Below are positions 1 through 64,000 of a stretch of 64,000 nucleotides of DNA, piece after piece. The first letter of the stretch is position 1, and each line of letters begins with the position of its first letter. A program made the translations under genes and the position numbers. Where the stretch lies: NCBI GenBank assembly GCA_021846985.1, contig JAJZVX010000018.1, positions 297 through 64,296 of the forward strand, in the 5' to 3' direction. Source of the DNA: Acidobacteriota bacterium. Its GTDB lineage: Bacteria > Acidobacteriota > Terriglobia > Terriglobales > Acidobacteriaceae. The notes below the pieces were generated by a model. That model saw only the letters and a program-made list of their open reading frames with translations, was not told the DNA's origin and did not search any database.

Positions 1-1081
1 CGTGATGCGCGCGCACGATCGGCGCCACCGGGTACGGAAAGGCCACCTTCTCCAGAATCTCCGCCCCCACCACCGGGTGGATCTTCATCTTCTCGAACTC
101 TTCCGGGGTCAGCCGCCCGGGCTTGTTGATGATGTGATCCGGCACGGCCAGCTTTCCGATGTCGTGCAGCAGCGCCGCCGCCCGCAGCGCGTCCAGCTCC
201 GTCTCGTTCAGTCCCATGTGTCTGGCGATCTCGACCGCGTAGGTGCGCACGCGGTTCAGATGCGAGTGCGTGGTGTGATCCTTGGCGTCGATGGCCAGGG
301 CCAGCCCCTCGATGGTCCGCAGATGCAGCGCGCACACCTCCTCCACATGCCGCTTCTCCGCCTGCACCTGCTGCTCCTCGATCTCCACCCGCCGCTTCTC
401 GTCTTCCAGGCGCCCCAGGTAAAGCTGGTACGAGCGGTAGATCCAGAACATCACGGGCATCACCAGCAGTGCGCTCTCCCACCCGATAAAGCGCATGGAA
501 AAGTGCACCAATCCCACAAACGCCGCGCCCACCAGATAGAACGGCAAGGACCAGAAATAGGTCTCTGACCAGATTTGACGCAGCGAGAGCCGCGCGCACA
601 GCGCAATCACCACCGCCACCAGGATCGTGTTCATCGCAAAGTAAATCAGACCCACGACAAACAGCTCCAGCGGAAGACTATGCTGCAGCAAAAGAGACGA
701 CCATCTATAGGCGAAGTAAGTACAAAAGATGGCTATACAGTTACTTGAGATATTGAAAATAATTTGTACTGGGGCCGGCTTTTGCTTGGTCTTCCAGAGG
801 CATTGCGTCAGGATGCCAGCCGCCCCAATGATCAGCGTCTCGGCCAGCGATAGCTCCATGATCCCCAGCAGCACAAACAGGAAGTGAACCGACAGGGTGC
901 TTTCCATGCCGGGCAGTCTCACCTTCATGGTCGAGGCCGCCACCGCAATTCCTATATAGCAGATAAACTTAAGCGGATCTTCGGATCTCCACCCCAGGAA
1001 CGCGAACACGAGCGCCGCCACGCCACAGGCGATTACCCCGGCAATATACATTTGGGCGCGATTTGGGATCGAAAGGTCCAT
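1..1081 (-). CDS. Membrane-anchored HD-GYP-type phosphohydrolase (probable c-di-GMP phosphodiesterase), 3' end outside window
   Basis: Manual translation from ATG at 1081: MDLSIPNRAQMYIAGVIACG..., several hydrophobic helices, a coiled coil, then LALAIDAKDHTTHSHLNRV...LLHDIGK...KIHPVVGAEILEK...IVRAHH, the HD-GYP pattern. It is not in the ORF track because it runs off the window; the GYP motif itself is not visible. Confidence 0.88.
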   Translation of the reverse strand, partial: MDLSIPNRAQMYIAGVIACGVAALVFAFLGWRSEDPLKFICYIGIAVAASTMKVRLPGMESTLSVHFLFVLLGIMELSLAETLIIGAAGILTQCLWKTKQKPAPVQIIFNISSNCIAIFCTYFAYRWSSLLLQHSLPLELFVVGLIYFAMNTILVAVVIALCARLSLRQIWSETYFWSLPFYLVGAAFVGLVHFSMRFIGWESALLVMPVMFWIYRSYQLYLGRLEDEKRRVEIEEQQVQAEKRHVEEVCALHLRTIEGLALAIDAKDHTTHSHLNRVRTYAVEIARHMGLNETELDALRAAALLHDIGKLAVPDHIINKPGRLTPEEFEKMKIHPVVGAEILEKVAFPYPVAPIVRAHH

Positions 1082-1685
1082 CGGCTCTCCGCGGAGTATC
1101 CATCCGGGGCATCCTTTAACTTACATCCAGGACTAACTCCATCGCGCAGGCGAAGCGCCCTGCCATGCGGCAAACCCTGCTTGCCGAATCGGCGGGAAAC
1201 CGAAGTAGACCGCCCATACAGCGTCGCACGTGGCGCGATGACTGCCTTGGCCCTGCCTGCGCGGATCTATAAGTTATTCTTTGCTAGACCTGCTCCAGGC
1301 TTTCTTCTCCATCCCTCATCGGCACATCGTGTCTGCTCAATAGAAACAAAGGTGGTATTGGCTCTCACCCATTCATTACCCTCTCCATCCCTGCCGTCAC
1401 ACTGTCGGTTACCCCGGATCACCCAAAAGTTGCAAGCGAGTTTCCTAAGCATTTTCCAACCCTCGCCGAAGTGTTCCTTAACTGCATGAGAAATTGCTCA
1501 TCCGGCGCCTTTTCCCATGCAGTCGGGCCCCTTCAGAGCTTTCGGGTGCCTTCGTATTCGCTCGCCTGCCCTGAAAATCCCGGCTAACCTGCGCCGCTCG
1601 CCCCGCGCTTTCCCAAAGAATCCGCCCGGCGCGTCGACGCGGCGACCCCGGCCAGCTTCCCGGAGACCCGGGAGCGATTGAAGGA

Positions 1686-3506
1686 ATGACTATGACAGAA
1701 CGCAAATCGCTTCGAAGCGCTGTGTGGGGACGTTCCGTCCTCGTCGCAGGCGCACTCCTCCTCTTCGCCAGTGCCGCCTTTGCTGGCGGCCGGGGAAAAA
1801 TGGCCCCTGATCTCGCGCGCAAGAACTCTGCCGATCAGGTCGATATCATCGTGCAGTACAACCAGGCGCCCACCTCAGCCCGCCACCAGAGAACCCTGAG
1901 TCATGGCGGAACCTTCCGGCGCAACTTGCCCTATCTGAGAGCAGGCGTTTACCGTCATGTGCCCGCTTCCGCGCTCACTGAAATCGCCAACTATCCCGAT
2001 GTGGCCCACGTCTCCATCGACCATCGAATTCATGCGGCCGGCAACACGCCCATCCTGCTCGACTACCACAACGAAACCATCGGCACGGCCGCCGCGGGCT
2101 CCTATGGTTTCGATGGCACTGGCGTCGGTGTCGCTATTATCGACAGCGGCCTTTCCTCCGTGGACGATCTTGCCAACGCGCACGTCGTTTACAGTCAGGA
2201 CTTTGTCGGCGACAACGGCGGCAGCGCTACCGACCTTTACGGCCATGGCACCCACGTTGCCGGAATCATCGCCGGCGGCGGCCAGGATTCCACCGGTCCG
2301 CAGGATTCCTACACCTTCAAGGGCATCGCCCCCGGCGTCAATCTCATCAACCTCCGCGCCCTCGACGCCAACGGCGACGGAACGGACAGCAACGTCATTG
2401 CCGCTATTCAAACCGCCATCCAGCTCAAGGATACCTACAACATCCGCATCATCAGCCTCTCGGTGGGACGGGGCGTTTTTGAGAGCTACACGCAGGACCC
2501 GCTCTGCCAGGCTGTCGAACAGGCATGGCAGGCTGGCATCCTCGTCGTTGTCGCCGCCGGAAACGAAGGCCGCAACAACTCCGCCAACAACAACGGCTAT
2601 GGAACCATCACCGCCCCCGGCAACGACCCCTACGTCCTTACCGTCGGCGCCATGAACACCCTGGGAACCGCCGATCGCACCGACGACATTCCCACCAGCT
2701 ACACCTCGCGGGGACCCACGCTCTTTGATCAGGTGGTGAAGCCCGATCTCGTGGCCCCCGGCAACCTGATCGTCTCTCTCTACCGGCCCGCTGAGACGCT
2801 GGTGCAGGAACTGCCGAGCAACATCGTCCCTCTCTCCCTTTATCAACCCAACGGTGGCGCCGTTGCCTCGCCCAGCTACTTCATCCTGAGCGGAACCAGC
2901 ATGGCCACGCCGATGGTGAGCGCCGCGGCGGCACTCATGCTGCAACAGAACCCCAGCCTGACCCCTGATCAGATCAAGGCGCGGCTCATGATTACGGCCT
3001 GGAAAAACTTCATTCCGTACAGCACGGCCACTGATCCCACCACGGGCATCACCTATAACCTCGAAGCTGATCTCTTCACGGTCGGCGCCGGCTACCTCGA
3101 CATCCAGGCGGCCTTGAACGACACCGACCTCGCTCCCGCCACTGCCGGCAGCGCCATGTCTCCCTACGCCTCTATCGACGCCAACGGCAACATCGTCATC
3201 GCCAACCGCAGTTCGTCTGCTAGCTCCATCGTCTGGGGCACCAGCATTGTCTGGGGCACCTCGGGCGTCTGGAGCAACAGCATCGTCTGGGGCACCAGCA
3301 TCGTATGGGGCACCAGCACGACGGGCGAATCCATCGTCTGGGGCACCAACACGCTGGCTCCCGACTCCATCGTCTGGGGCACCAGCATCGTCTGGGGCAC
3401 CGGCACCAGCAGTGGCCAGAGCATCGTCTGGGGCACCGGATCCAGTAGCGGCCAGAGCATCGTCTGGGGCACCGATACGGCCCTTGGCGCAACCGACCTT
3501 CCGTAG
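1686..3506 (+). CDS. Secreted S8 (subtilisin/AprX-like) serine peptidase with C-terminal tandem SIVWGT repeats
   Basis: Signal peptide and I9-like prodomain. Catalytic triad motifs GVAIIDSG, YGHGTHVAG and SGTSMATP; oxyanion motif VVAAGN. Confidence 0.95.
   Translation: MTMTERKSLRSAVWGRSVLVAGALLLFASAAFAGGRGKMAPDLARKNSADQVDIIVQYNQAPTSARHQRTLSHGGTFRRNLPYLRAGVYRHVPASALTEIANYPDVAHVSIDHRIHAAGNTPILLDYHNETIGTAAAGSYGFDGTGVGVAIIDSGLSSVDDLANAHVVYSQDFVGDNGGSATDLYGHGTHVAGIIAGGGQDSTGPQDSYTFKGIAPGVNLINLRALDANGDGTDSNVIAAIQTAIQLKDTYNIRIISLSVGRGVFESYTQDPLCQAVEQAWQAGILVVVAAGNEGRNNSANNNGYGTITAPGNDPYVLTVGAMNTLGTADRTDDIPTSYTSRGPTLFDQVVKPDLVAPGNLIVSLYRPAETLVQELPSNIVPLSLYQPNGGAVASPSYFILSGTSMATPMVSAAAALMLQQNPSLTPDQIKARLMITAWKNFIPYSTATDPTTGITYNLEADLFTVGAGYLDIQAALNDTDLAPATAGSAMSPYASIDANGNIVIANRSSSASSIVWGTSIVWGTSGVWSNSIVWGTSIVWGTSTTGESIVWGTNTLAPDSIVWGTSIVWGTGTSSGQSIVWGTGSSSGQSIVWGTDTALGATDLP
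3225..3473 (+). repeat. Coding tandem repeat: 9 exact SIVWGT hexapeptides plus 1 degenerate (SGVWSN), with short S/T/G-rich spacers
   Basis: Read directly from the translation. DNA unit is (tcc/agc)at(c/t)gt(c/a)tggggcacc, with synonymous variation. Confidence 0.97.
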
Positions 3507-3525
3507 CCCACCTTACCCCGTAGGC

Positions 3526-3562
3526 GAAGGGCCGGCCGCGTCAACAGCGCGGCCGGCCTTTC
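3526..3562 (+). terminator. Probable intrinsic terminator after the S8 gene
   Basis: GAAGGGCCGGCCGCG-tcaacag-CGCGGCCGGCCTTTC, a 15-bp stem (one G-U pair) ending in a short T run. Confidence 0.7.
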
Positions 3563-3690
3563 GTAGGACTCCCGAATCTCCGCTCCACATCCTGCCGCTT
3601 TGTTGCTATCCTCTACTCTTGCTCCCGTCGGCAGGCTCTTTCGGCCCGCTGTTGTTTGCGCGCCGCTGTCGACACATCGCCAGAAGAGAG

Positions 3691-5091
3691 ATGCAAGCCG
3701 ACCCATCCCGCTCCGGTTCCGCGCTGCCCGGTCTCCCTCCGCACCCGGATGCCGGCCCATTCCGCCTCCTCGACACCATCGCCGAAACTGGGCATGGCAT
3801 CCTCTACCGCGCCGAACGCGCCCACGACTTCACCCAGGCCGTCGCCGTCAAACTTCCGCGCCTCCAACCGTCTGACGGCGCCGTTGCGCTCCAGGCCGCC
3901 ACCGACCGCCTGCGCGACGAACAGCGCTCTCTCGCCCCGCTCCAGCACCCCGCCATCGCCGCTCTCGTCGATGCCTCCTTTGATGCCCGGCCCCTGCCCT
4001 GGCTAGCCGTCGAATACATCGAGGGTCTGCCCCTCGACCGGTATTGCGCACTCGAGCGCCTCGGCCTGCGCCAGCGCATCGCGCTGGTCTGCGCCGTTCT
4101 TGCCGCCCTGGATCACGCCCACCAGCGCCTCGTGGTGCACGGCGATCTGAACTTCAGCCGCATCCTCATTGACCGCGACGGCCTTCCCCATCTTGTTGGT
4201 TTCCGGCCCTCTCGCGAACTGCTGCACCCTCCCGGCGCTGAGGATCTTTCATTTGTCTCTCCCGAGAGCCTGGCCGGCCAGCCGCTTACCACTGCGACCG
4301 ACATCTATACCGCCGGTCTCCTGCTCTGCCTTCTGCTCACCGGCAAGCATCCTTTCGAGCAAGATCGCGGCGACTCCCGGCGCTGGGCTCACGCCATTCT
4401 CTGTTTGCCTCCTGCACGGCCCAGCTCGCTTTGCTCCGGCGCTCTCGGCCGCAGCGTTCGCGGCGATCTCGACGCCATCCTCCTGCGCGCGTTGGCCCCG
4501 CTCCCCGCCGCCCGCTACGCCACTGCCGGCGCCTTTGCCGAGGATCTGCAGGCCTTTCTCCACGGCCTGCCCGTGGAAGCACGCAACGGAGGTCCGCTCT
4601 ACCGGCTGCGGCGCTTTGCCGCGCGCAACCGGTTGCTATCCTCCGCCGCTGCGCTTCTCCTGCTCGTGCTTCTTGCTTCCGCGGCCGTGGTGGCTCGCCA
4701 GGGCATCCAGGCCCGCCGCGCCCGCATCCAGGCGCAGGCCCGCCTCCACGACATGCAGCGCCTCACCGGATCTCTCCTCGGGCAGTTCTCTTCCGATCTC
4801 GACCGTCTTCCGGGTTCCGCACCCGTTGAGAATCTCCTCCTTGCGCGCGCCGGCCAAACCATGGATCAGCTCGCCCGGCAGGCCGGCAACGACGCTGTTC
4901 TTCGTCAGGAGATCGCCCGGGAGTATCTGCGCCTGGGCCAGCTGCTGCTGCGTGAGGGCGATGCCGCCGCGGCGCAGGCCGCGGCGCGCAAGGGCCTTGA
5001 CGTCCTGCAGCCTCTGCCCGCCTCGCGGCGCGCCGCCGCGCCTGTCCAGGGCATTGCCGAGCAACTCGTCCGGCTGCGTGATGGCCGCTGA
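3691..5091 (+). CDS. Ser/Thr kinase-like pseudokinase with TM helix and short TPR-like tail
   Basis: ATG at 3691 after AGAAGAGAG. The kinase fold is recognisable (VAVK, VEYIEG, SPE, TDIY), but the Gly loop reads IAETGHG, the catalytic loop HGDLNFSR, and DFG is replaced by VGF. TM segment LLSSAAALLLLVLLASAAVVA. Confidence 0.85.
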   Translation: MQADPSRSGSALPGLPPHPDAGPFRLLDTIAETGHGILYRAERAHDFTQAVAVKLPRLQPSDGAVALQAATDRLRDEQRSLAPLQHPAIAALVDASFDARPLPWLAVEYIEGLPLDRYCALERLGLRQRIALVCAVLAALDHAHQRLVVHGDLNFSRILIDRDGLPHLVGFRPSRELLHPPGAEDLSFVSPESLAGQPLTTATDIYTAGLLLCLLLTGKHPFEQDRGDSRRWAHAILCLPPARPSSLCSGALGRSVRGDLDAILLRALAPLPAARYATAGAFAEDLQAFLHGLPVEARNGGPLYRLRRFAARNRLLSSAAALLLLVLLASAAVVARQGIQARRARIQAQARLHDMQRLTGSLLGQFSSDLDRLPGSAPVENLLLARAGQTMDQLARQAGNDAVLRQEIAREYLRLGQLLLREGDAAAAQAAARKGLDVLQPLPASRRAAAPVQGIAEQLVRLRDGR

Positions 5092-5171
5092 CAGCTCTCT
5101 CCTTCGCCTGTTTCCGGAAACTCACGCCGCAAGGGCATCCCCGAGCAGGCGTATCCTTACCCGCGCCGCCG

Positions 5172-7832
5172 TCACTGCCCCCCGTGCAGGCTCCTCAATA
5201 GACTCTCTGCGCCGCGCCGGATTCGCCTTCCGGCCTGCATTCCCAGGATCTTCGTCACCGAAGCCCGCGCCGCCGCCGTCTCATGACAGGCCGCCTGCGC
5301 CCGCGCCAGCGTCAACAAAAACTCCGGATCAGAGCCGTGAATCAGCGCCACGGCCCGCGACGAAAACGCCAGCGCCCGGCGCGGATCGCGCAGGCCCTTG
5401 ACTTGTGCGTCCAGCAGGTACATCGCCGCGCTGTCCAGATCGTCCGGCGAGGCTTCCGCGCTCTGCGCCAGTTGCAGCGAGAGCGCCAGGCCCTTACGCT
5501 CGTGCTCCTCTGCCTGCGCCGTCTGCTTCAGTCGTTCTTCCACACGAGCCCGCGCGATCAGAGTTTCCGCATAGTGCTCCTGCCAGATGCGATTGCCCGG
5601 GTCGCTCCGCAGCGCGGTGGTGAGCACTTCCGTCAGCCGCTCGTAGTCCCGCTGCGCCGCATTCCAATCCGACAGCGCCTCGTGGCTCTCGCCCTCGTCC
5701 AGGTAGATGCTCGCCATGTCCTGCTTCAGGCGCATGTCCAGCGGATCCTTTTCCGCATAAGACCCCATCACCTGCCGCGCCTGTTCCAGTTCCTTCAGGG
5801 ATTCCCTGAACTTGCCTTCGTAAAAATAGCAGTCGCCCAGTTTCTGGCGCACCACGCCCCGCAGCCGCTTGATCGAAACCGGCGCGTTTGGAATGCGCCC
5901 CAGCATCGCCAGCGCCTCTTCATATTGCTTCTGCGCCGTCTCGGGCTGCGCCTCGCTCAGCAGGTTGGCGATCTTGATGTCTCCCAAGGCAATCGACCGC
6001 ACCGCCCGCGTATCCTGCGCGTTCCGCGCCAGCGCCGCCCGGCTTTGCCCGATGGCTCGCTGGTAGTTCTCGATTGCCTTGTCCGTATCCCCAAGGCTCG
6101 ACGCTCCGTGCAATCCATACTCGTCGCCCATCAGCGCATACAGCGTCGCTGCTTCGTGCAAATCGGCGGGCTCGGCCCCTGGCGCGCTCAGCAGCTTTTC
6201 GCAAAGCGCCGCCGCCGCCCGCGCATGGTCCAGCGCCTGCTTCGTCTGCCCGTCGCCAAACTCGATCTCGCTCAGGCTGCGCTGGGCAAACTCCGCGTGC
6301 CGCAGCGCCCGGGCATCGTCCGGATGCAGGCGCAGCGCATCTTCCGCAATCGAAATCGCCCGCTCCACCGAACGGATCGCCTCCGGCGCCTCTCCCAGGT
6401 TGTCCTGGTAAGGACTGCCCATCACGTTGCCCATCCGCGTGTACGCATTCGCCAGGTCGAGCTCAAAGTCGAAATCGCCCCGCGCGTTCTGCGCCATCCC
6501 GTCCAAAAACTCCAGCGCCTCCGCCGCCACTTTGCGTTGCGTCTCCGTTGCTCCCGGCACTTCGCCCAGGCGGTCGTAGAAGTCCGTCACCAGAAATGTC
6601 GCCAGCAGCCGCACATTCCGCATCTCTTCGCGCGCCCGCAGCTCCTCGCCGCGTGCCGTCCTCGCGGCCCGCAGCGAGATGTCCGCGCCGGCCGCCAGCA
6701 CCGCCAGCAGTGCGGCGCCGGCCACCACCCGCTCCCGGTTGCGCCGCAGCAGCTTCCACGCCCGGTAAAGCCGCGCCGTCTTCCGTGCCCGCACCGGCCG
6801 ATGCTCCATCCACCGCTGCAGTTCCGCCGCCAGCTCCGTGACCGTTGCGTAGCGACCCTCCGGCTCGGCGCGCATTGCCTTGCCCGCAATGGCCCGCAGA
6901 TCCTCGTCTTCGATCTCCGCCCAATCCGCGGAGGCTGTCTCTTCGCCGGCCGCGCCGGTTCTGAAGGCGAGTGTTGTCGCCGCCGCTGGAACATGGCCCG
7001 TCAGCAGCCGGTAGAGCGCCACGCCCAGCGAATAAACATCTGACGCCGCCGTGCATGGCTCCCCCCGCCTCTGCTCCGGGCTGGCGTACTGCGGCGTAAA
7101 GGCCGCCATCGGCGCCGCCTGTTCTTCTCCGCCCGCCAGCAGAGTGGCGGCGCCAAAGTCCAGCAGCTTCACTTGCCCATCCGCGGTCACCAGCACATTC
7201 CCGGGCTTCAGGTCGCCGTGCAGAATGCGGTTCCGGTGCGCATAGGCCACCGCGTCACACAGATCCAGGAACAGGCGCGCGATCTCGCGCGCACGCAAGC
7301 CCGCGCGCTCGCAGTATTGGTCCAGCCGCTCGCCGCGGATGTACTCCATCACAAAGTACGGCTCGCCCTCATCGCTCACGCCGCCGTCGAGCAGGCGTGC
7401 AATGTGTGCATGCCGCAGCACCGCCAGCGCCCGCCGCTCCTCCAGGAAGCGCTCCTGCAACTGCGGGGAGTAGAGCCGCGTCCCCACCACCTTCAGCGCC
7501 ACCTGCTCGTCGTCGCCGCCCGCGCCCGAGGCGCGTACGGCCGCGTACACGGCCCCCATTCCGCCGCGCCCAATGAGCGCAACCACCCGGTAGCTGCCCA
7601 GCGTCCTTCCCATGCAGGGATGCGCCGCCGTCTTCCGCGCGCCTTCCGGCGGGCGTTCCACCTCTTGCGCTGAGGCCACCAGCGACAGGACATCCTCAGC
7701 CAGGCTCGCATCCTCGCCGCACCAGGCCCGCACGCTGGCCGTGCGTTCCTCCGCCGTGCCCTCCAGATCCAAAGCGCGGTGAAAGATCTCTTCCACCCGC
7801 CGCCAGCGATCCGCCGCCTCCGCGTCCATCAT
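5172..7832 (-). CDS. Hanks-type Ser/Thr protein kinase with N-terminal helical domain, TM segment and C-terminal TPR-like repeats
   Basis: Intact motifs IGRGGMGAVY, VALK, HGDLKPGN, DFG and TPQYASPE; long alpha-helical repeat C-terminus. Confidence 0.93.
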   Translation of the reverse strand: MMDAEAADRWRRVEEIFHRALDLEGTAEERTASVRAWCGEDASLAEDVLSLVASAQEVERPPEGARKTAAHPCMGRTLGSYRVVALIGRGGMGAVYAAVRASGAGGDDEQVALKVVGTRLYSPQLQERFLEERRALAVLRHAHIARLLDGGVSDEGEPYFVMEYIRGERLDQYCERAGLRAREIARLFLDLCDAVAYAHRNRILHGDLKPGNVLVTADGQVKLLDFGAATLLAGGEEQAAPMAAFTPQYASPEQRRGEPCTAASDVYSLGVALYRLLTGHVPAAATTLAFRTGAAGEETASADWAEIEDEDLRAIAGKAMRAEPEGRYATVTELAAELQRWMEHRPVRARKTARLYRAWKLLRRNRERVVAGAALLAVLAAGADISLRAARTARGEELRAREEMRNVRLLATFLVTDFYDRLGEVPGATETQRKVAAEALEFLDGMAQNARGDFDFELDLANAYTRMGNVMGSPYQDNLGEAPEAIRSVERAISIAEDALRLHPDDARALRHAEFAQRSLSEIEFGDGQTKQALDHARAAAALCEKLLSAPGAEPADLHEAATLYALMGDEYGLHGASSLGDTDKAIENYQRAIGQSRAALARNAQDTRAVRSIALGDIKIANLLSEAQPETAQKQYEEALAMLGRIPNAPVSIKRLRGVVRQKLGDCYFYEGKFRESLKELEQARQVMGSYAEKDPLDMRLKQDMASIYLDEGESHEALSDWNAAQRDYERLTEVLTTALRSDPGNRIWQEHYAETLIARARVEERLKQTAQAEEHERKGLALSLQLAQSAEASPDDLDSAAMYLLDAQVKGLRDPRRALAFSSRAVALIHGSDPEFLLTLARAQAACHETAAARASVTKILGMQAGRRIRRGAESLLRSLHGGQ

Positions 7833-8413
7833 GCCCAGCTCGCCGCACCCGACAATTCCCGGTACAGCCAGCTCCGCGCAAAGCGCAGGTCCCGCTCCGC
7901 GGTCGCCGTTGAAATTCCCAGCGCCTCCGCCGCTTCTCCGGTCGTAAAGGACAGAAAAAAGCGCATCTCAATCAGCCGCGCCTTCCGCGCATCCACGGCC
8001 TCCAGCCGCTCCAGTGCCCGGTTCAGGTCCACGATCCGCTCCGCCTCCGCCCCGATGAACGCCATGTCGTCGGAAAGTTCCATGCGGATCCACTCGCTCC
8101 CTCCGCGGTGCTTGGCCAGCCGCGCCCGCGCATAATCCGTAAGGATGTTGCGCATCAGCATGGCTGCAAACGTATAGAAGTGTTCGCGGTCGTTCCAGCT
8201 TGCTTTCTTCTGCCGCACCAGGCGCAGATACACCTCGTTCAGCAGCGCCGTTGGTTGCAGCGTATGGTCCTCCCGCTCGCGGCGCATCAGCCCCATGGCA
8301 ATCCGGTGCAGTTGTTCGTAGATCAGCGGAGCCAGGCTCTCGAAGGCCGCGGCATCGCCCTCGTGCCAGCGTTGCAGCAGTTGGGTAATTTCACCTTGCT
8401 TTTCTGGACTCAT
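7829..8413 (-). CDS. ECF sigma factor of the kinase-associated type (TIGR02999/ECF43-like)
   Basis: MSPEKQGEITQLLQRW...DHTLQPTALLNEVYLRL...HFYTFAAMLMRNILTDYAR...KHRGG. Its stop overlaps the kinase ATG (ATGA). Start placed at ATG 8413 rather than 8557. Confidence 0.93.
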   Translation of the reverse strand: MSPEKQGEITQLLQRWHEGDAAAFESLAPLIYEQLHRIAMGLMRREREDHTLQPTALLNEVYLRLVRQKKASWNDREHFYTFAAMLMRNILTDYARARLAKHRGGSEWIRMELSDDMAFIGAEAERIVDLNRALERLEAVDARKARLIEMRFFLSFTTGEAAEALGISTATAERDLRFARSWLYRELSGAASWA

Positions 8414-8612
8414 GGCGGGGTTTTGAGTGCCTTTAGTATGCAGGAATCCGGCTGGCCTTGCCAAAGCCTTTGTTGCGGCTTGCTTCCCTTTGACCAAAAA
8501 CCTCTTCCCCGTGAGGGAGTTTTCCCGCTTTTGCCGCTGTACTGGGCAAACGGCCACGCCGCCACCCCCGGCGGCGAGGCGTCAACGTCAGGCGCTGGGA
8601 GTGAGAAATCAC

Positions 8613-9157
8613 ATGGCAAGGGTAGAAAAGCGGCTTCGGCATCTCTTTGTGCGGTTCATGCTGGCGGGGTTTCTATTGGGCGCGGCCGCCACGGCTCAGG
8701 CGGGCGCACAGGCAACGGCGACGGCACCTTCCAGCCGGCGGTGAGTTCCGATACCGGCATCTCCGGCCTCTACCAGGGCCTCATCTACCTGGCGCCGGCC
8801 AGGACCACCGCAGACGGCCGCACCGATCTTGTGGCCTTAAGCGCCTCGACCAATGATCAGCTCGTAGAAACGCTCTGCAACGGCCGCACCCAGCAGGTGA
8901 GCTTCTCCAGCCTGGCCATTCCCGGTCCAACTGCGCAGCATAACGTGGTCGCCTCCTATGCCGGAGACTCCGCGTATGCCGCTTCCGTCTCGCCTGCGCT
9001 CGGCGCCTGTGGCGGCGGCTCTTCGAGTTCAACCTCCACCGGCTCCGGCGGCACGCCTCTGGGAACCAGCTCCGTGTCTGTCTCCGCTACCACATCCACC
9101 ACGGTTGGCGGCAGCACCACGCAGAGCGCGCTCCTTACCATCACCATCATCCAATAG
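8613..9157 (+). pseudogene. Internally deleted, frameshifted remnant of an FG-GAP/VCBS plus Ig-like (Big_3-type) surface protein
   Basis: The signal-peptide frame (MARVEK...LLGAAATAQAGAQ) stops at 8744. An overlapping frame carries GNGDGTFQPAVS, DGRTDLVA and HNVVASYAGDSAYAASVS, and ends ...LLTITIIQ. Confidence 0.65.
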
Positions 9158-9239
9158 CTCCTCGGCGGGCCGGTCCCGCTTTCCGCCTTGCGCGGAAGGC
9201 TGGACCCTGCCTGCCGCAAGTTGCAGGCCATGGCCTCTT

Positions 9240-9446
9240 ATGAACTCCACTCCGGAACAACGCCGCTGGCAGCTGGTGGAATCCATCTTCCACCAGATGG
9301 AAGCTTGCCCGGCGCATCTGCGTGCCGCCCGCCTGCGCGAGATCTGCGCCGGCGACGACGCCCTCGCCCGTGAGGTCGAGTCGCTCCTCGATTGCTCCGA
9401 GCGTCTGCGTGCCGCTTCCAATCCGCCCGCCCGCTCCGCGCCGTAA
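9240..9446 (+). CDS. 68-aa stand-alone homologue of the N-terminal helical domain of the neighbouring kinase
   Basis: MNSTPEQRRWQLVESIFHQ...RAARLREICAGDDALAREVESLL aligns by eye with kinase residues RWRRVEEIFHR...RTASVRAWCGEDASLAEDVLSLV. Confidence 0.75.
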   Translation: MNSTPEQRRWQLVESIFHQMEACPAHLRAARLREICAGDDALAREVESLLDCSERLRAASNPPARSAP

Positions 9447-9618
9447 GCCTGCTGCCGCATCCTGTCTCGCGCCGCCGCTGGACTTGCGCCGCACGGCTCT
9501 TTCCGGCGGGCTCGCTGTGACCAAAGTCGCTGTGATCCGGCGAGCCGGCCCGGTATCCTCAGATCATCGGATGTGCGGCTGTGCATACGTTCTGCGCATC
9601 CGCCTCTCGGAGACAGGC

Positions 9619-10467
9619 ATGCAAACCATCGCGCAGGCAGCGCCGGCCCAAGCATCGAATCGCCCCAAAGTCTATCTTCCGCGCGAGCACGGGGCTACCG
9701 CGATGCTCCTCACGCCCATCCTCGGGGTCGCCATCCTAGCCCGGGCCTGGCATTGGAGCGAGCTGGCAGTCCCCATGGCGGCCTTTGCCGCCATGGCGGC
9801 AAAGGATCCTGCCGTCCTGCTGGTGCGCCAGCAGTTTGTGTGGAAGCGCAAAAGTCCCGAGTCCTCAGGCGCCCTGCGATGGCTCCTGGGGTGGATCGCT
9901 CTACTCATTGCCAGCGTCTCCGTCCTGCTGGTCACTTGGCCGCTCGATGCTTTTCTGGCCATCGGCGCAGGCGTTGCCGCCTTTGGCTGCGTGGCAATCG
10001 CCGTCAATCTCGGAAATCGCCAGCGTTCGACACTCTTCCAGATTGTCAGCGCCGCGGCGCTCACTTCCACATCCCTGGCAACATGCCTCTCCGCTACGGG
10101 AACCGTCGCGCCCTGGTGCTGGTGGTTCTGGGCCTTGATCGCGATGCAAGCCAGCGCCGGAATCCTCGTGGTTCACGCCCGCCTCGATGCCCGCATTGCT
10201 CTCCGCAAGGCCGCGGCCGCAAGCCGGCACTATCGCTACGCGGCCCAGGCAGTTCTGGCCGTGCTCCTGTGCGCGGCGGTCGTCGCCATCCTCCTCAGGC
10301 ATGCCTCAATCGCGCTGGCACTGGCGCTGGCCGTGGCTGGCTACGCCTATGACCTGGCTCGGCAGAACCGTCCCGAATCGCTTCAAATGCCGCTCAAAAC
10401 AGTGGGACAGCAGGCGCTCATGCTTTCGGCCCTCTATTCCCTTTTGCTGATCGCGGGCCTCTGGTAA
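9619..10467 (+). CDS. YwiC-like membrane protein
   Basis: LPREHGATAMLLTP motif and multiple TM helices; ATG 9619 chosen as start. Confidence 0.8.
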   Translation: MQTIAQAAPAQASNRPKVYLPREHGATAMLLTPILGVAILARAWHWSELAVPMAAFAAMAAKDPAVLLVRQQFVWKRKSPESSGALRWLLGWIALLIASVSVLLVTWPLDAFLAIGAGVAAFGCVAIAVNLGNRQRSTLFQIVSAAALTSTSLATCLSATGTVAPWCWWFWALIAMQASAGILVVHARLDARIALRKAAAASRHYRYAAQAVLAVLLCAAVVAILLRHASIALALALAVAGYAYDLARQNRPESLQMPLKTVGQQALMLSALYSLLLIAGLW

Positions 10468-10527
10468 GAACTGGCTTTGCTGGCTCCATGCGCCGGCCGG
10501 CCGTGTGCATTCCCCCGGCATGCGCGG

Positions 10528-10959
10528 CTACCGAGGGCGAATCACGCCTTTCCTGACAAGAATGCATCCGTAAAGCCTCGTCTCCCCGGTCGCTATCACC
10601 GCAAACGCGGATTTGGCCCGCTCGTAAAACGCGAATCGTTCGATTCGGGCCATGTTGATCGGCCTGTTCTCCGCGCGATTGATGCAGATCTGAAACTCCC
10701 GGACCGTCTCCGGCGTCTCGCCGGGCGCGTCCACAACTTCCATCACGGTCGCGGGCGCTTCGACAAAATCGTCCAGCGGCAGCAGCGTCAGCACGGCGTC
10801 CAGCGTGGCCGGCGCCGTCGCGCTCACCATCGCCACCCTCTTGCCCAGGGTGACCGCGGGAAAGTTCGCGTCCACAATCGCCAGTTCGTCGCCGTGCCCC
10901 ATCTCCGCAAGAATCCTCAGCACTGGCGCCGTCAGAAGCGGATCGATGTTCTTGAGCAT
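10528..10959 (-). CDS. fucU: RbsD/FucU family sugar mutarotase (L-fucose mutarotase-like)
   Basis: MLKNIDPLL...MGHGDELAIVDANFP...ERFAFYERAK...TGETRLYGC. Confidence 0.9.
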   Translation of the reverse strand: MLKNIDPLLTAPVLRILAEMGHGDELAIVDANFPAVTLGKRVAMVSATAPATLDAVLTLLPLDDFVEAPATVMEVVDAPGETPETVREFQICINRAENRPINMARIERFAFYERAKSAFAVIATGETRLYGCILVRKGVIRPR

Positions 10960-11025
10960 GTCGTCCTCCTTAGTCAGTCAACCATGAGTCTTCATCCTGC
11001 GCCACCGGCGGCCCAGCGCACACGC

Positions 11026-11057
11026 AAAAAAGGCGTCCACCGCGGCGAACGCCTTTT
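11026..11057 (-). terminator. Intrinsic terminator (possibly bidirectional)
   Basis: AAAAGGCGT...ACGCCTTTT stem followed by a 6-T run on the minus strand, just after the 11081 stop. Confidence 0.7.
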
Positions 11058-11080
11058 CCTGCCTCTCACGCAACCCCGCT

Positions 11081-11983
11081 TCACATCGGCTGCGGATAGT
11101 TGTCGTCCTCGTCTTCAATGCCGTACCGGCGCAGCATGTTCGGCAGGCTCTGCGAAAAAGCCGACCGCGGCATCACCGTGTCGCATCCCGCTTCCACCGC
11201 CTTGGCCTTCAACTCGCCTTGCAGATGGTTCAAGAAGCCCACAATCGACGTGGCCTTCTTGAATTTGGACTTGAACTTCGGAATCAACGAAATCGGCTTG
11301 GCGTTCAGGTTGTTCAGATCGAAGACCAGAAGCCGCGGACGCTCCTCTTCCGGCAACTCCGTCAGCCGCGTCAGGATTTCCTTGTCCGCTCCGCCCTTTA
11401 CAAACTCCACCTTCACGCCCAGCTTCCGTGCCGTCTCGTTGATCTTGGCCTGGAAAAACAGATCCTCGATAAAACAGAATATCCGCGTCGGTGCATCGGT
11501 CCGCACCGGCACGGGAGCAAAGCTCGTGTACATCTCTGGATAGTAGGCGGCACCTGCCCCATTCCCCACGGGAATGGTCGCCGGAGGGCCGTCGGCCACG
11601 TTGCCGTTCACCGCGCGGTAGCTGTGGTCCATCGGCCCCACAAACTCCCGCGGCCCTTTCTGCCTGTTCTTTCGTTTGCTCTGCGGCGGCGGCGCAAGGC
11701 TGTTGCCCGGCGGTGGCGGCGCGCTCTTCTGGAACTGTTTCTTCTTCTTGCGGCTGTGCCCCTGGCCCTGGAATCCAAACTGCTTCGGCGGGGCCGTCTG
11801 CGCCTGAACCGGTGGCACGGGCGTTGTCGCCTGCTGCTGCTGCTGAGGAGCCGGATTCGGCTGGTTCGATTTGCTCTTGCGGCGGCGCCGGCGGCGCCGA
11901 TGCCCCTGCGACTGCCCCGGATTGCTTCCATTTACCGGGGCCGGCTCCAGCTCAGGCTGGGGCTGCGTCAACTCTGTCGTCAT
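11081..11983 (-). CDS. Atypical receiver (REC-like) domain protein with long basic/Pro-Gln-rich disordered N-terminus
   Basis: C-terminal FCFIEDLFF...LLVFDLNN...IVGFLNH...AGCDTVMPR resembles a CheY fold. The N-terminus has RRRRRRRK and RKKKKQ tracts. Confidence 0.75.
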   Translation of the reverse strand: MTTELTQPQPELEPAPVNGSNPGQSQGHRRRRRRRKSKSNQPNPAPQQQQQATTPVPPVQAQTAPPKQFGFQGQGHSRKKKKQFQKSAPPPPGNSLAPPPQSKRKNRQKGPREFVGPMDHSYRAVNGNVADGPPATIPVGNGAGAAYYPEMYTSFAPVPVRTDAPTRIFCFIEDLFFQAKINETARKLGVKVEFVKGGADKEILTRLTELPEEERPRLLVFDLNNLNAKPISLIPKFKSKFKKATSIVGFLNHLQGELKAKAVEAGCDTVMPRSAFSQSLPNMLRRYGIEDEDDNYPQPM

Positions 11984-12503
11984 GCGTGTTCTTCCTGGCG
12001 CCCTGGTTCCAGGTGCGCGGCGTTTTTGGATTCAGCCGTTCCCTTACGGTCGCTGACCTTCTCTTTCCTGCCCCCGTCTGCACTGCTGCGGTCCTTCCGG
12101 TGGCTGGCGACTACGATCGCTATCGGATTGCGCGCCCACTGCGCCAGAGCCAGGCTCCATCCGCAATGTGCCCTCTTCCAAGGAACCCCGCCTCACTCTA
12201 CACAAATCCGTACTGGCCTTCTTCGGGGCGTCGGAATCGGTACGGCAGTTGCTTTCCTTTGGCGTTGCCCTTCTTCAAGGACCTTTCGCCGCTTGTTGCT
12301 GGTGACCATTCAACCGGTTGGCGGGGTTTCCTTGTCCGGCGAGCTTGCTCTGCCCGTTCTCTGGGCGGCCTGCATCAGCCGTTCGTAGGCATGTTTGATA
12401 CTACAGCGAACCAGCACTGCTGGCAAGTCGCCTCTTTGCGCCTGCCCGCGCCGCAGATGATCGCCCCGATGCCGGCCCCGGAAAAAACATCCTTCTTACG
12501 CAC

Positions 12504-12533
12504 AAACGCCACTCCGCGGAGGAGTGGCGTTTT
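12504..12533. terminator. 12-bp perfect hairpin, terminator-like in either orientation
   Basis: AAACGCCACTCC-gcgga-GGAGTGGCGTTT. Confidence 0.7.
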
Positions 12534-12534
12534 G

Positions 12535-12715
12535 ATCTCCCGTTCGGGTCACTGGCCTCCCAATGATCCTTTTGCCGGTGGCTCGTTCCACCGCGCTTCT
12601 TGCAGTCTCCCCAGCCGGTTTCCTCTTGATGAGGCCGCTCTATTGGGCGGTAACTCTTGCCGGGGGCCTGCTCTTCATTCGGCCGCCTGGAATTTCTCCC
12701 GCAGCCTCATCATCA
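12535..12715 (-). ncRNA. Candidate structured non-coding RNA (family not identified; 6S-like rod or cis-regulatory leader)
   Basis: No plausible ORF. Several mutually complementary segments on the minus strand (tgatgaggctgc/gcggcctcatca, GGGA-GAAA-TTCC, ggcgg/ccgcc, ggtgg/ccacc). Followed by the 12504-12533 hairpin. Confidence 0.4.
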
Positions 12716-12854
12716 CTGGCACTCTTTCTATAGCAATCCAGGGTCCAATCATGACTTTGTTTGTTTTCAGAGGCTTGTCTCGACCTTCCATGGGCCATTA
12801 TCCGCATTACAGGATGAAAATACCTCGAAAATCCATAAAAACGTAGATCGACCC

Positions 12855-13688
12855 CTAGTGCTGGCAGTGGGAACAATAGTGAGTTCCCCGTCCAGCCTCC
12901 ACGACCCGCCGAATCGCCGCCCCACACTTCCGGCAGGGAAGCCCCGTCCGCTGATACACGCAATGCTCCAGTTGGAAAAAGCCTCGCTCCCCCTCCGCAT
13001 CCACATAATCCGAAACAGACGAGCCTCCCAGCCGGATGGCGGCACGCAGCACCCGTGCCAGCTCCTTGCGCAGCCGCTCCAGTTCCTCCCGGCTCAACCG
13101 CCCTGCACTCCTTCGCGGCCGGATTCCGGCCCGGAAGAGACTTTCGTCCGCATAGATGTTACCCACCCCAGCCAGCAGCGTCTGGTTCAGCAAGGCCGCC
13201 TTGATCGAGAGTCGCCGTCCCCGGAAAAGCGCCGCAAATGCCTCCCGGCCAATCGTCAACGGCTCCGCACCCGGGGCCTCGAAACCCGCCTCGCGGTCCA
13301 GATCCCGGAACTCCAGCCGGCCGAATCGCCGCGGATCCACAAAGCGCAGTTCGTGCCCACCCGAAAGCCGCAGCCGCGCATGCGTATGTTTCTCCACTGG
13401 CGTCTCGGGCCGGGTCACCAGCAACCTGCCCGTCATGCCCAGATGCACCACCCACTGCGCCGCCGCCTCCCCTGTTCGCCCTTTGGCTGCGCTCAGCTCG
13501 CACACAATGTGCTTGCCTACGCGATGCACCTGCAGAAAAACTCGCCCTTCCAGTCCCCGGGACTGGCGCCCCGCAGGCGTCTTGAAAGGCTGTCTGTACG
13601 AGGCAAACCAAACTTCTTCTATGCGTTGGCCGCGCACCCGGGCATCCACGCCGCGCGCCACCGTCTCTACCTCGGGAAGTTCCGGCAT
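12855..13688 (-). CDS. mutM: Formamidopyrimidine-DNA glycosylase (Fpg)
   Basis: MPELPEVET, HLGMTG, GVGNIYADE and C-terminal Cys4 zinc finger. Confidence 0.97.
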   Translation of the reverse strand: MPELPEVETVARGVDARVRGQRIEEVWFASYRQPFKTPAGRQSRGLEGRVFLQVHRVGKHIVCELSAAKGRTGEAAAQWVVHLGMTGRLLVTRPETPVEKHTHARLRLSGGHELRFVDPRRFGRLEFRDLDREAGFEAPGAEPLTIGREAFAALFRGRRLSIKAALLNQTLLAGVGNIYADESLFRAGIRPRRSAGRLSREELERLRKELARVLRAAIRLGGSSVSDYVDAEGERGFFQLEHCVYQRTGLPCRKCGAAIRRVVEAGRGTHYCSHCQH

Positions 13689-13864
13689 GCATCCATTCTA
13701 GAGGCTGCCTGGCCGCGCCCATCCCTCACTCATGACACTCAGATTCACCGGCCTTCGATATCTCGCCACCACAACACTGAATTGGTTCCGGCGCTCGTCA
13801 CCACCAACAAGCGCGATAACGCCCCCGCCGGTACGGCAAAGCACATCGCCGCCTCGCCCAGACG

Positions 13865-14356
13865 TCAACCGGCGTCATCCTCCGCCTCGTCTTCTTCCGC
13901 TGTCCGCGCCTGGGTCGCGCCCCATCGCTCCAGATACACCAACCCCAACCCCAGCCCTATCACCAAAAAACCTGCCGACCCGTCTTCGATTATTGTCAGG
14001 TGCCGGTCTTCCTGCCTGGTCTGGTACACCTCGGTGCCATTGATGTTGCGCGGAACGTAGCGCATCTCCTCCGGGTCCGGCCAGCGTGGCAGCGTATCCA
14101 TGTAATGCGTCGAGATCATCGACGCCAGGATCAATCCCCCTCCACCCAGAAGTAGAAACAACGAGACAAAAAACTTTAATAGGACCAATGATTCCGGTTT
14201 CACTGGACTTACCTCGACCTCATGCAAAAGATTGCCACCCTGTGCGACAATTCCCAACGACCTTGCATCGAGTCTTGGAACTACGCCAATAGACAGGACC
14301 CTCTTGCTGCGCATGACTTCTCTTTGTGAAGAGATTACACCTCTCATGCTCGCCAC
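13865..14356 (-). CDS. Hypothetical membrane protein with two TM helices (start uncertain)
   Basis: ORF with two hydrophobic segments flanking a loop, and an acidic tail. The 5' part is more AT-rich. Confidence 0.6.
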   Translation of the reverse strand: MASMRGVISSQREVMRSKRVLSIGVVPRLDARSLGIVAQGGNLLHEVEVSPVKPESLVLLKFFVSLFLLLGGGGLILASMISTHYMDTLPRWPDPEEMRYVPRNINGTEVYQTRQEDRHLTIIEDGSAGFLVIGLGLGLVYLERWGATQARTAEEDEAEDDAG

Positions 14357-14538
14357 TTAACTCTATTGGAGGTGATTGACGATAAAGGTTAACTTGCTTG
14401 GTATATAAAGCAACATCGAAAAGTTGCACCCATAAACATCATCCGCCGTTGCCCAGGCGTTGTCTTGAACTCAGCCGTGCATTTATCCCTATTGAATCTT
14501 TCGTTGGCGACGCCTTCGTTCCCGCGGCGCCTTCACCT

Positions 14539-15081
14539 TCACGGATGCCTGCGTGTATGCCGGATCCGGCTGGCCTCGAAGCTCACGATCCGCCACGTTC
14601 CCTGTGCGTCGCGCACATAAACATGGGTATACCGGTAACTTCCCGAGATGTCCCGGCCGCCGCTGGTGCCTGTCACGTCCGCGCGCGAAGTCACCAGCAC
14701 CGTGTTCCCATAAAAACGCAGCTTCCGCTCCGAAAGATGGATCGACGTAAAGTGCCGCACGCCCGTCCGCAGGTCCGCCAGCGTCTTTTCCTTGGTCTCC
14801 AGCGTGCCCGACGCGGTAATGCCGTTGTAGTCGTCGGCCAGCAGCGGGCCCATCGCCACGCTGTTCGACTGCAGCATGGCGTTCCGCCACGTCTCCTCGA
14901 TCTGCTCGATCTCTTTCCGGTTCTCATGCCGCCTGCCCATCGGCGCGCCAACGTGCAGCGCCTGAAGCGCCGGCCCGCAGAGCAGGACCGCCAGAACCAG
15001 CCCCACGGCTCTCCTCCGGCTCATCCACTTTACGTGCGTGTCCACGGTCCGCCTCATAGGAAGAACGGATGGTAGCTTCAA
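14539..15081 (-). CDS. NTF2-like / DUF4440 family exported protein
   Basis: Signal-like N-terminus; LLADDYNGITASG, FYGNTVLV and YRYTHVYVR...WRIVSF pattern. Confidence 0.8.
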   Translation of the reverse strand: MKLPSVLPMRRTVDTHVKWMSRRRAVGLVLAVLLCGPALQALHVGAPMGRRHENRKEIEQIEETWRNAMLQSNSVAMGPLLADDYNGITASGTLETKEKTLADLRTGVRHFTSIHLSERKLRFYGNTVLVTSRADVTGTSGGRDISGSYRYTHVYVRDAQGTWRIVSFEASRIRHTRRHP

Positions 15082-15195
15082 ATGGCCGCGCCGGTCAATG
15101 GACCTCTCGTCCGCATCACCTCAGGCCGTGGCAAACCCAGGCCAACGGCCCGTCCACCGCGTTACCCTTCCCGCCTGCTTAGACGCAATCCACCC

Positions 15196-15483
15196 CTAAA
15201 CCAGAGCGACCAGGTTTTCCATCGCCCGCTCGCGCATTTTCTGGTAGAGTCCGCCCACCGCATAGCGCTTGAAGTGTTCCGCCTCCCGGTGCGCCGCCAG
15301 CGCCGCCTCGTCCACATATTGCTCATAGATCAGCACCGTTTCCGGATCGTCCTGCAGCTGGTGAGGGATATAGCTCACGCATCCCGGCTCCTGTCGCGAG
15401 GCCAGCGCCAACTGGCGCAGAATCTCGGCTACCTCTTTCCGGTCCTCGGCGGCAAACTTCAGACGAACCACAAAACTGACCAC
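15196..15483 (-). CDS. Antibiotic biosynthesis monooxygenase (ABM)/putative quinol monooxygenase
   Basis: SRQEPGCVSY...LIYEQY.DEAALAAH..AEHF. Confidence 0.88.
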   Translation of the reverse strand: MVSFVVRLKFAAEDRKEVAEILRQLALASRQEPGCVSYIPHQLQDDPETVLIYEQYVDEAALAAHREAEHFKRYAVGGLYQKMRERAMENLVALV

Positions 15484-15533
15484 GCGCGGCTCCTTCCCGC
15501 CTGTTGCCCTGCGGGCACTGGCGTTTTGTCCTG

Positions 15534-16850
15534 TTATGAGTGGATCTGCTCCAGCATCGCGGCAAACTCCGGCAGCAGAATCGTCTGATCCCGGTCCGGA
15601 CCCGTTGAAACCACCGCGATCTTCGCCCCGCTCTCCCGCTCCTGGAAGTGCAGGTATTCCTGGGCCTCCCGCGGAAGCCGGTCAAACTCCGTTATCCCCG
15701 CGGTCGACGCCCGCCAGCCCTTCAGCCGTGTATACACCGGCTTGATCTTCTGCAGCCCGTGCACATCGGCGGGGATCGCATCCGTTATGTGGCCGTCGAT
15801 TTCGTAGCCCGTGCAGATGGGAATCTCGTCGAGCTCGTCCAACACGTCCAGTTTGGTCACCACCAGCCACTCGGCCCCGTTCACATGGTTGGAGTAGCGC
15901 AGCAGTGGCATATCCAGCCAGCCGCACCGCCGTGGGCGCCCCGTCACCGCGCCGTACTCGTTGCCCCGCGCCCGCAGGTGGTCGCCCACCGCCTCGTGAA
16001 TCTCGGTCGGGAACGGTCCTTCGCCCACGCGCGTCACATAGGCCTTGGTTACCGCGATCACCGTTCCGATCGCCGTCGGGCCCACGCCCGTGCCCGTCGC
16101 CGCGCCGCCCGCCGTGGCCGAGGACGAAGTCACAAACGGGTAGGTTCCGTGGTCGATGTCCAGCATTGTCCCCTGCGCCCCCTCGAACATCACGCTGCCG
16201 CCCTTGGCCAGGATTCCGTTCAGCAGCCGCCCCGTGTCGGTCACGAACGGCTTCACCTCTTCTGCCGCCGCCGCATACTCCTCATACATCTTCGCCGGGT
16301 CCAGCGGATCGGTCTTGAACAGCGCCCGCGCAATGGCATTCTTTTCGTGGCAGGCCGCCTCAATGTGCGTCTTCAGCAGATCCGGCCGCAACAGGTCCAC
16401 AACCCGCAATCCGCTGCGCGCCATCTTGTCTTCGTAAGCCGGACCGATGCCACGGCTGGTTGTTCCGATCTTCTTCCGCCCCGGCGCGCTCTCCGCCGCC
16501 AGCTCGATCATCCGGTGATACGGCAGGATCACCTGCGCCCGGTTCGACACAAAAAGCTGCTCGTCCACCCCCACGCCCATTGAGCGCAGTCTGGAAACTT
16601 CCTTCAAAAACGCAATCGGATCCAGCACTACGCCGTTGCCGATCACGCCCTTGCATCCTGGTCGCAGCACCCCGCAGGGGATCAACTGCAACACCAGCCT
16701 GTTTTCGCCATGCACCACCGTGTGCCCGGCGTTGTGTCCGCCCGCGTAGCGGGCCACCGCGCTGAACCGCTCACTCAGCACATCCACAATCTTGCCTTTA
16801 CCCTCGTCGCCCCATTGGGCGCCCAGCACTACCGCAGTCTTTGCTCGCAT
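15534..16850 (-). CDS. purA: Adenylosuccinate synthetase
   Basis: GAQWGDEGKGK, GGHNAGH, FEGAQG and TGRPRRCGWLD. Confidence 0.98.
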   Translation of the reverse strand: MRAKTAVVLGAQWGDEGKGKIVDVLSERFSAVARYAGGHNAGHTVVHGENRLVLQLIPCGVLRPGCKGVIGNGVVLDPIAFLKEVSRLRSMGVGVDEQLFVSNRAQVILPYHRMIELAAESAPGRKKIGTTSRGIGPAYEDKMARSGLRVVDLLRPDLLKTHIEAACHEKNAIARALFKTDPLDPAKMYEEYAAAAEEVKPFVTDTGRLLNGILAKGGSVMFEGAQGTMLDIDHGTYPFVTSSSATAGGAATGTGVGPTAIGTVIAVTKAYVTRVGEGPFPTEIHEAVGDHLRARGNEYGAVTGRPRRCGWLDMPLLRYSNHVNGAEWLVVTKLDVLDELDEIPICTGYEIDGHITDAIPADVHGLQKIKPVYTRLKGWRASTAGITEFDRLPREAQEYLHFQERESGAKIAVVSTGPDRDQTILLPEFAAMLEQIHS

Positions 16851-17040
16851 GGTCTTCCGTTTCTTCCCGATGGATGCCTCGCGCCGCCGGCTCTGCCGCC
16901 CCCGCGCAAGCTTTTAAGGAGTCGGTGCACCCTGCCGCTGCACCTCCTCGATCATAAACCCAACCCGCTTCGGCCGTTCCCCCCTTTCGCCCCCTGCTCC
17001 GCCGCTCCCGAACTTTGCGCTGACCCACCTTCCCCAATCT

Positions 17041-17066
17041 GCCGATGATGTTCTTGGCCGATGATG
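17041..17066. promoter_or_regulatory. 10-bp direct repeat, possible operator between divergent genes
   Basis: GCCGATGATG-ttcttg-GCCGATGATG. Confidence 0.35.
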
Positions 17067-17136
17067 GACTTTTCCGCCAGCCCGCGCTGTATGGGTTGAG
17101 GGCGATTCAAGATCGGCCTTCGCAAAGGGGGCTTCT

Positions 17137-18543
17137 ATGCAGCGCTTCGCCACACTCGCCTCGCTCGGACTTCTCGTTGCCGCGTTCGCCACGGCGCCCG
17201 CCGCCCGTTCCCAGGACGGCCGCTATCTCATCGACGAAAACGGCAATCTCGTCAACGCCACCCAGACGGCCGTCCCGAGCCCGCAAAACTGGCCGCCGGA
17301 CCGCGGAAACCGAGACCATGCATGGGTCGGTGAAGATGGCCGTTCCGTAGCCCAGGCGCAGGTCCAGGCCACACCCCTCGGTCCCGACCCCATGGTCACC
17401 ATGACCAATCCCGCGACCGGACAGACCTATCAGGTCCGCGTCCATAATCCCACCGCCGTCCGGGCCTGGCAAGGCAACCAGCCGCCTGCCGATGCCCCCA
17501 CGGCCGCTGCCCCGGCTGGCCGCATCCGCCTCATGTCCTGGCGCGATCCCAACGAGGGCGCCTTCACCGTCTCGCTGCCGGCCGGCTGGCATATCCAGGG
17601 CGGAACCGTCCGCACCACCCAGGTCGAGCCCCATTACGTCATCCGCGCTCAGTCCCCCTCCGGCGGCGTCCAGATGTTCATGGACGATCCCAACATCGCC
17701 GTCCATCAGATCCCCGGATGGGGCACGCGCGAAGGCCAGATCATTCCCTCCGCCTGGGGCGGCCGCATCCTCGTCGAGCGCTATCTGCCCGCCCCCATCC
17801 TCGCCGAGCAGTATGTCCGCCAGCGCTACTGCCCCGCCGCCAGCGCCTTTCAGGGCGGCATCATCCCCGGCCAGACGCGCGATCTGAACCAGAAGTTCGG
17901 CCCCATCGCCGCCGCCGAGGGCAAGCGCGTCCACCTCGACGCCGGTGAAATCTCCTTCAAGTGCGGCCAGCAGAACGGCTACGTCTACGCCATTACCCTC
18001 CAGGCCTGGCAGCAGGGTGGCCCCCTCTCGCTCTGGGTCGTCTACCGCATCGCCGGCTACCTCGCCCAGCCCCAGGACACCACCCAGGCCGCCGCCGCCA
18101 TGCACGCCATGCTCGGTTCCTTCCAAATGGATCAGGGCTGGCTCCAACGCCTCGCCCAGCAGTCCGGCGATCTCGCCGGCAACGTGATCCATGAGTCCAA
18201 CGCTGTCACCCAGTCCACCATCTCCCGCGCCCAGGAAATGGATGCCCAGGAGCAGGACAACTTCGAGGCATGGAAGCAGCGCTCCGACCAGAACTTCAAC
18301 GCCATCGAGCACGCCAATAAGGCCATTACCGGCGCCGGCAACTACGGCGGTAGCGGCAGCGGCCATGACTACAACGCCCAGCTCGACACCAAAACCGTCT
18401 GCGACGACCTCGGCCGCTGCCAGACCGTCGATGCCAGCGTGGACAAGTACTACAGCGACTGTAGTGGCACCATGTATGCCGGCACCGCCTCCGGCGATCC
18501 GCCCCCCTCCAGCCTCAGCGCCTGCTGGAACCCAACGCACTAA
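17137..18543 (+). CDS. Secreted hypothetical protein (468 aa)
   Basis: Signal peptide, strong high-GC3 codon bias, Cys-containing C-terminus; no family recognised. Confidence 0.8.
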   Translation: MQRFATLASLGLLVAAFATAPAARSQDGRYLIDENGNLVNATQTAVPSPQNWPPDRGNRDHAWVGEDGRSVAQAQVQATPLGPDPMVTMTNPATGQTYQVRVHNPTAVRAWQGNQPPADAPTAAAPAGRIRLMSWRDPNEGAFTVSLPAGWHIQGGTVRTTQVEPHYVIRAQSPSGGVQMFMDDPNIAVHQIPGWGTREGQIIPSAWGGRILVERYLPAPILAEQYVRQRYCPAASAFQGGIIPGQTRDLNQKFGPIAAAEGKRVHLDAGEISFKCGQQNGYVYAITLQAWQQGGPLSLWVVYRIAGYLAQPQDTTQAAAAMHAMLGSFQMDQGWLQRLAQQSGDLAGNVIHESNAVTQSTISRAQEMDAQEQDNFEAWKQRSDQNFNAIEHANKAITGAGNYGGSGSGHDYNAQLDTKTVCDDLGRCQTVDASVDKYYSDCSGTMYAGTASGDPPPSSLSACWNPTH

Positions 18544-18551
18544 CCTGGATA

Positions 18552-18582
18552 ATTCGGTGCGCCGTGGAAAGGCGCACCGAAT
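18552..18582. terminator. 12-bp hairpin after the 17137-18543 gene
   Basis: ATTCGGTGCGCC-gtggaaa-GGCGCACCGAAT; no clear U tract. Confidence 0.5.
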
Positions 18583-18690
18583 AATGCAGGCTAAAGCGGA
18601 GAATGAACCTCTCGCTGGGCTGCTATATTCTTCACGACACCCGCACACGCGCATCGCGCATGCCGAATTCTTCAAAACAAGGGGGAAAAC

Positions 18691-20136
18691 ATGAATTGGA
18701 ACGAGAGCTCCCGCCGGTCTTTTTTGAAAGGCCTCGGCGCCGCCGGAGCCCTGGCTGTTACAGCCGCCCATTCAGAAGCACGAGTCGCCCAGGGCGGCGC
18801 CGCAGGCACCGAAATCACGCCCATCGAGGCGCAGATGGCCGCCACCCGCGCCCAGCGCATGCAGTGGTGGCACGAGGCCAAGTTCGGCATGTTCATCCAC
18901 TGGGGCCTCTATAGCGTCATTGGTCAGCACGAGTGGTCGAAGGAGGTCGAGGGCATTCCCCTTGTCCAGTACGAGCAAGTTTCCCACCACTTCAAGCCCC
19001 GGCCCAACGCCGCCCGCGAGTGGGCCCAACTTGCCAAACGCGCCGGGCAGAAGTACATGGTGATGACCACCAAACACCATGAAGGCTTTTGCAACTGGGA
19101 CTCCAGACTCACCGACTACAACGCCATGCAGCAGGGTCCGGGCCGCGATCTGGTGCGCGAGTACGTCGAAGCTGCCCGCGCCGAAGGCCTGCGTGTGGGC
19201 TTCTACTACTCTTTGATGGACTGGCACCACCCCGATGGCGCCCGCTGCAAAACCGATGCTGCCGCCCGCCGCCGCTTCGTCGACTACACCCACGGGCTGA
19301 TCCGCGAGCTGCTGACCCACTATGGCAAAATCGACATTCTCTGGTACGACGTGGACTGGCCGCTCACCGCTGCCGAGTGGGAATCCGAGCGCATGAACGA
19401 GATGGTCTTCAAGCTCCAGCCCGAGATCATCGTCAATAACCGCAACGGTCTGGAAGGCGACTTCTCCACGCCCGAGCAGGAGATTCGCGCCGCGGAGAGC
19501 GGGCGCGCCTGGGAGTCCTGCATGACCCTGAACGACAGTTGGGGCTTCAACCGCTTCGATGACGCCTGGAAGACGCCCAAGACCATCGTCGAAAACCTGG
19601 CGAAATGCGCCGGCGGAGGTGGCAACTACCTGCTCAACATCGGTCCCAAACCGGACGGCTCCGTCCCCGAGGAATCCGTCGCCGTCCTTGAAACCGTGGG
19701 CAAATGGCTCGGCGCCAACGGCGCAGCCATCTACGGCACCGAACGCGGCCAGTACGACGGCAACCCCAACGCCAATTACACCCGCCGCGGCAACACCCTC
19801 TATATCCACCAGCAGTTCTGGCCCGGCCACACCCCGGCCGCCGAGTGGCTCCCCTTCTTCCAGCCCGAGGCGGTCATCGCCATCGGCGGCCTCAAGGCCA
19901 AGGCCAAATCCGCCCGTCTGCTCAAGAGCGGCCAGAAGATCGAGTTCACGCAGGACGAGTTCGCTCTCCGGCTCACCGGCTTGCCGATGGAGGCTCCCGA
20001 CCAGCCTGCCACGGTCATTGAGGTCGAGTGCGACGCCGACCCGGTCATTGACCACGGCGCCATGCGCGCTCTCTGGCCACGCCTCCAAGTTGGAATCAGC
20101 CAGAGTAACTCCGGAAGCCGAGCCGGAACTTCCTGA
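18691..20136 (+). CDS. Alpha-L-fucosidase, GH29, Tat-exported
   Basis: SRRSFLK Tat motif; KFGMFIHWG, TTKHHEGF, LWYD, WESCMT and NYLLNIGP. Confidence 0.93.
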   Translation: MNWNESSRRSFLKGLGAAGALAVTAAHSEARVAQGGAAGTEITPIEAQMAATRAQRMQWWHEAKFGMFIHWGLYSVIGQHEWSKEVEGIPLVQYEQVSHHFKPRPNAAREWAQLAKRAGQKYMVMTTKHHEGFCNWDSRLTDYNAMQQGPGRDLVREYVEAARAEGLRVGFYYSLMDWHHPDGARCKTDAAARRRFVDYTHGLIRELLTHYGKIDILWYDVDWPLTAAEWESERMNEMVFKLQPEIIVNNRNGLEGDFSTPEQEIRAAESGRAWESCMTLNDSWGFNRFDDAWKTPKTIVENLAKCAGGGGNYLLNIGPKPDGSVPEESVAVLETVGKWLGANGAAIYGTERGQYDGNPNANYTRRGNTLYIHQQFWPGHTPAAEWLPFFQPEAVIAIGGLKAKAKSARLLKSGQKIEFTQDEFALRLTGLPMEAPDQPATVIEVECDADPVIDHGAMRALWPRLQVGISQSNSGSRAGTS

Positions 20137-20566
20137 TCGATGTGTTGTCAGACAGCGCGGAAGAACTTCAGAGTGTACGCGGCGGAGCAAAAATAGACCA
20201 CGAACCGGCGCGTAACATCAGAGTCCTCACGCACGTCGCACCGTGCGAGAAGTTGCAGTTTGCGGTGCATGGCTCCCTGGAGGGTAATGCACCATGGCCC
20301 GCGCGAAGGTGAGGAACAGCGACTCCAGGCTGTCCCGCGGAATTTTTCAGGAACAAGTCATGAAAATCATTCCACGCGCGCGGGGAGTGAGTTCGCGCAG
20401 GATGAGCCTCCGTCCAGGTAAAGGGCCGGCCCGTCTCCGTGCTGCGCTTTGGCCATCCTCCTGTCTTCGCACTGCATGCGAAACGCTTGCTCAATCCGCC
20501 GCCGCCCGCTATGCTTGGGCCGCCTCCATTCCCTCGGCGCGAGGCCATCTCTACCTGAGGTTGCTC

Positions 20567-22003
20567 ATGACCATGCGGCGGTTTTTCACTCTACTCCGGC
20601 TCGCTCTGGCTGCTCTTCTTGTTCTCTTGGCCTCAAGGGCTTTCCGCCTCAGCGCTCAAACTCCTATCCAGGCCGCCAATCAGAAAGATCACCAGCGGCT
20701 GCTCAACCTCGCCGGCATCGAGCAGCTCCGCCCGCCGGCTACGAACGATCCCAAATCTCCCAATGCCACCAACTACGACGAGTCGAAGGCCAATGTCTAC
20801 CCCAACCTTCCCAATCCGCTTCTGCTCGCCGATGGCCAGCGAGTCACCTCTGCCAAAGTCTGGTGGAGTCAGCGCCGTCCTCAGATTGTGGCCCTCTTCG
20901 ACAAGGAGATCCTCGGACGGCCGCCAGCGCACCTGCCCCGCGTCAGATGGCAGCTCGTGAGCACCGTTCGCGAAAATAACGGTCCCTATCCGATCGTTCT
21001 GAAGCGTCTGGCCGGGCATGTGGACAACGCTTCCGACCCGCAGATCGCCGTTACGCTCGATCTCGTTCTCGCCACACCGGCCAACGCCCGCGGACCTGTT
21101 CCCGTCATTCTCCAGCTTGGTTTTCCCAACCAATTCAAGATGGCGCTGGTCCGTCCGATTCCCGAGTCGGCCCCGCCCACTTTTGGTTTCTATGGCATTG
21201 AATGGCAGCGCCTTCTGCTTGCCCGCGGCTGGGGTTATGCGGTTCTGGACGCCAACAGTTTCCAGGCCGACAACGGTGCCGGCCTGACTCAGGGCATCAT
21301 CGGCTTGGCCAACCAGGGGCGCCCGCGCTCGCTGGACGACTGGGGCGTTCTTCGCGCCTGGGCCTGGGGCGCCAGCCGCGCACTGGACTACTTTGCCACC
21401 GATCCTGCCGTGGACGCCGGCCAAGTAGGTATCCAGGGCCACTCCCGCATGGGCAAGGCCTCGCTGGTGGCTATGGCCTACGATCCCCGCTTCGCCATCG
21501 GCTTTATCAGCTCCTCCGGCGAGGGCGGCGCCAAGCTCTACCGGCACATCTTCGGGGAACAGATTACCGACCTCGCCGCGCCCTCGGAATATCACTGGAT
21601 GGACGGCAACTTTCTGAAATATGCCGGTCCTCTCAACCCCGGGGATCTGCCCGTGGACAATCACGAGTTGATCGCCCTCGTTGCGCCCCGCCCCCTCTTC
21701 ATCGGCGCCGGTTCCAGCACTGGCGACGGCTACATCAACCGTAACGGCGATGCCTGGGCCGATCCCACGGGCATGTTTCTGGCCGAAGTTGCCGCCGGCC
21801 CCGTCTACCGCCTCCTGGGCAAGAAAGACCTGGGCACATCCCGCCTTCCGCCCGTCGGCACGGCGTTGATGAGCGGCGACCTCGCTTTCCGTCAGCATCC
21901 CGGCGGCCATACGCCGGCGCCGAACTGGCCCGCCTTTATCGAGTTTGCCAGCCGCTACCTGCACGCGGCGGCGGCCGCGTCGTCATCGAAAGCCGCCCGT
22001 TGA
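20567..22003 (+). CDS. CE15 family glucuronoyl esterase-like protein
   Basis: GHSRMGK nucleophile motif, AWAWGASRALDY and HPGGH. Signal peptide from ATG 20567, preceded by GAGG. Confidence 0.85.
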   Translation: MTMRRFFTLLRLALAALLVLLASRAFRLSAQTPIQAANQKDHQRLLNLAGIEQLRPPATNDPKSPNATNYDESKANVYPNLPNPLLLADGQRVTSAKVWWSQRRPQIVALFDKEILGRPPAHLPRVRWQLVSTVRENNGPYPIVLKRLAGHVDNASDPQIAVTLDLVLATPANARGPVPVILQLGFPNQFKMALVRPIPESAPPTFGFYGIEWQRLLLARGWGYAVLDANSFQADNGAGLTQGIIGLANQGRPRSLDDWGVLRAWAWGASRALDYFATDPAVDAGQVGIQGHSRMGKASLVAMAYDPRFAIGFISSSGEGGAKLYRHIFGEQITDLAAPSEYHWMDGNFLKYAGPLNPGDLPVDNHELIALVAPRPLFIGAGSSTGDGYINRNGDAWADPTGMFLAEVAAGPVYRLLGKKDLGTSRLPPVGTALMSGDLAFRQHPGGHTPAPNWPAFIEFASRYLHAAAAASSSKAAR

Positions 22004-22180
22004 GATGTGCATAGCGAGAGTCCACTCAACCAACACCGATCGCTTAGCAAGCGCCTGCTCATTCGCTTTGGCCGTGAGGCCGTGCCTGCCTTTTGAAGGC
22101 ACACTGCGATCTCGAACGGGGCTTCAATTGCCGCGCGCACTGGGCTTATTGGTAGTGGGTCAATTTCGATTCACAGGTCC

Positions 22181-22209
22181 TTGCATCCGCTTTACCGCTC
22201 AAGCATCCT
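22181..22209 (+). promoter_or_regulatory. Putative sigma70 promoter for a leaderless transcript, containing the ACCGCTCAAGCAT motif
   Basis: TTGCAT-N17-CATCCT, with the ATG at 22216 seven nt after the -10. Confidence 0.45.
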
Positions 22210-22215
22210 TAGAGT

Positions 22216-22443
22216 ATGGCGAAAAAAGACTTCGCACAGAACGCGCTGAGAGTCGTTGAAATCTCAACCGGCGAGCCTCTCAAATCACAAGAGAAGAACG
22301 CGGCGGCTGTTTCGCTCGGGCGCTTGGGTGGCCTGAAGGGTGGCAAGTCTAGAGCAGCCAAACTTACAGAAGAACAGCGAAGTGAGATTGCTCGAAAAGC
22401 AGCTAAAACGCGCTGGAAGAGGGAGAAAGAGGCGGCGGGATAG
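22216..22443 (+). CDS. Small basic KGG-motif protein of the kind found beside IS1-like transposases
   Basis: KNAAAVSLGRLGGLKGGKSRAAKLTEEQRSEIARKAAKTRW. Confidence 0.85.
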   Translation: MAKKDFAQNALRVVEISTGEPLKSQEKNAAAVSLGRLGGLKGGKSRAAKLTEEQRSEIARKAAKTRWKREKEAAG

Positions 22444-22516
22444 AATGGAATGGGGCGGGGAGTATTCCTCGCAGCCGCCCGTTTCCTGTTGACTAGGGCT
22501 TTCACCCTATGGTGGT

Positions 22517-22630
22517 ATGTCTATTGTGATGATTACGCCGCCGAAGCGGATCGTCACCACCAACCTCTTGAGAGTGCGCCGGATCGAGACCATCGCACTT
22601 TCCTTTCGTTTAGGATTCGCCCGACTCTGA
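22517..22630 (+). CDS. Possible 37-aa peptide whose stop lies in a terminator loop
   Basis: Manual translation MSIVMITPPKRIVTTNLLRVRRIETIALSFRLGFARL; TTGACT at 22489. Not in the ORF track (below cutoff). Confidence 0.3.
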   Translation: MSIVMITPPKRIVTTNLLRVRRIETIALSFRLGFARL

Positions 22631-22646
22631 CCAGTCGGGCGTTTCT
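22618..22646 (+). terminator. Intrinsic terminator for a plus-strand transcript
   Basis: CGCCCGACT-ctgacc-AGTCGGGCG followed by TTTCT. Confidence 0.65.
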
Positions 22647-22649
22647 GCG

Positions 22650-23465
22650 TTATGCAGAACTCTCAACCTTGATCGACAGCCTTTTGGAATCGTCGCTGGC
22701 ACTGTAGATCAGATCGAAAATGTTGGCAGCGGCCTGAAGCCATTTCAACCGCTTTTCGATCTCCCAAGGCGTTTCAGCCTCCGGCAAGGTTTTCAAGAGA
22801 CCTTCGATAAAGGGGTGATAAGTCCCGCCTCCGTTGCCGCTGTTCTTGCGCGTCTTTTCCCGGTCCCTATCTTCGTCTCTTGCATCGTCCACAGGCTTAG
22901 TTTGGGGAGATTCACCGCCCTTTATACTCGGCATCGTTAGACGGTCGGGTCCGTATGAGAAGAATCCTGCCTGATTTGCGGACCGTTGGAATACCTGCCG
23001 AGCCTTGTCCTTTTGCTTGGTTACGACTCCCATTGTCACCATCGCCTGCTCTAGTCCGGCAGACTGGGGAAGCGTCACCCCTTTGTACTTCTCGTAAACC
23101 TGGAGATACAGAGGAACCTTAAGGAAGGCATCCACTTTAGCTTGCTTCTCCTGCTGAGGGTCACACAGGCGTGTTCCAAGCGGTGTGAGCATTACCGAGT
23201 CGCGGTTGTATTGAATGACCCCGAAGGTCTTAGCTGCAATCAAGCGCAAACGGAATCCTCCCCCCGTGACGGCCATGTTCAACCGGGCTGCGAGCTGCTC
23301 TAACCGACACTCCCCGCCGCCCACTTCATGGACGGCCTTTGCGACCTCTGTCGAATCCTCCAGATCAAGGTAGGGGAATTCGATGGTGGACTTTTCGCGC
23401 ACCTTTAGTTCTTCCTGAACGCCCGTTACAGGTTCGAAGGGTTGTATTGCTTCGGCTTCGGCCAT
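22650..23465 (-). CDS. Cargo hypothetical protein (271 aa), predicted winged-helix-like N-terminal part
   Basis: AGGAG RBS before ATG 23465; FPYLDLEDS...LAARL...GGGFRLRLIAAKTFG...LTPLG...AFLKVPLY; AT-richer codons. Confidence 0.8.
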   Translation of the reverse strand: MAEAEAIQPFEPVTGVQEELKVREKSTIEFPYLDLEDSTEVAKAVHEVGGGECRLEQLAARLNMAVTGGGFRLRLIAAKTFGVIQYNRDSVMLTPLGTRLCDPQQEKQAKVDAFLKVPLYLQVYEKYKGVTLPQSAGLEQAMVTMGVVTKQKDKARQVFQRSANQAGFFSYGPDRLTMPSIKGGESPQTKPVDDARDEDRDREKTRKNSGNGGGTYHPFIEGLLKTLPEAETPWEIEKRLKWLQAAANIFDLIYSASDDSKRLSIKVESSA

Positions 23466-23574
23466 TTTGCGGTTTCTCCTTTCTAGGATTCCGTGAATAA
23501 GCATATAGTAGCACCACTCATCCTCAAATCCGCAAACAAACAATAACTTTTTTCGGAAAATTTAGGTTAGCCCA

Positions 23575-23603
23575 TTGACTACATGACCGCTCAAGCATAG
23601 AAT
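23575..23603 (+). promoter_or_regulatory. Near-consensus sigma70 promoter of the transposase, overlapping the ACCGCTCAAGCAT motif
   Basis: TTGACT-N17-TAGAAT; ATG at 23613. Confidence 0.75.
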
Positions 23604-23612
23604 CTATCTATT

Positions 23613-24689
23613 ATGAACCGCTTAAGCACGGCGAAAGGAGCACAAGTCGTAATGGCGCTGGTAGAGGGGAATAGTGTTCGCTCCGTTTGTCGCATGACTG
23701 GAGTGGCGAAAGGAACCGTCCTCTCACTGCTTGCCGACCTCGGTTCGGCTTGCGCGACCTACCATGACGAGCATGTGCGTGGCGTGGCTGCTCGGCGGAT
23801 TCAATGTGATGAGATTTGGTCGTTCTGCTACGGCAAGGAAAAGAACGTCACTCAAGAACAGAAGGCCAAAGGCGCGGGAAGTCTTTGGACTTGGACCGCT
23901 CTGGATGCAGATTCAAAGCTGATCGTTTCGTACCTGTGCGGTGGTCGGAACGCCAGCTACGCGGCGGACTTTATGAAGGATGTGGCATCGCGTTTGACCA
24001 CGCGGGTACAGATCACCACGGACGGTCACAGGGCGTACCTAGAGGCCGTCGAGGGTGCATTCGGTATGGACGTGGACTACGCGATGCTGATAAAGCTGTA
24101 CGGCAATCCTGCACAGCCGGACACGCGCTACAGTCCGGGCGTATGCATTGGGACTGAGACGGTTCCCATTTCCGGTTCGCCGGACCCGAAGCATGTCAGC
24201 ACATCGTATGTGGAGCGCCAGAACCTCACCATGCGTATGTGCATGCGGCGGTTCACGCGGCTGATGGCCCGCTACGCAGCCAGCGGCCGGATCGAGACCA
24301 AGAACGGCGCCATCATTCGCAAGCACATGGGCTATGGATATAGCGGCGCCGGCCACGCCGGCCGCATCAACAGCTTCTATCGGGAGTTTCTGAATCCCGG
24401 CCTGAACTACCACCGCCCCTGCGCCCAGGCCGACGTCGAGACCGATCACAAGGGCCGCAAGCGCGTCCGCTACAAACGCTATCAGACTCCGCTCGAAACC
24501 CTGCCGAGCCTCGATGCGCCGGCCCGGTACCTGCGCCAGGGACTCAGCATCAACGCCTTGAAGCGTCCCCGGCGCGCGCAGCGATACCGATGCCGCACGC
24601 CGCATGCACCAAGCCAAGAACAAGCTGTGCGAGAAGCTGAGACTCACCGCATGGGACCGAAAAATGAAGACAACAGACCGAGGAAATGA
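23613..24689 (+). pseudogene. Chimeric transposase: IS1-family-like N-terminal part fused in frame to the frameshifted C-terminal part of an unrelated integrase-core (IS481/ISNCY-like) transposase
   Basis: QCDEIWSF, TTDGH and YVERQNLTMRM...RRFTRL up to 24263, then IETKNGAIIRKHMGY...LNYHRPC...YQTPLETL. SDTDAARRMHQAKNKL continues in another frame from 24580. Confidence 0.75.
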
Positions 24690-25580
24690 CCTCCGCCTCG
24701 ACGACTGCTAACCTTGATTGAAATTAAAAACAAGAAAGGCAAAACCCGGTTCGCCTACCCTGCGCTCCCTTCAGGCTCATCCTGCAATTGGAAATGACTA
24801 CCTAAGCCAAGGGACTCAGAAAGATGTGGATGTGCCGAAAGGGCCTGGGCGATCTGTGGCGCGGCAGAGCGGTGCGCTATGCTCAAAGGGGAAGCAGTAA
24901 GCGCTGCAACAAGCCGTGGGCGCAGGGGCATAGCCTTGGGGAGCCGTTTGTTTCGACGGTCCAGGCGTGTGGCTTGCTGGAAGAGGCCTCTTTCTGAAGG
25001 CGAGTCCCAAACAGCTTTTTCTCATCGGTTGATCTGCCGAGGATGTGCAAGCCTTGAGTCCGCGGATGGGCCTGTCAGCCGACCGGCATGCTCCCAGCGG
25101 GCGATCAGGTTTCCCATGCCGCAGAGGCTGGCGGCTTTGGGGAGAGTTCGACAAATCTGTCTTTCTGTTGATCAAGGTTTCATTGATTCTTCAGCACTTG
25201 GGCATGCAAGGACTTTAGTTCCTACGGGACAGGATTTGAAGCGCAGGCGGCTTGGGTGCAGGTGGGGCGGTAACCAAGTGAGGCACGGCGGACCAGGTCC
25301 GTGAGCGGCCGCAATCTTCCCGGCAGTGGAGAGGAAGCATACAGTTTTTTGCGTCAATGGGCGGCCTTGAGCCGTCAAAAAATGAAAGCGACTCTACAAA
25401 GCGTCCCTTCGGTGACTTCTGGATGGCTGGCTTCGAATCCATGCACGAAGCCGCTTGCGCCAAGACGGGGATGCGGGCCGCAACGTGCAACTTTGTGGTC
25501 GCCGGCATCGTAAGGTAATCCTGTGTTGATCCGAGACTTGAACCCAGTGTTCGGGGAGTTTTGGGCAAACGAAAGAACAA

Positions 25581-26675
25581 GTGAGGACCAGAGCGTTGAA
25601 GCGCATTTTCGGCTGTCTTATTCTGATGGGTCTAGCGACCACTGGCTGTGAAAAGAAGGCGGCCGGTCCGGCTCGGCCCGGCATGCAAGCCATGCCTGTG
25701 CAAACTGTCACGGTGACCATGGTGCCGGTGGCGCAAAGTAATGAATACGTAGCGACCATCAAGTCGCGGCGCTCGGCCACCATCCAGCCGCAGGTAAGCG
25801 GCATTTTGACGCAAATCGACGTTCGTTCCGGGGACCACGTCAGGGCCGGGCAGGTGCTGATGCAGATTGATCCGCGCCAACAGAGGGCCACGGTGGAATC
25901 ACAGCGGGCGACGGAGCGGCAGAAGAAGGCGCTGTTTGACTACAACAGCGTGGAGATCGTGCGGCAGAAGAAGCTTTTCGACGCCGGGGTCACGAGCCGG
26001 GACGCCTACGACCAGGTGGAGCAATCCTTCAAGAATTCCAAGGCAGACTATGAGTCGGCTGTGGCGTCGCGCCAGACCCAGGAGCGGCAGCTAGAATATT
26101 TCACCATCCGCGCGCCGTATAGCGGTGTGGTGGGCGACATTCCGGTCCACGTGGGCGACTACGTTTCACCCTCGACGGTGCTGACCACGGTGGATGAAAA
26201 CAGGGATCTGGAAGCATATATTTACATTCCTACGGAGCGCGCCGCCCAGGTGCATACAGGGCAGGAAGTGGACCTGACGGACAACAACGGCAAGCTGCTG
26301 GAAAAGACCAGGATCTATTTTGTCTCTCCGCAGGTGGACAGCACGCTGCAGGGGATTCTGGTGAAGGCGCCCGTGCACAGCACGACGCAGATGCTGCGCA
26401 CGGCGCAGATTGTCAAGGCCAAAGTGATCTGGAGCACGCCGCCCATGGCGGTGGTTCCGGTTCTAGCGGTCATCCGCCTCAACGGCCAGTCTTTCGTCTA
26501 TGTAGCTCAGCAGCAGGATGGGCATTCTTTTGCGCGTCAAGTTTCCGTCACGCTGGGCGATACGGTGGGCAATCAGTACTCCGTTTCGGAGGGGTTGAAA
26601 GCGGGCGACCGCGTGATCGTATCGAGCACGCAGTTTCTGGTGAACAACATGCCGGTCATTCCGATGGGCGGGTAA
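25581..26675 (+). CDS. RND efflux periplasmic adaptor (membrane fusion lipoprotein)
   Basis: Lipobox-like ATTGC; IQPQVSG and IRAPYSGVVG; GTG start. Confidence 0.93.
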   Translation: MRTRALKRIFGCLILMGLATTGCEKKAAGPARPGMQAMPVQTVTVTMVPVAQSNEYVATIKSRRSATIQPQVSGILTQIDVRSGDHVRAGQVLMQIDPRQQRATVESQRATERQKKALFDYNSVEIVRQKKLFDAGVTSRDAYDQVEQSFKNSKADYESAVASRQTQERQLEYFTIRAPYSGVVGDIPVHVGDYVSPSTVLTTVDENRDLEAYIYIPTERAAQVHTGQEVDLTDNNGKLLEKTRIYFVSPQVDSTLQGILVKAPVHSTTQMLRTAQIVKAKVIWSTPPMAVVPVLAVIRLNGQSFVYVAQQQDGHSFARQVSVTLGDTVGNQYSVSEGLKAGDRVIVSSTQFLVNNMPVIPMGG

Positions 26676-26771
26676 GACCAAGCCGCCCCGAGATAGCCTT
26701 GGGCGGGCCGCGCGAGGCCGCCCGTGGGTTGGTTAGCGCTGGCCTCTTGCAGGAAAAAAGGAAGGGTACCC

Positions 26772-29700
26772 TTGTTTGTTGATTTTTTCATTCACCGGCC
26801 CGTTTTTGCGACGGTTTGCGCGCTGCTGATTATTCTGTCCGGAGCGGTGTGCATACCCAATCTGCCGGTCGCCATGTATCCGACGCTGGCCCCGCCGCAG
26901 GTGATGGTGTCTTGCAACTATGTCGGCGCCAATGCCGACACCGTAGAGAAAGCCGTCACTATCCCGCTGGAAGAGTCCATCAACGGCGTGGAAGGCATGC
27001 GTTACATTGAGTCGTCGAGCACCAACAACGGCGCGAGCAGCATCACGGTTACCTTCCAGACCGGCTACAGCCTTGATATCGCGGCAGTCGATGTGCAGAA
27101 TCGCGTGTCCAGCGTACAAGGCAGATTGCCCGCGGCGGTGAATGCCACGGGCATCAGCATTACCAAGTCCAACTCCAACTTTGTCTTTGGCGCCGGCTTT
27201 TTTACGCGCGACGGCCGCTACTCTCCGGAGTTCATCTCCAACTATCTGGATGTTTACGTCAAGGACGCGCTCAAGCGCGTGCCCGGCGTGGGCGACGTGA
27301 TGATCTTCGGCGAACGCAAATATGCCATGCGGGTGTGGCTCGATCCGGTGCGCCTGGCGGCGCACGGGCTGACGGCTACCGATGTGGTGAACGCGCTCGA
27401 AGAGCAGAACGTGGAGATTCCCGCCGGCCAGTTGGGGCAGCCTCCGGCCGATCCCAACCAGGCTTTTCAGATTCCCGTGCGCGTGATCGGCCGCCTGTCG
27501 AGCGCGGCCGAATTCGACAAGATCATCGTCAAGAATTCTCCCGACGGCCTGGTGATCTTGAAGGATGTGGGCCACTCCGAGGTCGGCGCGGAAGATTACA
27601 GCTCATCTCTGAAGTACCAGGGCCACGACGCCAACGGCATCGGCGTGGAGCAGCTTTCGAACGCCAACGCGCTGGAAGTGGACAAAGCCGCCAAGGCGAT
27701 GCTGAAGGATCTCTCCAAGCACTTTCCTCCGGGCCTGGAATACGCCATTGCCTTTGACTCCACGACCGTGGTGGGCGATTCGATCAGGGAAGTGCTCTAC
27801 ACGCTGGCCACCGCCATTGTCATCGTCATTGCGGTGATCTTCCTTTTCCTTCTGGATTGGCGGGCCACGATCATTCCTGCGGCCACCATTCCAGTTTCGC
27901 TCATCGGCACCTTTGCCTTCATTAAGCTCTTTGGCTTTTCCATCAATTCGTTAACCCTGTTTGGCATCACGCTGGCGACAGGCCTGGTGGTGGACGACGC
28001 CATCGTGGTGATCGAAAACGTGCAGCGGCACATTGCCATGGAGCACTCGAAACCGCACGAAGCCACTTCGCGGGCCATGGGTGAGGTCACCAGCGCGGTG
28101 ATTGCCACTTCGCTGGTGCTCATTGCCGTCTTTGTTCCGGTGAGCTTCTTCCCCGGCACCACGGGCATTCTTTACCGGCAGTTCTCGCTCACCATTGCCT
28201 TCTCCATCGCCATCTCGGCCTTCAATGCTCTCACGCTTTCGCCGGCGCTGTCGGCGCTTTTTTTGCGCGGCGAGGAATACCGGCCCCGGCAGTTGGACTT
28301 TCTGCATATCCGGCTCGTTTCGCGTATTTTTGCATGGTTCGTTCACGAGACCGACGCCTTCATCACCTGGATGGCCAGCACCTATGCCAAATCCATTCAT
28401 ATTGCTCTGAAGATCCGGTATCTGCTGCTGCTGCTGTTCTTCGGCGGCCTGGCAGCGACGGCGTGGATATATCAGCATGTACCCACGGGCTTCATCCCCC
28501 AGGAAGACCAGGGCTTCCTGATGGTGATTGTGCAGGCGCCGCCGGGATCGTCGCTGGCTTACACGACGCGCCTCGCCGACCGGGCGCAAGCCATCATCTA
28601 CTCGAACCCCGATATCCAGGGCGCGTTTTCTGTTATGGGCTTCAGCATGTCGGGCGGCGGCTCCAACTCGGGCATGATGTTCATCAATACCAAGCCCGCC
28701 GACCAGCGCCGCGGCAAGGGCCACTCCACAGCCGATATGGTGGCGGACCTCTCGCCCAAGCTGGCCAGCCTCATGTTCGCTCCCAATGGCGGCATGGTAG
28801 CCATCTTCCAGCCACCGGCCGTGCAGGGTGTTGGCAGTTATGGCGGTTTCCAGTTCATGCTCCAGGACCAGGGAAACAACACCCTGGCGGATCTGGACCG
28901 CGTGGCGCACCAAATCGTAAGCGCCAGTCGCCGCGTCAAGACGCTGACAGGCCTGTTGACTACCTTCTCGGCCAACGACCCGCAGGTGCTCGTGACCATT
29001 GACCGCGAAAAAGCCAAGGCGATGAACGTTCCGCTTTCTCAAATCACCACGACGCTCAGCGTCTTCATGGGTTCGGAGTACATTAACGACTTCGATTTCA
29101 ACAACCGCACCTATCGCGTTTTTGTCCAGGCCGATAAGCCCTTCCGCATGACCGAGGGCGACCTGCATAACTTCTATGTGCGCTCCGATTCTGGCCAGAT
29201 GATTCCTTTGGACAATCTCGTAACGGTAACGGACAGTTCGGGCCCGCCGGTGATCACCCACTACAACCTCTTCCGCGCCGTGGAGATCGACGGCTCGCCG
29301 GCGCCAGGCTACAGCTCCGGACAGGCCTTGCAGGCCATGGAGCAGCTGACGGATCAGAACAAGATGCCCGGCATGGGCTACCAGTGGACAGGCCTGACGC
29401 TGGATGAGATCGAATCCAGCGGCCGGGCGCTGATCATCTTCGGCCTCGGCATTCTGGTTGTGTATCTGACCCTGTCGGCGCAGTACGAGAGCTTTGCCCT
29501 GCCCTTCATCATCCTGCTGGCCGTGCCCATGGCCGTACTCGGCGCCCTCGGCCTGGTTTCGTTGCGCGGGCTTTCCAACGATGTCTACTGCCAGATCGGC
29601 CTGGTTATGCTGATCGGCCTCTCGGCGAAGAACTCGATTCTGATCGTCGAGTTTGCCGAGCAGCTCAGGCGCAAGGGGCGCTCCATCGCCGAGGCGGCTA

Positions 29701-29948
29701 TCGAGGCTGCCGAGCTTCGGCTCAGGCCCATTCTGATGACCTCGTTCGCGTTCATCCTGGGCGTGCTGCCCCTGGTCTTCGCCACTGGCGCCGGCGCACT
29801 GGGACGTCGTTCGGTCGGCACCACCATCGTGGGCGGCATGTTGCTTTCCACGGTACTCAATCTGTTCTTTATTCCTGTGCTCTACGTGATTCTGAGCAGA
29901 ATGCTCGGCCGCGGAGCAGCCGTCCAGGCCGGAACAGCCGAGGCGTAA
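26772..29948 (+). CDS. RND efflux permease, HAE1 (AcrB/MexB-like)
   Basis: TTG start, FVDFFIHRPVFA; GLVVDDAIVVIEN, SAKNSILIVEF and RLRPILMTS. Confidence 0.96.
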   Translation: MFVDFFIHRPVFATVCALLIILSGAVCIPNLPVAMYPTLAPPQVMVSCNYVGANADTVEKAVTIPLEESINGVEGMRYIESSSTNNGASSITVTFQTGYSLDIAAVDVQNRVSSVQGRLPAAVNATGISITKSNSNFVFGAGFFTRDGRYSPEFISNYLDVYVKDALKRVPGVGDVMIFGERKYAMRVWLDPVRLAAHGLTATDVVNALEEQNVEIPAGQLGQPPADPNQAFQIPVRVIGRLSSAAEFDKIIVKNSPDGLVILKDVGHSEVGAEDYSSSLKYQGHDANGIGVEQLSNANALEVDKAAKAMLKDLSKHFPPGLEYAIAFDSTTVVGDSIREVLYTLATAIVIVIAVIFLFLLDWRATIIPAATIPVSLIGTFAFIKLFGFSINSLTLFGITLATGLVVDDAIVVIENVQRHIAMEHSKPHEATSRAMGEVTSAVIATSLVLIAVFVPVSFFPGTTGILYRQFSLTIAFSIAISAFNALTLSPALSALFLRGEEYRPRQLDFLHIRLVSRIFAWFVHETDAFITWMASTYAKSIHIALKIRYLLLLLFFGGLAATAWIYQHVPTGFIPQEDQGFLMVIVQAPPGSSLAYTTRLADRAQAIIYSNPDIQGAFSVMGFSMSGGGSNSGMMFINTKPADQRRGKGHSTADMVADLSPKLASLMFAPNGGMVAIFQPPAVQGVGSYGGFQFMLQDQGNNTLADLDRVAHQIVSASRRVKTLTGLLTTFSANDPQVLVTIDREKAKAMNVPLSQITTTLSVFMGSEYINDFDFNNRTYRVFVQADKPFRMTEGDLHNFYVRSDSGQMIPLDNLVTVTDSSGPPVITHYNLFRAVEIDGSPAPGYSSGQALQAMEQLTDQNKMPGMGYQWTGLTLDEIESSGRALIIFGLGILVVYLTLSAQYESFALPFIILLAVPMAVLGALGLVSLRGLSNDVYCQIGLVMLIGLSAKNSILIVEFAEQLRRKGRSIAEAAIEAAELRLRPILMTSFAFILGVLPLVFATGAGALGRRSVGTTIVGGMLLSTVLNLFFIPVLYVILSRMLGRGAAVQAGTAEA

Positions 29949-30098
29949 GCGCGGCTTGCATGACAGAAGGCCCGTCTCTGCGCGGTGCGGTTCTCGCGGC
30001 GCAAAGGCGGGCCTTCCTGTTTCAGTGGGGGTGCGCGCGCGAAAAGATCTGGCCGGCGAGGAAGGATTCCGGAGGCGCAAGCCGCGCTCTGGCGTGGG

Positions 30099-30422
30099 CT
30101 ATGGATTGCGGTGGGCAATCACATAGTCTTTGATCCGTTCGTAAACCACCAGCGTCACCACGCCTCGATCCAGGAGGTCCGTCTTGGCCCGATACGGCCT
30201 GAAGCGCACGATACGTCCTGCCCAGGATGGGGTCATGCCGGGAACCTTGAGCAATTGGCTCATGCTGGCATGATTGATATCAATGCGCGCTTCCGGCGGC
30301 GGGGCGGCTGCCGACGTACGTGGAGCGCCGTAGCTATCGCGGTCATGGTAAGACCCGGACTGGGCCGCGGCAAGAGCCAGCGTAACCAGCGCCAGCAGCG
30401 CGATGGGCAAACCTCTTCGCAC
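30099..30422 (-). CDS. ComEA-like helix-hairpin-helix protein with signal peptide
   Basis: RIDINHAS..QLLKVPGM...AGRIV..RPY..KTDLL.RGV; GTG start at 30422 inferred. Confidence 0.85.
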   Translation of the reverse strand: MRRGLPIALLALVTLALAAAQSGSYHDRDSYGAPRTSAAAPPPEARIDINHASMSQLLKVPGMTPSWAGRIVRFRPYRAKTDLLDRGVVTLVVYERIKDYVIAHRNP

Positions 30423-30660
30423 GGCTCCATTCTCATCCGTGCGCAGACTGCCGGCAAGCGGATTCTGTCCGGCGCAGTTCGATTTCGAGGAGCAGATTGC
30501 CGCAGGGGTTCGAGCTTCCCAGCGGGGGGGCGCACTGCATGCGGAACACTCCTGTCTTCGCTCCGTGACATCGCCGTCCGCGGACGGTAAGATAAGTAGT
30601 TTTCCCGGAGCCGCCATACCCATGCTCCTTCATCCCATCGCCCATGAAAGGCATCCCGCG

Positions 30661-32520
30661 ATGAAGCATCGTTCCGCTTCCCTGTCCTTGAGCGCTCCCG
30701 TCTTTCTAGCCGCTATCCTGGTTGCGGCGTCGCTGGCATGCGGCAACTTGTCCGCGGCCGCAGAACCACCCGCGCCCATCGTCCTTACCGGCGCCGACCG
30801 GCGTTCCGCCATCTCACTCGATGGCCCATGGGGAGCAATCGTCGATCCCTACTTCTCCGGTCTGTTCAGCTTTCATCACGAAGAGAAGAAAGACGGCTGG
30901 TTCCTCAATCGCAAGGCAAAGCCCGGCGATCCTTTCCCCACGGAATATAACTTCGCCACGGCGGCAAAACTGAAAGTGCCCGCCGACTGGAACTCGCAGC
31001 GCGCTTCGCTCCTCTATTACGAAGGGCCTGTCTGGTACGAGCGCGACTTCACTTATGCGCCCAGACCCCACACGCGGGTCTTTTTGCACGTGGGCGCGGC
31101 CAATTACCGGTCGTGGTTCTGGGTCAACGGCAAAAAAGTCTGCGAGCACGAGGGCGGCTTCACCAGCTTCAACTGCGAGATCACCGATGCCGTCCACAAA
31201 GGCGGTAACTTTGTGGTGGCGGCCGTGGATAGCACGCGCCTGGAAGACGGCGTGCCAGGGCTGGAAACCGATTGGTGGAACTACGGCGGCCTGCACCGCT
31301 CTGTCTCGCTGATCGAGGTGCCCGAGGCCTTTATCGATCAGTACGATCTTCACCTCCGCCGTGGCGACGGCTCGGTTATCGAAGGCTGGGTCCACGTCCT
31401 CGGCGGGCAGCCTGGCGCCAGCGTCACGGTCGCGATTCCCGCGTTACATGCAAAAGCCTTCGCCACGCTGGGGGACGATGAACGCGCCGCGATCCACATG
31501 CCCGTCACGAATCTCGAACGCTGGTCGCCTCAGACGCCCAAGCTCTACAACGTCCTCATCCATGCGGGCCAGGATAACATCGACGATCTCATTGGATTCC
31601 GCACCATCGAAACCCGCGGCACCGAGATTCTGCTCAACGGCAAGCCAATCTTCCTGCGCGGCATCGATATTCAGGGCGAGGCGCCGTATCGCCTGGGCCG
31701 CGCCAACACTGCCAAAGACGCTGATATTCTCCTTGGCTGGGCCAAAGAACTGGGCTGCAACTTCGTCCGCCTCGCGCACTATCCACACGATGAGACCATG
31801 CTGCGCGCCGCCGATCGCATGGGCCTGCTCGTCTGGTCGGAGAATCCCGTGTACTGGGCGCTTGATTTCGATAACCCCAAAGTGCTGGCCAAAGCCGAGC
31901 GGCAGTTGGACGAAGAAATCGGCACATCGCGCAATCATCCCGCGATCATTCTCTGGTCCATGGCCAATGAAACTCCGGCCACGCCGGCGCGGACGCAATT
32001 CATCGAGACGCTGGCAGCGCGGGCGCGCCAGCTCGATCCCACGCGCCTGATTACGGCCGCGTTGCTGGTGCGCGACGAAGGCAATACCAGGATTATCGAT
32101 GACCCGCTGGGCAAGATACTCGATGTCATCGGCTTCAACGAATACATCGGCTGGTATGAAGGCACGCCGGCCAGCGCCGACACCACGCAATGGCGCGTCG
32201 CGTATCAAAAGCCGCTGATCGTGAGCGAATTCGGCGGCGCGGCCAAGGCCGGCCTGCACGGCACGCCGGAAACGCGCTGGACCGAGGAGTACCAGGCAGC
32301 TATCTATCGCCACCAACTGCCCATGCTCGACAGGATGACTCAACTTAGAGGTATGAGCCCCTGGATATTAATGGACTTCCGCTCGCCCAATCGCCCCCTC
32401 GCCGACATCCAGGACGAATTTAATCGCAAGGGACTTATCTCGGACCAGGGGCAGAAGAAACTGGCCTTCATGGTACTACAGAAGGCCTATAGGAATAAAA
32501 CCGTTGGCAAGCCCAACTGA
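30661..32520 (+). CDS. GH2 beta-glucuronidase-like glycoside hydrolase, secreted
   Basis: WNYGGLHRSV, FVRLAHYPH, WSMANE, VSEFG and NRKG motifs. Confidence 0.9.
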   Translation: MKHRSASLSLSAPVFLAAILVAASLACGNLSAAAEPPAPIVLTGADRRSAISLDGPWGAIVDPYFSGLFSFHHEEKKDGWFLNRKAKPGDPFPTEYNFATAAKLKVPADWNSQRASLLYYEGPVWYERDFTYAPRPHTRVFLHVGAANYRSWFWVNGKKVCEHEGGFTSFNCEITDAVHKGGNFVVAAVDSTRLEDGVPGLETDWWNYGGLHRSVSLIEVPEAFIDQYDLHLRRGDGSVIEGWVHVLGGQPGASVTVAIPALHAKAFATLGDDERAAIHMPVTNLERWSPQTPKLYNVLIHAGQDNIDDLIGFRTIETRGTEILLNGKPIFLRGIDIQGEAPYRLGRANTAKDADILLGWAKELGCNFVRLAHYPHDETMLRAADRMGLLVWSENPVYWALDFDNPKVLAKAERQLDEEIGTSRNHPAIILWSMANETPATPARTQFIETLAARARQLDPTRLITAALLVRDEGNTRIIDDPLGKILDVIGFNEYIGWYEGTPASADTTQWRVAYQKPLIVSEFGGAAKAGLHGTPETRWTEEYQAAIYRHQLPMLDRMTQLRGMSPWILMDFRSPNRPLADIQDEFNRKGLISDQGQKKLAFMVLQKAYRNKTVGKPN

Positions 32521-32604
32521 GTGGAGCGGAGATCGATACAACGGCGTCAGACGCACAAGCCGCGGCCACTGTGCAAAACCGGATTTATGAATTATCCTCA
32601 ACTT

Positions 32605-32838
32605 ATGGCAAATGATTCGATCCTCGCTCTTATTGACGCCGAGATAGCACGGCTTACGCAGGTTCGTGCACTGCTCTCCGGCATCGGCAAAACCACCACC
32701 AGGCTAACTGGCCGGGCAACCAAGGCTATTTCCGCAAAGAAGGTCAAGAAGCAGCGCGTGCTGAGCCCCGAGGCCCGCAAGCGTATCGCGGATGCGCAGC
32801 GGCGCCGCTGGGCGGCGCAAAAGGCCAAGAGCAAGTAG
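32605..32838 (+). CDS. Small basic protein (77 aa), candidate nucleoid-associated/DNA-binding protein
   Basis: ILALIDAEIARLTQVRALL coiled coil plus KR-rich tail LSPEARKRIADAQRRRW; TATCCT seven nt before the ATG. Confidence 0.8.
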   Translation: MANDSILALIDAEIARLTQVRALLSGIGKTTTRLTGRATKAISAKKVKKQRVLSPEARKRIADAQRRRWAAQKAKSK

Positions 32839-32944
32839 GGAGCGCGCTCCGCGCTCCCATTCTCTACCTTTCCTATCTTCATCTCGGCAGCAAGCCGCTG
32901 ACCGCGCCTCCATGGGTGCGGCCAGTCTTGGCGATAACTTCCCG

Positions 32945-35851
32945 TCACTTCGCCAAGGCAGCCTGTTGGGTTGGAGCATTCCATGCGCTCAGCGTGAGTG
33001 TGGCTCTGGAGCGTGTTCCCGGATCGCGCCACAGGGCGTGAATCTCAATGGTTCGCTCTTCCTCCGGCCCCAGCCAGAACCCATCGTCCGTCGCGTAGAA
33101 GGTACGCTTCGTCCCGTCGATATTGAGTTGGACATAGAACGCCGGGACCTTTCCCGCGTTGCGCACGCGCGCCTCGATCACGCTCTGATCCTCTCCGTCA
33201 GGCCGCACGGAAACCACGCGCAGATCCAGCCTGGTTTGTTTCGCGGCTACCTCTCGCCGCAGCCACGGCCCATGCTCAAAGGTCAGCGAGGGCTGCGGCG
33301 AACCGCGGTATTTCGCGCGGAAGGCTGGATCGGCCATGCTTTTCAGGCAGCGCGGCCAGTAGACCGAGCGCGAGATCAGTTTGCCGTCCGCGCCGTGCAG
33401 TTCGGCCACAAGCAGGAAGAAATGATCCTCCAGGCGGGCGGGAATGGTAAACGATCCCATCTCCGCGCTGCCGATCGATAAGCCGGCTTGAATGTCCAGT
33501 TTTTTCTCTTCGCGCAGCAGAGAATGGAAGGCCGTATCGAAGACCTGGACAGACGCCGTGACTCCGGGCAGCGCTGCGTTGCGGCTGTTCAGCACGCTGA
33601 TCGTGAGCGGCACTTTTTCTCCCATGCCCCAGACCAACTCCGGGAGGTCCGCCATCACGTGAACCGGCTCGTAGGTGCGCTTCAGAAAATAATAGGAGGC
33701 CACCGGCTGCCCATCGTAGTCCACAAACATGCAGAAGGTGGAGAGCGGCCACGGCGTGTTATAGACCCACGGCGATACTCCGGTGCTCACGGGATAATTG
33801 GACTGCACAAAATCAGAGACAATCTGGATAAACTCGCCCGTCGCCACCTGGCCCGCTTCGGAATACGCTTCCAGGGTTGGCGCCCGCATGTCGTCGATCT
33901 GCGAGGCGCGCGCCAGCAGCAATACGGTGCGGTCCGAGCCAAACTCCATGTCGTGGTAGACAAACTCCGGGTGCGAATCCATAAACTCCTGGCTGTCGAT
34001 CTTCACCAGCGGACCCGCCAGTTCATTTGCGTCAACAAACTCGCGAATAGCGCGGGCCTCGGGGACGGAGTGCGGACCGAACTCGCTGAGATACGGCACC
34101 AGCGGATAAAGATGCCGAAACCAGGTTGGGTCAATGTTGGGATAAGTATGAATATCTCCCTTGTCCGGCGTGGTGCGCACAAAGGGCCGCGTGCCGTCGA
34201 AATCTTCAAACGACCGCTGCATGATGGCTTCGGCCGCCACGTTGCCTGGCGTATAGGGGTCGAACTCATTTCCGCCGCTATAAATGGCCAGCGAAGGATG
34301 GTTGCGGATGCGGAAGAGATTCTGCATGACCTGCGCCTGCCACAGATCCTGCGGCCATGAATCCGTCTCGCGGTTGCCGATGGGAAAATCCTGCCACACC
34401 AGGATGCCGAGCTGATCGCAGAGCTGGTAGAAATCGTCGGTCTCCACAATCCCCGCTCCCCAGGTGCGCATCAACTGGATGCCCGCTGCCTGGGCGGCTT
34501 TCAGCGTCCACTCATACCGGCGGCGCGGAAGATCGAGGAAGATATCATTCGTCCACCAGTCCATTCCTTTCACAAAAAACTTGCGGCCATTGATCACGAA
34601 CTGCCAGTTATCCCAGCGATCCTGGGTCTTGGGTCCGGCGGAAGGAACGCGGGCCAGGGAGCGGATGCCAAAGTCGAACGCCACGGCATCCGTCGGCTTG
34701 CCTTGTTCGAGCAGGCGGAACGAGGCGCGATAGAGATAGGGGTCGCCGAGGCCGTTCGGCCACCAGAGCTTCGGCGATGGCACGTCCACCTCCTGCCGCA
34801 CCCAGTTGCGCCCTTCATACAGGTGCAGCGGAAATTCCCGCGTAAAGACCGCGCGCCCCGAGGCTTTGTCGAGCAACTGGAATTGCAGCACCGGCTGTGT
34901 GGTCAGCAGCTTGCTCGTCAACGGATCGCGGTAGCTGCCGAACTCCTTGTTCAGGTCGGCGTCGAAGCCGGTCGTGTCGGCCTGGATCTCCACGTCCACA
35001 AGCAGACGCGCCGAAGCGCTGCTGGCCGCCAGCGTGGCCACAAACGGCCGCGCCAAGTGCGTCCGCGGCACAATCTCCAGCCGCACCGGCCGCCAGATGC
35101 CCACTGGAAAGTAGTCCTGATCGCCCACGGCGTTTTCCGGCTTGGGCTTGATCCTGGAGCCCCAGCCCCCGCCGGTAATCAGACCCAGCCCGCCGTTCAG
35201 GCCCCACGGCACCACCACTTTGTCGCCCGGCGCCGCAGGAGCCATCTCGTGGTCGAAGGCGGCAAACGGGTCGGCCATACCGTAATCGGCCGAGCGCACT
35301 TCCACCACCAGGTCGTTGGGAGTGTTGCTCCGCAGCATGGAGCCGACCTCGATCATCGGCCCGCCGTGCATCCCTTCGTGGCGGCCCAGTTCATGGCCAT
35401 TCAGCCAGATGCGGGCGGAGTAGTCGATGCCGTCGAAGCAGAGAAAGACATACTGGCCGGCGATGGAGGCCGGAACCGTGAAACTCTTGCGGTAATACCA
35501 TATTTTGCCCAGCACCCAATCGTATTTTTTTGCATTCATGTGCGTGTACGGATTGGGCAGCACGCCGGCGCGGAAAAGCGAAACCTGCACCGAGCCAGGC
35601 ACCACAGCGGGAATCCATTTTGAGGACTCCTGCAAATCCGTAACGCCGCCGATCGCCTTGTCGCGCCAAGCCAGTTGCCAGCCGCTGTCCAGATCCATGT
35701 GCTGCTGCCCGCCGCGCGGCTGGATATAGAACGGATGGCTCAGGTTACGTTCTGCATCGGCGGCTTCGCCCATGCACGTCACGGCCGTCAGCACGGCCAG
35801 CAGACACACACCCAAGCACAGCCAGCGAAACCAGCGAATTCCTGCCGACAT
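32945..35851 (-). CDS. GH2 beta-mannosidase-like glycoside hydrolase, secreted
   Basis: FDGIDY, GIWRPV, RTWGAG, VWQDF, RNHPSL..YSGGNE and SEFG. Confidence 0.88.
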   Translation of the reverse strand: MSAGIRWFRWLCLGVCLLAVLTAVTCMGEAADAERNLSHPFYIQPRGGQQHMDLDSGWQLAWRDKAIGGVTDLQESSKWIPAVVPGSVQVSLFRAGVLPNPYTHMNAKKYDWVLGKIWYYRKSFTVPASIAGQYVFLCFDGIDYSARIWLNGHELGRHEGMHGGPMIEVGSMLRSNTPNDLVVEVRSADYGMADPFAAFDHEMAPAAPGDKVVVPWGLNGGLGLITGGGWGSRIKPKPENAVGDQDYFPVGIWRPVRLEIVPRTHLARPFVATLAASSASARLLVDVEIQADTTGFDADLNKEFGSYRDPLTSKLLTTQPVLQFQLLDKASGRAVFTREFPLHLYEGRNWVRQEVDVPSPKLWWPNGLGDPYLYRASFRLLEQGKPTDAVAFDFGIRSLARVPSAGPKTQDRWDNWQFVINGRKFFVKGMDWWTNDIFLDLPRRRYEWTLKAAQAAGIQLMRTWGAGIVETDDFYQLCDQLGILVWQDFPIGNRETDSWPQDLWQAQVMQNLFRIRNHPSLAIYSGGNEFDPYTPGNVAAEAIMQRSFEDFDGTRPFVRTTPDKGDIHTYPNIDPTWFRHLYPLVPYLSEFGPHSVPEARAIREFVDANELAGPLVKIDSQEFMDSHPEFVYHDMEFGSDRTVLLLARASQIDDMRAPTLEAYSEAGQVATGEFIQIVSDFVQSNYPVSTGVSPWVYNTPWPLSTFCMFVDYDGQPVASYYFLKRTYEPVHVMADLPELVWGMGEKVPLTISVLNSRNAALPGVTASVQVFDTAFHSLLREEKKLDIQAGLSIGSAEMGSFTIPARLEDHFFLLVAELHGADGKLISRSVYWPRCLKSMADPAFRAKYRGSPQPSLTFEHGPWLRREVAAKQTRLDLRVVSVRPDGEDQSVIEARVRNAGKVPAFYVQLNIDGTKRTFYATDDGFWLGPEEERTIEIHALWRDPGTRSRATLTLSAWNAPTQQAALAK

Positions 35852-35921
35852 GGCTATCCTCCAGAATCTGTTCTGAGATCGATCGAGGAAAAATTATAAC
35901 TGGGCGTGAGCTGTGCAGTCT

Positions 35922-37121
35922 CTACACATGAGGAAGGTTCAGCACCGCGCGCACCAGTTCAGACTGGCGCTTCACGCCCGTCTTGCGGAAGATCGACTTC
36001 AAATGAAACCGTGCCGTCTCCACCGTCACGTGCATCTGCGCCGCCGCGCCGGCTAGCGCCAGGCCTCCGGTCAGCAGATCTGCCAAGCGGCATTCGGCCG
36101 GCGTCAGCTTGTATAAAACACAGAGCACCGTGGAGCGCCTTGCGGTGTGCGCCTCTGGATCGGAGATGAAGGCCAGCGCCGCCGGCTGGTCCATCAGCAG
36201 CAACTCACTGGAGTGGAAGGGCGTGACCACCACGCGCAGCGGGGCGTGACCCTTGGCGCGCGAAATCTCCAGGGCCCCGCCCGCCGAGGGCGTCCACAAT
36301 GGATCGTTGCCCGCCTGAGGAGCGGTTCGCGTGCTTCGTTGCACCACAACCTCCTCGACGCGGCCCGCGCCCGTGGCCACCGCACCGGCAATCGTCTCCC
36401 GCAGCTTCGCCTGCTCGCCCGGCAACTGCGCCCGCAGAAAATCGCCGTCCATCGCCAGGCCGTCCCGCCGCTCCAGAATGGCCTGCGCCGTCGTGCTCGT
36501 CCGCACCACGCGGCCCGTGTAATCCAGGCTCACCACCGCCATGTCCAGCGCTTCCACCGAGTGCTGAAGCTCCGCATTCCGGGTGCGCGCCTGAGCCAGC
36601 AGGCGATGCGTATTCAACGCCTGCCGCAGATGCGGCGCCAGTAGCCCGATCAGTTCCACGGTTTCCTTGCCATAGGGCTCGTACTCCTGCGGACGCATCA
36701 AGCCAAGCCCCCCTTCGAGCCCGCCCTCGAGTCCCCCCAGCGCCACCATGCACATCGGCAGCTTGCGCTGCGGACGCGTGAATCCGTTGTACAAGTGGCT
36801 CTTCAGATAGTCCTGCCGCGGAATCACACTGAAGCGCGTCCCCGCCCATTCTCCATGCAGCCGCTTTGCCGCCACAAACCGGTTGAACACCGTGTCGTGG
36901 CGACAGAAGTACGACTGATAGAGGCGCGCCCACCAGGGATCGAATCCGTAGGTCAGATTGAAGTTACAGCGCCCGTGCGTGTCCACCAGCAGAAAATACG
37001 AGGATTCCGATTCCGTATACGCCGCCATCTCCGACAGGAAACCGGACCAGGCTCCCGTCGAGGCCGAGGCTTCATAGAGCAGGCCAAGCAATCGCGAAAC
37101 CGTCTCGGCAGAAACTTGCAT
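35922..37121 (-). CDS. LuxR-type HTH transcriptional regulator with GAF/PAS-like N-terminal region
   Basis: C-terminal LTPAECRLA...TARFHLKSIFRKTG..RQSELV; ATG 37121 chosen. Confidence 0.88.
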   Translation of the reverse strand: MQVSAETVSRLLGLLYEASASTGAWSGFLSEMAAYTESESSYFLLVDTHGRCNFNLTYGFDPWWARLYQSYFCRHDTVFNRFVAAKRLHGEWAGTRFSVIPRQDYLKSHLYNGFTRPQRKLPMCMVALGGLEGGLEGGLGLMRPQEYEPYGKETVELIGLLAPHLRQALNTHRLLAQARTRNAELQHSVEALDMAVVSLDYTGRVVRTSTTAQAILERRDGLAMDGDFLRAQLPGEQAKLRETIAGAVATGAGRVEEVVVQRSTRTAPQAGNDPLWTPSAGGALEISRAKGHAPLRVVVTPFHSSELLLMDQPAALAFISDPEAHTARRSTVLCVLYKLTPAECRLADLLTGGLALAGAAAQMHVTVETARFHLKSIFRKTGVKRQSELVRAVLNLPHV

Positions 37122-37376
37122 AGAACCCCGCCCGGAAGGGATGCGTGGTGGTTCCACAAGCCTAGCAACGGGTAGGAGCTGGCGGCAACCTTCTTTTCCT
37201 CAACCCCGCCCTTCAAATTCTCCCATTTGAGGGATAGGCAACCGCCTGTGGACAAGCCTATTCTTACTGCAATCAATCTTGCTCCTGCGAGAGCAGACTG
37301 TGTTTGTTGGCATGAATCGGATGGATCCTCATGTCGTTTCCACTTGGCGCATTCGCTGATTTGAGGCCGTAACGTA

Positions 37377-37817
37377 ATGAACACAAAGGAAATTCTCCAG
37401 TCGCTTCTCCACAAGGCGACGTTCAATGGCTTTGAGTTCCGCCCCTGGTTTCAGGCGCATGTGCGGCCTGACTGGCCGGGGACCGACCAGGCATTGACGC
37501 TCCTGGCCTCCGAGGGCCGCTACTACACGCTCATTTTTTCCCACGCGTTTGCCCGGTATTTCTGGTCATCCGGCTCGCAAATTGTCTTTTCGGTTCCCGG
37601 TTCAACGTATAGCCGGGTGAACAGCCGGGGCGAGGTGATCGAGGTTACCCGCAAGCCTTTCATGCGGCGCACCAACAAGCCGGGCGTCTGGAAGTATCAC
37701 CTGCGTCAGATGGCCGCTGCGGACGATCCCCTGGAGTACCTGCTCCGCTTCCTGCATGCGCAGGATCGCCTCAAAGCGACCGCCGCCGAGCGGCTGCACA
37801 AAACGGCCCAGGCCTGA
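37377..37817 (+). CDS. Hypothetical protein (146 aa)
   Basis: Clean ORF with typical codon usage, divergent from the LuxR gene; no family named. Confidence 0.75.
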   Translation: MNTKEILQSLLHKATFNGFEFRPWFQAHVRPDWPGTDQALTLLASEGRYYTLIFSHAFARYFWSSGSQIVFSVPGSTYSRVNSRGEVIEVTRKPFMRRTNKPGVWKYHLRQMAAADDPLEYLLRFLHAQDRLKATAAERLHKTAQA

Positions 37818-37887
37818 GCGCAGCCGTATCCTTCGCAGCATGCGGGCGCAAGTTGGCCGCGCGCCCCAGCCGTTCATCGCGCGGTTC

Positions 37888-39333
37888 CTAATTCATGCCC
37901 GTCATCACCATCATGCGCGGCTCCGTCATCTCGGCGATTGCCCAGCGGAGTCCCTCTCGGCCCAGGCCTGACTCTTTCACGCCGCCGAACGGCATGGCAT
38001 CCAGCCTCCAGGTGGGCATGTCTCCCACAATCAGCGCGCCCACTTCCAGCTCCCGGTAAGCGGTCAGGATGCGCCCGGCATCGCGCGTCAGCAGCCCGGC
38101 CTGCAATCCATAACGCGAATGGTTCACCTCGGCCAGCGCCTCTTCAAAGTCGCTATACGGCTCGACGACGACGACCGGCCCAAAGATCTCTTCGTCGCGC
38201 ACCATCATGCCGGGGCGGGTTCCAGTCAGAATGGCCGGCGCAATCACCGAGCCGTGGCGCTCGCCTCCGGCCACCAGCCGGGCGCCGCCTTCCGTCGCCT
38301 CTTTGATCCAGCTTTCGATGCGGTCCGCCTCGCCGGGACGAACCAGGGGGCCCACCTCGGTGGCTTCGCTCGCCGGGTCGCCGGCCACCAGCCGGGCCGC
38401 GGCGTCTGTCAGCTTCTTCAGAAAAGCGGGAAAGATGCCCTGCTCCACGAAGACCCGCTGCAAGCCGATGCAGGACTGTCCCGCGAAGGCAAAGGCCGCA
38501 TGCGCCGCCCGCAGCGCCGCATCGTCTAAATCCGGCCAGTCGCTGTGCACAATCAGCGCGGCGTTGCCGCCCATCTCCAGCAGCACGCGCTTGCGGCCGG
38601 AGTGCACCTTCAGCTCCCACCCCACGCGCGCCGAGCCGGTAAAACTCACCAGCTTGATGCGGTCTTCCTTCTCCGCCAGCCACGCCGTATCAGTGTTGCT
38701 GAGCGGCAGCACCGCCAGCGCTTCTTCCGGCCAGCCCGCCTTCAGAATCACCTCTCCCAGCGCCAGCGCGGTAAAGGGCGTTTGCGGAGCGGGCTTCAAA
38801 AGGATAGGGCAGCCGGCGGCCATGGCGGGCGCCACCTTGTGCGCCACCAGGTTCAGCGGAAAGTTGAAGGGCGTAATGGCAAGAACCGGACCCACTGGGA
38901 AGCGCTGCACCACTCCCCAGCGGCCCTCGTTGCCTTCGTTCAGGTCCAGCGGCAGGCTTTCGCCTCCCAGCCGCGCCGCCTCTTCCGCGGCCAGCTTGAA
39001 GGTCACAATCGCCCGGTCCACCTCACCCCGCGCCAGCCGCACCGGCTTGCCCGCCTCGGCCACAATCAACTGCGCAAACCGCTCCTTCTGCGCAATCAGC
39101 GCGCTCGCCGTGTCTTCCAGAATCTCCCGGCGCTTCCACCGGGGCAGGGCGCGAGTGCGGCGCAGGCTCGCCGCCGCATGGCTCACCGCCTGCCGCGCAT
39201 CGTTGCGCGTTGCCAGCGTAACCCGGCCCACCAGACCCTGATCCCACGGCGACCGCACCTCCAGCGCCTCGCCGTCCACCCACTCCTTGCCACATAGCAG
39301 AAATCCGGTTTGCGATCCCGGCCGCATCTTCAT
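37888..39333 (-). CDS. NAD(P)-dependent aldehyde dehydrogenase
   Basis: ITPFNFP, FTGS, LEMGGN, GQSCI, EEIFGP and PFGGVKESG. Confidence 0.95.
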   Translation of the reverse strand: MKMRPGSQTGFLLCGKEWVDGEALEVRSPWDQGLVGRVTLATRNDARQAVSHAAASLRRTRALPRWKRREILEDTASALIAQKERFAQLIVAEAGKPVRLARGEVDRAIVTFKLAAEEAARLGGESLPLDLNEGNEGRWGVVQRFPVGPVLAITPFNFPLNLVAHKVAPAMAAGCPILLKPAPQTPFTALALGEVILKAGWPEEALAVLPLSNTDTAWLAEKEDRIKLVSFTGSARVGWELKVHSGRKRVLLEMGGNAALIVHSDWPDLDDAALRAAHAAFAFAGQSCIGLQRVFVEQGIFPAFLKKLTDAAARLVAGDPASEATEVGPLVRPGEADRIESWIKEATEGGARLVAGGERHGSVIAPAILTGTRPGMMVRDEEIFGPVVVVEPYSDFEEALAEVNHSRYGLQAGLLTRDAGRILTAYRELEVGALIVGDMPTWRLDAMPFGGVKESGLGREGLRWAIAEMTEPRMMVMTGMN

Positions 39334-39401
39334 GACGTGGCGCTCCTCTTTCGCCGTTTTTCTTCATGGTACAGCCGTGGAACGGCGCGGCGCGCACGCG
39401 C

Positions 39402-41489
39402 TCAGGCCCGCACCACGAACCGCGCCCGCGTGTCCTCGCCGTACCACATGATGTAGTTGGTGCCCCAGGCGTTGTTGAAGAGGCAGGAGTGAATGCCCCG
39501 GCTCAGATCAGGCGGATCGTTGGAGAAATGAAGCGGACTGCGTTCGCCCAGCGCCACCACCGGCGCATCCAGCGGATGGACGGCGAAGCGATGCCCATCT
39601 TGCTCAAACTGGAATCCCTGCTGGACCGCGTGCATGTGCCGGTTGCCTGAAGCCACAACCTCGAAGGGCGAAATCCACTCCCCCGATTTTTCCAGCCGCC
39701 AGGCCCGCGGGTCTTCGACCATGGGATTGAACGTCAGCCAGAGCGCCTCGGGCATGCGCGTGGCGGGCTTGCCAAACCAGGACAGGGCCAACTCGATCGA
39801 CGGCTCCGCCTTGGGCAGCGACATCTCAACAAATGCGTGGCGCGGAAACGCCGCCCGGCCCGACGCAAAGGCCTCATCGTCCTTGAACTGCAATGCAATC
39901 GTGATGCGGCACCCTTCTGCGGTCTCTTCCACGCGCGCCTCGGCCGCCGCTGGCTGCCACTCTTCGCTGCGTGCTCCAAAGCGCTCGATGTTCGGCTTGC
40001 CAAAGTCCTTCTGCGCCCAGTCGGCCTTCGTAATCAGGTAAGCGCCGAGAAAACGCTGATAGTCTTTCTGCGAGAGCGTCTGGTAAGTAAGCAGCGCGAT
40101 GGGATTCTTCGCGCTCGCCCACTCGCGCCCGGTCGCCTTGTTGCGCAGCCGCGTAATGGCGCCGGTTGTGACGTCGATGCCCACTAGAAAATGCTCCGTC
40201 TCGACGGGCGTTCCCGGCGCATGGGCAACGGCCTTGGGAGAAACGACGGGCCATGCGGGGGGCAGGCCGGCAATGGCAAGCGCCGCCTCTTCGCGCAGCG
40301 CTTCCGGCAGCGTCGCGATTCCGTCCCGCAGATCCTGCCGCTTTTCAAGCCAACTGAACTCGACCACCTTATAGCGCTTTGTCTCCAGCATGCGCGCCAG
40401 GTCGGCGGGGGTGTAGTGGTCGAAGTCGAGCCAGGTCTTGGTGTCGGTTCCCCAGGTGTGCTCGGGCTCCAGCAGCAGGCGGCGCAGCAGTTGCAGATCG
40501 GTGGCATCGCCCACTTGCATGGCCCCTTTGGCAATCCACTCCGTGCGCAGGCGGGCGATGGCGCGGTAGCGCGCCACCTTGAGCGGATCACTGGCGCAGC
40601 CGTAGATCCAGGTGTCGCCCATCTCCCCGGTCACCACCGGCAAGTTGGCGCGATAGGGCGCCAGCGCATTCGCCATCTCGGTCAGGCTGGCCGCGCGAAT
40701 CTCGGCATGAGGGAACTGCGCGGCCAGCCGCGCGTGAATCTGCTCGATCTCCTCGGCCGTATGCGGACCGCTATTGTCGCCGCGCACTTCGGTGGCCAGC
40801 GCCAGATCGGAACCGGGAACGCGCGCCACGCTGCCGTACTCGTGGTGGTACATCGTGGCCAGGCTGGCTCCCGACGGGTCTTTCCAAAGAAAGATCGGTG
40901 GCAGCTCCGCGGGCGTGGAGCCGCCGTTCACGCCAATCTCCAGAAACGTGACGCCATTCTTCGCCAGCGGCGGAACGATGCCGCGCGTGTGCCCCGGCAC
41001 ATCGGTCATTTTGGCGCCGGTGGTTGCCGTGCCGAACCGCCGGTCGAGCGAGCGGGAAAGCGCAAGACTGCCCTCGATCATCGAGGGGTCGAGCATCTCG
41101 GTCTGCCAGGTAAAGGGCAACGCGTGCCACGCAATGTCACCGCGGCGAATGGCGTCCTCGATCGTCTTGCGATCAGCAGACGAGGCCTGATCGAGATACT
41201 CGAACAGCAGCCACGAGCCGGTGGTCCACACGTAGCGCCGCTTGCCGCCCGCGTTGGCCGCCCGCGCAATTTCGATGGCTTCGGGGAAGAACTTCTCAAA
41301 GTATCGTTTGTGGACGACGTTGTACTGGGTGTCGATGAAACCGGCATCGAAGTGGCACTTGAACATCACCAGCACGCGCTTGACGGCCGTGTCGGGCGGC
41401 GCGGCCTGCGCCAGCAAGGGCCAGGGCCTCGGCAACAGCAAGCCCGTTCCCACAGCGGTCATCGACTTCACAAAATGGCGGCGCTTCAT
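39402..41489 (-). CDS. Tat-exported DUF5054/GH38-like glycoside hydrolase
   Basis: MKRRHFVK Tat signal; FKCHFDAGF, TDVPGHT, EHTWG and NNAWGTNY. Confidence 0.75.
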   Translation of the reverse strand: MKRRHFVKSMTAVGTGLLLPRPWPLLAQAAPPDTAVKRVLVMFKCHFDAGFIDTQYNVVHKRYFEKFFPEAIEIARAANAGGKRRYVWTTGSWLLFEYLDQASSADRKTIEDAIRRGDIAWHALPFTWQTEMLDPSMIEGSLALSRSLDRRFGTATTGAKMTDVPGHTRGIVPPLAKNGVTFLEIGVNGGSTPAELPPIFLWKDPSGASLATMYHHEYGSVARVPGSDLALATEVRGDNSGPHTAEEIEQIHARLAAQFPHAEIRAASLTEMANALAPYRANLPVVTGEMGDTWIYGCASDPLKVARYRAIARLRTEWIAKGAMQVGDATDLQLLRRLLLEPEHTWGTDTKTWLDFDHYTPADLARMLETKRYKVVEFSWLEKRQDLRDGIATLPEALREEAALAIAGLPPAWPVVSPKAVAHAPGTPVETEHFLVGIDVTTGAITRLRNKATGREWASAKNPIALLTYQTLSQKDYQRFLGAYLITKADWAQKDFGKPNIERFGARSEEWQPAAAEARVEETAEGCRITIALQFKDDEAFASGRAAFPRHAFVEMSLPKAEPSIELALSWFGKPATRMPEALWLTFNPMVEDPRAWRLEKSGEWISPFEVVASGNRHMHAVQQGFQFEQDGHRFAVHPLDAPVVALGERSPLHFSNDPPDLSRGIHSCLFNNAWGTNYIMWYGEDTRARFVVRA

Positions 41490-41572
41490 GGCAAAAATCC
41501 TCCCGGGAGCGAATCGGACCGAAGTGTATCACCGGCGGCGGGGCCGCGCATGGTCTGCGATACACTCGTTCC

Positions 41573-42277
41573 ATGATGCACGACGGCCGCAGCCGCAAAC
41601 TGCCCTTCGATCCCGCTGTGGCCCTCGCCCACCTGCGCGCCGCCGACCCCAAGCTCGCCGCGCTCATCGACCGCGCCGGCCCTTTCACCCTTCGTCTCGA
41701 CCCTTCGCCCTCGCCCTTCGAGTCTCTGCTCGAATCCATCCTCTATCAGCAGCTCCACGGTAAAGCCGCCGCCACCATCCACGCCCGCGTCCGCGCCTAC
41801 TTCGGTGGCGACCCCACGCCGCAACTCCTCCTCGACACCCTCGACGAGCCCCTTCGTGCCTGCGGAGTCTCCGGCAACAAGATCAGAGCTCTCCGCGACC
41901 TGGCCGCCAAGACTCTCGACGGCACGGTTCCTTCCCACGCCGCCATCAAAAAGATGTCCGACGCCGAAATCATCGAGCATCTCACCCAGGTGCGCGGCAT
42001 TGGCCCCTGGACCGTCGAAATGCTCCTCATCTTCCGCCTCGGCCGTCCCGACGTCCTCCCCGTCACCGACTACGGCGTCCGCAAGGGCTTCGCACTCACC
42101 TTCCAGCGCATTCCTAAAACCCGCGCTCTCGAAGCCGCCGGCCTACCCAAGCCGGAAGTCCTTCTCAAAAGAGGAAAACGTTGGGCGCCCTTCCGTTCCG
42201 TGGCTTCGTGGTACCTCTGGCGCGCCTGCGACCTGGCCAGGAACAAGCCCCCCACCGGCCGGTCCAGCCTACAATAA
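41573..42277 (+). CDS. DNA-3-methyladenine glycosylase II (AlkA family)
   Basis: ILYQQL, HhH motif LTQVRGIGPWT, LPVTD and WAPFRS. Confidence 0.92.
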   Translation: MMHDGRSRKLPFDPAVALAHLRAADPKLAALIDRAGPFTLRLDPSPSPFESLLESILYQQLHGKAAATIHARVRAYFGGDPTPQLLLDTLDEPLRACGVSGNKIRALRDLAAKTLDGTVPSHAAIKKMSDAEIIEHLTQVRGIGPWTVEMLLIFRLGRPDVLPVTDYGVRKGFALTFQRIPKTRALEAAGLPKPEVLLKRGKRWAPFRSVASWYLWRACDLARNKPPTGRSSLQ

Positions 42278-42316
42278 TCAGGATGGCGGTTTGATCGGAG
42301 CCGCGTCCAACAGCTC

Positions 42317-44797
42317 ATGGCCACCGGCAAGCGTTTCGTCTGCATTCACGGTCACTTCTATCAGCCCCCGCGCGAGAACCCGTGGCTGGAAACAGTCGAG
42401 ACGCAGGACGGCGCGGCCCCCTATCACGACTGGAACGAGCGCGTCTGCGCCGAGTGCTACGCCACCAACGGCGCCGCGCGGATCGTCAACGACAAGAATC
42501 TCATCACCCGCATCGTCAACAATTACGCCCGCATCAGCTTCAATTTCGGCCCCACGCTGCTGAGCTGGCTGCGCGAGAACGCGCCGCGCACCTATCGCAT
42601 GATCCTCGACGGCGAAGCGCGCAGCCGGCGTACCTTCAATGGGCACAGCTCGGCCATGGCGCAGGTCTATAACCACGTCATTCTGCCCCTCGCCAGCCGC
42701 CGCGACCGCCTCACGCAAATTCGCTGGGGCATCGCCGACTACGAATACCACTACGGCGCGCCGCCCGAGGGCATGTGGCTGCCGGAAACCGCCGTCGACA
42801 CCGAATCGCTCCAACTGCTTGCGCAGCATGGCATCAAGTTCACGGTTCTCGCTCCGCATCAGTGCAAGCGCGTCCGTCCGCTCCAAGACGATGCTGCGTG
42901 GACGATCACGCCGCAGGCCTCCGTCGACACCACCCGTCCTTATCTCGTCCGCTTTGCCTCCGGCCTCTCCATCGCCGTCTTTTTCTACGACGGCCCCGCC
43001 TCCCGGGCGATTGCCTTTGAAGGACTGCTCAACAGCGGCGAAAGCTTTGCCGCGCGGCTCAAGGCCGGTTTCAAGGACACTCCCCAGCCACAGCTCGTCC
43101 ACGTGGCCACCGACGGCGAATCCTACGGCCACCACCACAAGTACGGCGACATGGCACTGGCCTACACGCTGCGCCTGCTCGAGCAGGACAAGACCGTCCG
43201 GCTCACGAACTATGCCAGCTTTCTGGAGCAGTTTCCGCCGGAGTACGAATGCGAGATTGTGGACAACACCTCATGGAGCTGCATGCACGGCATTGAGCGC
43301 TGGCGCTCCGATTGCGGTTGCAACGGCGGCCACCCCGGCTGGAACCAGGCTTGGCGCGCGCCCCTGCGCCAGGCCCTCGACGAGCTCCGCGACGCCGTCG
43401 CGCCCCTCACCGAGCAGGAAGGCGCCCGGCTCTTTCGCGACGTCTGGGCCGCCCGCGACGCCTATATCCACGTTGTCCTCGACCGCAGCGAAGAAGTGGC
43501 AGACGCCTTCCTCCGCGAGCATCAAGCCCATTTGCTCACAGCCGATGAATCGGTTCGCGCCCGGCAGCTCATGGAGTTGCAGCGCCATGCCCAGCTCATG
43601 TACACCAGTTGCGGCTGGTTCTTCGACGATATCTCCGGCATTGAAACCGTCCAGATTATCGCCTATGCCGCTCGCGTTCTCCAGTTGGCCCGCGAGCTCT
43701 TCGGCGAGCAGGCCGCCGCGCTCGAGCCCGCTTTTCTCGGCCGGCTCGCCGAAGCCCGCTCCAACGTGGCCAAAGCCGGCGACGGCGCCCGCATCTACAA
43801 GGAGCAGATCGTCCGCCTTGCCCTGGGCCTGGAACAGGTGGCCGCCCACTACGCCATCAGCAGCGTATTCTCATCCTTCGGCGAGGAAACTGAGCTCTTC
43901 TGCTATCACGTCCGCCGCCTCGCTTACGACATCTACACCTCCGGCCGCGGCCGCCTCGCCCTCGGCCGCGCCCACGTGGCCAGCACCATCACCGGTAAGC
44001 AGCAAACCTTTTCCTTTGCCGTTCTGCACTTTGGCGACCAGAACATCACCGCCGCCGTCAAGCCCTTCGACGAGGCCGCCACCGCCGCTTTCCATGTCTT
44101 CGCCGCCCAGGCCGCCGAGCGCGTGCAGCGCGCCGACTTCCCCGAGGTCATCCGCCTCCTCGACGGCTACTACGGCCGCGCCGGCTACTCGCTCACTTCT
44201 CTGTTCACCGACGAGCAACGCCGCATCGTGCAGTTGATCCTCAACTCCACCCTCTGGGATATCGAAAACTCTCTCACCACCATCTACGAGGATCACGCCA
44301 GCCTGCTCCACTATCTCTCGCAGGCCGGCCTGCCCAAGCCGCCCGCGCTCTCCCTCGCGGCGGGCTTTGCCATCAATGCCGGTCTGCGCCGCGCCCTTGA
44401 TGCCGAGCCCATTGACCAGGCGCAAGTGCGCTCCTTCCTTTCCCTCGCCAAAGCCGATCAGGTTCCGCTGGAGTCGGCCACGCTCTCCTACATTGCCGAC
44501 CAGCGTATGAAGCGCGCCATGCTGGAGCTGCAAATGTCAGCCGGCTCGCTCGAATTACTCGACCGTGCCCTGGCCCTCAGCCGTACCCTTGTCGAGCTGC
44601 CCTTCGAGCTCAACCTCTGGCAGGCGCAGAACGTCTGGTATGAGATCCTGCGCACCTCCGGCTACGCGCTCACCGGCCTCGCTCCGGAAGACCGACCCCG
44701 CTGGGACAAGGGCTTCTGCGAACTGGGCGCCTGCCTCTTCATTGACTGCCCCTCCATCCGCGCGCAGGACCCCACCGCCGCCACCACCGGCGATTGA
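42317..44797 (+). CDS. GH57 family glycoside hydrolase with DUF3536 domain
   Basis: HGHFYQPPRENPW, GMWLPE, ATDGESYGHH and MYTSCGWFFD. Confidence 0.9.
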   Translation: MATGKRFVCIHGHFYQPPRENPWLETVETQDGAAPYHDWNERVCAECYATNGAARIVNDKNLITRIVNNYARISFNFGPTLLSWLRENAPRTYRMILDGEARSRRTFNGHSSAMAQVYNHVILPLASRRDRLTQIRWGIADYEYHYGAPPEGMWLPETAVDTESLQLLAQHGIKFTVLAPHQCKRVRPLQDDAAWTITPQASVDTTRPYLVRFASGLSIAVFFYDGPASRAIAFEGLLNSGESFAARLKAGFKDTPQPQLVHVATDGESYGHHHKYGDMALAYTLRLLEQDKTVRLTNYASFLEQFPPEYECEIVDNTSWSCMHGIERWRSDCGCNGGHPGWNQAWRAPLRQALDELRDAVAPLTEQEGARLFRDVWAARDAYIHVVLDRSEEVADAFLREHQAHLLTADESVRARQLMELQRHAQLMYTSCGWFFDDISGIETVQIIAYAARVLQLARELFGEQAAALEPAFLGRLAEARSNVAKAGDGARIYKEQIVRLALGLEQVAAHYAISSVFSSFGEETELFCYHVRRLAYDIYTSGRGRLALGRAHVASTITGKQQTFSFAVLHFGDQNITAAVKPFDEAATAAFHVFAAQAAERVQRADFPEVIRLLDGYYGRAGYSLTSLFTDEQRRIVQLILNSTLWDIENSLTTIYEDHASLLHYLSQAGLPKPPALSLAAGFAINAGLRRALDAEPIDQAQVRSFLSLAKADQVPLESATLSYIADQRMKRAMLELQMSAGSLELLDRALALSRTLVELPFELNLWQAQNVWYEILRTSGYALTGLAPEDRPRWDKGFCELGACLFIDCPSIRAQDPTAATTGD

Positions 44798-44859
44798 GAT
44801 GCCTCCAAATCCGTCCGTGGCTTGAAACCGCGCGGCCGCCAAAAAATCGAATCGAAGCG

Positions 44860-44982
44860 CTGTTTTGAAGGGAACGGCCTTAGCTTGAAGAGTATGGGCT
44901 TAAGCCCGCACGCCAAGTCCAGCAACTCGAATCGGGCCTTCAGGCCCCGAGGGATCCATCTCTGAGTTTCTCGCAGGCTGTA
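44860..44982. repeat. Degenerate REP-like intergenic palindromic unit
   Basis: Perfect palindrome GGGCTTAAGCCC (44896-44907), GGGCC-ttca-GGCCC hairpin, and TTCTCGCAGGCTGT matching 56244-56258 in reverse. Confidence 0.45.
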
Positions 44983-45021
44983 TCTTCCCGTCCTGCGAAA
45001 ATCGCCGCCCAGCCCGGCCCT

Positions 45022-46224
45022 TCAGCCGCGTTCTGTCATCTCCGGGTGGCCTGCGCGCAACAGCTTTCCGTCCTTCAGCACAAACCGCTCCCCGCGCCAC
45101 ACAATCTCGTGCCCGGCAAAGCCCGCCACCCACACGCCCATGTGCACCACGTCGCGCAGCGGCAGCAGCCACAGGCTGGGTAGCACCTGGTGATCGCCCA
45201 GCACCTTGGCCCCTACCGTCATGGCCAGCGCCAGCCGCAAAAAGAAGCTCAGCCCCAGCAGCCACACGCTCAGCGGACTGGCCCCGCTGGCCAGCACATT
45301 GAGCAGTGCCCAGCAGAACCCGTGCGTGAACACCAGGCCCGCGTAGCCCTTGGGGCTGGCGTCGCGCACCGTGCGCGCCCAACGCAACTGGTGATCGGCA
45401 AAGCCGCGCCAGCGGTAAGCCGGCACGCTGGTCTCCACCACTTCCGGCGCCAGCGCCACGCGGTAACCCGCCCCGCAGACGCGCACGCCCAGTTCGTTGT
45501 CGTCGGCCAGGTGGTTCACCATGGGCAGGAATCCGCCCATCCGGTCGAGGGCCTCGCGGCTCACGACCAGCGTGGAACCCAGCCCGTAGCCCAGCCCGCC
45601 TTCGATCATCCGCGACAGCAGCACCCCGGCCAGAAAATCCGTGGCAATGCCCAGCGCCTCAAGCCGCGAGCCCAGGGTGCCGTGCGCCCGTCCGCGATAG
45701 AGCGCCGTGACCAGCCCCACCGGCTTCTGCCCCGGCTGCCGTTCGGCAAAGCAGGCCATCACCCGCTCGAGGTAGCGCGGGCCCACGGTGATGTCCGAGT
45801 CGTTCACCAGCAGATAGCCGTAGCGCGCCTGCGGCGCCAGTTGCGCCAGCGTGCTGACTTTGCCGTTGGTCCCCAGCCGCTCCGGGCACTCCATAAGCCG
45901 GATCGCCCGCTCCGGAAACTCGGTCTGGAGCTGACGCACCGCTGCGGCCGCCGGATCGTCGCGCGACGAGACGCCGAACAGCAGCTCGAACTCGCCCGCA
46001 TAATCCTGCCGACAGTGGCTCCGAAAGGCATCCAGCATTCCCGGGTCCAGCCCTTTGAGCGACTTGAGAAGGCTGACCCCTGGCGCAAACGGGGTCTGTG
46101 GCGTGCGCCGGATGCGAACAAAGACTCGCGCCGCCACCAGAGCGGCCACAAAGTAGCCCATCCCGGCCAGCGTCAGAACTGTCGTAAACCCTTCTATTCC
46201 AAGCGCAAGGATGTGCGGCATCAT
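45022..46224 (-). CDS. hpnI: Hopanoid biosynthesis-associated glycosyltransferase (GT21, ceramide glucosyltransferase-like)
   Basis: SLLKSLKG, GTNGKV, NDSDI, LADD and HQLRWART. Confidence 0.85.
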   Translation of the reverse strand: MMPHILALGIEGFTTVLTLAGMGYFVAALVAARVFVRIRRTPQTPFAPGVSLLKSLKGLDPGMLDAFRSHCRQDYAGEFELLFGVSSRDDPAAAAVRQLQTEFPERAIRLMECPERLGTNGKVSTLAQLAPQARYGYLLVNDSDITVGPRYLERVMACFAERQPGQKPVGLVTALYRGRAHGTLGSRLEALGIATDFLAGVLLSRMIEGGLGYGLGSTLVVSREALDRMGGFLPMVNHLADDNELGVRVCGAGYRVALAPEVVETSVPAYRWRGFADHQLRWARTVRDASPKGYAGLVFTHGFCWALLNVLASGASPLSVWLLGLSFFLRLALAMTVGAKVLGDHQVLPSLWLLPLRDVVHMGVWVAGFAGHEIVWRGERFVLKDGKLLRAGHPEMTERG

Positions 46225-46427
46225 GGCCTAAGTGTAGCGGAACAGAGGGAGCAGGGATGAGGCACACGCTCATTCTCGGAAGGCCGGCCTTCGTTCCAAA
46301 ACTTGGTGTGGCGCCCGGAGATTGCATCTGCATCCCCTTGTTCGAAAGTCGAAGCCGGGCTTTTCGTCCGCAGGCGAGCTCTCTTCGCGTCACAGTGGCC
46401 GTACATTCCTAAGCCCTAACCCCCGCT

Positions 46428-47684
46428 TCACTCATATCTCAGTGCCTCGATCGGGTCCATGTTCGCCGCCTTCCATGCCGGGTAGATTCCGAACACGAGA
46501 CCAATCGCACACGCCACCAGGAACGAGATCGACACCCACACAATCGAAAGCGCCGCATGCAGGAACGTCACTGCGAAATGCAGAATCAGCGTAAGCACCG
46601 CGCCCGCCATAATGCCCAGCAGTCCGCCCACGCAGCACAGTGTAATGGCCTCGGTCGTGAACTGCACCAGAATGTTCCGCCTTGTCGCGCCAATCGCCTT
46701 CCGGATTCCGATCTCGCGCGTCCGTTCCGTCACGCTCACCAGCATGATATTCATCACACCAACGCCGCCCACAATCAGGCCCACGCTTGAAACCGCCACC
46801 ATGAAGAGAAACAGTCCGCCGGTCAACTGGTTCCAGAGCCGCGTCAGCGAGTCCGGTCCAAAGATCGCGAAATTGTCATCCTGGTTGCTGCGCAGGCCGC
46901 GCCGCGTCCGCAGCAGCTCGCGAACCTCTTCAGTCACCTGCGCCTTGTTCTTCGGATCGTCGTACTTCACTGCGATCCAGAAATCCATGATCTCTGGATG
47001 AATCTTGTGGAAAGTCTTCAACGGAAAGTACGCCGAGTTGTCCTGCGTGTTGCGTCCGCTGCCAAACGGCTGCGCCTGTTTGTCCAACACGCCAATCACG
47101 GTGAACACATCGCCGCCGCACTCCACGTCCTTGCCCAACGGCGACTCGTCCGGGAAGAGATCCTCGGCCGCGTCATTACCGAGCACAACCACGTCTGCGG
47201 CGCGTTCTTCCTCGCTCTCGGTCCACAGCCGGCCTTCCTTCAGCTGGATGTCATACGTATCCTTCACGGAGGAGGTATCGCCGTTCAGAATCGTATTCAT
47301 GATTTTGTATTTGCCGTGCTTCAGCGAAACATTTCCCAGTCCCACCTGGAAGTTCTGGTCCGTCAGTCCCGGATCCACCGCCGCCACGTGTGGCAGGCTG
47401 CGCATCGCAATTCCATCATCATAGGTCAACTGTTTGCGGTTCAGTTCTTCTGTCGTCGGCCGCTTGCCGAATGGCTCAAACCGGAAAACCCACAGATTGT
47501 TCGTGCCCAGCGTCGAAACAAAATTATTAATGTTCGTATTCAACCCATTGATGGCCGATGAAATCAAAATCACCGTGGAAATGCCAATCGAGATGCCGAG
47601 AATTGTCAACCCCGAGCGCAGCTTGTTCTTGCGCAGCGTATCCAGGGCCAGTTTTACCGATTCGCTTGAATGGCTGATTCCCAT
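46428..47684 (-). CDS. ABC transporter permease (MacB/FtsX family)
   Basis: LRSGLTILGISIG and VGGVGVMNIMLVSVTERTREIGIRKAIGA. Confidence 0.93.
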   Translation of the reverse strand: MGISHSSESVKLALDTLRKNKLRSGLTILGISIGISTVILISSAINGLNTNINNFVSTLGTNNLWVFRFEPFGKRPTTEELNRKQLTYDDGIAMRSLPHVAAVDPGLTDQNFQVGLGNVSLKHGKYKIMNTILNGDTSSVKDTYDIQLKEGRLWTESEEERAADVVVLGNDAAEDLFPDESPLGKDVECGGDVFTVIGVLDKQAQPFGSGRNTQDNSAYFPLKTFHKIHPEIMDFWIAVKYDDPKNKAQVTEEVRELLRTRRGLRSNQDDNFAIFGPDSLTRLWNQLTGGLFLFMVAVSSVGLIVGGVGVMNIMLVSVTERTREIGIRKAIGATRRNILVQFTTEAITLCCVGGLLGIMAGAVLTLILHFAVTFLHAALSIVWVSISFLVACAIGLVFGIYPAWKAANMDPIEALRYE

Positions 47685-47687
47685 CGC

Positions 47688-48914
47688 TTACATCTCCGCC
47701 CGCAGCGCCGTGATTGGATCAAGCCGCGCCGCTTTGCTTGCCGGATAAACGCCAAAGAAGACGCCCACCGCCAGTGCCACAAACAAGCCCACCAGCACCG
47801 ACCACAGCGCCACCTCCGACGGGAACGCGATCAGCAGCGTAATCACCTTCGCCGCGCCAATGCCCGCCGCCACGCCGATCACGCCGCCAGCCAGCGACAT
47901 CGTCGCGGACTCAATCAGAAATTGCAGCAGAATGTCGCTGCGCCGCGCCCCCAGCGCCTTGCGCACGCCAATTTCACGCGTTCGCTCCGTCACGCTCACC
48001 AGCATGATGTTCATAATCACAATGCCGCCCACCACCAGCGAAATGCCGGCAATCGCCGCAACTACCGCGCCAAAATTGTTCAGGATGTTTCCCAGCAGAT
48101 TCTGGAACGTCGAGCTCGTGTCAATTGAGAACGCATCCGGCTGCCCCGGCCGCAGGTGCCGCCGCGCGCGCATAATCGTTCGCAGTTGGTCCTCGACGTT
48201 CTCCATCACCAGCCCGCCGCCGCCCGCATTCACATAAATATCCAGCGAATCGTGCGCTCCGTACTGGGCCAAAAACGTCGTCAGCGGAATTGCCACCCAG
48301 TTGTCCATGCTGCGGCCCAGCATCTTGCCCTGCGCCTCGCCTACTCCAATCACCGTGTAGGGCGCGCCGTCCACGCGGATCTCTTTCCGCAGCGGATCTC
48401 CCGGGCCCAGCATATTGTCCACAATGTCGGCGCCCACAATCGCCACGTGCGCGCTGTGCTGGTCTTCAATCTCCGTAAACCCGCGTCCCAGCACAATGTT
48501 CAAATTCGAAATCGCAGGCATGGTCCACGTCCAGCCACGCACTTCGGTGTCCGTGGTCGAATTTCTTCCGTAAACCACCTTGCCCGTGGAAGTCCGCCGC
48601 GCTCCTACCGACGCGCATGTCCTGCACTCGTCCAGTACCGCCCGATAGTCGTCATATGTCACATCCCGCCGCTTCTGGAACGCCAAATACTCTTCCAGCG
48701 TGATGAACGTCTGCGGCATCTTGCTGATCGTCACCACGTCGGCGCCGTAGGCGTTCACTTTGCTGGTCACAAAGTCTTTTGCGCCGTTGGTTAGCGTGAC
48801 CACCATAATCACCGCAGCAACGCCAATTACCACGCCCAGCAGCGTCAAAATGCTCCGCATCTTGTTCGCCCACAAGGACTGCAATGCGAGTTTAAAAGCC
48901 TCAGCAAATTGCAT
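47688..48914 (-). CDS. ABC transporter permease (MacB/FtsX family)
   Basis: RSILTLLGVVIG and VGGIVIMNIMLVSVTERTREIGVRKALGA. Confidence 0.93.
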   Translation of the reverse strand: MQFAEAFKLALQSLWANKMRSILTLLGVVIGVAAVIMVVTLTNGAKDFVTSKVNAYGADVVTISKMPQTFITLEEYLAFQKRRDVTYDDYRAVLDECRTCASVGARRTSTGKVVYGRNSTTDTEVRGWTWTMPAISNLNIVLGRGFTEIEDQHSAHVAIVGADIVDNMLGPGDPLRKEIRVDGAPYTVIGVGEAQGKMLGRSMDNWVAIPLTTFLAQYGAHDSLDIYVNAGGGGLVMENVEDQLRTIMRARRHLRPGQPDAFSIDTSSTFQNLLGNILNNFGAVVAAIAGISLVVGGIVIMNIMLVSVTERTREIGVRKALGARRSDILLQFLIESATMSLAGGVIGVAAGIGAAKVITLLIAFPSEVALWSVLVGLFVALAVGVFFGVYPASKAARLDPITALRAEM

Positions 48915-49243
48915 GGTTCCGCTTTCTCCAGCGATTCCCCAAACCGGTGCCCAGTGCCATGCATCGGTCCCGGCCTCTCCAGTCTACGCAAAGCCCGGTC
49001 TTTCTATGGACGCGGTACCGCCCTCGCAAGCCGCGCCGGCGGCCGTTTCCCGTTTTCCGGCTCCCCATCAGGTACGCAGCCGCCCGCAGCCGCGTTCCGT
49101 GGCCCCGCTCCCTGGCCGCAACCCCTCTGGCACCTGCGATTTTCCGGAACCATCCGCTCCGCGCCGGCGTACCATACTGTGGCAGGTTTTTCCGCATTGG
49201 TTTTCGTACCGCATGAGGATTCCCTCGTCCCACCGGAGGCACA

Positions 49244-52200
49244 ATGACTCGCATCCGCACCCTGCTTGCGCTTGCCCTGCTTGCGCTCGGCATCGCTCGG
49301 CCCGCCCACCTTTCCGCCCAATCCTCCTCCGACCAGCCGCCGCTGCTGCTCGTCAATCCCTCGCTCAGCCAAAACAGCATCGCCTTCCGCTATGCCGACG
49401 ACATCTGGACCGTCAGCCGCCAGGGGGGTAACGCCGAGCGGCTCACCTCCAACGGCCATGTCGTCGCGGGGCCCTTCTACTCGCCCGACGGCGCCTCCAT
49501 CGCCTACTCCGCCCACCTGCTGGGCAACACCGACGTCTACGTCATCCCCGCCTCCGGCGGCGTGCCGCGGCGCATCACCTGGCACCCGGCCGGCAGCGTG
49601 GTTGTGGGCTGGTCGCCTGACGGCAAAGACGTCCTGATCGCCAGCGGCGCGCTCAGCTATCGCCATTTTCTGCGCCTCTTCCTTATTCATGCCGACGGCT
49701 CCGGCATGCCCGAGCCGCTGCCCCTGCCCGCCGGCGCCCAGGGCTCCTACTCCTCCGATGGCTCCCTGCTCGCCTACGAGCCCTTCACCAAGTGGCAGCC
49801 GGCCTGGAAACGCTATGCCGGCGGCCAGACCACGCCCATCTGGATTCTCAATCTCAAGACTCTCGACCTCGTCAAGGTCCCTCGCCAGAACTCGAACGAT
49901 TCCGATCCGGTCTGGTTCGGCACATCGGTCTACTTTCTCTCCGACCGTGGCAAAGACGGTCCGGGGCCTGTCTCGCTCTTCCGCTACGACACGGTCTCGT
50001 ACCAGGTGACCCAGGCCACGCCCAACACCCGCTTCGACCTCAAATCCGTCCAGGCCGGACCCGGCGCTCTCGTCTATGAGCAGTTCGGCTCCATTCACCT
50101 CTTCGACCCCGCCACCAGCGCCGACACTGTCGTCCCCATCCGTATCCACGGCGAGCTGCCAGAGCTCAGTCCGCATCTGGCCAACATTCCACCCGAAGAG
50201 ATCGTCAACGCCAACCTCTCGCCCGCCGGCGCCCGCGCCGTTTTCGAGGCTCACGGCGAAATCTTCACTGTCCCCGCTGAAAAAGGAGACATCCGCAACC
50301 TCACCCAAACTCCCGGAGCGGCCGAGCGCAACCCCTCCTGGAGCCCCGACGGCAAAACCGTCGCCTACTTTTCCGACGCCTCCGGCGAGTACCAGCTTTA
50401 CCTGCACGACCAGACCGGCTTCAAGCCGCCCGTGGTCATCGACCTCGGACCCGACCCCAGCTTCTTCTACAATCCCGTCTGGTCGCCCGACTCCAAACAC
50501 ATCGCCTATACCGACAAGCACCTCCGCATCTGGTACGTGGATGTGCCTTCCAAACCCGGCGAAATCGTCAGGCCCGTCCTTGTCGACAAGGGCATCTATG
50601 GCAGCTTCGGCGCCGACTTCGGCGTCGTCTGGTCGCCCGACTCGAAGTGGCTCGCCTATCAGCGTGACCTTGACAACCAGCTCAACGCCATCTTTCTCTA
50701 CTCGCTCGAAACCCATAAATTCGCCCAGGTCACAGACGGCATGAGCGACGCCTCCAGCCCCGTTTTCGATCCCAACGGCAAGTTTCTCTACTTCCTCGCC
50801 TCCACCGACGACGGTCCTTCGCGCGCCGGTATCGACCTCTCCTCACTCGACCGCGCCCAGACCTCCGCGCCTTACGTCGTAGTCCTGGCCAAAGACGGCG
50901 CTTCGCCCATCCCGCCCCAGAGCGACGACGAAAAGGTAAAGGAAGCCGCCAAGCCTGACGACAAGACCACCGCCAAAGACAGCAAGGACGCGGACAAGAA
51001 AGACGAAGCTTCCGGCGCAGGCGACAAGGGCAAGGAAAAAAAGGAGACCGAAAAGCCCGTCGAAGTCAAAGTCGATCTCGACGGAATCGGCAACCGCATC
51101 CTCTCCCTTCCCATCCCTGCCCGCAACTACGCCGGACTCACCGCAGGTAAGACCGGCGTCCTCTATCTTGCCGAAGCCTCACCCTTCGGCCGCTCCTCCA
51201 ACGAGGACGGAGGCCCCGGCATCCGCGCCCTCTGGCGCTTCACCCTTGAAAAGCGTACCCCTGAGATGGTCCTCGGCGACCTCGACAACTTCATCGTCTC
51301 CGCCGACGGGTCCAAGGTTCTCTACCAGCGCCACAATACCTGGACCATCGCCCCGGCCGACGAGCTCAAGCCTGGCAGCGGCTCGCCCGGCAAGCCCCTC
51401 AACCTCGCCGGACTCGAAGCCGTCGTCGATCCCCGCGCCGAATGGCGTCAGATGTACTACGAGACCTGGCGCATCGAGCGCGACTTCCTCTACGACCCCC
51501 ACACCCACGGCCTCTCCATTCCCAAAATCGAGGCCCGCTACAAGCCCTACCTCGCCGGACTCGCCTCCCGCTCGGAGTTCACCTATCTCTCCACTGAGAT
51601 GCTGGGCGAAATCACCATCGGCCACATGTTCATCCGCGGCCCGCGTCTTCCCGAGCACAGCCCCAAAACCGGCCTCCTCGGCGCCGACTACACCATCGAG
51701 AACGGCCGCTATCGCATCGTGAAGATCCTCGGCGGACAGAACTGGACCCCCGGCCTGGCCTCGCCCCTCACCCTCCCCGGCGTCTACGTCAAGGAGGGCG
51801 AGTACCTGCTCGCCGTCAACGGCCGCGAGCTTCACGCTGCCGGCAACCTCTACGAATTCTTCGACGGCACCGCCGGCAAGCAGACCGTCATCCGCGTCGG
51901 TCCCAACCCCGACGGGAAAGACGCCCGTGATGTCACCGTCGTCCCCATCGCCGATGAGGACAGCCTCCGCAACATCGACTGGATCGAGGCCAACCGCCGC
52001 AAAGTCGATCAGCTCTCCGGCGGCAGGGTGGCTTACGTCTACATGCCCAACACCGCCGGTGCAGGCTACGACAGCTTCAACCGCTACTTCTACGCCCAGC
52101 TCGACAAACAGGCCCTCGTCCTCGACGAGCGCTGGAACGAGGGTGGCTACATCGCCGACTACATCGTCGATACCCTCAAGCGTGTCCCGCTCTCCGGCGC

Positions 52201-52648
52201 CATCGAGCGCGACGGCAAGCCCATCCACGACCCCGTCGGCGCCATCTTTGGTCCGAAGGTCATGCTCATCAACCAGAACTCCGGCTCTGGCGGCGACTGC
52301 ATGCCCTGGTACTTCCGCAAGGCAGGCATCGGCCAGCTTGTTGGCACCCGCACATGGGGCGGCCTCGTCGGCATCGGCGGCTACCCCTCCCTGCTCGACG
52401 GCGGCAGCGTCACCGCGCCCCGCTATGCCATCTACGGCCTCCATGGCCAGTGGGAAGTCGAAAACCACGGCATCGCCCCCGACGTCGATGTCCAGATACT
52501 CCCCAAGGATTTCATGAACGGCCATGACCTCCAGCTTGAAACCGGCGTCAAGATGGTCCTCGACCAGCTCCAGGCCCATCCCATTCCCGCCATCCCCATC
52601 CCGCCCTATCCCAACTACCACAAGAACGACGGCCTCGGACTCCCGTAA
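49244..52648 (+). CDS. Tricorn protease homologue (S41, PD40 propellers plus PDZ), secreted
   Basis: Signal peptide; repeated WSPD motifs, DERWNEGG, SGSGGD and RTWGG. Confidence 0.93.
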   Translation: MTRIRTLLALALLALGIARPAHLSAQSSSDQPPLLLVNPSLSQNSIAFRYADDIWTVSRQGGNAERLTSNGHVVAGPFYSPDGASIAYSAHLLGNTDVYVIPASGGVPRRITWHPAGSVVVGWSPDGKDVLIASGALSYRHFLRLFLIHADGSGMPEPLPLPAGAQGSYSSDGSLLAYEPFTKWQPAWKRYAGGQTTPIWILNLKTLDLVKVPRQNSNDSDPVWFGTSVYFLSDRGKDGPGPVSLFRYDTVSYQVTQATPNTRFDLKSVQAGPGALVYEQFGSIHLFDPATSADTVVPIRIHGELPELSPHLANIPPEEIVNANLSPAGARAVFEAHGEIFTVPAEKGDIRNLTQTPGAAERNPSWSPDGKTVAYFSDASGEYQLYLHDQTGFKPPVVIDLGPDPSFFYNPVWSPDSKHIAYTDKHLRIWYVDVPSKPGEIVRPVLVDKGIYGSFGADFGVVWSPDSKWLAYQRDLDNQLNAIFLYSLETHKFAQVTDGMSDASSPVFDPNGKFLYFLASTDDGPSRAGIDLSSLDRAQTSAPYVVVLAKDGASPIPPQSDDEKVKEAAKPDDKTTAKDSKDADKKDEASGAGDKGKEKKETEKPVEVKVDLDGIGNRILSLPIPARNYAGLTAGKTGVLYLAEASPFGRSSNEDGGPGIRALWRFTLEKRTPEMVLGDLDNFIVSADGSKVLYQRHNTWTIAPADELKPGSGSPGKPLNLAGLEAVVDPRAEWRQMYYETWRIERDFLYDPHTHGLSIPKIEARYKPYLAGLASRSEFTYLSTEMLGEITIGHMFIRGPRLPEHSPKTGLLGADYTIENGRYRIVKILGGQNWTPGLASPLTLPGVYVKEGEYLLAVNGRELHAAGNLYEFFDGTAGKQTVIRVGPNPDGKDARDVTVVPIADEDSLRNIDWIEANRRKVDQLSGGRVAYVYMPNTAGAGYDSFNRYFYAQLDKQALVLDERWNEGGYIADYIVDTLKRVPLSGAIERDGKPIHDPVGAIFGPKVMLINQNSGSGGDCMPWYFRKAGIGQLVGTRTWGGLVGIGGYPSLLDGGSVTAPRYAIYGLHGQWEVENHGIAPDVDVQILPKDFMNGHDLQLETGVKMVLDQLQAHPIPAIPIPPYPNYHKNDGLGLP

Positions 52649-52664
52649 CTCACCCGCACACGGC

Positions 52665-52695
52665 AAAGGGCGCGCCCTCCTTCGGCGCGCCCTTT
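52665..52695 (+). terminator. Intrinsic terminator after the tricorn gene
   Basis: AAAGGGCGCGCC-ctccttc-GGCGCGCCCTTT. Confidence 0.75.
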
Positions 52696-53001
52696 CCGTC
52701 TTCCTCTCTCGCCACGCACGGTCACTCTGAACCGCGCGGATGCCCCACCTCACAGCCGGATCGAAAACCGGGCCGGAAGCCGCATCCCTCCACCATCCAT
52801 ACCCGTCCCATGACCCGCCCCACCTGCGGCTGATTGATCTCCAGAAACGCCCGCCCCTCGGCTGTCAACCAGCTTGGCGAAGCTTTGAACAACGCGTAGC
52901 TCTGAAAGGCCCCGCTCGAGTCGGGCTGTAACGTCACCCCGAGAAGCGAAGCTATAGCCCGCGAGCGAAGCTCCAAGATCTGAATCGGAGCCTTCCTAAT
53001 C

Positions 53002-54255
53002 CTAATACTGTTGCTGGAACTCCGGCGCCACCGGGTTCTCAAACAGCGAAGCCTCCCGCGTCACGATTGTCAGCCCCGACGGCGTCACAAAGTACCGCCG
53101 CTTGTCTTCCACCGGATCGTACCCTATCACCGTCCCCTCCGGAATGTGTACGTGCCGGTCGATGATCGCCCGCCTGATCCGGCAATGCCGCCCGATATTA
53201 ACGTGCGAAAAAATGATGCTCGAGTCCACGTTCGAGTAGGAGTTCACCCGCACGTCCTGCGACAGCACCGAGTTCGACACCGACGCGCCCGATATAATCA
53301 CACCTGCCGTAATCACAGAGTTCACCGCCATACCCGACCGGCCTGGCTCGCCAAATACAAACTTGGCCGGCGGATACTGCCGCACCCGCGTCCGGATCGG
53401 CCAGTTCTTGTCGTACAGGTTGAACACCGGCGACACCGAGCACAGGTCCATGTTGGCGTCGTAGTAGGCGTCCAGCGTCCCTACGTCCCGCCAGTAGAGC
53501 GCCTGCTTCTTGTTCTCGTCCACAAAGCTATAGGCCATCATCTTCCTCTTGCCCAGCAGATTGGGCAGGATGTTGTGGCCAAAATCGTGCCGCGAGGTCG
53601 CGTCTTCCGCGTCGGCAATCAGCGCCTTCAACAGCACCTCGGTGTTAAAAATGTATACGCCCATCGACGCATCCACCGCGTTCGGATCCACGTGCGACCG
53701 GATCGAAGTTGTCGCCGGCTTCTCCTGGAAGCCCAGCACCTCGCCCTCCCGGTCCACCTCCACCACCCCGAACTGCCTCACCTCTTCCGGCGAAATGGGC
53801 AGCGTCGCCAGCGTCACCTCCGCGGATGATTCCTTGTGGTACTCCAGCATCCGGCTGTAGTTCATCTTGTAGATATGGTCGCCGCTCAGGATGATGACGT
53901 GCTTGGGCTGCTCGCTCCCGATCGAATAGATATTTTGATACACGGCGTCCGCCGTCCCCATGTACCAGTTCGACCCCGTCCGCTGCATCGGCGGCATCAG
54001 TTCCACAAACTCGCCCAGTTCCTGCGCCACAATCCCCGTCCACCCCTCGCGGATGTGACGGTTCAGACTCAGCGCCTTGTACTGCGTCAGGATGTAGACC
54101 TTCCGCAATCCCGAATTGATGCAGTTCGACAGCGTGATGTCAATAATCCGGTAGTGCCCTCCAAACGGCACCGCTGGCTTCGCCCTGTCGCGCGTTAACG
54201 GAAAGAGCCGTTCTCCGGCTCCGCCTGCCAACAGCACTCCGAGAGTGTCTCTCAT
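53002..54255 (-). CDS. glgC: Glucose-1-phosphate adenylyltransferase
   Basis: LAGGAGERLFPLTRDRAKPAV, WYMGTADAV, SGDHIY, FQEKP and YWRDVGT; ATG 54255. Confidence 0.96.
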   Translation of the reverse strand: MRDTLGVLLAGGAGERLFPLTRDRAKPAVPFGGHYRIIDITLSNCINSGLRKVYILTQYKALSLNRHIREGWTGIVAQELGEFVELMPPMQRTGSNWYMGTADAVYQNIYSIGSEQPKHVIILSGDHIYKMNYSRMLEYHKESSAEVTLATLPISPEEVRQFGVVEVDREGEVLGFQEKPATTSIRSHVDPNAVDASMGVYIFNTEVLLKALIADAEDATSRHDFGHNILPNLLGKRKMMAYSFVDENKKQALYWRDVGTLDAYYDANMDLCSVSPVFNLYDKNWPIRTRVRQYPPAKFVFGEPGRSGMAVNSVITAGVIISGASVSNSVLSQDVRVNSYSNVDSSIIFSHVNIGRHCRIRRAIIDRHVHIPEGTVIGYDPVEDKRRYFVTPSGLTIVTREASLFENPVAPEFQQQY

Positions 54256-54485
54256 ATCGTGGGACCTCGTCTTTGCAGCTTTTGCCGCCCCTGCCGCGCC
54301 AGGCTCCACCAAGGCGTACCGTCAAGCGGGACTTCATCCCTCCGGTTGCCCCATCCCTCCAGGCGCTTCCGAACGCAGGAGAATATCACAGTTCAATCAA
54401 CCATGGTCCTGCCGCGCCGCAATCCCGCCGCAGGACACAGGCCGCCCTCTGCCGCGACAGACCTGCTTTGCTGCTGCGTCCTGGC

Positions 54486-55205
54486 TTACCGCTTCTTTTG
54501 GAACTTGTATTCCATCCCCACGGAGATGGCAAAGTTGATGTCGTACTGGGTAATCTTGGCGCCGTAGTTCGTCCCGTAATGGGTCAGGATCGCATCCGGC
54601 GTCACCCGGAAGACCCACCGCGCCGACCGGTTCAGATCCACGTGCCCGCCGATAATCTCCACCGGCGAAACCTGGTTGTTATAGAACCCCACCGCCTGCA
54701 CCGGGTTGGGAACCAGTGTCGAGGGGTGCAGATCGCCCTCGAAAATTCCGTAAATCCCGCCCACCAGCACATGCGCCATCAGGTCGCCGTGCTTGTTGTG
54801 CGGTCCCAGCCACTCCGGACCCGCCGCAAAAATGTACTCCTGCAGAAACGGACCCCGCACGCCCATGATGTTCGGCGCCGCGCCGCTCGTCCCAAGGTAG
54901 CCACGGCCCGTTGCTTCCACAGCCCAATGCTTCAGCAGCCACATGGATCCGGAAATATCCAGTCCCCCCAGGTTGGCGCCCTGTAGCAGGTTCGGGCCTG
55001 CCTTCATGTGCCGGTACGCCATACCCACCGAGAGATCGTAGCGGTTGTCGTACCGCACCCCCGCCAGCGGGTCGCTCGGTACATAGTTGGCCGTGTTCAG
55101 AACGCTTGAGCTGCTGCTTTGGGCCAGCGCGCGGCTGCCCACGCACACGGCCAATACGGCTACGGCGGCTAGAGAGGCAAAAAATCGTACTTGAGGGCGC
55201 ATCAT
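54486..55205 (-). CDS. Outer-membrane beta-barrel-like exported protein
   Basis: Signal peptide, amphipathic beta strands, terminal ...SVGMEYKF. Confidence 0.7.
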   Translation of the reverse strand: MMRPQVRFFASLAAVAVLAVCVGSRALAQSSSSSVLNTANYVPSDPLAGVRYDNRYDLSVGMAYRHMKAGPNLLQGANLGGLDISGSMWLLKHWAVEATGRGYLGTSGAAPNIMGVRGPFLQEYIFAAGPEWLGPHNKHGDLMAHVLVGGIYGIFEGDLHPSTLVPNPVQAVGFYNNQVSPVEIIGGHVDLNRSARWVFRVTPDAILTHYGTNYGAKITQYDINFAISVGMEYKFQKKR

Positions 55206-55375
55206 CCATCAGCTTACAGGACCACGCCAAACTCCCACAATCCGCCCTGCCCGCCTTTTTCGCTCCGCGCGCCCGCCTGGCCCCATCCGGCGCCGTTCAG
55301 GCCGTCCGGCCTCTCCTCGCGGAAGCGCCGCCGCTGCCCGTCGCGTAGGAAATGGCGCAAACCCTCCAGCCGCGC

Positions 55376-56086
55376 CTACGGCCCGCATCGCTCTGTCTGC
55401 CGCGTCCATGCCAGGTACCGCGCCGTCTTCAGCGTCTCCAGCGCCGCGCCTGCCGCCCGGCGCCATCCCGGCTCCGCCTCCAGTGGCGGTGCCGCGTGTG
55501 TCCGCCACAGCAGCCCCGTCCGGCAAAGAATCAGACCTACCCGCGGCAGGTGCTCCCCTTCGCTCACCACCTCCGCCGACCGCCAGCCGTGCGCCCGCAT
55601 CAGCCGCTCCGTGTAGCACACATTCTGGATCGTGTCCTTTGACCGGCCTTCCACCAACACCGCCCCCGCTGGAATCCCCTCAGCCTCGGCCGCTCGCGCC
55701 ATCACCTCCGCCTCCACGAAGCGGTTGTGCGCCGCGCCGCCGCTCATCACCAGCCGCGGCGCCACCCCCCGCTCGTACTCCCGCACCGCTTCGTTCACCC
55801 GCGCCAGTTCCGCTGCCGTCGGATTCCCGTCGGCGTCCGCCGGCGTCCCCAGCACTACAATCGCATCAAACCGCCCCCGCTCTGTATTCCCCGCCGGCGC
55901 CAGCCGCCGCGCCGCCGCTCCCCACGTCAGTAGCCCCGCCGCCACGGCCGCCAACCCCAGCGCCAGCCAACCCCGCCAGTTCAATCGCGACCGCCCCCGC
56001 GTCCCCCGGACAAGACCGTGTCTCCCCGGCCGGTTCACCGTCCGCCTTCGTACTGGCCGCTGCACCGTCAACCCCCCACCTCCCAC
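55376..56086 (-). CDS. YdcF/DUF218 (ElyC/SanA-like) protein (start uncertain)
   Basis: AIVVLG, LVMSGG, EAEVM, SKDTIQN, VVSEGEHLPR. Confidence 0.85.
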   Translation of the reverse strand: MGGGGLTVQRPVRRRTVNRPGRHGLVRGTRGRSRLNWRGWLALGLAAVAAGLLTWGAAARRLAPAGNTERGRFDAIVVLGTPADADGNPTAAELARVNEAVREYERGVAPRLVMSGGAAHNRFVEAEVMARAAEAEGIPAGAVLVEGRSKDTIQNVCYTERLMRAHGWRSAEVVSEGEHLPRVGLILCRTGLLWRTHAAPPLEAEPGWRRAAGAALETLKTARYLAWTRQTERCGP

Positions 56087-56214
56087 TCCACTCTACCGCG
56101 TACGCTTGCGCCCAAATCACAGCGGCCGGCATTGCACCCCATCTGTCTCCGGAATCACAAAACTTGCCCGGCTGGGTCGAAAAACAAAGCCGCGGCCCTG
56201 TTTTTCATCAACCT

Positions 56215-56258
56215 TTTTAGCCCCTGAGGGAATTTGTGGCCCAACAGGCCTGCGAGAA
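56215..56258. repeat. Partial REP-like unit related to 44860-44982
   Basis: TTTAGCCCCTGAGGGA resembles 44940-44954, and ACAGGCCTGCGAGAA is the reverse complement of about 44968-44981 with one indel. Confidence 0.35.
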
Positions 56259-56748
56259 GGACTTTTCAACAAGTTCCGAAGTGCATCAGGCCTGAGTCCA
56301 TGGATTCCAAGTCTGTGGCAAATCGATATTGGACCAGCAGGAGAAAGAATTGCCCTGCGCAAACACAGCCTGAGTACAGAAAGACTGGCCTCTTGTGCGA
56401 ATGATCAGATTGCAGTCCATACTCGTTCGATCAAGCAGTACGCCATTGGGCGCCTGTGACTGGATCATCACAAGGGGCAGCATCCCCACGCAGGCAGAGA
56501 GAGCATCTGACCCCAGCCTCCAGCTCACCCGCCTTTACAATACAAAATATTCGGTATCGGCGTGGCGCAATACACACGGCTCCCAGCCAGTAATGCGGAG
56601 ATCCTCCCGGTCTGCACCCGCGAACAGCACCCCTACCCCCAGCCTCCCTTAAAACTGCCGTTCCACGTCTCGACTCCGGCGCGTTTAAACTGAGCGAGAT
56701 GAGGCGGCATTGCTCTGCCAGCACCCGCCTACCGGATTGGAGTCTTCC

Positions 56749-58167
56749 TTGACCGACACTCTTTACGACGTTGCCATCGCCGGCGGCGGTCCCGCCGGCT
56801 ACACGGCCGCCATTCGCGGCGCCCAATACGGCCTCAAGGTCGCCCTCATTGACAAGTCCGCCCGCCTCGGCGGCACCTGCCTCCATGTGGGCTGCATCCC
56901 CACCAAGGCCCTGCTCTTCAACGCCGAAATCTGGGGCCACGTCCAGCATGCCGCCGCTTTCGGCATCGAGGGTCTCGGCGCGCCCACCCTCAATTGGGCC
57001 GCCGTCCTCAGCCGCAAGGACGCTATCGTAAACAAGCACGTCAAGGGCCTCGACTTCCTGATGAAGAAGCACAAGATTACCGTCCTCCAGGGCTCCGGCC
57101 GCCTCACCGGTCCTGCGCAGGCCGGCATACACACCGTCGAAGTCGCCGCCGCATCCGGCCTCATGCAGCTCCAGGCCCGCCACGTCATCCTCGCCACCGG
57201 CTCTGAGGCCAAACTGCTCCCCGGCCTCCAGCCCGGCCCGCGCATCCTTACCAATATCGAAATCCTCTCGCTACCACAGCCGCCCGCCTCGCTCATCGTC
57301 ATCGGCGCCGGCGCCGTCGGTCTCGAGTTCAGCTCCATCTTCCGCAGCTTCGGCGCCGAGGTCTCCCTGCTCGAATTCCTCCCCCGCATCGCTCCCGTCG
57401 AAGACGAAGATATTTCCAAAGAGCTCACCCGCCTCTTCAAAAAGCGCGGCATCGACGTCTCGACTGGCGCTCGCGTCGAGCAGGTGGAAGAAACCGAAAC
57501 CGGCGTCCGCGTCCGATTCACCGATGCCTACGGCAAGCCGCAGGTCAAGGAAGCAGAAAAGGTGCTCGTCGCCGTGGGCCGCGCCGGCCGCACTGCGGAC
57601 CTCGGCCTCGAAAAGACCCGCATCCAGCTCGACCGCGGTCTCATCCCCGTCAACGAAGCTCAAGAGACCGCCGAACCGGGCGTCTTCGCCATCGGCGACA
57701 TCGTCTCCGGGTTGCCGCAACTGGCGCACGTGGGCATGATGAGCGGCATGGTCGCCGCCGCTCAAATCGCTGGCCGCCCCTTCCGTCCCGTCCGCCGCGA
57801 CCGCATCCCCGGCTGCACCTATACCGAGCCGCAGATCGGATCGGTTGGCTTAACGGAAGCCCAGGCCCGCGAAAAGGGCTATACCGTCAAGGTGGGCAAA
57901 TTCCCCTTCGCCGGCAACTCCAAGGCCACCATCGTCGGCTGCCACGACGGCTTTGTGAAGATCGTCTCCGACGCCCAGTACGGCGAAATCCTCGGCGTCC
58001 ACATCCTCGGACCTCAGGCGACAGAACTGATCGCAGAAGCCGTTGCCGTGCTCGAGCTCGAAGGCACCGTCGAGGAGATGATGTGTACCATCCACGCCCA
58101 TCCCACGCTGGCCGAGTCCATGCTCGACGCCTACGCCGCCGTCCACGCCATGGCTATCAACGCCTGA
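56749..58167 (+). CDS. lpdA: Dihydrolipoyl dehydrogenase
   Basis: GGGPAGY, GGTCLHVGCIPTK, GAGAVGLE and HAHPTLAE; TTG start after GGAG. Confidence 0.96.
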   Translation: MTDTLYDVAIAGGGPAGYTAAIRGAQYGLKVALIDKSARLGGTCLHVGCIPTKALLFNAEIWGHVQHAAAFGIEGLGAPTLNWAAVLSRKDAIVNKHVKGLDFLMKKHKITVLQGSGRLTGPAQAGIHTVEVAAASGLMQLQARHVILATGSEAKLLPGLQPGPRILTNIEILSLPQPPASLIVIGAGAVGLEFSSIFRSFGAEVSLLEFLPRIAPVEDEDISKELTRLFKKRGIDVSTGARVEQVEETETGVRVRFTDAYGKPQVKEAEKVLVAVGRAGRTADLGLEKTRIQLDRGLIPVNEAQETAEPGVFAIGDIVSGLPQLAHVGMMSGMVAAAQIAGRPFRPVRRDRIPGCTYTEPQIGSVGLTEAQAREKGYTVKVGKFPFAGNSKATIVGCHDGFVKIVSDAQYGEILGVHILGPQATELIAEAVAVLELEGTVEEMMCTIHAHPTLAESMLDAYAAVHAMAINA

Positions 58168-58265
58168 AGCGCGCCTATCTTCGTCCGCTCCAAGGTCGAA
58201 CGCCGAGCGGACCATCTTCCCTTTGCCTCATCCCGGCATCGCAAGCCTTGCCGTCAGGAGAAAGT

Positions 58266-58568
58266 ATGAAAACCGTCCAGAATCTGCTTCTGCTCATCGC
58301 CGGCGCGCTGCTTTGCCTCGCCGTCCAGGGCTTCCTTAAGCCCCGTCCCGCCCACGCCGCCGACCAGCTCGGCAGCGGAACCGTTTGCACGGCGCAGGTA
58401 CCCGCCGAGTGGGGCGAGTTCCGCGGCTCCTCCATCTTCGGCATCGCCTTCGAAGACGACAATGGAACCCTCCGCTTTGTGGCTCATCCGCCCTGCGGCA
58501 CAGACTCCTCGTCCAATCCGCTCCCCGCTCCCACCGTCGATCTGCTGATCGAGAGAAAACCGCAATGA
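58266..58568 (+). CDS. Small exported hypothetical protein (100 aa)
   Basis: AGGAG RBS, signal peptide ending AHA, two Cys residues in the mature part. Confidence 0.75.
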   Translation: MKTVQNLLLLIAGALLCLAVQGFLKPRPAHAADQLGSGTVCTAQVPAEWGEFRGSSIFGIAFEDDNGTLRFVAHPPCGTDSSSNPLPAPTVDLLIERKPQ

Positions 58569-58593
58569 AGCCTCTCGCCGCAGCGGCGCTGGG

Positions 58594-60627
58594 TCACAGC
58601 TCCGTCGATCGTTCCTCCACCAGCCGCTTGGCCCTGGCAACAAACTCCGCCAGCGGCATGGATCCCTGGTCGCCTTTGCCGCGCGTGCGCACGCTCACCG
58701 CGCCCGCCGCCTCTTCCTTGTCGCCAAACACCAGGATGTACGGCGTCTTCTGGTTGGCAAAGTCGCGGATCTTCGCGTTCATCTTCTCGTTGCGCTCATC
58801 CACCTCGGTGCGCAGTCCGGCCGCCTTCAGCGCCGCCTCCACCTTCTTCGCGTACTCAAGGTGCCGCTCGCTGATCGGCACCAGTCCGGTCTGCACCGGA
58901 GCCAGCCACAGCGGAAACGCCCCCGCATAGTGCTCGATCAGCACTCCGAAGAACCGCTCCACGCTCCCGAACAGCGCCCGGTGCACCATCACCGGCTGGT
59001 GCCTTTCGCCATCCTCGCCCACATACTCCAGCTCAAACCGCGCCGGCAAATTGAAGTCGAACTGCACCGTCGAGAGCTGCCACAACCGTCCCAGCACGTC
59101 CACCAGCTTCACGTCGATCTTCGGCCCGTAGAACGCCGCCTCGCCCGGAATCGTCTTGTGCTTGATTCCCTTCCGCTCCAGCGCACGCTCCAGCGAACCC
59201 ACCGCCAGCTTCCAGTTCTCGTCTGATCCCGCATAGTGTGCCCGGTCGTTCGGATCCCAGGTGGAAAGCTCCACCTTGAACTCCGCGAACCCGAAGGTCG
59301 TCAGCACCGCCTCGGCAAAGTCGATGCACGCCACCACCTCGTCCTCGATCTGTCCCGGCGTGCAGAAAATGTGCGCGTCGTCCTGCGTAAACCCGCGCAC
59401 CCGCAGCAGCCCGTGCATCGTCCCCGACCGCTCATACCGATACACATTGCCCAGTTCCGCATAGCGCACCGGCAAATCCCGGTAGCTCTTCGGCGTATTC
59501 TTGTAAATCAAAATGTGGAAAGGGCAGTTCATCGGCTTCATGCGATAGTTCGCATCGTCCAGTTCCATCGGCGTAAACATGTTGGCCGCGTAAAAGCCCT
59601 CGTGCCCGCTCGTCTGCCACAGGTTCACCCGCGCCACGTGCGGCGTATACACCAGCTCGTACCCGCGCCGCAGGCACTCCTCCCGCATCCAGTCCTCCAT
59701 GATCTTGCGGATCATGGCCCCCTTCGGATGCCAGAAGATCAGCCCCGCTCCGGCCAGCTCCTGAATGCTGAACAGGTCCAGTTGCTTGCCCAGCACGCGA
59801 TGATCGCGCCGCGCCGCCTCTTCCAGCCGCGCAAAGTGCGCGTCCAGTTCTTTCTTTGAGAAAAATGCTGTTCCGTGAATCCTTTGCAACTGCGGATTGT
59901 TTTCGTCACCCAGCCAGTACGCCCCGGCCAGCGTGGTCAGCTTCACCGCCTTCACGCGTCCCGTCGAGGGCACGTGCGGCCCCCGGCAAAAGTCCACAAA
60001 CTTCCCGTTGCGATAGAAGCTCACTTCCTCGCCCGGCGCCGTGAACCGCGTCACGAAGTGCGTCTTCATAAAGTCGCCGTCGCGCTCAAACTCCTCGAGC
60101 GCCTTCTCCCGCGGCGCACGCTCCCGCACAAACTTTTCGTCCCGCGCAATTACCTCCACCATGCGCTTCTCAATCTCCGCCAGATCCTCCGGCGTGAATG
60201 GCTTTTCGCGATAAAAGTCATAGAAGAACCCCGCCTCCGTCGCCGGCCCGTGTCCCAGCTTCGTCTCCGGAAACAGTTCCAGCACCGCCGTCGCCAGAAC
60301 GTGCGCCGCCGAGTGCCGCAGCACCTTCAGCGCCTCCGGATCCTTCTCCGTCACCAACTCCAGCCGCGTCTCGGCCGTCAGCGGAGTCGTCAGGTCCACC
60401 AGCCGCGCCGCATGCGCGTCCTCGGCCGCATACATCGCCGCCTCCGAGGCGCGTTCGTCCTCCGCGGTCTTCTCCTTCGCCCCCGTCAGCGGCGTCAGCC
60501 GCGCCGCCACCGCCGCCGCCGCCAGCCGCGGCGAAATCGTGTGGGCTATCTCCAAGGGCGTCGTCCCCGCCGGAACCTCTTTCACGGCTCCGTCGGGCAG
60601 GTGTACGGCGATCGTCTGCTTGCTCAT
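58594..60627 (-). CDS. thrS: Threonine--tRNA ligase
   Basis: TGS domain, HSAAH and CRGPH editing motifs, KPMNCP, RYERSG, QLSTVQFD and HRALFGS. Confidence 0.98.
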   Translation of the reverse strand: MSKQTIAVHLPDGAVKEVPAGTTPLEIAHTISPRLAAAAVAARLTPLTGAKEKTAEDERASEAAMYAAEDAHAARLVDLTTPLTAETRLELVTEKDPEALKVLRHSAAHVLATAVLELFPETKLGHGPATEAGFFYDFYREKPFTPEDLAEIEKRMVEVIARDEKFVRERAPREKALEEFERDGDFMKTHFVTRFTAPGEEVSFYRNGKFVDFCRGPHVPSTGRVKAVKLTTLAGAYWLGDENNPQLQRIHGTAFFSKKELDAHFARLEEAARRDHRVLGKQLDLFSIQELAGAGLIFWHPKGAMIRKIMEDWMREECLRRGYELVYTPHVARVNLWQTSGHEGFYAANMFTPMELDDANYRMKPMNCPFHILIYKNTPKSYRDLPVRYAELGNVYRYERSGTMHGLLRVRGFTQDDAHIFCTPGQIEDEVVACIDFAEAVLTTFGFAEFKVELSTWDPNDRAHYAGSDENWKLAVGSLERALERKGIKHKTIPGEAAFYGPKIDVKLVDVLGRLWQLSTVQFDFNLPARFELEYVGEDGERHQPVMVHRALFGSVERFFGVLIEHYAGAFPLWLAPVQTGLVPISERHLEYAKKVEAALKAAGLRTEVDERNEKMNAKIRDFANQKTPYILVFGDKEEAAGAVSVRTRGKGDQGSMPLAEFVARAKRLVEERSTEL

Positions 60628-60961
60628 GTCTTCGGGTTTCCTAAGGCGCTGCCGCCGTGTGGTTTCGGTGCGCGGCAACTCTTCAGGATATACCGGCCCC
60701 ACCCGGAACCATCCCGCTCTGCGCCGTGTAGACCATCTGCCGGCCCAATCTGCTATCGTGTTCCAGCCCCGCCGTAACAGTCTGACTTGCTTGCCCGTCG
60801 AAGGGGCGCAAGGATGGGCCGCTTCCAACGGATTTCTTCTTTGCTGCAAGCGCCAGTTAAGCTAACATGGGCCGTACCACGAGCAAACTCTCCGGCATGA
60901 ATGGTTGGGGCAGTCACTCTTGCCCAGTTCGCTGGAAGGTCCGGTGGGTGAGAACGCGCCC

Positions 60962-61459
60962 ATGATCGTCCGTTCTGCGAAACTCTTGCTGTTGGCCGCC
61001 GTTGCGTTGTTCAATACGCTGGTTGTCTTCAATAACCTCACTGACTTCAACTCGAACTACCAGTTCGTGCGCCATGTACTCAGCATGGACACGACTTTTC
61101 CGGTCAATCACGGGATGTGGCGGGCCTTGACCCCGCCCGCCGCGCATCTTGCCTTTTTCCTGGGCATTATCGCGTGGGAGATCGTAACCGCGGTTCTGCT
61201 CTGGTGGGGCGTGGTGCGCTTGCTGCGCGCGCTTCGCCTCCCGGCGGCGCAGTTCCATACCGCCAAGGGAATTTCCATCGCCGCGCTCACGCTTTCCCTG
61301 CTCATGTGGCTGGGCGCCTTTCTGGCCGTGGGCGGAGAGTGGTTCCTGATGTGGCAGTCGCGCGTATGGAATGGCCAGGAAGCCGCCGGCCGCAACTTTG
61401 CCGTGACCGGAATCGTCCTTCTGATTCTGCTGCAGCCGGATGCGGATGGGCAGCCGTAA
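60962..61459 (+). CDS. DUF2165 family membrane protein
   Basis: VFNNLTDFNSNYQFVRHVLSMDTTF and VGGEWFLMWQS..WNGQ. Confidence 0.88.
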   Translation: MIVRSAKLLLLAAVALFNTLVVFNNLTDFNSNYQFVRHVLSMDTTFPVNHGMWRALTPPAAHLAFFLGIIAWEIVTAVLLWWGVVRLLRALRLPAAQFHTAKGISIAALTLSLLMWLGAFLAVGGEWFLMWQSRVWNGQEAAGRNFAVTGIVLLILLQPDADGQP

Positions 61460-61808
61460 TATGCCGGGGGCGTTCATGTTCCCCACCGCCGCCATGGCCT
61501 GCTCTACTCTCGGCGGCTGGTCCATCCGGCCACCCGCACTTCCACCAGCCTGGGCCAGGCCTCGCCGCCTCAAAAAGCAGAACCCGAAGTTCACGGCGCA
61601 ACATCCACGGTCCATCGTCGAGCTCGCTTCGTTGCCGCTTCGCACGAGCGTGAACTCATCCGGCCGCGCTTCCTTCTCGGCTGGCGCCGGCCCGCGACTT
61701 CGCCCATTTCAGGTCATCGCTGCCGGCGCGGCTTTCTTTCCACGCCATCCATCCCACCATCGCCGCGGCCGTGCGCATCCTTTACCCTGATCTCGAAGGA
61801 GGAACGAC

Positions 61809-62273
61809 ATGCGCTGGATGGCTCTGTTGCTTTGGATCGCCCTGTGCCTGGCCGTCGGCTTCCTCAGCGGCCGATGGACCGCCGCCGAAATTCCCACCTG
61901 GTATCGCACCCTTCGCCGGCCTGCCATCGCTCCGCCCAACTGGGTCTTCGCCCCCGTCTGGACAGCGCTCTATCTCCTCATGGCCGTCGCCGCCTGGCGG
62001 GTCTGGCTCGCCACCCCATCGTCCGCGCGCGCTTGGGCGCTGGCGCTCTTCCTCGCCCAGCTCGCCCTCAACTTCGCCTGGTCGCTCCTCTTCTTTCGTT
62101 TCCACGCGATCGGCGCGGCGCTGGTTGAGGTGCTCTGCCTCTGGGCCGCTATCGCCGCCACCGCGTTCGCCTTTGCGCGCGTCTCTCCCGCCGCCGCCTG
62201 GCTTCTCGCCCCCTACCTCGCCTGGGTCGCCTTTGCCGCCTTTCTCAACGCTGCCTTCTGGCGCCTCAACTGA
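61809..62273 (+). CDS. tspO: TspO/MBR tryptophan-rich sensory protein
   Basis: WYRTL.RP...PPNWVFAPVWT.LY...QL.LN..WS..FF...LLAPYLAWV.FA..LN. Confidence 0.93.
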   Translation: MRWMALLLWIALCLAVGFLSGRWTAAEIPTWYRTLRRPAIAPPNWVFAPVWTALYLLMAVAAWRVWLATPSSARAWALALFLAQLALNFAWSLLFFRFHAIGAALVEVLCLWAAIAATAFAFARVSPAAAWLLAPYLAWVAFAAFLNAAFWRLN

Positions 62274-62373
62274 ACCTTGCCGGCTGGCAGTCCCCCGACG
62301 TCCCACGCCTGCCCCCTGCCGTTTAGACTGAAGAAGGCCGCAGGCGCTTCCTGCCGGTCCCCACTAGGTACGC

Positions 62374-63207
62374 ATGCATTTCCATTTCCCTTTTTCCGTC
62401 AATCAGGTTCTTTGGGCGCTCACCTTCGCCGCACAACTGGTCCTGCTGGTTGTCCTGCTGGGGCGCGACCGCATCCGGCGCTATCCATGGTTCACCGCCA
62501 GCATCGTCCTCTACGCCTTCCGGCTGTTGATTGAGGTGCTGCTTTTCGGCCGCCTGCCCGTTCCCACCCTGCGCATCCTCTTCATCGTGATGGCCGATCT
62601 GGCTGCCGTCGTGGGCCTGCTGGTGCTTGTGGAGATGGCCCGGCGCGCCTTTGCCGGCGCTGGCCGTGCTGCATGGATCGCCGCTGCTCTCGCCCTGCTC
62701 GCCGTCGGCGGCCTCGTCATTGCCTTCTGGGGTCCCTGGCCTCCCGCCGGCCAACTCATCCCCAAGTCCCTCTTCAATACCCTGAACCTCATGCGCGTGC
62801 TGGCCCAGAAAGGCGACATGCTCATCGATGTGCTCACCGTTCAGCTTGGCATCCTGGTGGTCTTTTTCGGCCGCCGCTTCCATGCCGGCTGGCGCAGCCA
62901 CACCCAGCGCATCGTTATCGGCCTCTCCACCTTCGCCGCTTCCTGGCTCATCATCGAGGGCGTCTGGCAGATCATCGCAGCCACGGTCCATCCCCACACC
63001 CAGACCGAATACGAGCGCATCGTCGGACTCGGCGCCCGGCTGGTAAACGCCAACAGGGTAGTCTTCCTTGCCGTCCTGGTGTGGTGGATCGCCTGCCTAT
63101 GGGTTGACGAGCCAGGCCCGCCCGTCGCCACGCCAGCCTCCGATTCAATCCTGCTTCCCATCGGCGGCGTACCCGCCGGGAAGCACGACCCCGGCCCCGG
63201 GGAGTAA
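62374..63207 (+). CDS. Hypothetical polytopic membrane protein (about 7 TM)
   Basis: About seven hydrophobic segments; no family recognised. Confidence 0.75.
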   Translation: MHFHFPFSVNQVLWALTFAAQLVLLVVLLGRDRIRRYPWFTASIVLYAFRLLIEVLLFGRLPVPTLRILFIVMADLAAVVGLLVLVEMARRAFAGAGRAAWIAAALALLAVGGLVIAFWGPWPPAGQLIPKSLFNTLNLMRVLAQKGDMLIDVLTVQLGILVVFFGRRFHAGWRSHTQRIVIGLSTFAASWLIIEGVWQIIAATVHPHTQTEYERIVGLGARLVNANRVVFLAVLVWWIACLWVDEPGPPVATPASDSILLPIGGVPAGKHDPGPGE

Positions 63208-63288
63208 AATGCTCCGCGGCCGCCCCGCGCCATCTGGCGCCGCTTCGCGGGGCAGCCGAAACAGCTTGCACACACCAAGGCAGGAAAT

Positions 63289-64000
63289 ATGACAACCCCT
63301 GAGATTTCGGCTTTACCTGCTACCAAAGTCCGTCCCCACCTTACCCAGAACGAAGCTCTGCTTTTTGAGAAGTCTTCCCCCGGCAAGCGCGCCTACAAGC
63401 TGCCCCCGCTTGACGTGCCGGCCGTCGATGCCGGCGCGCTGCTCGGCGATGCGCACCGAACGAACGTCGCCGCGCTCCCGGAGTTGAGCGAGATCGAGAT
63501 CGTCCGCCACTTCACCCGCCTTTCCACCTGGAACTACGCCATCGACTTGGGCATGTATCCGCTCGGATCCTGCACCATGAAGTACAACCCTCGCGTCAAT
63601 GAGCTGGCTGCGCACATCGAGGGCCTTGCCGAAGCCCATCCCTACCGCCCCGATTCCCTGGCACAGGGCAGCCTCGAGATCATCGACCTGCTCCAGCGCT
63701 GCCTGCTCGAAATTACCGGCATGGACGCCATCACCCTGCAGCCCGCGGCCGGGGCTCATGGCGAAATGACCGGCATCCTCCTCGTTCGCGCCTGGCACCA
63801 GTCGCAAGGCAATCCCCGCCGCAAGGTGCTCATCCCCGACTCCGCCCACGGCACCAATCCCGCCACCGCGGCCATCTGCGGTTATACCGTGGAGAACCTC
63901 AAATCGAACCCCGAGGGCGGCATCGATATCAAGGCCCTCGCCGCCCAGGTGGACTCCGAAACCGCTGCGCTGATGCTCACCAACCCCTCCACCATCGGCG
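63289..64000 (+). CDS. gcvPB: Glycine dehydrogenase (decarboxylating) subunit 2, partial
   Basis: Manual translation: LLFEKSSPG...LPELSEIEIVRHFTRLS...MYPLGSCTMKYNP...QPAAGAHGE...DSAHGTNPA...MLTNPST; runs off the window. Confidence 0.95.
   Translation, partial: MTTPEISALPATKVRPHLTQNEALLFEKSSPGKRAYKLPPLDVPAVDAGALLGDAHRTNVAALPELSEIEIVRHFTRLSTWNYAIDLGMYPLGSCTMKYNPRVNELAAHIEGLAEAHPYRPDSLAQGSLEIIDLLQRCLLEITGMDAITLQPAAGAHGEMTGILLVRAWHQSQGNPRRKVLIPDSAHGTNPATAAICGYTVENLKSNPEGGIDIKALAAQVDSETAALMLTNPSTIG

Follow-up and report, generated by a model that had tools for sequence, protein, structure and literature searches.

At the left end of the window, the 64-kb stretch of acidobacterial DNA analyzed here, a gene for a secreted S8 protease with a C-terminal repeat tail faces away from a gene for a membrane protein with an HD-GYP domain. 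This arrangement raises the question of whether the two products act together, with the protease or its repeats serving as an input to c-di-GMP signaling. Embedded in the membrane, MASE domains often serve c-di-GMP enzymes and kinases as inputs, and the signals they detect are largely not known. The pairing described below recurs across phyla, which points to an undescribed signaling module and offers a first clue to what the MASE9 domain detects.

The secreted subtilase

The divergent orientation that had been noted is borne out by the sequence, the two start codons being separated by a 604-bp spacer (positions 1082 to 1685). On the forward strand, the S8 subtilase gene occupies 1686 to 3506 and encodes a secreted pro-subtilase of 606 amino acids with a C-terminal hexapeptide repeat array; its ATG at 1686 is preceded 4 nt upstream by AAGGA, and the stop codon lies at 3504 to 3506. 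As read from the sequence, a Sec-type signal peptide is predicted at residues 1 to 33 (1686 to 1784), ending in SAAFA with cleavage before GG. It is followed by an N-terminal propeptide of the pro-subtilisin (I9-like) type (1785 to 2060), assigned from its confident AlphaFold model and from PDB fold matches. The top matches are unprocessed pro-subtilases, including pro-Tk-SP and pro-subtilisin E, with E-values from 1e-30 to 1e-26. Peptidase_S8 (PF00082) is matched at residues 144 to 446 with 178.7 bits (cut-off, 21.8). Within the catalytic domain (2115 to 3023), delimited by Pfam and homologue conservation, the triad and oxyanion residues D153, H187, N293, and S405 show no substitution in any of 115 close homologues or of the 78 homologues taken from the fetched loci. 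Judged by the retention of these residues in all 78, the protease is predicted to be active. A look-up of the exact protein sequence returned no record, and a transcript search found no RNA run containing the sequence.

The membrane sensor enzyme

The partner gene lies on the reverse strand at positions 2 to 1081. It starts with an ATG at 1081, has GGAGAG upstream, and leaves the left edge of the window at base 2, so that the first 360 amino acids are visible in translation. A contig from run X4 reaches 771 nt beyond this edge. Pfam identifies MASE9, HD_5, and HD in this part. The MASE9 integral-membrane domain (residues 4 to 236; 374 to 1072) was assigned with PF20972 (29.2 bits; cut-off, 24.3), a custom HMM (316.6 bits), and an AlphaFold model with pLDDT mostly between 80 and 95 and two lower blocks of 10 residues. 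MASE9 is described as having eight membrane segments, two of which make a short hairpin within the membrane; the model has seven to eight helices, some broken, a short beta hairpin at residues 53 to 64, and external loops that are short only. MASE9 was defined by Galperin and Chou, who, in the passages that treat the domain, propose ligand binding within the membrane and state that its ligand and partner are not known (bioRxiv 10.1101/2021.11.05.467447). The closest PDB folds to our MASE9 model are S components of ECF transporters, with TM-scores of 0.5 to 0.63 by target and a Foldseek probability of ~1 at weak E-values (0.04 to 0.9).

A single long helix (residues 201 to 266 in the AlphaFold model) leaves the membrane, and its cytoplasmic part (residues 237 to 266; 284 to 373) joins MASE9 to the N-terminal two-thirds of an HD-GYP domain (residues 264 to 360; 2 to 290). 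The latter was recognized from Pfam HD_5 and HD (HD_5 scoring 58.2 bits on the truncated domain), the consensus of an alignment (A3), and a near-identical protein, P0121. HDIGK is present at residues 306 to 310; of the HHExxDGxGYP motif, only the HH is visible before the window stops, short of GYP. P0121, which is 99% identical to the window sensor, reads on as HHERWNGEGYPDGL and carries HHERWNGEGYP. Orthologues of ~830 to 900 amino acids extend further into GAF and GGDEF domains (for example, in loci L001, L028, L017, L029, and L044), the latter containing RxxD I-sites. HDIGK and HHExx[DN]GxGYP are kept in 12 of 12 orthologues, 11 of which have GGDEF and one AGDEF. From these motifs, the most likely identity of the window sensor is a bifunctional enzyme of the HD-GYP-GAF-GGDEF type and not a phosphodiesterase alone. 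The original prediction of a multi-TM region, a coiled coil, and an HD-GYP domain thus holds insofar as the membrane region is MASE9 and the long helix at residues 201 to 266 is the "coiled coil," but HD-GYP is only part of the output, to which orthologues add GAF-GGDEF.

Linkage of S8 and MASE9-like genes

Eighty loci, picked solely by similarity to the S8 protein, were used to measure linkage. Within them, 44 of 51 MASE9-like ORFs lie no more than 1 kb from the S8 gene, and none was found in the ~860 kb of remaining flank (binomial P = 1e-32, a value that ignores the relatedness of the loci). We use "MASE9-like" since some distant partners match the custom HMM only and not Pfam PF20972. The predicted enrichment of c-di-GMP membrane proteins beside repeat-tailed S8 genes is therefore clear. 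In the reverse direction, each of the six relatives of the window sensor that were looked up shares its cluster with an S8 gene, whole or as a remnant. The genes are paired in at least three layouts (divergent, directly downstream, and behind an ABC operon), and paired loci occur in the Acidobacteriota classes Terriglobia, Vicinamibacteria, and Blastocatellia, with single loci from three further phyla labeled Roseiflexaceae, Actinomycetes, and Saccharimonadales; many of the sampled loci come from related Terriglobia. In approximately 45% of the S8 loci a MASE9-like neighbor is lacking, which counts against reading the pair as a module. Taken together, these comparisons give good support to the divergent S8-sensor pair as a real, conserved functional unit.

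The outputs fused to the MASE9-like domain range from HD-GYP-GAF-GGDEF, HD-GYP, and GGDEF-EAL to HisKA-HATPase-REC (a hybrid histidine kinase) or none, the short stand-alone MASE9-like proteins carrying no NCBIfam name. As the output varies, the conserved partner of S8 is the membrane domain and not HD-GYP as such. A frequent third component of the clusters is an Opp/Nik-type ABC importer with an SBP_bac_5 protein (L001, L002, L005, L014-L018, L021, L028, L083-L087, and L089), whose binding protein is equally near nickel/opine and peptide binders and falls far under every curated cut-off. A PilZ sigma-54 activator is added in one subclade, and M28/M20 peptidases adjoin some S8 paralogues. Clusters of the L085 type have a TGGC-N8-[GT]TGCA site upstream of S8. 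Of the proposed peptide-to-c-di-GMP system, the conserved pair has stood up to comparison, but the partner is better described as a MASE9-like domain with varied outputs, often accompanied by the ABC importer and, in that one subclade, by the PilZ activator. Elsewhere within the 64-kb window there is no second MASE9, S8, ABC, or PilZ-activator gene. That the window includes neither the ABC genes nor the GAF-GGDEF portion of the sensor counts against the module. Downstream, at 3700 to 8557, kinase-like genes and an ECF sigma factor were considered as module members and rejected, as they are not conserved neighbors.

Comparison of the intergenic spacers reveals an element upstream of S8 (1409 to 1510, forward strand) that is common to L001, L002, and both S8 genes of L083 and is a candidate operator or leader RNA. 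It contains the palindrome ATGAG-N6-CTCAT at 1486 to 1501, and its hairpin shows no compensatory changes. An Rfam scan of positions 1 to 5000 at a permissive E-value detected no c-di-GMP riboswitch or other Rfam RNA in 1082 to 1685, no sigma-54 site was found in the spacer, and simple scans for a sigma-70 promoter and a terminator gave no match inside it.

Selection on the repeat tail

The tail array (residues 514 to 596; 3225 to 3473, forward strand) is evident from the sequence and recurs family-wide. In the window it consists of nine SIVWGT units and one SGVWSN, separated by the spacers STTGE, NTLAPD, GTSSGQ, and GSSSGQ. When copies within one gene are compared, the repeat cores have pS values of 0.45 to 0.85 against pN values of 0.02 to 0.2, whereas pN in the spacers reaches 0.46 to 0.71. 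This pattern indicates purifying selection acting on the cores copy by copy, with the spacers left to drift. As the array in the window is itself young at the DNA level (pS, 0.17), the selection signal comes from its relatives. In a co-occurring strain, 12 tail sites differ, of which 11 are synonymous and one lies in a spacer. AlphaFold, which can fail on repeats, assigns the tail a pLDDT of 30 to 40 and no regular fold. By its substitution pattern and its model, then, the tail behaves like a functional peptide array.

Other descriptions of the tail were considered. A folded beta-helix, a left-handed Hexapep structure, or a known repeat family was rejected, as there is neither a Pfam match nor an AlphaFold fold. 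A profile search with the tail, whose word-based method favored short fragments, recovered only S8 gene fragments; among these matches the array is thus confined to this S8 family, and the idea of a general anchor carried by other proteins too was rejected. The two stand-alone repeat ORFs on long contigs that were checked are both pieces of frameshifted S8 genes. The idea that L083 carries two "pherotypes" in its pair of S8 copies was dropped, the assembly being too rich in frameshifts.

Two properties of the tail weigh against its acting as a peptide signal. First, the core, with its two hydrophobic residues, Trp, and Gly, is kept across Terriglobia and is not species specific, unlike typical pheromones, with the repeat core type tracking phylogeny in the sampled loci. 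Second, inspection of the tail spacers revealed no obvious processing sites, which counts against peptide release.

A possible signaling module and its alternatives

We tentatively read the two genes, at a little under an even chance, as the visible part of a conserved signaling module in which the protease tail is the input to the MASE9 sensor. A MASE9 ligand consisting of the tail, or of peptides cut from it, would fit the way selection acts on the repeats, the lack of a fold in the tail, and the resemblance of MASE9 to S components. The protease would be exported via Sec and then remove its own propeptide, leaving the unfolded tail as the sensor input. It might cut the tail into short hydrophobic peptides (for instance after Trp, yielding GTSIVW-like hexapeptides), or the tail might remain attached as a multivalent ligand. 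In either case the ligand would be held by the S-component-like pocket of MASE9 inside the membrane, and binding would shift the balance between degradation of c-di-GMP by HD-GYP and its synthesis by GGDEF. In sister clusters, the ABC importer may take in the peptides, and the PilZ sigma-54 activator may return the c-di-GMP signal to the promoter of the protease gene. A broader version, possible though doubtful, is that of a widespread unrecognized system, in which a subtilase carries its own tandem hexapeptide signal, the repeats, released or tethered, would be the natural MASE9 ligands that set c-di-GMP turnover or histidine-kinase output, and the Opp-like importer and PilZ sigma-54 activator would close the loop.

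The clusters also suggest nutrient-peptide sensing, which we regard as unlikely: the protease would digest external proteins, the ABC importer would take up the products, MASE9 would sense these products or the state of the membrane, and the tail would simply tether the enzyme to the envelope or matrix. Lactococcal PrtP with Opp and the Myxococcus A-signal are models for such a role. The co-occurrence of S8 with the SBP_bac_5 importer, the M28/M20 peptidases beside some S8 paralogues, and a core motif that is conserved and not strain specific are all in keeping with it, but it leaves unexplained the identical cores amid drifting spacers, the appearance of the array on this S8 family only, and a tail with no predicted fold. 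Moreover, nutrient sensing would not call for the same particular membrane domain in different phyla and with different outputs.

Information might also flow from the inside out, in the manner of LapD/LapG, with the c-di-GMP state of the cytoplasmic HD-GYP-GAF-GGDEF region acting through MASE9 to capture or release the protease by its tail and so set its activity or location. Such control is improbable: a membrane c-di-GMP protein is indeed encoded beside an exported protease, its GGDEF relatives have RxxD I-sites, and stand-alone MASE9-like proteins could serve as docks, but the partners include histidine kinases and catalytically intact enzymes instead of degenerate receptor domains, the external loops of MASE9 are short only, and the protease is of the S8 type and not a LapG-type cysteine protease. 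That the adjacency is functionally meaningless, with only gene order conserved among relatives, is very improbable. The many loci from related Terriglobia would favor it, but pairing in several layouts and phyla and with at least four output architectures, the zero count of MASE9-like genes elsewhere in the flanks, and the 6/6 reverse test weigh strongly against it.

Under the reading that we tentatively favor, a tail-fed MASE9 module, a protease with a peptide array under selection becomes a concrete candidate input, provided by a conserved genomic partner, and natural variants with different cores and outputs are available for comparison. If true, MASE9 domains would gain their first assigned class of ligand, and should the tail be processed, the fusion of a protease to its own multicopy signal would be a new build of peptide signaling. 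Acidobacteriota of soil and acid mines are abundant and little studied, and the module suggests a way in which proteolysis outside the cell, or peptide cues, might be linked to their biofilm and lifestyle choices.

Comparison with known systems

Pfam and NCBIfam scans of both proteins and their neighbors identified none of the agr families (AgrB, AgrD, and AgrC/AgrA). Closest in fold to the MASE9 model are the ECF S components (RibU, FolT, BioY, ThiT, and NikM/CbiM-like), small helical membrane proteins with high affinity for the small ligands they bind. The E-values are weak, however, with no sequence similarity detected; MASE9 is fused to signaling outputs, and EcfT/EcfA were not noticed among the genes of the loci. 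As in LapD/LapG, an inner-membrane c-di-GMP protein is encoded adjoining an exported protease. LapG is a cysteine protease and LapD a GGDEF-EAL receptor that is degenerate and has a periplasmic domain, whereas here the protease is S8 and the catalytic motifs of the sensor are intact, placing the pair outside the LapD/LapG type. Lactococcal PrtP/Opp likewise brings together an envelope S8 protease and an oligopeptide-type ABC importer, in a nutritional system that lacks a sensor partner and a hexapeptide array.

In Bacillus Phr/Rap and other RRNPP systems, S8 proteases (subtilisin, Epr, and Vpr) free signals of 5 to 6 residues, which Opp imports. An S8 protease, units of six residues, and, in sister clusters, an Opp-like importer resemble this arrangement; in contrast, the putative peptides are here fused in tandem to the protease, and a membrane domain coupled to c-di-GMP is the candidate receptor. 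Neither an RRNPP-type small propeptide gene nor a cytoplasmic TPR receptor was noticed among the called genes and ORFs checked beside the S8, sensor, and ABC operon genes. Yeast alpha-factor, in which tandem identical cores with variable spacers are cut out by the S8-family protease Kex2, shares with the tail its near-identical tandem cores, variable spacers, and S8-family enzyme. It differs in being eukaryotic, in having separate precursor and protease, and in its dibasic sites and GPCR receptor.

Our literature search found no paper describing an S8/MASE9 module. The nearest described proteins are Galperin and Chou's MASE9-HD-GYP-GAF-GGDEF proteins, which have the same membrane domain and an architecture shared by the orthologues of the window sensor (bioRxiv 10.1101/2021.11.05.467447). 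Compared with the proteins in their MASE9 passages, the MASE9-like domains found here also stand alone or carry kinase or GGDEF-EAL outputs; and whereas those passages name no genomic partner, the domain is here systematically linked to a repeat-tailed S8 protease.

A subtilase gene divergent from a MASE9-HD-GYP gene

The S8 gene (1686-3506, + strand) encodes a subtilase of 606 aa, preceded by a Shine-Dalgarno-like AAGGA, with a putative Sec-type signal peptide that ends ...SAAFA before GG and a Peptidase_S8 domain at aa 144-446 (Pfam, 178.7 bits). Its propeptide and catalytic domain gave a confident AlphaFold model, whose top PDB hits are pro-subtilases in unprocessed form (pro-Tk-SP, pro-subtilisin E and pro-Tk-subtilisin), and the catalytic residues are retained in 78 of 78 homologues. 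Relatives of the protein number in the thousands; the top 120 are 54-63% identical and 507-672 aa long, and every named protein among them comes from Terriglobales.

Across exactly 604 bp, the sensor gene runs divergently from 1081 (- strand) past the left edge of the window, with that part of the module lying outside. The 360 aa visible comprise a MASE9 membrane domain (29.2 bits against a Pfam cut-off of 24.3), a single long helix (aa 201-266) and about two thirds of an HD/HD_5 domain, the window ending on 'HH', the first two residues of the HHExxDGxGYP motif. P0121, a protein 99% identical to the sensor, continues from there as HHERWNGEGYPDGL. Domains, tail, spacer and this continuation together confirm the divergent pair of the original prediction, which took it for a candidate peptide-to-c-di-GMP signalling system. 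Among 12 long MASE9 partners checked in Terriglobia, HDIGK and HHExx[DN]GxGYP are present in all 12, GGDEF in 11 with AGDEF in the other, and the RxxD site is kept by most. By orthology, therefore, the window sensor is most likely bifunctional in c-di-GMP turnover, with its front third visible. Its description as an HD-GYP protein therefore holds for the domain itself and needs widening for the enzyme. Neither protein is unusual for its known family, S8 in one case and MASE9-HD-GYP(-GAF-GGDEF) in the other.

Near-identical sequence to window 1-3800 occurs in 15 public runs (X1-X15) from mine-drainage, hot-spring and sediment metagenomes, one run carrying an extra 7 nt after position 3657, past the stop codon of S8. 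Beyond the S8 gene lies a kinase-like gene (3700-5091, +), not conserved beside S8, for a protein with one membrane segment; with HGDLN replacing HRDLK and VGF at the DFG place, it is probably a pseudokinase. At 5172-8557 (-), an 886-aa Ser/Thr kinase with TPR repeats and an ECF sigma factor (Sigma70_ECF type, PF07638) encoded upstream overlap by 4 nt and so are probably co-transcribed; among the fetched loci, relatives of the two occur only in L060 (31-40% identity), likewise close to an S8 gene.

S8 genes are linked to MASE9-like genes

With the S8 alignment as the only seed and one genome scanned per species, 80 loci were obtained, mostly from metagenome-assembled genomes and some frameshifted, with ORFs called as the longest ORF. 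They were searched with a profile derived from the MASE9 domain of the window and the initial matches to it, so that distant partners are 'MASE9-like' by this profile, not by Pfam. The predicted neighbourhood enrichment is borne out, as a MASE9-like gene adjoins S8 in 44 of the 80 loci. Of 51 MASE9-like ORFs, 44 lie at <=1 kb from S8, four at 1-2 kb and three at 4-5 kb with only an ABC operon between, and none in the remaining ~860 kb of flank (binomial P about 1e-32, ignoring kinship between loci). The independence of the linkage is better shown by its variety than by this P value: the MASE9-like gene may lie upstream in divergent orientation (the window's own arrangement), follow S8 directly in the same orientation, or sit beyond an ABC operon; architectures vary as well; and the linked loci span Terriglobia (including Bryobacterales), Vicinamibacterales and Blastocatellia/Pyrinomonadaceae/Chloracidobacterium, plus single loci labelled Roseiflexaceae, Actinomycetes and Saccharimonadales. 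In the reverse direction, each of the six homologues of the window sensor that were looked up (55-70% identical) clusters with an S8 gene, one of them with a C-terminal S8 remnant instead.

At L081 7096-7761, just upstream of a MASE9-HD-GYP gene, an S8 gene is represented by its C-terminal third alone, with a 12-unit SVLWG array; this is either a remnant, a gene for the tail only, or an artefact of assembly. Two S8 paralogues (L004 6155-9475, -; L011 11774-16372, +) have no MASE9-like neighbour and stand beside large Reg_prop/Y_Y_Y beta-propeller sensor kinases.

The membrane domain is the conserved partner

What is conserved beside S8 is the membrane domain, and its outputs vary. HD-GYP-GAF-GGDEF is the commonest form in Terriglobia; others are HD-GYP or HD-GYP-GAF, (PAS-)GGDEF-EAL, (PAS-)HisKA-HATPase-REC, and GGDEF plus HD-GYP (L062 and L080, the latter with GGDEF preceding the Pfam-detected MASE9 stretch). 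Stand-alone forms of 231-260 aa start 3-46 bp past the S8 stop codon (L005 11800-12558, L013 11734-12453, L020 7205-7924, L021 11809-12561, L024 11734-12450, L032 1249-1968 and L085 16852-17589). These matched no Pfam family (one scanned) and no NCBIfam family (four scanned), and share a C-terminal ending of the ...(A)MAAG(A)G type. A library of 1.84 billion representative proteins contains 2,219 MASE9 relatives at E <= 0.001, including stand-alone, tandem-double and output-fused forms; many are proteins of ~460 aa (P0242-P0249 and others) with two tandem copies and no output domain.

A 2021 paper defined MASE9 as a promiscuous sensor in the membrane, with an unknown ligand that was proposed to bind within the membrane (bioRxiv 10.1101/2021.11.05.467447). 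The AlphaFold model of the window's domain (374-1072, -; pLDDT mostly 80-95) most closely resembles S components of ECF transporters (RibU, FolT, BioY, ThiT and NikM/CbiM-like), with TM-scores by target of 0.5-0.63 and a Foldseek probability of about 1, yet E-values of only 0.04-0.9. The modelled fold suggests, not conclusively, a small-ligand pocket; we found no mention of this resemblance in the literature.

Cores of the hexapeptide tail are held by selection

The final 93 residues of the window S8 contain nine exact SIVWGT units and one SGVWSN, some directly adjoining and others separated by 5-6 residues; AlphaFold gives this tail no fold (pLDDT 30-40). The repeat tail is a feature of this S8 family. 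All of the best 120 relatives end in arrays of a motif of two hydrophobic residues followed by Trp and Gly/Ser/Ala in that order (ILWGT, VIWGG, VMWGS, IAWGT, LTWGA and others), except P0107, whose sequence stops ahead of the array. Remoter members retain the array with different cores: TIVWTN; GVAIGD, GVVLGD, GVLVGD, GVVMGD, GVVISD and AILASD; or GYLWSD, RASWS and DITWE. A tail-profile search matched only short proteins without other Pfam domains, and those examined are pieces of S8 genes; the array thus appears restricted to this protease family.

Within single genes, core copies differ greatly at synonymous sites (pS about 0.45-0.85) and little at non-synonymous ones (pN about 0.02-0.2), as in the 13 GLVWSN units of L051 (0.56/0.02) and the cores of L041 (0.65/0.05). 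Where comparable, spacers have pN of 0.46-0.71 in arrays of Trp type and 0.14 in L042, whose array is of GVVMGD type. Cores are therefore held by selection and spacers are mostly free, as expected of multi-copy peptide precursors or a multivalent linear motif; an array duplicated recently would not be expected to show this pattern, which is also unusual for a structural repeat. The exception is the window's own array, which at pS 0.17 is young or homogenized. A co-occurring strain variant in a sediment metagenome has 12 listed differences from the window within 3231-3401, 11 of them synonymous and one altering a spacer residue. Assemblies of the X1-X15 runs break within the array (3227-3401).

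Importer, activator and upstream elements

In L001, whose genome is the closest relative (60% identity in S8), two permease genes and genes for an SBP_bac_5 binding protein and an ATPase come after the sensor gene in the same orientation, and all of them together are divergent from S8. Such ABC sets are also linked in L002, L005, L014-L018, L021, L028, L083-L087 and L089, and L041, L046 and L065 have weaker SBP_bac_5 genes in divergent orientation to S8. The nearest models of the binding protein are NikA, Opp and CntA, yet scores fall far under their cut-offs, so a peptide importer is plausible rather than established.

In one subclade the cluster also encodes a PilZ-domain sigma-54 activator, and five loci of this subclade share a conserved -24/-12-like site, TGGC-N8-[GT]TGCA, located 45-85 nt ahead of S8 (L085 14942, L015 9887, and matching sites in L005, L021 and L018). 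This suggests c-di-GMP-dependent transcription of the protease gene and may constitute a feedback loop; the window spacer contains no site of this type. Instances of a conserved ~100-nt element lie at window 1409-1510 (core 1484-1503), L001 ~9736-9830, L002 ~9720-9815 and L083 ~1487-1580 (+) and ~7379-7285 (-), about 150-430 nt before the S8 start codon in the window's closest relatives. It contains the palindrome ATGAG-N6-CTCAT and a CTTAAGG..CTTAG motif, matches no Rfam family, and has a hairpin that lacks compensatory changes; an operator or a leader RNA is conceivable.

A possible signalling route and its alternatives

From this comparative and predicted evidence we tentatively favor a route in which the exported, self-activating subtilase would present its hexapeptide array or release it by cleavage, MASE9 would bind and perceive it, and the balance of c-di-GMP synthesis and degradation would be set accordingly, with importer and PilZ activator, where present, serving uptake and feedback. 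The conserved core motif argues against strain-specific pheromones. Less probable is that peptides from external protein are sensed and the tail is a tether. Inside-out control of the protease, as with LapD/LapG, is unlikely, as the kinase-output variants and intact enzymes favor outside-in signaling. That the synteny has no meaning is scarcely credible.

We found no description of the S8/MASE9 pairing in the literature searched. In part, the module resembles Phr/Opp signaling in its S8 protease, putative 5-6-mer peptides and Opp-like importer, alpha-factor/Kex2 in its tandem cores with spacers, and LapD/LapG in placing a c-di-GMP membrane protein beside a protease, but it lacks the defining features of all three. 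We rate it as a variant of a known theme, a putative protease-dependent peptide input to a second-messenger sensor, with a considerable likelihood that it forms a kind of system of its own.

Follow-up and report, generated by a model that had tools for sequence, protein, structure and literature searches.

The subtilase encoded in the window (the whole analyzed stretch, 64 kb of DNA from an Acidobacterium of soil and acid mines) ends in an array of short Trp-Gly (WG) repeats, and sequence comparisons mark this WG tail as the hallmark of a large family of subtilases in Acidobacteriota, mainly Terriglobia. The repeat constitutes an undescribed repeat family: no Pfam, NCBIfam, or PDB entry describes it, and a full-text literature search that included motif strings found no paper on it. 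Our best explanation, to which we assign a probability of roughly 0.4, is that the tail is an attached, Trp-laddered stalk with an adhesive or oligomerizing role.

A complete subtilase gene with a WG-repeat tail

The features of the gene and its surroundings are collected in Table 1. The initial annotation had described an intact, secreted S8 protease, and the description holds. PF00082 scores 178.7 bits against a cutoff of 21.8, which places the protein in the S8 family; D153, H187, N293, and S405, the equivalents of residues 32, 64, 155, and 221 of BPN', are invariant among 70 homologues (alignment A1); and the signal peptide coincides with a signal-like helix at residues 13 to 31 of the AlphaFold2 (AF2) model, at low or medium pLDDT. 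No lipobox Cys was found in the signal peptide by inspection. The region that follows has no Pfam match and is probably an I9-like propeptide, with elements predicted at pLDDT >90 (strands 51 to 58, 76 to 81, 86 to 93, and 106 to 111; helices 64 to 71 and 94 to 101). Full-length homologues of the protein are 55 to 62% identical to it, and the solved structures nearest to the catalytic domain are 9ues and 3afg, of the Tk-SP type (E value of 5e-41). Tk-SP shares the S8 catalytic domain, the N-terminal propeptide, and the presence of a C-terminal extension, but its extension is a globular beta-jelly-roll domain, whereas that of the window protein is a short-period Trp-Gly repeat. A synthetic peptide, SIVWGTSIVWGT, was named as a test substrate for the tail-less catalytic domain.

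Table 1. Coordinates of the subtilase gene, its parts, and flanking features in the window
Feature	Position	Strand	Details and basis
MASE9 and HD(-GYP)-type membrane protein gene, partial, divergent	2..1081	-	Pfam MASE9, HD, HD_5; runs off window start
S8 subtilase gene with WG-repeat tail, complete	1686..3506	+	606 aa plus stop; ORF list, Pfam Peptidase_S8
Sec-type signal peptide	1686..1784	+	aa 1-33, end AFA/GG; inspection of sequence
Putative N-terminal propeptide, I9-like beta-alpha-beta-beta-alpha-beta	1785..2060	+	aa ~34-125; AF2, boundaries approximate
Peptidase_S8 catalytic domain	2115..3023	+	aa 144-446; Pfam, E 2e-52
D153	2142..2144	+	key residue
H187	2244..2246	+	key residue
N293	2562..2564	+	key residue, oxyanion
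S405	2898..2900	+	key residue
End of subtilase fold and conserved linker into repeats	3024..3224	+	conserved in alignments A1 and A3
WG-repeat array, 9x SIVWGT and 1x SGVWSN	3225..3473	+	codon 514 start, codon 596 end
Acidic C-terminal end, DTALGATDLP	3474..3503	+	ten residues; sequence
GC-rich stem-loop, then UUUCG	3526..3562	+	20 nt past stop codon; RNA folding

A linker with the consensus …FTVGAGYLD…SP.A..D.NGN.V… leads into the array and is predicted to form a beta-hairpin (strands 494 to 497 and 503 to 506 of the AF2 model). The initial annotation had the composition and limits of the array correct to the base. The units run SIVWGT, SIVWGT, SGVWSN, SIVWGT, SIVWGT, (STTGE), SIVWGT in the first half and (NTLAPD), SIVWGT, SIVWGT, (GTSSGQ), SIVWGT, (GSSSGQ), SIVWGT in the second, spacers being given in parentheses, before the protein closes with its ten acidic-end residues. 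Successive Trp residues are thus 6, 6, 6, 6, 11, 12, 6, 12, and 12 residues apart (8 WG-to-WG intervals), and Tandem Repeats Finder reports periods of 18 (11.9 copies) and 36. Ten of the 13 Trp residues of the protein lie inside the 83-residue array, which holds 17 S, 15 G, 13 T, 10 V, 10 W, and 9 I, a single P, and no K or R. When the tail residues were shuffled 10,000 times, no shuffle contained any hexapeptide three or more times. A second such array was not found elsewhere in the window. The C-terminal end shows no transmembrane helix, no known sorting signal, and no Pfam or NCBIfam match.

The repeat marks a family of Acidobacteriota subtilases

Homologues had been predicted to keep an xVWG core while copy number and spacers varied, and this is what we observed. 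The WG tail is present in >580 Acidobacteriota loci from several orders; 120 of 120 best homologues carry it, as do about 70 genome loci. The family unit is x-Φ-Φ-W-G-[TSGN], repeated 5 to 13 times per tail, with G following 874 of 918 tail Trp residues. Neighboring units either abut or have a single degenerate unit between them, and most spacings are accordingly 6 or 12 residues. W and G are the invariant positions; the others are nearly identical inside one protein and different between species.

The spacing is far from arbitrary in length: among 754 WG-to-WG distances, 192 are 6 and 311 are 12 (together, 67%). Of the spacings found in 12-type tails, 65% measure exactly 12 residues, and within-protein identity is 93% for the 7-residue core and 37% for the 5 spacer residues; by this comparison, spacer length is kept where spacer sequence is not. 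The array also has a positional architecture, with 33 of 86 12-type tails opening with a unit, an odd unit of the S-A-V-W-G-D/N type, and a further unit, and 54 of 175 tails ending in G[ED][NQK]. Of 139 proteins from sister WG clades, 33 carry spacers of the form WG-x-x-C-x4-5-C-[D/G]-N-Φ-Φ-WG at a fixed period of 14, and these Cys spacers resemble disulfide-stapled turns that join one unit to the next.

A WG profile search of 1.84 billion representatives returned 226 matches, all of them on S8 peptidases or alone. Other catalytic domains were sought in 20 non-obvious matches, which yielded S8 or nothing; an apparent GNAT fusion (P0192) is probably a read-through into the neighboring gene. This restriction is unusual for a generic anchor and counts against an attached stalk. 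Three signal-peptide proteins (P0138, P0193, and P0263) consist of WG repeats alone and have no adjacent protease; therefore, the module does not need a fused protease.

Purifying selection acts on the repeat peptide

From synonymous codon variation among the copies, the initial annotation had concluded that the peptide rather than the DNA is conserved. The window gene by itself does not bear this out. Its copies are recent at the DNA level and differ little in their synonymous codons, with a single att, a single gta, and both tcc and agc in use for Ser. Because pS (0.14) is not above pN (0.16), recent duplication or conversion is inseparable from peptide selection on the window alone. The family does bear it out: pooled within-gene pS is 0.64 and pN is 0.19, with pS exceeding pN in 70 of 71 genes, a codon pattern that shows purifying selection on the repeat peptide at the family level. 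Purifying selection extends to each position of the unit: within-gene pN is 0.12 and 0.14 at Φ-Φ and 0 at W and G, with pS of 0.58 to 0.73. In three loci (L049, L055, and L042), the units are exactly identical within the protein despite saturated synonymous divergence; the first of these encodes nine copies of NSVVWGN with scrambled codons.

Between close relatives, all copies can switch together. One pair of relatives whose catalytic domains are 91% identical has VIIWGT (7 copies) in one member and MVLWGS (7 copies) in the other, and another pair, also at 91%, has AVLWGT (10 copies) and MILWGT (10 copies). The tail is the same in mine-drainage, hot-spring, and sediment populations, and no variation in array copy number, with only one synonymous SNP, was found in four metagenome populations.

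Fold of the tail

The initial annotation had proposed a solenoid or cross-beta structure that serves in attachment; the evidence for it is indirect, and structure prediction does not bear it out. Two AF2 runs (70- and 67-sequence alignments) gave no secondary structure for the tail, at pLDDT 23 to 43 (28 to 43 for the window array), and the failure was common to a tail of mixed 6/12 spacing and one of the conserved hexapeptide type. Solenoids of the canonical monomeric kind tend to be predicted well, and the absence of a modeled fold counts against a solenoid. No PDB sequence was matched by the window tail, by a 12-mer profile, or by a tail of regular 12-mers, nor did Pfam and NCBIfam searches with the full protein and six isolated tails find any for the window-type tail (Pfam at an E value of ≤10).

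The indications in favor of a fold come from relatives. P0131, a 14-residue WG variant that is itself matched by the 12-mer profile (E value of 3.5e-14), matches YadA-type adhesin heads with E values from 1.4e-10 (7o23, the BpaC head) through 6e-3 (1p9h) to 6e-2, and its tail scores 32.2 bits against PF21300 (LbR_Ice_bind; gathering score, 30). No left-handed beta-roll profile was matched by the window tail (period 6/12), the 12-mer profile, or P0004, so the link of WG tails to beta-rolls is transitive and runs through low-complexity repeats. The pure NSVVWG array of L049 gave a weak PDB match to LpxD among the LbH acyltransferases (E value of 1.7e-3). Borderline matches of a DNIIWGT tail to WD40 and AlgG were judged compositional. 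Because of the fixed periods, the Cys-stapled spacers, and the beta-roll matches of P0131, the sequences point to a beta-solenoid-like module.

Three known repeat folds resemble the tail in part. YadA heads (Hep_Hag; 1p9h, 7o23, 3wp8, and 3s6l) are very regular arrays of short extracellular repeats with an adhesive role and an N/S-x-Φ-Φ-Φ-G strand-turn motif, NSVAIG in YadA compared with NSVVWG or DNIVWG in WG tails. They are obligate trimers, and a similar trimeric assembly could explain why monomer prediction fails for the WG tail. The window tail differs from them in its period (6/12, not 14), in the Trp before Gly, in lacking a stalk or membrane-anchor domain, and in its place on a protease. 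The Lolium ice-binding left-handed beta-roll (PF21300), a 14- to 15-residue (2 × 7) roll, likewise has flat ladders of identical residues and within-protein sameness, but its ladders are of Thr, Ser, or Val rather than Trp, the window tail does not match it, and its context is unrelated to a protease tail. LbH hexapeptide proteins (PF00132; LpxA, LpxD, and gamma-carbonic anhydrase) share the six-residue period and a hydrophobic residue before Gly, and W-G-N-S-V-V can be written on the LbH pattern [LIV]-G-x-x-[STAV]-x. Against this likeness, PF00132 gives a pure hexapeptide relative only 7.6 bits (cutoff, 27), AF2 builds no LbH from WG tails, many of these have a 12-residue period, and we know of no LbH domain with Trp at every inward position.

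Gene neighborhood

The product of the divergent gene upstream is 63% identical to the HD/GAF/GGDEF neighbor of another WG subtilase (L005); at full length, the conserved HD neighbor is an HD/GAF/GGDEF protein. This divergent arrangement recurs in L007, L008, L011, L019, L041, and others, with the ABC importer operon following it. Across 88 WG subtilase loci, synteny extends to the HD/GAF/GGDEF protein in 61, the window included, and to a PepT-type ABC importer in 31 to 34; kinases are also among the neighbors. The importer is of the nickel/peptide/opine type with an SBP_bac_5 binding protein and has no equivalog. Between a genome with an AVLWGT array and one with a MILWGT array, the binding proteins are 83% identical, among the best-conserved products of the cluster, and the tails are 46% identical; the binding protein does not co-diversify with the repeat flavor. 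RiPP tailoring enzymes (radical SAM, YcaO, P450, methyltransferase, and cyclase) were not found in the conserved neighborhood.

A model for the tail as an attached stalk

In the stalk model, the array would stay on the mature enzyme after Sec export and would fold, perhaps only upon self-association or ligand binding, into a stack of the beta-solenoid or beta-roll type, to which every unit would contribute a short strand and a Gly turn, with identical residues forming ladders, a surface Trp ladder included. Such a sticky, regular stalk would hold the protease on the cell's own envelope, on exopolysaccharide, or on a particulate substrate, so that peptides would be made near the co-encoded peptide/nickel-type importer, and the MASE9/HD-GYP/GAF/GGDEF neighbor would link it all with c-di-GMP (biofilm) control. 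A parallel exists in lactococci, where the S8 cell-envelope proteinase PrtP is held at the surface by its C terminus and Opp, an SBP_bac_5-type ABC system, imports the products; the WG subtilase family is likewise syntenic with an SBP_bac_5-type importer. PrtP is attached to a Gram-positive wall through LPXTG/sortase and contains three large domains (PA, A, and B), whereas the window host is a diderm, its protease carries no known anchor signal, and surface retention is here something that we infer.

Alternative explanations

One point against the stalk is the resemblance of Φ-Φ-W/G to a site that subtilisin would cut well; a tail left exposed on a subtilase that is active might be lost. The tail may instead be a tethered self-substrate or C-terminal pro-region that the enzyme's own active site cuts after each Trp following export, a reading that we regard as unlikely but worth weighing. 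Here x-Φ-Φ-W would occupy P4 to P1 and G would occupy P1', the array would act as a built-in, competitive pseudo-substrate or as a timer for latency, secretion, or release, and the fragments would be by-products that the ABC importer might salvage. Many secreted subtilases trim C-terminal extensions (aqualysin, Epr, and Vpr). The WG repeat accompanies S8 domains (from clades 33 to 65% identical) or stands alone and occurs with nothing else, the tail is predicted to be nonglobular and hence accessible, and the Gly at the floor of S1 (the BPN' 166 equivalent) is present in 156 of 157 sequences, with one Ser, which is compatible with a large P1 residue. Among 228 variable columns, the equivalents of BPN' 97 and 126, in the S4/S2 wall, rank third and fourth for the mutual information that they share with position -3 of the repeat, with size-complementary pairs (Gly with M/F126, V/I with V126, and F/L with G97), and a single active site faced by all units would explain both sameness within proteins and difference between species. 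This covariation reflects about 3 independent events, has S at -3 with V126 as an exception, and is uncorrected for phylogeny. Self-cleavage also leaves unexplained the 6/12/14 periods, the Cys-stapled spacers, the positional odd unit, and the C-terminal cap motif; standalone WG proteins have no protease next to them; and selection for 6 to 13 exact copies is hard to account for if the tail is merely degraded. The size covariation in the S4 pocket lends weak support to self-cleavage with ABC uptake of the pieces.

Quite improbable, in our judgment, is a disordered sticker-spacer tail, in which Φ-Φ-W stickers and S/T/G/N spacers free of basic residues would self-associate or form cross-beta structure, concentrating the protease in the matrix in the manner of a functional amyloid and with no defined monomeric fold. 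The absence of an AF2 fold is consistent with it, the tail abounds in beta-branched and aromatic residues and is nearly free of Pro, a composition that favors beta-aggregation under the elastin-versus-amyloid rules, and the abutting hexapeptides resemble steric-zipper segments. Stickers of this kind would be expected to mix IVW, ILW, and VLW units within a protein, but the units are 93% identical, and the Cys-stapled turns and the beta-roll family matches argue for a specific fold.

We give still less weight to a multicopy peptide precursor fused to its own protease, the main idea of the initial annotation, here with identical hexa- to dodecapeptides released as a signal or bioactive peptide, taken up by the PepT-type importer, and sensed, for instance, by the GAF domain of the HD-GYP/GGDEF neighbor. 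Tandem identical short peptides with variable spacers and S8 processing are known from cyanobactin PatE with PatA/PatG, from yeast alpha-factor with Kex2, and from Bacillus Phr with subtilisin, Epr, and Vpr, in the last case with Opp-type uptake. In keeping with this pattern, WG units are the same throughout a protein, even where synonymous divergence is saturated, and differ between species; their coordinated switches between close relatives are pherotype-like; the importer and the GAF-containing c-di-GMP enzyme are syntenic; and the tail is predicted to be unstructured. Here, however, precursor and protease would be one polypeptide, units often abut, and no conserved flanking recognition, cleavage, or dibasic sites are seen. 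The neighborhood lacks heterocyclase, macrocyclase, and other tailoring genes, the binding protein does not diversify with the repeat, the importer is of the nickel/peptide/opine type with no equivalog, and the periods, Cys spacers, and beta-roll matches weigh against released peptides.

Functionless, neutral expansion by replication slippage would fit the near-identical DNA of the window copies, but the family-level codon test effectively refutes it; retention of the tail across orders, the invariance of W and G, and the identity of the tail among the three habitats also count against it.

Implications

Few soil bacteria are as abundant and as little characterized as the Acidobacteriota, whose extracellular proteases drive nitrogen turnover; the WG repeat is a marker of hundreds of secreted subtilases in this phylum. 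Its signature is unusual in that selection keeps the six-residue units exactly alike within each protein through saturated synonymous change and that all units switch in a coordinated manner between close relatives. A Trp-laddered beta-roll, should the tail prove to be one, would be a new minimal scaffold for adhesion or oligomerization and a test case of AlphaFold failure. If the tail is cut off, it would represent either a novel form of protease latency or, as the most striking outcome, a signaling system in which enzyme and precursor are fused. The last outcome, in which the tail would be a polyprotein of identical short Trp peptides released by its own protease, imported by the PepT-type system, and read by GAF/HD-GYP/GGDEF, is a long shot; if true, a diderm phylum would have a self-contained signaling cassette that leads from peptide to c-di-GMP and whose "pherotypes" differ from species to species (SIVWGT, DGILWGT, EAVLWGT, NSVVWG, and others).

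Known systems set aside

Several relationships suggested by the initial annotation were not supported. Kinship with cyanobactin PatA/PatG fails on score, since the protein reaches only 43.3 bits with TIGR03895, for which the cutoff is 421, and cyanobactin-type cores do not fit an array whose spacers are 37% identical, in which many units abut, and near which no pathway genes lie. Membership in a fused RiPP family of the borosin or BURP type is not supported, as tailoring enzymes and conserved flanking recognition sequences are missing and Peptidase_S8 is the only domain found in the protein. The proposed likeness to RHIM does not extend to the motif: the I-V-W-G units lack the Gln of the (I/V)-Q-(I/V/L/C)-G tetrad of this ~18-residue motif, and there is no Pfam match.

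The best NCBIfam match, the type VII secretion mycosin TIGR03921, reaches 147.8 bits against a cutoff of 278.75. The GGxGxDxUx nonapeptides of RTX beta-rolls are absent by inspection, with no Pfam match, and the choline-binding motif is absent from the window tail. PEP-CTERM, LPXTG, the T9SS CTD, and autotransporter barrels were rejected, since there is no Pfam or NCBIfam match and the C-terminal end has no hydrophobic segment. An aromatic last residue in the standalone WG proteins had prompted the idea of an outer-membrane beta-barrel; the 6-residue units are too short for one, and the window protein ends in ...TDLP.

Transcript end

The stem-loop downstream of the stop codon has a folding energy of -40.4 kcal/mol (z = -5.4), and none of 200 shuffled sequences was equally stable. 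A simple scan for T-run terminators did not call it. Its terminator-like form suggests that the subtilase gene ends its own transcript.

A WG-repeat tail marks a family of acidobacterial S8 proteases

Translation of the window ORF gave exactly the count and coordinates of nine identical SIVWGT hexapeptides plus one variant reported in the initial annotation. The units and spacers run SIVWGT SIVWGT SGVWSN SIVWGT SIVWGT STTGE SIVWGT NTLAPD SIVWGT SIVWGT GTSSGQ SIVWGT GSSSGQ SIVWGT, followed by DTALGATDLP and the stop codon. Tandem Repeats Finder detected periods of 18 and 36 nt in the repeat DNA, no hexapeptide occurred at least three times in any of 10,000 residue-shuffled versions of the tail, and 10 of the 13 Trp residues of the protein fall inside the array; no second WG-type array was found elsewhere in the 64-kb window. 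The protease is intact, as had been claimed: Peptidase_S8 spans aa 144 to 446 (Pfam, E = 2e-52), D153, H187, N293, and S405 are unchanged across homologues, the N terminus is signal peptide-like, ending AFA↓GG, and AlphaFold2 confidently modeled a beta-alpha-beta-type propeptide. A strong stem-loop (-40 kcal/mol, z = -5.4) lies 3′ of the stop codon. The repeat DNA also produces long shadow ORFs, of which the plus-strand frame artificially lengthens the downstream kinase ORF; the true kinase start is most likely the ATG that begins the kinase in the table.

Table. Coordinates of the protease gene, its neighbors, and WG genes adjacent to GNAT genes
Feature	Sequence	Position	Strand	Remark
MASE9 + HD protein	window	1081 to window edge	-
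S8 subtilase ORF	window	1686..3506	+	606 aa
WG-repeat array	window	3225-3473	+	codons 514-596; nine SIVWGT, one SGVWSN
"PQTM" repeat shadow ORF	window	3164-3760	-
"SSGAP" repeat shadow ORF	window	3247-5091	+
Ser/Thr protein kinase	window	3691-5091	+	downstream of protease
Ser/Thr protein kinase with TPR repeats	window	5172-7832	-	downstream of protease
ECF-type sigma factor	window	7829-8557	-	4-nt overlap with second kinase
GNAT-adjacent WG gene	L087	848-1312
GNAT-adjacent WG gene	L088	313-711
GNAT-adjacent WG gene	L089	1755-2150
GNAT-adjacent WG gene	L092	8001-10262

The tail marks a whole family, beyond this one gene. The best 120 database homologues (54 to 63% identity to the window protein over ~83 to 100% of the length), from MAGs of Terriglobales and Terracidiphilus, bear no annotation beyond "S8 family peptidase" or "AprX"; almost all have this type of tail. 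A scan using one genome per species returned at least 580 related loci, 80 of which were kept. Except for one bin labeled Verrucomicrobiia, these are all from Acidobacteriota (Terriglobales, Bryobacterales, Solibacter, Sulfotelmatobacter, and others), and their tails are WG arrays too. Across 121 proteins, the unit consensus is [D/S/T/E]-[S/..]-[I/V]-[L/V/I/M]-W-G-[T/S], 874 of 918 tail Trp residues are followed by Gly, and WG-WG distances of 6 (192 times) or 12 (311 times) residues make up 67% of cases. Because distant members mostly have unbroken hexapeptide runs (NSVVWG ×10, SNALWG ×8, TSAVWG ×11), the basic unit is six residues, and each "12-mer" pairs a full unit with a degenerate one.

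A profile of three 12-residue units matched only 226 of 1.84 billion representative proteins, and the recognizable domain in the matches was S8 every time. The profile also found other acidobacterial S8 clades (33 to 51% identity to the window enzyme), whose tails include, for example, DNIIWGT, PNAIIWGHRSTAVD, and SQLWGNSRFNSD; the remaining matches are 130- to 155-aa proteins of signal peptide and WG repeats alone (P0138, P0193, and P0263). No description of the repeat was found in Pfam, NCBIfam, PDB sequences, or the searchable literature. The novelty lies in an undescribed repeat module with unusual repeat evolution, attached to a known kind of enzyme. The conservation pattern predicted initially, a retained x-V-W-G-type core with varying spacers and copy number (5 to 13 units per tail), was borne out; membership in the cyanobactin, borosin, BURP, or RHIM groups was rejected on every testable point.

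Mine-drainage, hot-spring, and sediment populations share an identical tail. The DNA of window positions 1500 to 3600 recurs in metagenomes from these settings (72 to 100% of sampled 31-mers in the best eight runs), suggesting an acidobacterium that tolerates acid or heat. With the closest database protein only 63% identical, the lineage is poorly represented in the protein collections used.

Structure of the tail

Two AlphaFold2 models were built, one of the window protein from a 70-sequence alignment and one of P0063, a homologue whose hexapeptide-type tail is conserved by position, from 67 sequences. Propeptide and catalytic domain were well modeled in both, and neither tail showed secondary structure (pLDDT of 23 to 43); a canonical monomeric solenoid is therefore unsupported. 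The solenoid proposed initially thus received no predicted fold, but periods, Cys-bearing spacers, and beta-roll matches of variant tails nevertheless speak for a structured array over a simple string. The periods are constant, and spacers keep their length even as their sequence drifts. In 33 of 86 12-type tails, the second unit is an odd one (S-A-V-W-G-D/N type), its counterpart in the window tail being SGVWSN at position 3, and a C-terminal ...G[E/D][N/Q/K] end recurs in 54 of 175 tails. Spacers of the DNIVWGT clades (WG-x-x-C-x4-5-C-[D/G]-N-Phi-Phi-WG, where Phi is hydrophobic; fixed period of 14; 33 of 139 proteins) look like disulfide-stapled turns between adjoining strands.

The 14-residue WG tail of P0131, a distant variant, matched YadA-type adhesin heads (BpaC 7o23, E = 1.4e-10; YadA 1p9h, 6e-3) and exceeded the gathering score of the Pfam family for the left-handed beta-roll of grass antifreeze proteins, and an NSVVWG array weakly matched LbH acyltransferases (LpxD, E = 1.7e-3). 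The window-type tail itself had zero matches in PDB sequences and Pfam; its putative link to beta-rolls and LbH domains is indirect. Trimerization is obligate for both YadA heads and LbH domains, which is one possible reason for the failure of monomer prediction. Our tentative reading (probability of about 0.4) is that the tail stays attached as a beta-solenoid- or beta-roll-like, Trp-laddered stalk, adhesive or oligomerizing, beside a peptide importer.

In hexapeptide-type tails, a single S-V-C-W-G unit contributes one Cys at a conserved position (P0014, P0017, P0032, P0038, P0051, P0063, and relatives), and a near-invariant catalytic-domain Cys lies in DPLC (C274 of the window protein, positions 2505 to 2507). 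A disulfide, tail-to-domain or intermolecular, is conceivable in these proteins; the window tail has no Cys. Many DNIVWGT-type S8 proteins carry an acidic, Pro-rich stretch after the repeats (P0130, P0140, P0143, P0159, P0166, P0223, and P0236) and end in ...GGG[L/F/I] or ...GG[V/P][L/F]. Stretch and end together may be an unrecognized C-terminal signal; both are absent from the window protein.

Possible self-processing

Phi-Phi-W↓G is a plausible subtilisin cleavage site, and the Gly at the S1 floor (BPN′ 166) is near-invariant (156 of 157). Position -3 of the repeat would be P4. When its dominant residue was compared by mutual information with 228 variable catalytic columns, the equivalents of BPN′ 97 and 126 ranked third and fourth, with size-complementary changes between -3 and the pocket (G with M/F126, V/I with V126, F/L with G97). 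Because this covariation amounts by clade to about three events, with exceptions, it is only suggestive of self-recognition through the S4 pocket. That the tail is a tethered self-substrate or C-terminal pro-region is doubtful, if closest to the attached stalk in likelihood; the readings partly overlap, since a folded tail may still undergo trimming. A disordered cohesive or amyloid-like tail would agree with the low pLDDT and sits poorly with the near-identical units, the Cys-bearing spacers, and the beta-roll matches; we consider it unlikely.

Genomic context

Three homologue contigs share the order permease, permease, SBP_bac_5 binding protein, ATPase, S8-WG protease, and HD/GAF/GGDEF protein, and two more have identical gene order. 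Counting the window along with 87 loci, 61 have the HD/GAF/GGDEF protein and 31 to 34 the ABC genes ≤8 kb away. The window has a divergent version of this layout, its MASE9 + HD protein being 63% identical to the neighbor in L005. Relatives with the divergent layout (loci L007, L008, L011, L019, L041, and others) have the ABC operon just beyond, so the window is probably cut ahead of it. The ABC system falls in the nickel/peptide/opine group, without an equivalog. Such an importer would suit the released signaling peptides proposed at first. No radical-SAM, YcaO, P450, methyltransferase, or cyclase gene was found among the conserved neighbors, and the binding protein showed no divergence with repeat flavor (SBP 83% and tail 46% identical between an AVLWGT and a MILWGT genome); we rank peptide release, an improbable reading, just after the disordered tail.

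The kinase/kinase/ECF sigma trio is a common acidobacterial signaling set outside the conserved protease cluster. In the DNIVWGT-type clade, a GNAT (Acetyltransf_3) gene lies immediately downstream of the standalone P0138, P0193, and P0263 and of the S8-fused P0137, followed in L092, the sole annotated contig, by a queuosine-synthesis gene. Given this same place upstream of the GNAT gene, the standalone proteins appear to be protease-free counterparts, by position, of the protease gene. A single database protein, P0192, runs from WG repeats into a GNAT domain.

Selection and repeat turnover

In 71 genes, the codons of every seven-residue unit were compared with those of the other units in the gene. 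Within-gene pS, pooled, was 0.64 versus a pN of 0.19, with pN by unit position of 0.46, 0.33, 0.12, 0.14, 0 (W), 0 (G), and 0.29. At L049, an NSVVWG-type locus, nine NSVVWGN units have scrambled synonymous codons (GTT/GTA/GTC/GTG, GGT/GGC/GGA, AAC/AAT, and TCG/TCC/TCA). The view that the peptide and not the DNA is conserved is right for the family, because pS exceeds pN in 70 of 71 genes. The window gene is an exception (pS, 0.14; pN, 0.16), with copies that are young at the DNA level. Neutral expansion, compatible with the window values and at odds with those of the family, is very improbable.

Within proteins, units are 93% and spacers 37% identical, and only ~1% of protein pairs with catalytic identity of <75% share the same dominant unit. 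In close relatives, all copies differ together: VIIWGT ×7 versus MVLWGS ×7 and AVLWGT ×10 versus MILWGT ×10, each at ~91% catalytic identity. Two forces are at work, whole-array turnover or conversion and long-term purifying selection for unit sameness. Between loci L093 and L094, no gene of the conserved cluster evolves faster than that of the secreted protease (N-terminal and catalytic part, 73% identity; tail, 46%; ABC components, 78 to 85%; HD/GAF/GGDEF protein, 76%).

Follow-up and report, generated by a model that had tools for sequence, protein, structure and literature searches.

A short, predicted inactive kinase-like protein conserved beside an ECF43-type sigma factor and its putative activating kinase in Acidobacteriota

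Results

The window, by which we mean the whole stretch of 64,000 nucleotides that was analysed, contains a sigma factor gene and a long kinase gene on the reverse strand, a shorter kinase-like gene converging on them from the forward strand, and a conserved non-coding element (Table 1).

Table 1. Features of the locus; positions are those of the window
Feature	Position	Strand	Basis or remark
Pseudokinase gene; short membrane-anchored kinase-like partner, 466 aa	3691..5091	+	ORF, translation, Pfam, orthologues
Pseudokinase domain, residues 22-292	3754..4566	+	Alignments, AF2 model, Foldseek
Pseudokinase G-loop AETGHG	3781-3798	+	Alignment
Pseudokinase beta3 K54	3850-3852	+	Alignment
Pseudokinase catalytic loop HGDLNFSR	4138-4161	+	Alignment
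Pseudokinase GFR at DFG position	4198-4206	+	Alignment
Pseudokinase single transmembrane helix, residues 315-335	4633..4695	+	Kyte-Doolittle, model
Pseudokinase helical ectodomain (short), residues 337-466	4699..5088	+	BLASTP, model
Long Ser/Thr kinase, active-looking, 886 aa	5172..7832	-	Pfam, motifs, architecture
ECF sigma factor, kinase-coupled type (TIGR02999 / PF07638)	7829..8416	-	NCBIfam, Pfam
Conserved ~60-nt non-coding element	8491..8558	-	Module-tied; upstream of sigma in the window

The short gene starts with ATG and has no internal stops. Its codon usage is normal (GC3 = 0.77) and correlates with that of the window's other genes at 0.73 in frame, compared with 0.33 and 0.12 out of frame, which confirms the intact reading frame and normal codon bias reported in a preliminary description of this DNA. 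The product matches the Pfam Pkinase family (PF00069) over residues 48-231 with 65.1 bits (E 9e-18, gathering cut-off 31.7), and its AF2 model (pLDDT 92) shows a bilobal kinase fold, for which the best Foldseek matches are the kinase domain of PknB from M. tuberculosis (E 2e-17; TM-score 0.82 on the target) and the PknS structure 9eed. By sequence, the best match among solved structures in the PDB is X. citri PknS (E 1e-26). The sole hydrophobic segment, with a Kyte-Doolittle maximum of 2.5 at residues 316-334, falls within an unbroken helix modelled at 314-371, and before it stands a juxtamembrane motif, LPVEARxGGxxYRxxRFAxRNRL, which is invariant across the family. The ectodomain, with modelled helices at 377-463, shares homology with the helices next to the membrane in the long kinases and aligns in BLASTP with residues 391-471 of the neighbour. 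None of the TPR families of Pfam matches the 466-aa protein and the distal TPR array is absent; the N-terminal helical domain is missing by both Pfam and alignment. The preliminary description had proposed a membrane-bound protein stripped of this domain and of most TPRs, and both points hold.

The neighbouring kinase has a PknS-like layout, in which an N-terminal helical domain of ~80 aa is followed by the kinase domain, a transmembrane segment and periplasmic TPRs; such an architecture has been described for PknS (PMC13147305). It matches Pfam Pkinase with 141.9 bits in addition to TPR families, and all motifs are present (GRGGMG, VALK, HGDLKPGN, DFG and SPE). The sigma gene overlaps the start of the kinase gene by 4 nt; its own start was set at the ATG at 8416 by agreement with orthologues, with in-frame upstream candidates at 8493 (TTG) and 8557 (GTG). 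Its product scores 197.7 bits against NCBIfam TIGR02999 (cut-off 126) and also matches Pfam PF07638. The sigma2.2 region, matched by eye, is HTLQPTALLNEVY in the window and in the orthologues: the acidic DAED motif is absent, and the QxTA Thr, the residue phosphorylated in members of ECF43, is present in the stretch LQPTAL. For ECF43 sigma factors, a sigma2.2 region devoid of the acidic DAED motif and carrying a phospho-acceptor Thr in the consensus QTTA/STTA has been described (PMC13147305, PMC8999054). A kinase-coupled ECF sigma factor is encoded here beside a Hanks-type kinase, which is the arrangement of an ECF43-type module, and by analogy with PknS/EcfK and PknT/EcfP the long kinase probably switches on the sigma factor.

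By the sequence definition used, a pseudokinase misses at least one of the beta3 Lys, the HRD Asp and the DFG Asp, and in the 466-aa protein the DFG Asp is absent. In the alignment with the neighbour, the Gly loop reads AETGHG (residues 31-36) against GRGGMG, and the catalytic loop HGDLNFSR (150-157) against HGDLKPGN, with Lys and Asn gone. Residues G170-F171-R172 stand opposite D-F-G, and the Gly at the Asp position is invariant among the aligned family members. The preliminary description was right about the lost Gly loop, catalytic-loop Lys/Asn and DFG Asp, but the VGF that it placed at the DFG position was wrong, the aligned register being GFR. The Asp is absent in either register. On these motifs the protein is predicted to be catalytically dead. 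K54 (beta3 Lys), E77 (alphaC Glu) and D152 (HxD Asp) are all still present, and on that account the protein may bind nucleotide or carry out residual chemistry. The dead motifs recur in 8 of 8 lineages, with GxGxxG, the Lys/Asn of the catalytic loop and the DFG Asp absent from every one of them, and the common ancestor of the clade would for this reason already have been inactive. The Gly loop, lost in all lineages, often has a bulky W, F or Y inside. The HxD Asp is replaced by R, K, A or H in half of the lineages (4/8), and three of the eight combine a beta3 K->R exchange with deletion of the activation segment and APE; three other lineages keep equivalents of K54, E77 and D152, as does the window's copy.

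The eight lineages are divergent (41-55% identity), and the intact frame, the length and the architecture of the pseudokinase are conserved among them. NG86 estimates of dN/dS on unsaturated pairs (dS 0.34-0.48) span 0.22-0.29 in the pseudokinase, 0.26-0.28 in the kinase next to it and 0.17-0.26 in the sigma factor; identities to the window's proteins are 46-55%, 51-55% and 70-80%, respectively. The pseudokinase is under purifying selection, at the same level as its active neighbour. Constraint is strongest in the N-lobe (omega 0.14-0.21) and the ectodomain (0.14-0.26), with 0.29-0.35 in the C-lobe. The preliminary description had taken the gene for a regulator and not for a decaying copy; the ratio, equal to that of the active neighbour, agrees with this, and neither neutral decay nor close orthologues with intact motifs were found.

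Among the loci retrieved with the pseudokinase as query, every sufficiently long one has the same order, with sigma(-) and long kinase(-) followed by the convergent short partner(+); they include a Terracidiphilus MAG, L021, L024 and L026. The 3' ends of the partner and long kinase genes lie 4-220 nt apart. The arrangement persists over sigma identities of 57-80%, while the flanking genes change between lineages (S8 protease, chaperone-usher pili, He_PIG proteins, NAPRTase); this ties the protein to the sigma/kinase pair, in keeping with the dedicated regulator proposed earlier. We propose a short-partner family of 425-524 aa without the N-terminal helical domain, with one transmembrane segment, a short helical ectodomain and a gene convergent to a long kinase like the neighbour. 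The window, L001, L003, L008, L009/L010, L011, L012 (where the contig ends within the kinase), L021, L024, L026 and L027 show these features. Within their clades, pseudokinases and neighbours branch in roughly congruent order. The triad locus was also found in mine-drainage, sediment and hot-spring metagenomes, and it had no genuine coverage in three metatranscriptome runs from the same study. The pseudokinase triad ranges over a handful of acidobacterial lineages from peat, soil, wood and mine drainage.

BLASTP aligns the pseudokinase with the neighbouring kinase at 31% identity over 416 aa (E 9e-39), covering the kinase domain, the transmembrane segment and the membrane-proximal helices. The match of the transmembrane and juxtamembrane helices pointed out in the preliminary description is real, but it is not specific, as other kinases of the family match equally well or better (227 bits for P0007 vs 137 bits for the neighbour). 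Pseudokinase and neighbour clades each have 100% bootstrap support, and they are sisters in 2% of replicates in a neighbour-joining tree on ~370 columns, a crude method in which long branches could mask an ancient duplication. The mean distance from pseudokinase to neighbour equals that from pseudokinase to any other family member. A tandem duplication of the neighbour as origin of the pseudokinase was rejected on these two results, and the paralogy to the convergent kinase claimed earlier stands at the level of the family and falls for this specific pairing.

In distant modules, a short partner of the same architecture is found with intact catalytic motifs (P0121) or partly degraded ones (N->H in P0193; DFE and loss of the alphaC Glu in P0140). 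The ancestor of the pseudokinase was a short partner of a kind still catalytically intact in distant lineages, and the module of sigma, long kinase and short kinase therefore predates the pseudokinase state. Because catalytically intact short partners also miss the N-terminal domain and TPRs, these are not losses that accompanied degradation of the active site; their absence in the pseudokinase is probably ancestral. With an active ancestor, a place in a cascade or a role as co-kinase would suit the partner no less than an allosteric role. P0123, an active kinase of 832 aa with a high profile score and no N-terminal domain, was rejected as a partner since it lies outside any triad, and absence of the N-terminal domain alone thus does not define the partner family.

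The non-coding element has the consensus GTCTAyyCArTrCAGCG..N13..AAyCCCCTCAyGG..AAGrTTTT. It lies upstream of the pseudokinase gene in six other lineages, and upstream of sigma in L021 (E 2.7e-5, outside the training set) and L024 (E 0.004). The window's copy, when left out of the model, is the best match in the 64 kb, with a weak score (E 0.085). The element is a candidate module-specific cis-element, located ahead of the partner gene in some loci and ahead of sigma in others. No consensus RNA structure was found for it, and Rfam at gathering thresholds gave no known RNA family in the whole window. Positions 3400-5300 gave no match in a simple scan for promoters and terminators, and the 80 nt separating the two convergent stop codons show no stronger folding than shuffled sequence does (z -0.45).

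Discussion

Activation of an ECF43 sigma factor by a neighbouring Hanks-type kinase is known from PknS/EcfK of Xanthomonas citri and PknT/EcfP of Vibrio parahaemolyticus. The window is like both in that the gene of a TIGR02999/PF07638 sigma factor with the sigma2.2 Thr overlaps that of a transmembrane TPR kinase with the ~80-aa extension; unlike both as described, it adds a conserved convergent short partner gene. The word pseudokinase occurs 0 times in the paper that describes the PknS architecture (PMC13147305), and a module of sigma, long kinase and short kinase-like partner was not found in the literature searched.

Since the pseudokinase is kept by selection beside an active kinase and a sigma factor, without catalytic residues, it most likely regulates their switch non-enzymatically. 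We infer that it associates with the long kinase as a non-catalytic partner that tunes sigma phosphorylation, with a probability of about 0.5. It would then complete a signalling module of the ECF43 type as its conserved third member, a dead kinase-fold protein anchored in the membrane. The long TPR sensor kinase would activate the co-transcribed sigma factor by threonine phosphorylation, and the short partner, free of sensor TPRs and N-terminal helical domain, would associate with it in the membrane and set its activity or threshold without phosphate transfer. Contact could be made through the N-lobe, as in back-to-back dimers of the PknB type, and/or through the transmembrane segment and proximal helices; the partner has kept a constrained N-lobe, the juxtamembrane/transmembrane segment and the membrane-proximal ectodomain helices found in the long kinase as well. 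Between a brake acting through unproductive heteromers and an allosteric activator we slightly favour the former, the latter being almost equally likely. A bolder version, with an obligate membrane heteromer in which the dead subunit is the allosteric switch deciding ECF sigma phosphorylation and the gene pair is hard-wired in the genome, is tentative and on balance rather doubtful.

The likeness to PknB back-to-back dimers lies in the fold match (TM-score 0.8) and in two positions with a role in the PknB and MviN dimers, L33 and D76 of PknB (PMC12599244). These align with F47 and D94 of the pseudokinase, the D94/D76 equivalence coming from the alignment to a solved structure and F47/L33 from a separate alignment of the PknB sequence, and both are invariant in the family. 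F47 and D94 are conserved in the whole kinase family and hence give no specific pointer to a heterodimer interface, and the PknB dimers are homodimers of active kinases, unlike the pairing in the window. The AERxxDFxQ loop between beta2 and beta3, at the position of PknB L33, was rejected as a signature of the short partner: it is common in long active kinases, at least 19 of which, among the top 150 matches, carry all five marker residues.

Two readings would deny the protein any part in this module. The joint loss of several catalytic motifs and an architecture truncated relative to the neighbour might suggest recent pseudogenisation or neutral decay of a functionless duplicated kinase, but we count this as already refuted: at dS values of up to 0.48 the dN/dS ratio is still 0.22-0.29, even lineages at 41% identity have an uninterrupted frame, the protein has kept its length and architecture and has diverged as far as the active neighbour, and the gene is not a duplicate of the neighbour kinase. 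The pseudokinase could also have a function unrelated to the sigma/kinase pair and be adjacent by chance, the convergent genes being neither co-transcribed nor on a shared transcript. This is very unlikely, as the convergence at 4-220 nt persists from 80% down to 57% sigma identity, and the genes on the partner's other side have been replaced repeatedly.

The remaining readings keep the protein in the module and give it other work. It could be a phospho-acceptor or scaffold in the manner of MviN, phosphorylated by the long kinase and recruiting other proteins, with the kinase itself unregulated. Linkage to an active kinase fits this equally well; however, no FHA-domain or other phospho-reader gene is conserved beside the triad, the usual acceptor sites (N-terminal tail and activation segment) are variable or, in three lineages, deleted, and no conserved cytoplasmic Ser/Thr stands out beyond the core positions of the kinase fold, so that we hold such a role improbable. 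Less probable again is an anti-sigma-like decoy, in which the dead domain would hold unphosphorylated sigma at the membrane in competition with the long kinase. A kinase-dead paralogue could retain substrate affinity, the gene is linked to sigma, and ECF43 sigma factors have no anti-sigma factor (PMC8999054). Yet the partner misses the N-terminal helical domain found in all long sigma-coupled kinases, its substrate-binding C-lobe is the least constrained part (omega 0.29-0.35), and the activation segment with the P+1/APE region is deleted in three lineages. Similarly small is the chance that the window's protein is an atypical active enzyme which, like CASK or SelO, binds nucleotide and performs Mg-independent phosphotransfer or another reaction. 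In CASK, GFx replaces DFG. The same GFx occurs in a P. aeruginosa DLHK protein (PMC12599244, Table 1), and K54, E77 and D152 are kept in the window's copy and three other lineages. Against this, the catalytic Asp is replaced in 4/8 lineages under the same constraint, three lineages, again equally constrained, have Arg for the beta3 Lys together with loss of the alphaC Glu or the activation segment, and the Gly loop is lost everywhere, often with a bulky W, F or Y.

For none of the seven named families of bacterial pseudokinases does a 2025 review describe a conserved gene module that pairs them with an active kinase. Among the closest known systems is the pseudokinase domain of MviN (M. tuberculosis, ActPs3), likewise bacterial and membrane-associated, tied to the active Hanks kinase PknB and forming N-lobe back-to-back dimers; its activation-loop deletion is also seen in the pseudokinase lineages L012, L003 and L008. 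ActPs3 is, however, actinobacterial and fused to the MviN flippase, with all three motifs degraded (VALT, no HRD, no DFG), whereas the window's protein stands alone, belongs to an acidobacterial TPR-kinase family, keeps K54 and D152, and has VAVK, HGD and a full-length activation segment. EssB/YukC of type VIIb secretion has a comparable layout of cytoplasmic pseudokinase domain, single transmembrane segment and extracellular domain. It is a non-catalytic dimerising scaffold in a secretion machine of Firmicutes without a paired active kinase or sigma factor, and no specific sequence relationship to it is detectable, the best matches of the window's protein being PknS and PknB. HGD and K54 set the protein apart from the GLW family (GLW for HRD, Leu/Trp for the beta3 Lys), and its single transmembrane segment at 315-335 and lack of any extra Pfam domain from CP1 and DLHK, which have no transmembrane region and are fused to a COG3899 ATPase and to helicase/DNA2 domains, respectively. 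Judged by the descriptions of the families and not by their authors' profiles, it is also distinct from ActPs1 (all three motifs substituted, G-helix often absent), ActPs2 (beta3 K->R, HRD D->N, DFG deleted, large insertions) and the DYD family (beta3 K->R, no alphaC Glu, DYD motif), all from Actinobacteria or Firmicutes; K54, E77 and D152 are present, GFR stands in place of DYD, and there are no large insertions.

Activation of ECF43-type sigma factors by Ser/Thr phosphorylation is a recently established route, for which the literature searched describes only two-component versions of kinase and sigma, and bacterial pseudokinases have been catalogued but are almost unstudied. The locus offers a compact three-gene system for studying the control of an active bacterial kinase by an inactive one; as the family is narrow, the impact would be mainly conceptual. 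Eukaryotic pairs of kinase and pseudokinase include HER2-HER3, LKB1-STRAD and RAF-KSR, and in plants BIR2, with its short ectodomain, regulates BAK1. The logic would be the same, in that an inactive paralogue whose sensor part is reduced acts by association on an active receptor kinase, and homology to the window's protein is limited to the kinase fold. Were the obligate heteromer to hold, the module would be a bacterial kinase/pseudokinase pair comparable to HER2-HER3 or LKB1-STRAD, and a single family would preserve the evolutionary steps that lead from an active co-kinase (P0121) by way of the half-degraded P0193 and P0140 to the pseudokinase. Such natural intact, half-degraded and dead partners would allow the non-catalytic function to be mapped by orthologue swaps.

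Features of the pseudokinase and its lineages

The gene convergent to the long TPR kinase encodes a protein, here called the pseudokinase, whose catalytic motifs were read in an alignment with active relatives, the neighbouring kinase among them. Its Gly loop reads AETGHG (GRGGMG in the neighbour), the catalytic loop is HGDLNFSR (HGDLKPGN in the neighbour), and G170-F171-R172 stand opposite the D-F-G of active kinases, so that the motif losses listed in the preliminary description are right, except that the DFG register is GFR and not VGF. Three residues that the preliminary description passes over are kept: K54 (beta3 Lys), E77 (alphaC Glu) and D152 (HxD Asp). With the glycine loop and the two metal-binding residues (Asn and DFG Asp) lost, the window's protein is not expected to carry out canonical Mg-ATP phosphotransfer.

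The ORF has a GC3 of 0.77, and its codon usage agrees better with that of the window's other genes (correlation 0.73) than the codons of the two alternative frames do (0.33 and 0.12). Pfam Pkinase scores 65.1 bits (cut-off 31.7). An AlphaFold2 model with 61 homologues as input (mean pLDDT 92) has a bilobal kinase domain at approximately residues 22-292, a long helix (314-371) that holds the sole hydrophobic segment (315-335), and a C-terminal bundle of four to five helices. The top PDB fold matches are M. tuberculosis PknB kinase domains, and the closest solved structure by sequence is PknS from Xanthomonas citri (E 1e-26).

A word-indexed search returned one near-identical protein and five clusters with 48-55% identity (433-456 aa); the matches that follow, at 35-39%, are active TPR kinases. 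More lineages came from an exhaustive profile search and from scanning genomes and metagenomes, among them a Terracidiphilus MAG and, farther off at 41% identity, the family member P0122. GxGxxG, the catalytic-loop Lys/Asn and the DFG Asp are each present in none of the eight distinct pseudokinase lineages; the catalytic Asp is replaced (R, K, A or H) in four of the eight, and in three the beta3 Lys is changed to Arg and the activation segment and APE motif are deleted. By the Nei-Gojobori method, restricted to unsaturated pairs (dS 0.34-0.48), dN/dS is 0.22-0.29 for the pseudokinase, 0.26-0.28 for the neighbouring kinase and 0.17-0.26 for the sigma factor. The pseudokinase is thus under purifying selection, strongest on the N-lobe (0.14-0.21) and ectodomain (0.14-0.26) and weaker on the C-lobe (0.29-0.35). 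Identity to the window's proteins is 46-55% for the pseudokinase and 51-55% for the active kinase. Neutral decay is effectively excluded by these dN/dS values and by a divergence that matches that of the active neighbour; close orthologues with intact motifs were also looked for and not found, in line with the earlier view of an intact protein that is dead by motif.

Genomic linkage to the sigma factor and long kinase

The start of the long kinase gene overlaps the stop of the ECF sigma gene by 4 nt. The sigma factor matches PF07638 and TIGR02999 (197.7 bits, cut-off 126), and its sigma2.2 region, LQPTAL, is the non-acidic threonine motif of ECF43 sigmas, which stay inactive until an adjacent Hanks kinase phosphorylates the sigma2.2 Thr (PMC13147305, PMC8999054). 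The long kinase has the architecture of PknS, in which an 83-aa N-terminal helical extension is followed by a kinase domain, TM and periplasmic TPRs (PMC13147305).

In every related locus of sufficient extent, all loci having been retrieved via the partner gene, the triad is arranged identically: the partner is convergent to a sigma gene and a long-kinase gene that share a strand, and the 3' ends of partner and long kinase are 4-220 nt apart. The other flank of the partner holds an S8 subtilase in the window and, elsewhere, chaperone-usher pilus genes, 1,300-aa He_PIG proteins or a 2,600-aa surface protein. That the triad is kept while its outer flank changes supports the proposed tie of the pseudokinase to the sigma/kinase pair, and chance adjacency is effectively excluded. 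We put the probability of a selected, catalytically degenerate and module-linked protein at about 0.9.

The convergent gap is 4-17 nt in several lineages, 80 nt in the window and about 200-220 nt in the related loci L003 and L006. Because these gaps are short and that of the window contains no terminator-like hairpin, overlapping convergent transcription of partner and long kinase is possible. A perfect 12-nt palindrome, GTTTCCGGAAAC, is located inside the window's gap. The subtilase gene (Pfam 178.7 bits) ends 184 nt upstream of the pseudokinase gene on the same strand and encodes about a dozen C-terminal SIVWGT(S/G) repeats; pilus or giant surface-protein genes take its position in orthologous triads.

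Coordinates of features in the window and in related loci from other genomes or metagenomes (L numbers)
Feature	Locus	Position	Strand	Remarks
S8 subtilase	window	1686-3506	+	repeats near 3150-3480
Pseudokinase gene	window	3691-5091	+	ATG start, 466 aa, uninterrupted frame
Convergent gap	window	5092-5171
Palindrome GTTTCCGGAAAC	window	5110-5121
Long kinase	window	5172-7832	-	886 aa; ~80-aa N-terminal helical domain, all kinase motifs, TM, TPRs
ECF sigma	window	7829-8416	-
GCATACTGG box	window	~8437-8446	-	also in L001, L003, L008, L010, L011, L021
~60-nt element	window	8491-8558	-	E 0.085, weak; best in 64 kb, model without the window
~60-nt element	L021	12687-12736	-	E 2.7e-5, L021 absent from model
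~60-nt element	L024	5839-5892	-	E 0.004
~60-nt element	L001	7050-7123
~60-nt element	L009	5652-5724
~60-nt element	L012	5774-5841
~60-nt element	L008	7780-7848
FG-GAP-like protein	window	~8614-9157	+	seems frameshifted
68-aa ORF	window	9240-9446	+	begins MNSTPEQRRWQLVESIFHQ

Origin of the pseudokinase

The proposed paralogy with the convergent kinase stands as far as similarity is concerned (31% identity over 416 aa), but no specific sister pair was recovered. The pseudokinase resembles kinases of other Acidobacteriota at least as closely, and in a bootstrapped neighbour-joining tree (~370 columns) pseudokinases and neighbours form one clade each (bootstrap 100%), and only 2% of replicates unite the two as sisters. 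Distances average 1.58 between pseudokinase and neighbour and 1.57 between pseudokinase and other family members. The likeness of the TM and juxtamembrane helices is likewise present but common to the whole family. The branching orders of the two clades are roughly congruent, as would be expected for co-inherited genes.

With clustering at 50%, the exhaustive profile search gave only two representatives of the pseudokinase clade before the score dropped from 723 to ~340 bits, and the next-best matches include a small number of short proteins that lack the N-terminal domain and sit in matching genomic context. Two of these, P0140 (459 aa) and P0193 (472 aa), together the sister group of the pseudokinase clade by neighbour joining, are each convergent to a neighbour-like kinase of 918-964 aa that is preceded by a 195-aa PF07638 sigma. 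P0121 (524 aa), on a short contig, faces the C-terminal end of a kinase of this type in convergent orientation. All motifs are intact in P0121 (GEGGMS, K, E, HCDIKFSN, DFG, SPE), the sole motif change in P0193 is Asn to His, and in P0140 DFG has become DFE and the alphaC Glu is gone. Compared with the window, the sigmas of the distant modules are 57-59% identical and both the long kinase and the short partner ~35%. Because these triads hold short partners with intact or partly degraded motifs, the module of sigma, long sensor kinase and short sensor-less kinase predates the pseudokinase state. The pseudokinase descends from a partner that is intact elsewhere, with catalytic residues lost stepwise and gene and position kept. 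The N-terminal domain and TPRs whose lack was noted in the preliminary description are also missing from catalytically intact short partners and are probably ancestral.

Possible function

The partner may lie beside the long kinase in the membrane and modulate it without catalysis; we give such non-catalytic association roughly even odds. Contact would likely be made by the N-lobe, by the TM together with the membrane-proximal helices, or by both, and the output would be how strongly sigma is phosphorylated. L33 and D76, dimer positions of PknB with a role in PknB and MviN (PMC12599244), correspond to the invariant F47 and D94 of the pseudokinase, although these N-lobe positions are conserved throughout the kinase family and not in the partner alone. 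The sensor-less, inactive partner could be a brake that caps the long kinase in unproductive heteromers, or an activator that supplies the allosteric half of an activating dimer.

An MviN-like phospho-acceptor scaffold is possible, but no phospho-reader gene is linked to the triad, and in the pseudokinase lineages the segments that commonly serve as acceptors are either variable or deleted. A decoy that sequesters the sigma factor is improbable, since every sigma-coupled long kinase has an N-terminal domain that the partner lacks, and since the partner is least constrained in the lobe that binds substrate. Retention of K54, E77 and D152 in the window's copy would suit an atypical, Mg-independent enzyme; sister lineages, however, drop those residues and yet evolve under equal constraint, and we regard this activity as improbable.

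Pseudokinases as a kind are already known. A 2025 review of the bacterial ones names seven families (ActPs1-3, GLW, CP1, DYD and DLHK) and also treats EssB/YukC, MviN, SidJ and SelO (PMC12599244). The window's protein matches none of these families in their defining features, and the review makes no mention of Acidobacteria, TPR or sigma factors; nor does the PknS/EcfK paper (PMC13147305) mention a pseudokinase, and a full-text literature search combining pseudokinase, Acidobacteria and sigma factor, with subscription literature outside its scope, found nothing. What is new is a pseudokinase as conserved third component of a sigma-phosphorylation module.

Upstream elements and other genes

A non-coding block of ~60 nt (GTCTAyyCArTrCAGCG ... 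AAyCCCCTCAyGG ... AAGrTTTT) is conserved with the triad. In six lineages, with partner proteins only ~48% identical to one another, it precedes the partner gene by ~100 nt; in three further lineages (L021, L024 and the window) it lies upstream of sigma, on the strand of sigma. The block yielded neither a consensus RNA structure nor an Rfam match and probably acts as a promoter or operator; its use by either gene suggests that partner and sigma operon are controlled together.

The sigma start is ambiguous within 8416-8557(-): the ATG at 8416 fits the orthologues, and an in-frame TTG at 8493 follows GGAAGAGG, a Shine-Dalgarno-like block belonging to the ~60-nt element, the equivalent block in L024 being 8 nt ahead of the sigma ATG. 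Almost all lineages have a GCATACTGG box (-10-like CATACT) 25-40 nt ahead of the sigma start, and its conservation there suggests a putative housekeeping-type promoter for the sigma/kinase operon.

The secreted FG-GAP-like protein has its signal peptide, MARVEKRLRHLFVRFMLAGFLLGAAATAQA, in the frame of ORF 8427-8744 and its body (GNGDGTFQPAV...TITIIQ) in that of ORF 8108-9157, and is either a pseudogene or the product of an assembly error. The 68-aa ORF corresponds to a stand-alone N-terminal helical domain of sigma-coupled long kinases, sharing 42% identity with residues 9-52 of the neighbouring kinase (45 aa aligned) and matching long-kinase N-termini in all other loci (E 1e-5 to 1e-7). No kinase domain is found downstream of it, nor a stand-alone copy in the other loci, and it could be what is left of a lost kinase gene, or a small protein that competes for the binding target of that domain.

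Follow-up and report, generated by a model that had tools for sequence, protein, structure and literature searches.

The question raised by this locus is why an open reading frame of only 68 codons should consist largely of the N-terminal module of a Hanks-type Ser/Thr kinase, with no kinase domain behind it. The mini-ORF lies between an Ig-like ORF (8613-9157, +) and ywiC (9619-10467, +) in the window, that is, the whole stretch of 64,000 nucleotides analysed here. The host is an Acidobacteriaceae/Terracidiphilus-like bacterium with a GC content of 63%, and the metagenomes in which it occurs come from mine drainage, sediment and hot springs. Public contigs with the exact mini-ORF sequence, retrieved by an exact-sequence look-up, have it annotated as a gene. 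The features on which the argument rests are collected in Table 1.

Table 1. Features of the mini-ORF locus, in window coordinates.
Feature	Position	Strand	Remarks
Degenerate pseudokinase, 466 aa	3691..5091	+	Without N-terminal module; ETGHG for G-loop, HGDLNFSR for HRDLKPxN, VGF for DFG
Left 14-nt near-repeat CCCGCTCCCCGCCG	4497..4510	.	Within pseudokinase gene (codon ~270); partner of L064 deletion junction
Hanks-type Ser/Thr kinase, 886 aa	5172..7832	-	N-terminal module (residues 9-52, nt 7677-7808), kinase domain, TM segment, TPR
ECF sigma factor	7829..8413	-	TIGR02999 197.7 bits (cut-off 126); PF07638
Left copy of 9-nt direct repeat	8508..8516	.	Borders the 859-bp deletion allele
Small secreted Ig-like gene	8613..9157	+	Probably frameshifted; signal peptide and FG-GAP/Big_3_5-like part in different frames
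Mini-ORF, 68 aa (MNSTPEQRRWQLVESIFHQMEACPAHLRAARLREICAGDDALAREVESLLDCSERLRAASNPPARSAP)	9240..9446	+	ATG at 9240, TAA at 9444-9446; intact frame
Homologous core, three-helix N-terminal module (residues 5-51)	9252..9392	+	BLASTP, HMM, AF2, GC by codon position
Right copy of 9-nt direct repeat CCCGTGAGG	9367..9375	.	Bounds the deletion allele 8508-9366
Mini-ORF tail, 17 codons + stop	9393..9446	+	No family similarity; family alignment, GC2
Right 14-nt near-repeat CCCGCTCCGCGCCG	9430..9443	.	L064 deletion junction; comparison with L064
Conserved block TGTGACCAAAGTCGCTG, then -10-like TATCCT	9517..9533	+	Upstream of ywiC, marks start of ywiC unit; alignment of 8 genomes

BLASTP aligns residues 9-50 of the mini-ORF with residues 9-52 of the adjacent 886-aa kinase (19/45 identical, E=1e-5), and a six-frame search of the whole 64-kb window finds a single match to the mini-ORF, at 7808-7659 (E about 1e-4). 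A profile built only from kinase N-termini that had been found independently via the sigma gene, and that does not contain the mini-ORF, gives it 56.8 bits, and genuine kinase N-termini score 62 +/- 11 bits on the same sigma-adjacent profile when each is left out in turn. A second family profile made without the mini-ORF gives it 54.6 bits. Its resemblance to the kinase module therefore reflects real homology and not chance. Apart from deviations at E21 and R31, the mini-ORF carries the module signature (P)ERW..VE.L(Y/F)H.AL......R..FL...C.GD..L..EVESLL, and its ATG coincides exactly with the start of the family members. AF2, run with a 56-sequence alignment, predicts helices at residues 5-21, 25-35 and 40-60 (pLDDT 86.2, pTM 0.68), in agreement with the bundle of three (to four) antiparallel helices described for PknS. 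Similarity to the family ends at about residue 51. The first-pass annotation had read the mini-ORF as a free-standing copy of the kinase N-terminal module that aligns with the kinase, with the shared pattern RW..VE.IFH...R....R..C..D..LA..V.SL, and then stops; on all these points it was right.

The two parts of the mini-ORF differ in composition. GC by codon position is 0.75/0.45/0.80 in the homologous core, which is typical of coding sequence. GC2 rises to 0.78 in the tail, which is atypical of coding sequence, and the F-x-E-x-P-A motif usual in the family alignment is absent there. The codon-usage score of the mini-ORF (-0.08) falls below the 5th percentile of real-gene windows (0.07). It has no Shine-Dalgarno motif, and neither a promoter-like or terminator-like site of its own nor flanking repeats or IS ends were found. 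In the family alignment E21 and R31 occupy positions that are hydrophobic in most members, position 21 being L in at least 90% of them and position 31 usually F.

The module itself is widespread. In most of the sigma-anchored loci it was detected ahead of the kinase: 13 loci have it immediately before a kinase on the same strand, or at a truncated end or the end of a contig, and another 3 have it on a kinase of the opposite strand. In every intact sigma locus examined, the kinase domain follows within about 80-170 nt of the module. Kinases without an adjacent sigma gene also carry it (L027, L029-L031). The family profile further matches residues 6-118 of PDB 9EED (9eed_A; E=2.7e-15), which is Xanthomonas citri PknS, a Hanks kinase that phosphorylates the ECF43 sigma factor EcfK (PMC13147305). 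[quoted passage not shown] Nine tandem copies of the module precede the kinase domain of the 1156-aa Hanks kinase P0121, and two copies each are present in P0123, P0124, P0127, P0137, P0197 and P0238. Because it occurs nine times in tandem in one kinase and twice in several proteins, the module is an autonomous, independently folding and duplicable unit, and in tandem it may serve as a multivalent docking array. Neither Pfam nor NCBIfam has a model for the module, Foldseek against the PDB returns nothing at E<=1, and the papers searched contain nothing on its function. The view of the first-pass annotation that the module is typical of kinases beside TIGR02999-type sigmas, and that its role is not established, is borne out.

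The sigma factor beside the kinase is of the TIGR02999 type, as had been supposed, and its stop codon overlaps the start codon of the kinase gene. Its region 2.2 contains HTLQPTAL (TLQTTAL in relatives), which is like the QTTA phospho-Thr motif of ECF43. ECF43 sigmas have a Thr-containing QTTA/STTA motif in place of the acidic RNAP-contact motif (PMC13147305, PMC8999054), and anti-sigma factors are typically absent from kinase-associated ECF groups (PMC7826278). When compared with the features given for such pairs in these three papers, the locus has no acidic DAED in region 2.2, a Thr-containing Q-x-T-A, an adjacent Hanks kinase and no co-encoded anti-sigma factor. Because the Thr motif in region 2.2 occurs together with a PknS-type module on the adjacent kinase, the locus is, as judged from its sequence, an ECF43-like sigma/Hanks-kinase pair with putative phospho-activation. 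The region 2.2 motif would thereby connect TIGR02999 sigmas with the class activated by phosphorylation. The sigma of the window and most orthologues in the set examined (L032-L063) read (H)TLQ(P/T/A)TAL in region 2.2. A sigma-70-like promoter was the only one found for the sigma gene itself; a promoter motif common to the sigma gene and the mini-ORF was considered and rejected, nothing of the kind being present near the mini-ORF.

The surroundings of the mini-ORF do not follow this pattern. Unlike the family architecture, it does not stand before a linker and a kinase domain, and it is homologous to only one part of a longer and otherwise invariant gene architecture. It is neither directly downstream of nor co-directional with a TIGR02999/PF07638 sigma gene: the start of the sole sigma gene in the window lies 827 bp away on the opposite strand, and profile scans found no sigma remnant upstream of the mini-ORF. 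Likewise, tblastn and profile scans of 9100-9800 find no kinase-like codons after the mini-ORF in any frame. Some 70 bp separate the mini-ORF stop from the conserved ywiC promoter, which together with the ywiC leader takes up 9510-9618; the decayed kinase codons that the first-pass annotation had envisaged in 9447-9618 are not present. With no kinase codons behind the mini-ORF and the conserved ywiC promoter setting in at about 9510, the truncation appears to be clean. Several candidate relics in this region were rejected. The peptide 'VAVIRRAG', considered as a G-loop remnant, belongs to the conserved ywiC block. Some of the best local alignments to kinase subdomain XI do fall in tail residues 47-68, but their scores are not above those of shuffled sequences (p 0.08-0.9). 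A 14-nt match between the mini-ORF tail and the pseudokinase gene is out of frame, and so is not a coding relic but microhomology only.

In the TGTGACCAAAGTCGCTG block the core GTGAC-N5-GTCGC is nearly invariant, and a -10-like TATCCT/TATTCT follows about 20 nt further on (window 9517-9560). Both elements are kept upstream of ywiC in eight Acidobacteriaceae genomes despite differing ywiC neighbourhoods, and together they look like a conserved operator plus promoter.

A profile search gave 257 short proteins and an exhaustive search 437 representatives (E<=1e-3). P0070, P0101, P0038 and P0015 are frameshifted kinases from long-read assemblies, with the rest of the kinase visible in another frame; P0079 is cut by an IS element and lies directly after a PF07638 sigma gene; P0076 and P0122 end at composition breaks or near contig ends. 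In 33 further short matches the tails are heterogeneous, frameshift-like or chimeric. None of these matches points to a conserved stand-alone family, and every short homologue with an inspected context is a broken kinase. As far as the data reach, stand-alone orthologues of the mini-ORF do not exist, an outcome that the first-pass annotation had itself named as speaking against its functional reading. The best non-self relatives of the mini-ORF are 55-61% identical, and because none exceeds 61% there is no parent gene on record. A second copy of the module is also absent from the two closest sigma-kinase orthologue loci (sigma 81%, kinase 55% identical).

Comparison with relatives shows that the mini-ORF is not conserved. 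With rbsD as synteny anchor one syntenic relative, L064, is found; ywiC, used in the same way, has other neighbourhoods in 20 genomes, and three further anchor look-ups led to four loci, all in unrelated contexts. L064 is a sister lineage (PurA about 98% and YwiC 96% identical at the protein level; dS about 0.1-0.2). When window 4497-9443 is compared with L064:11640-11860, L064 is found to lack 4,933 bp (window 4511-9443), and codon about 270 of the pseudokinase is joined to window 9430. Of the mini-ORF only 17 nt are left in L064; the missing segment also contained the C-terminal half of the pseudokinase, the kinase, the sigma factor and the Ig-like gene. Since the pseudokinase continues natively in the window, it is L064 that carries a deletion, and since the sigma factor and the kinase were lost with it, the whole sigma/kinase module is dispensable in L064. 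The 3' end of the mini-ORF already lay beside the ywiC leader before the L064 split. Over roughly 0.075 substitutions per neutral site, no disrupting substitution is expected with a probability of about 0.56, a figure that covers substitutions alone, assumes that the truncation predates the L064 split and would be lowered by indels. Too little time has passed since the split for decay to be expected through substitutions alone.

A second deletion is found within the population itself. In two sediment metagenomes about 40% of the local depth belongs to an allele that has lost 859 bp (8508-9366), and with them the Ig-like ORF as well as codons 1-42 of the mini-ORF. The joint 8507->9367 has a depth of 19.4 in run X2, where the flanks have about 48-50, and of 5 in run X8, where they have 13-15; a drop in depth over 8487-9396 matches this joint. 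A co-occurring variant strain has only two SNPs within the mini-ORF, R8H and G38D, both non-synonymous, and no synonymous one. The mini-ORF is unchanged in the mine-drainage and hot-spring strains. Because the strain contigs are at least 99.6% identical in the region, with no change inside the mini-ORF, there is no power for dN/dS. The mini-ORF is thus absent from orthologous loci and shows presence/absence variation among close relatives, as looked for in a gene remnant. As to signs of constraint, it has neither a stop nor a frameshift and its profile score is normal, its codon score is low, and the only two SNPs are both non-synonymous. The metatranscriptome runs located contain almost nothing of this organism and so give no usable coverage.

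The upstream neighbour has probably not remained intact. The signal peptide of the Ig-like gene (MARVEKRLRHLFVRFMLAGFLLGAAATAQA...) stops at 8744 and the FG-GAP/Big_3_5-like body runs to 9157, the two being separated by a single frameshift that is identical in independent assemblies. In the hot-spring strains the Ig-like start codon is mutated (8614 T>C). In runs X2, X8 and X9, contigs that agree with the window as far as 8480, or starting at 8985, run on into unrelated sequence, which in one of them is at least 1.5 kb long. The sediment population may thus have a third structural allele, in which part of the Ig-like ORF region is replaced.

These observations are best explained if the mini-ORF is a leftover. 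It is probably the orphaned 5' end of a lost paralogous sigma-coupled Hanks-kinase gene; we infer that the ancestor was a full-length kinase and that what is left of it now has no selected function. Such a relic would retain residues 1 to about 52, with the start codon and all of the three-helix module preserved. The linker, the kinase domain and the sensor part would have gone in a deletion or a rearrangement, and this event would also have moved the ywiC promoter close to the present stop, at a distance of no more than about 70 bp. The surrounding stretch, which also holds the frameshifted Ig-like gene and the degenerate pseudokinase, would be decaying by microhomology-mediated deletions. 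The mini-ORF would have no conserved role, and its frame would still be open on account of its shortness and of a fairly recent truncation. Should it be transcribed and translated, a folded three-helix bundle would result, any effect of which would be incidental competition for the partner that the module has in full-length kinases.

The relic explanation is supported in that intact sigma loci have a kinase domain after the module and the mini-ORF has none, and in that two independent deletions, one in L064 and one in the 859-bp allele, have affected it. Both known SNPs are non-synonymous, the codon score is low, the tail has its aberrant GC2 and a Shine-Dalgarno motif is missing. E21 and R31 stand at usually hydrophobic positions, and the neighbouring genes are broken. 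Consistently, the searches point to no conserved stand-alone family and to no second copy in the closest orthologue loci. Against it stand the intact frame and the ATG at the family start position, as well as the profile score, which lies inside the functional range, and the confidence with which the fold is predicted. The break falls precisely in the inter-domain linker, where a random truncation would fall in only a few percent of cases. The 3' end was in place beside the ywiC leader before the L064 split, and so the frame has possibly been open since. Finally, neither a parent gene nor an upstream sigma remnant turned up in the searches. Because it is most likely an ordinary gene fragment, the mini-ORF itself matters little.

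An alternative that we consider unlikely is that the mini-ORF encodes a functional lineage-specific mini-protein, in which case the free module would compete with full-length kinases for a partner, be it the sigma factor, a kinase dimer interface or another factor, and, as a decoy or dominant-negative, would dampen or buffer the activation of the sigma factor by phosphorylation. Such a protein would account for an intact ORF with a canonical start, a complete domain and a confident model, for a truncation exactly at a domain boundary and for a profile score within the range of functional modules. It would also suit a module that is autonomous and duplicable, an ORF that is unchanged in mine-drainage and hot-spring strains and a 3' end that predates the L064 split. 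However, no orthologues were found, and the ORF is deleted in the sister lineage and in about 40% of one population. Its SNPs are two non-synonymous to none synonymous, its codon usage is atypical, and no ribosome-binding motif, promoter or terminator of its own was found. The literature is silent on binding of the module to a sigma factor, and the module also sits on kinases without an adjacent sigma gene. A young lineage-specific regulator that titrates the partner of the module (sigma or kinase), and so tunes phosphorylation-dependent sigma activation, is therefore a doubtful reading; if true, the locus would be a natural experiment revealing what a widespread module does.

The more specific proposal of the first-pass annotation, a decoy or anti-sigma-like protein, is unsupported. 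The mini-ORF has no anti-sigma match in Pfam or NCBIfam and no Foldseek match to an anti-sigma structure, the best hit being a catalase at E=1.7. The ZAS motif H-x3-C-x2-C is absent from it: there is H18-x4-C23 and a further C36, and no CxxC. The anti-sigma analogy fails every test run, and the lack of orthologues and the loss of the ORF in L064 and from a large part of one population also speak against it. What stands of that interpretation is the free copy of the module, its association with TIGR02999 kinases and the statement that its role is not established; the decoy or anti-sigma part falls.

It had also been suggested that the mini-ORF completes the truncated pseudokinase in trans. According to this explanation a former kinase would have been split into these two, and the halves would still cooperate, the mini-ORF supplying the module that the pseudokinase lacks. 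The parts are complementary without overlap, since the mini-ORF stops within the linker and the pseudokinase sets in about 20 residues ahead of the kinase core, and the pseudokinase is under some constraint (dN/dS 0.28 against L064). However, the order is wrong for a simple split: on the strand that the two share, the 5' part is found 4.1 kb downstream of the 3' part, and the sigma-kinase pair separates them. Moreover, the pseudokinase has its own upstream intergenic region, in which inspection reveals an apparent terminator hairpin of the preceding gene, the L064 deletion affects both parts, the L064 pseudokinase is also frameshifted, and similarity rankings give no phylogenetic link between the mini-ORF and the pseudokinase. 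Completion in trans is very improbable.

The pseudokinase gene, which converges on the kinase gene, shows some features of its own. The dN/dS value was obtained over codons 18-181 of the 466-aa ORF, despite the degenerate motifs, and strain L001 has an indel near 4081-4122. The 604-aa gene upstream of it ends in an 18-nt tandem repeat, CATCGTCTGGGGCACCAG (3227-3474, about 12 copies), which encodes the (S)IVWGT(S) peptide repeats of its C-terminus.

That the mini-ORF is a chance ORF with a fortuitous resemblance to the kinase can be dismissed, for although spurious ORFs are abundant in high-GC DNA and two long antisense ORFs overlap the mini-ORF, these overlapping ORFs have no family support, and the 55-57 bits from profiles without the mini-ORF, together with 437 database representatives at E<=1e-3, already refute it.

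With an orphaned kinase 5' end as the preferred explanation, the wider interest of the locus is the module itself, which is widespread and duplicable and is common to PknS. It heads Hanks kinases beside TIGR02999-type sigmas in Acidobacteria as well as X. citri PknS. Should the free copy prove active, it would lead straight to the partner of the module.

Among known systems, anti-sigma factors (ASD/ZAS) and sigma mimics such as PhyR resemble the mini-ORF only in being small helical proteins near an ECF sigma gene. The broken kinases of acidobacterial MAGs (P0079, P0076, P0045) are closer to it: they are 60-120 aa long and combine the module with an unrelated or frameshift-like tail, as the mini-ORF does. 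However, the disrupting IS element is visible in P0079 and the rest of the kinase in P0070, P0101, P0038 and P0015, whereas no remnant is left beside the mini-ORF; in addition, P0079 is preceded by a sigma gene and the mini-ORF is not. In the multi-copy kinases P0121, P0123 and P0124 the module copies run into the kinase domain or its start within the same polypeptide, and the remaining two-copy matches (P0127, P0137, P0197, P0238) are short fragments that end before any kinase domain. PknS (residues 1-81; 9EED construct 1-364) has the same sequence module as the mini-ORF, its three to four predicted helices resemble those predicted here, and the region 2.2 motif of its partner sigma contains Thr and is of the same kind as that in the sigma of the window. 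In PknS, however, the module is part of a full-length transmembrane kinase, whereas the mini-ORF stands alone, runs opposite to the sigma gene and can be dispensed with in related genomes.
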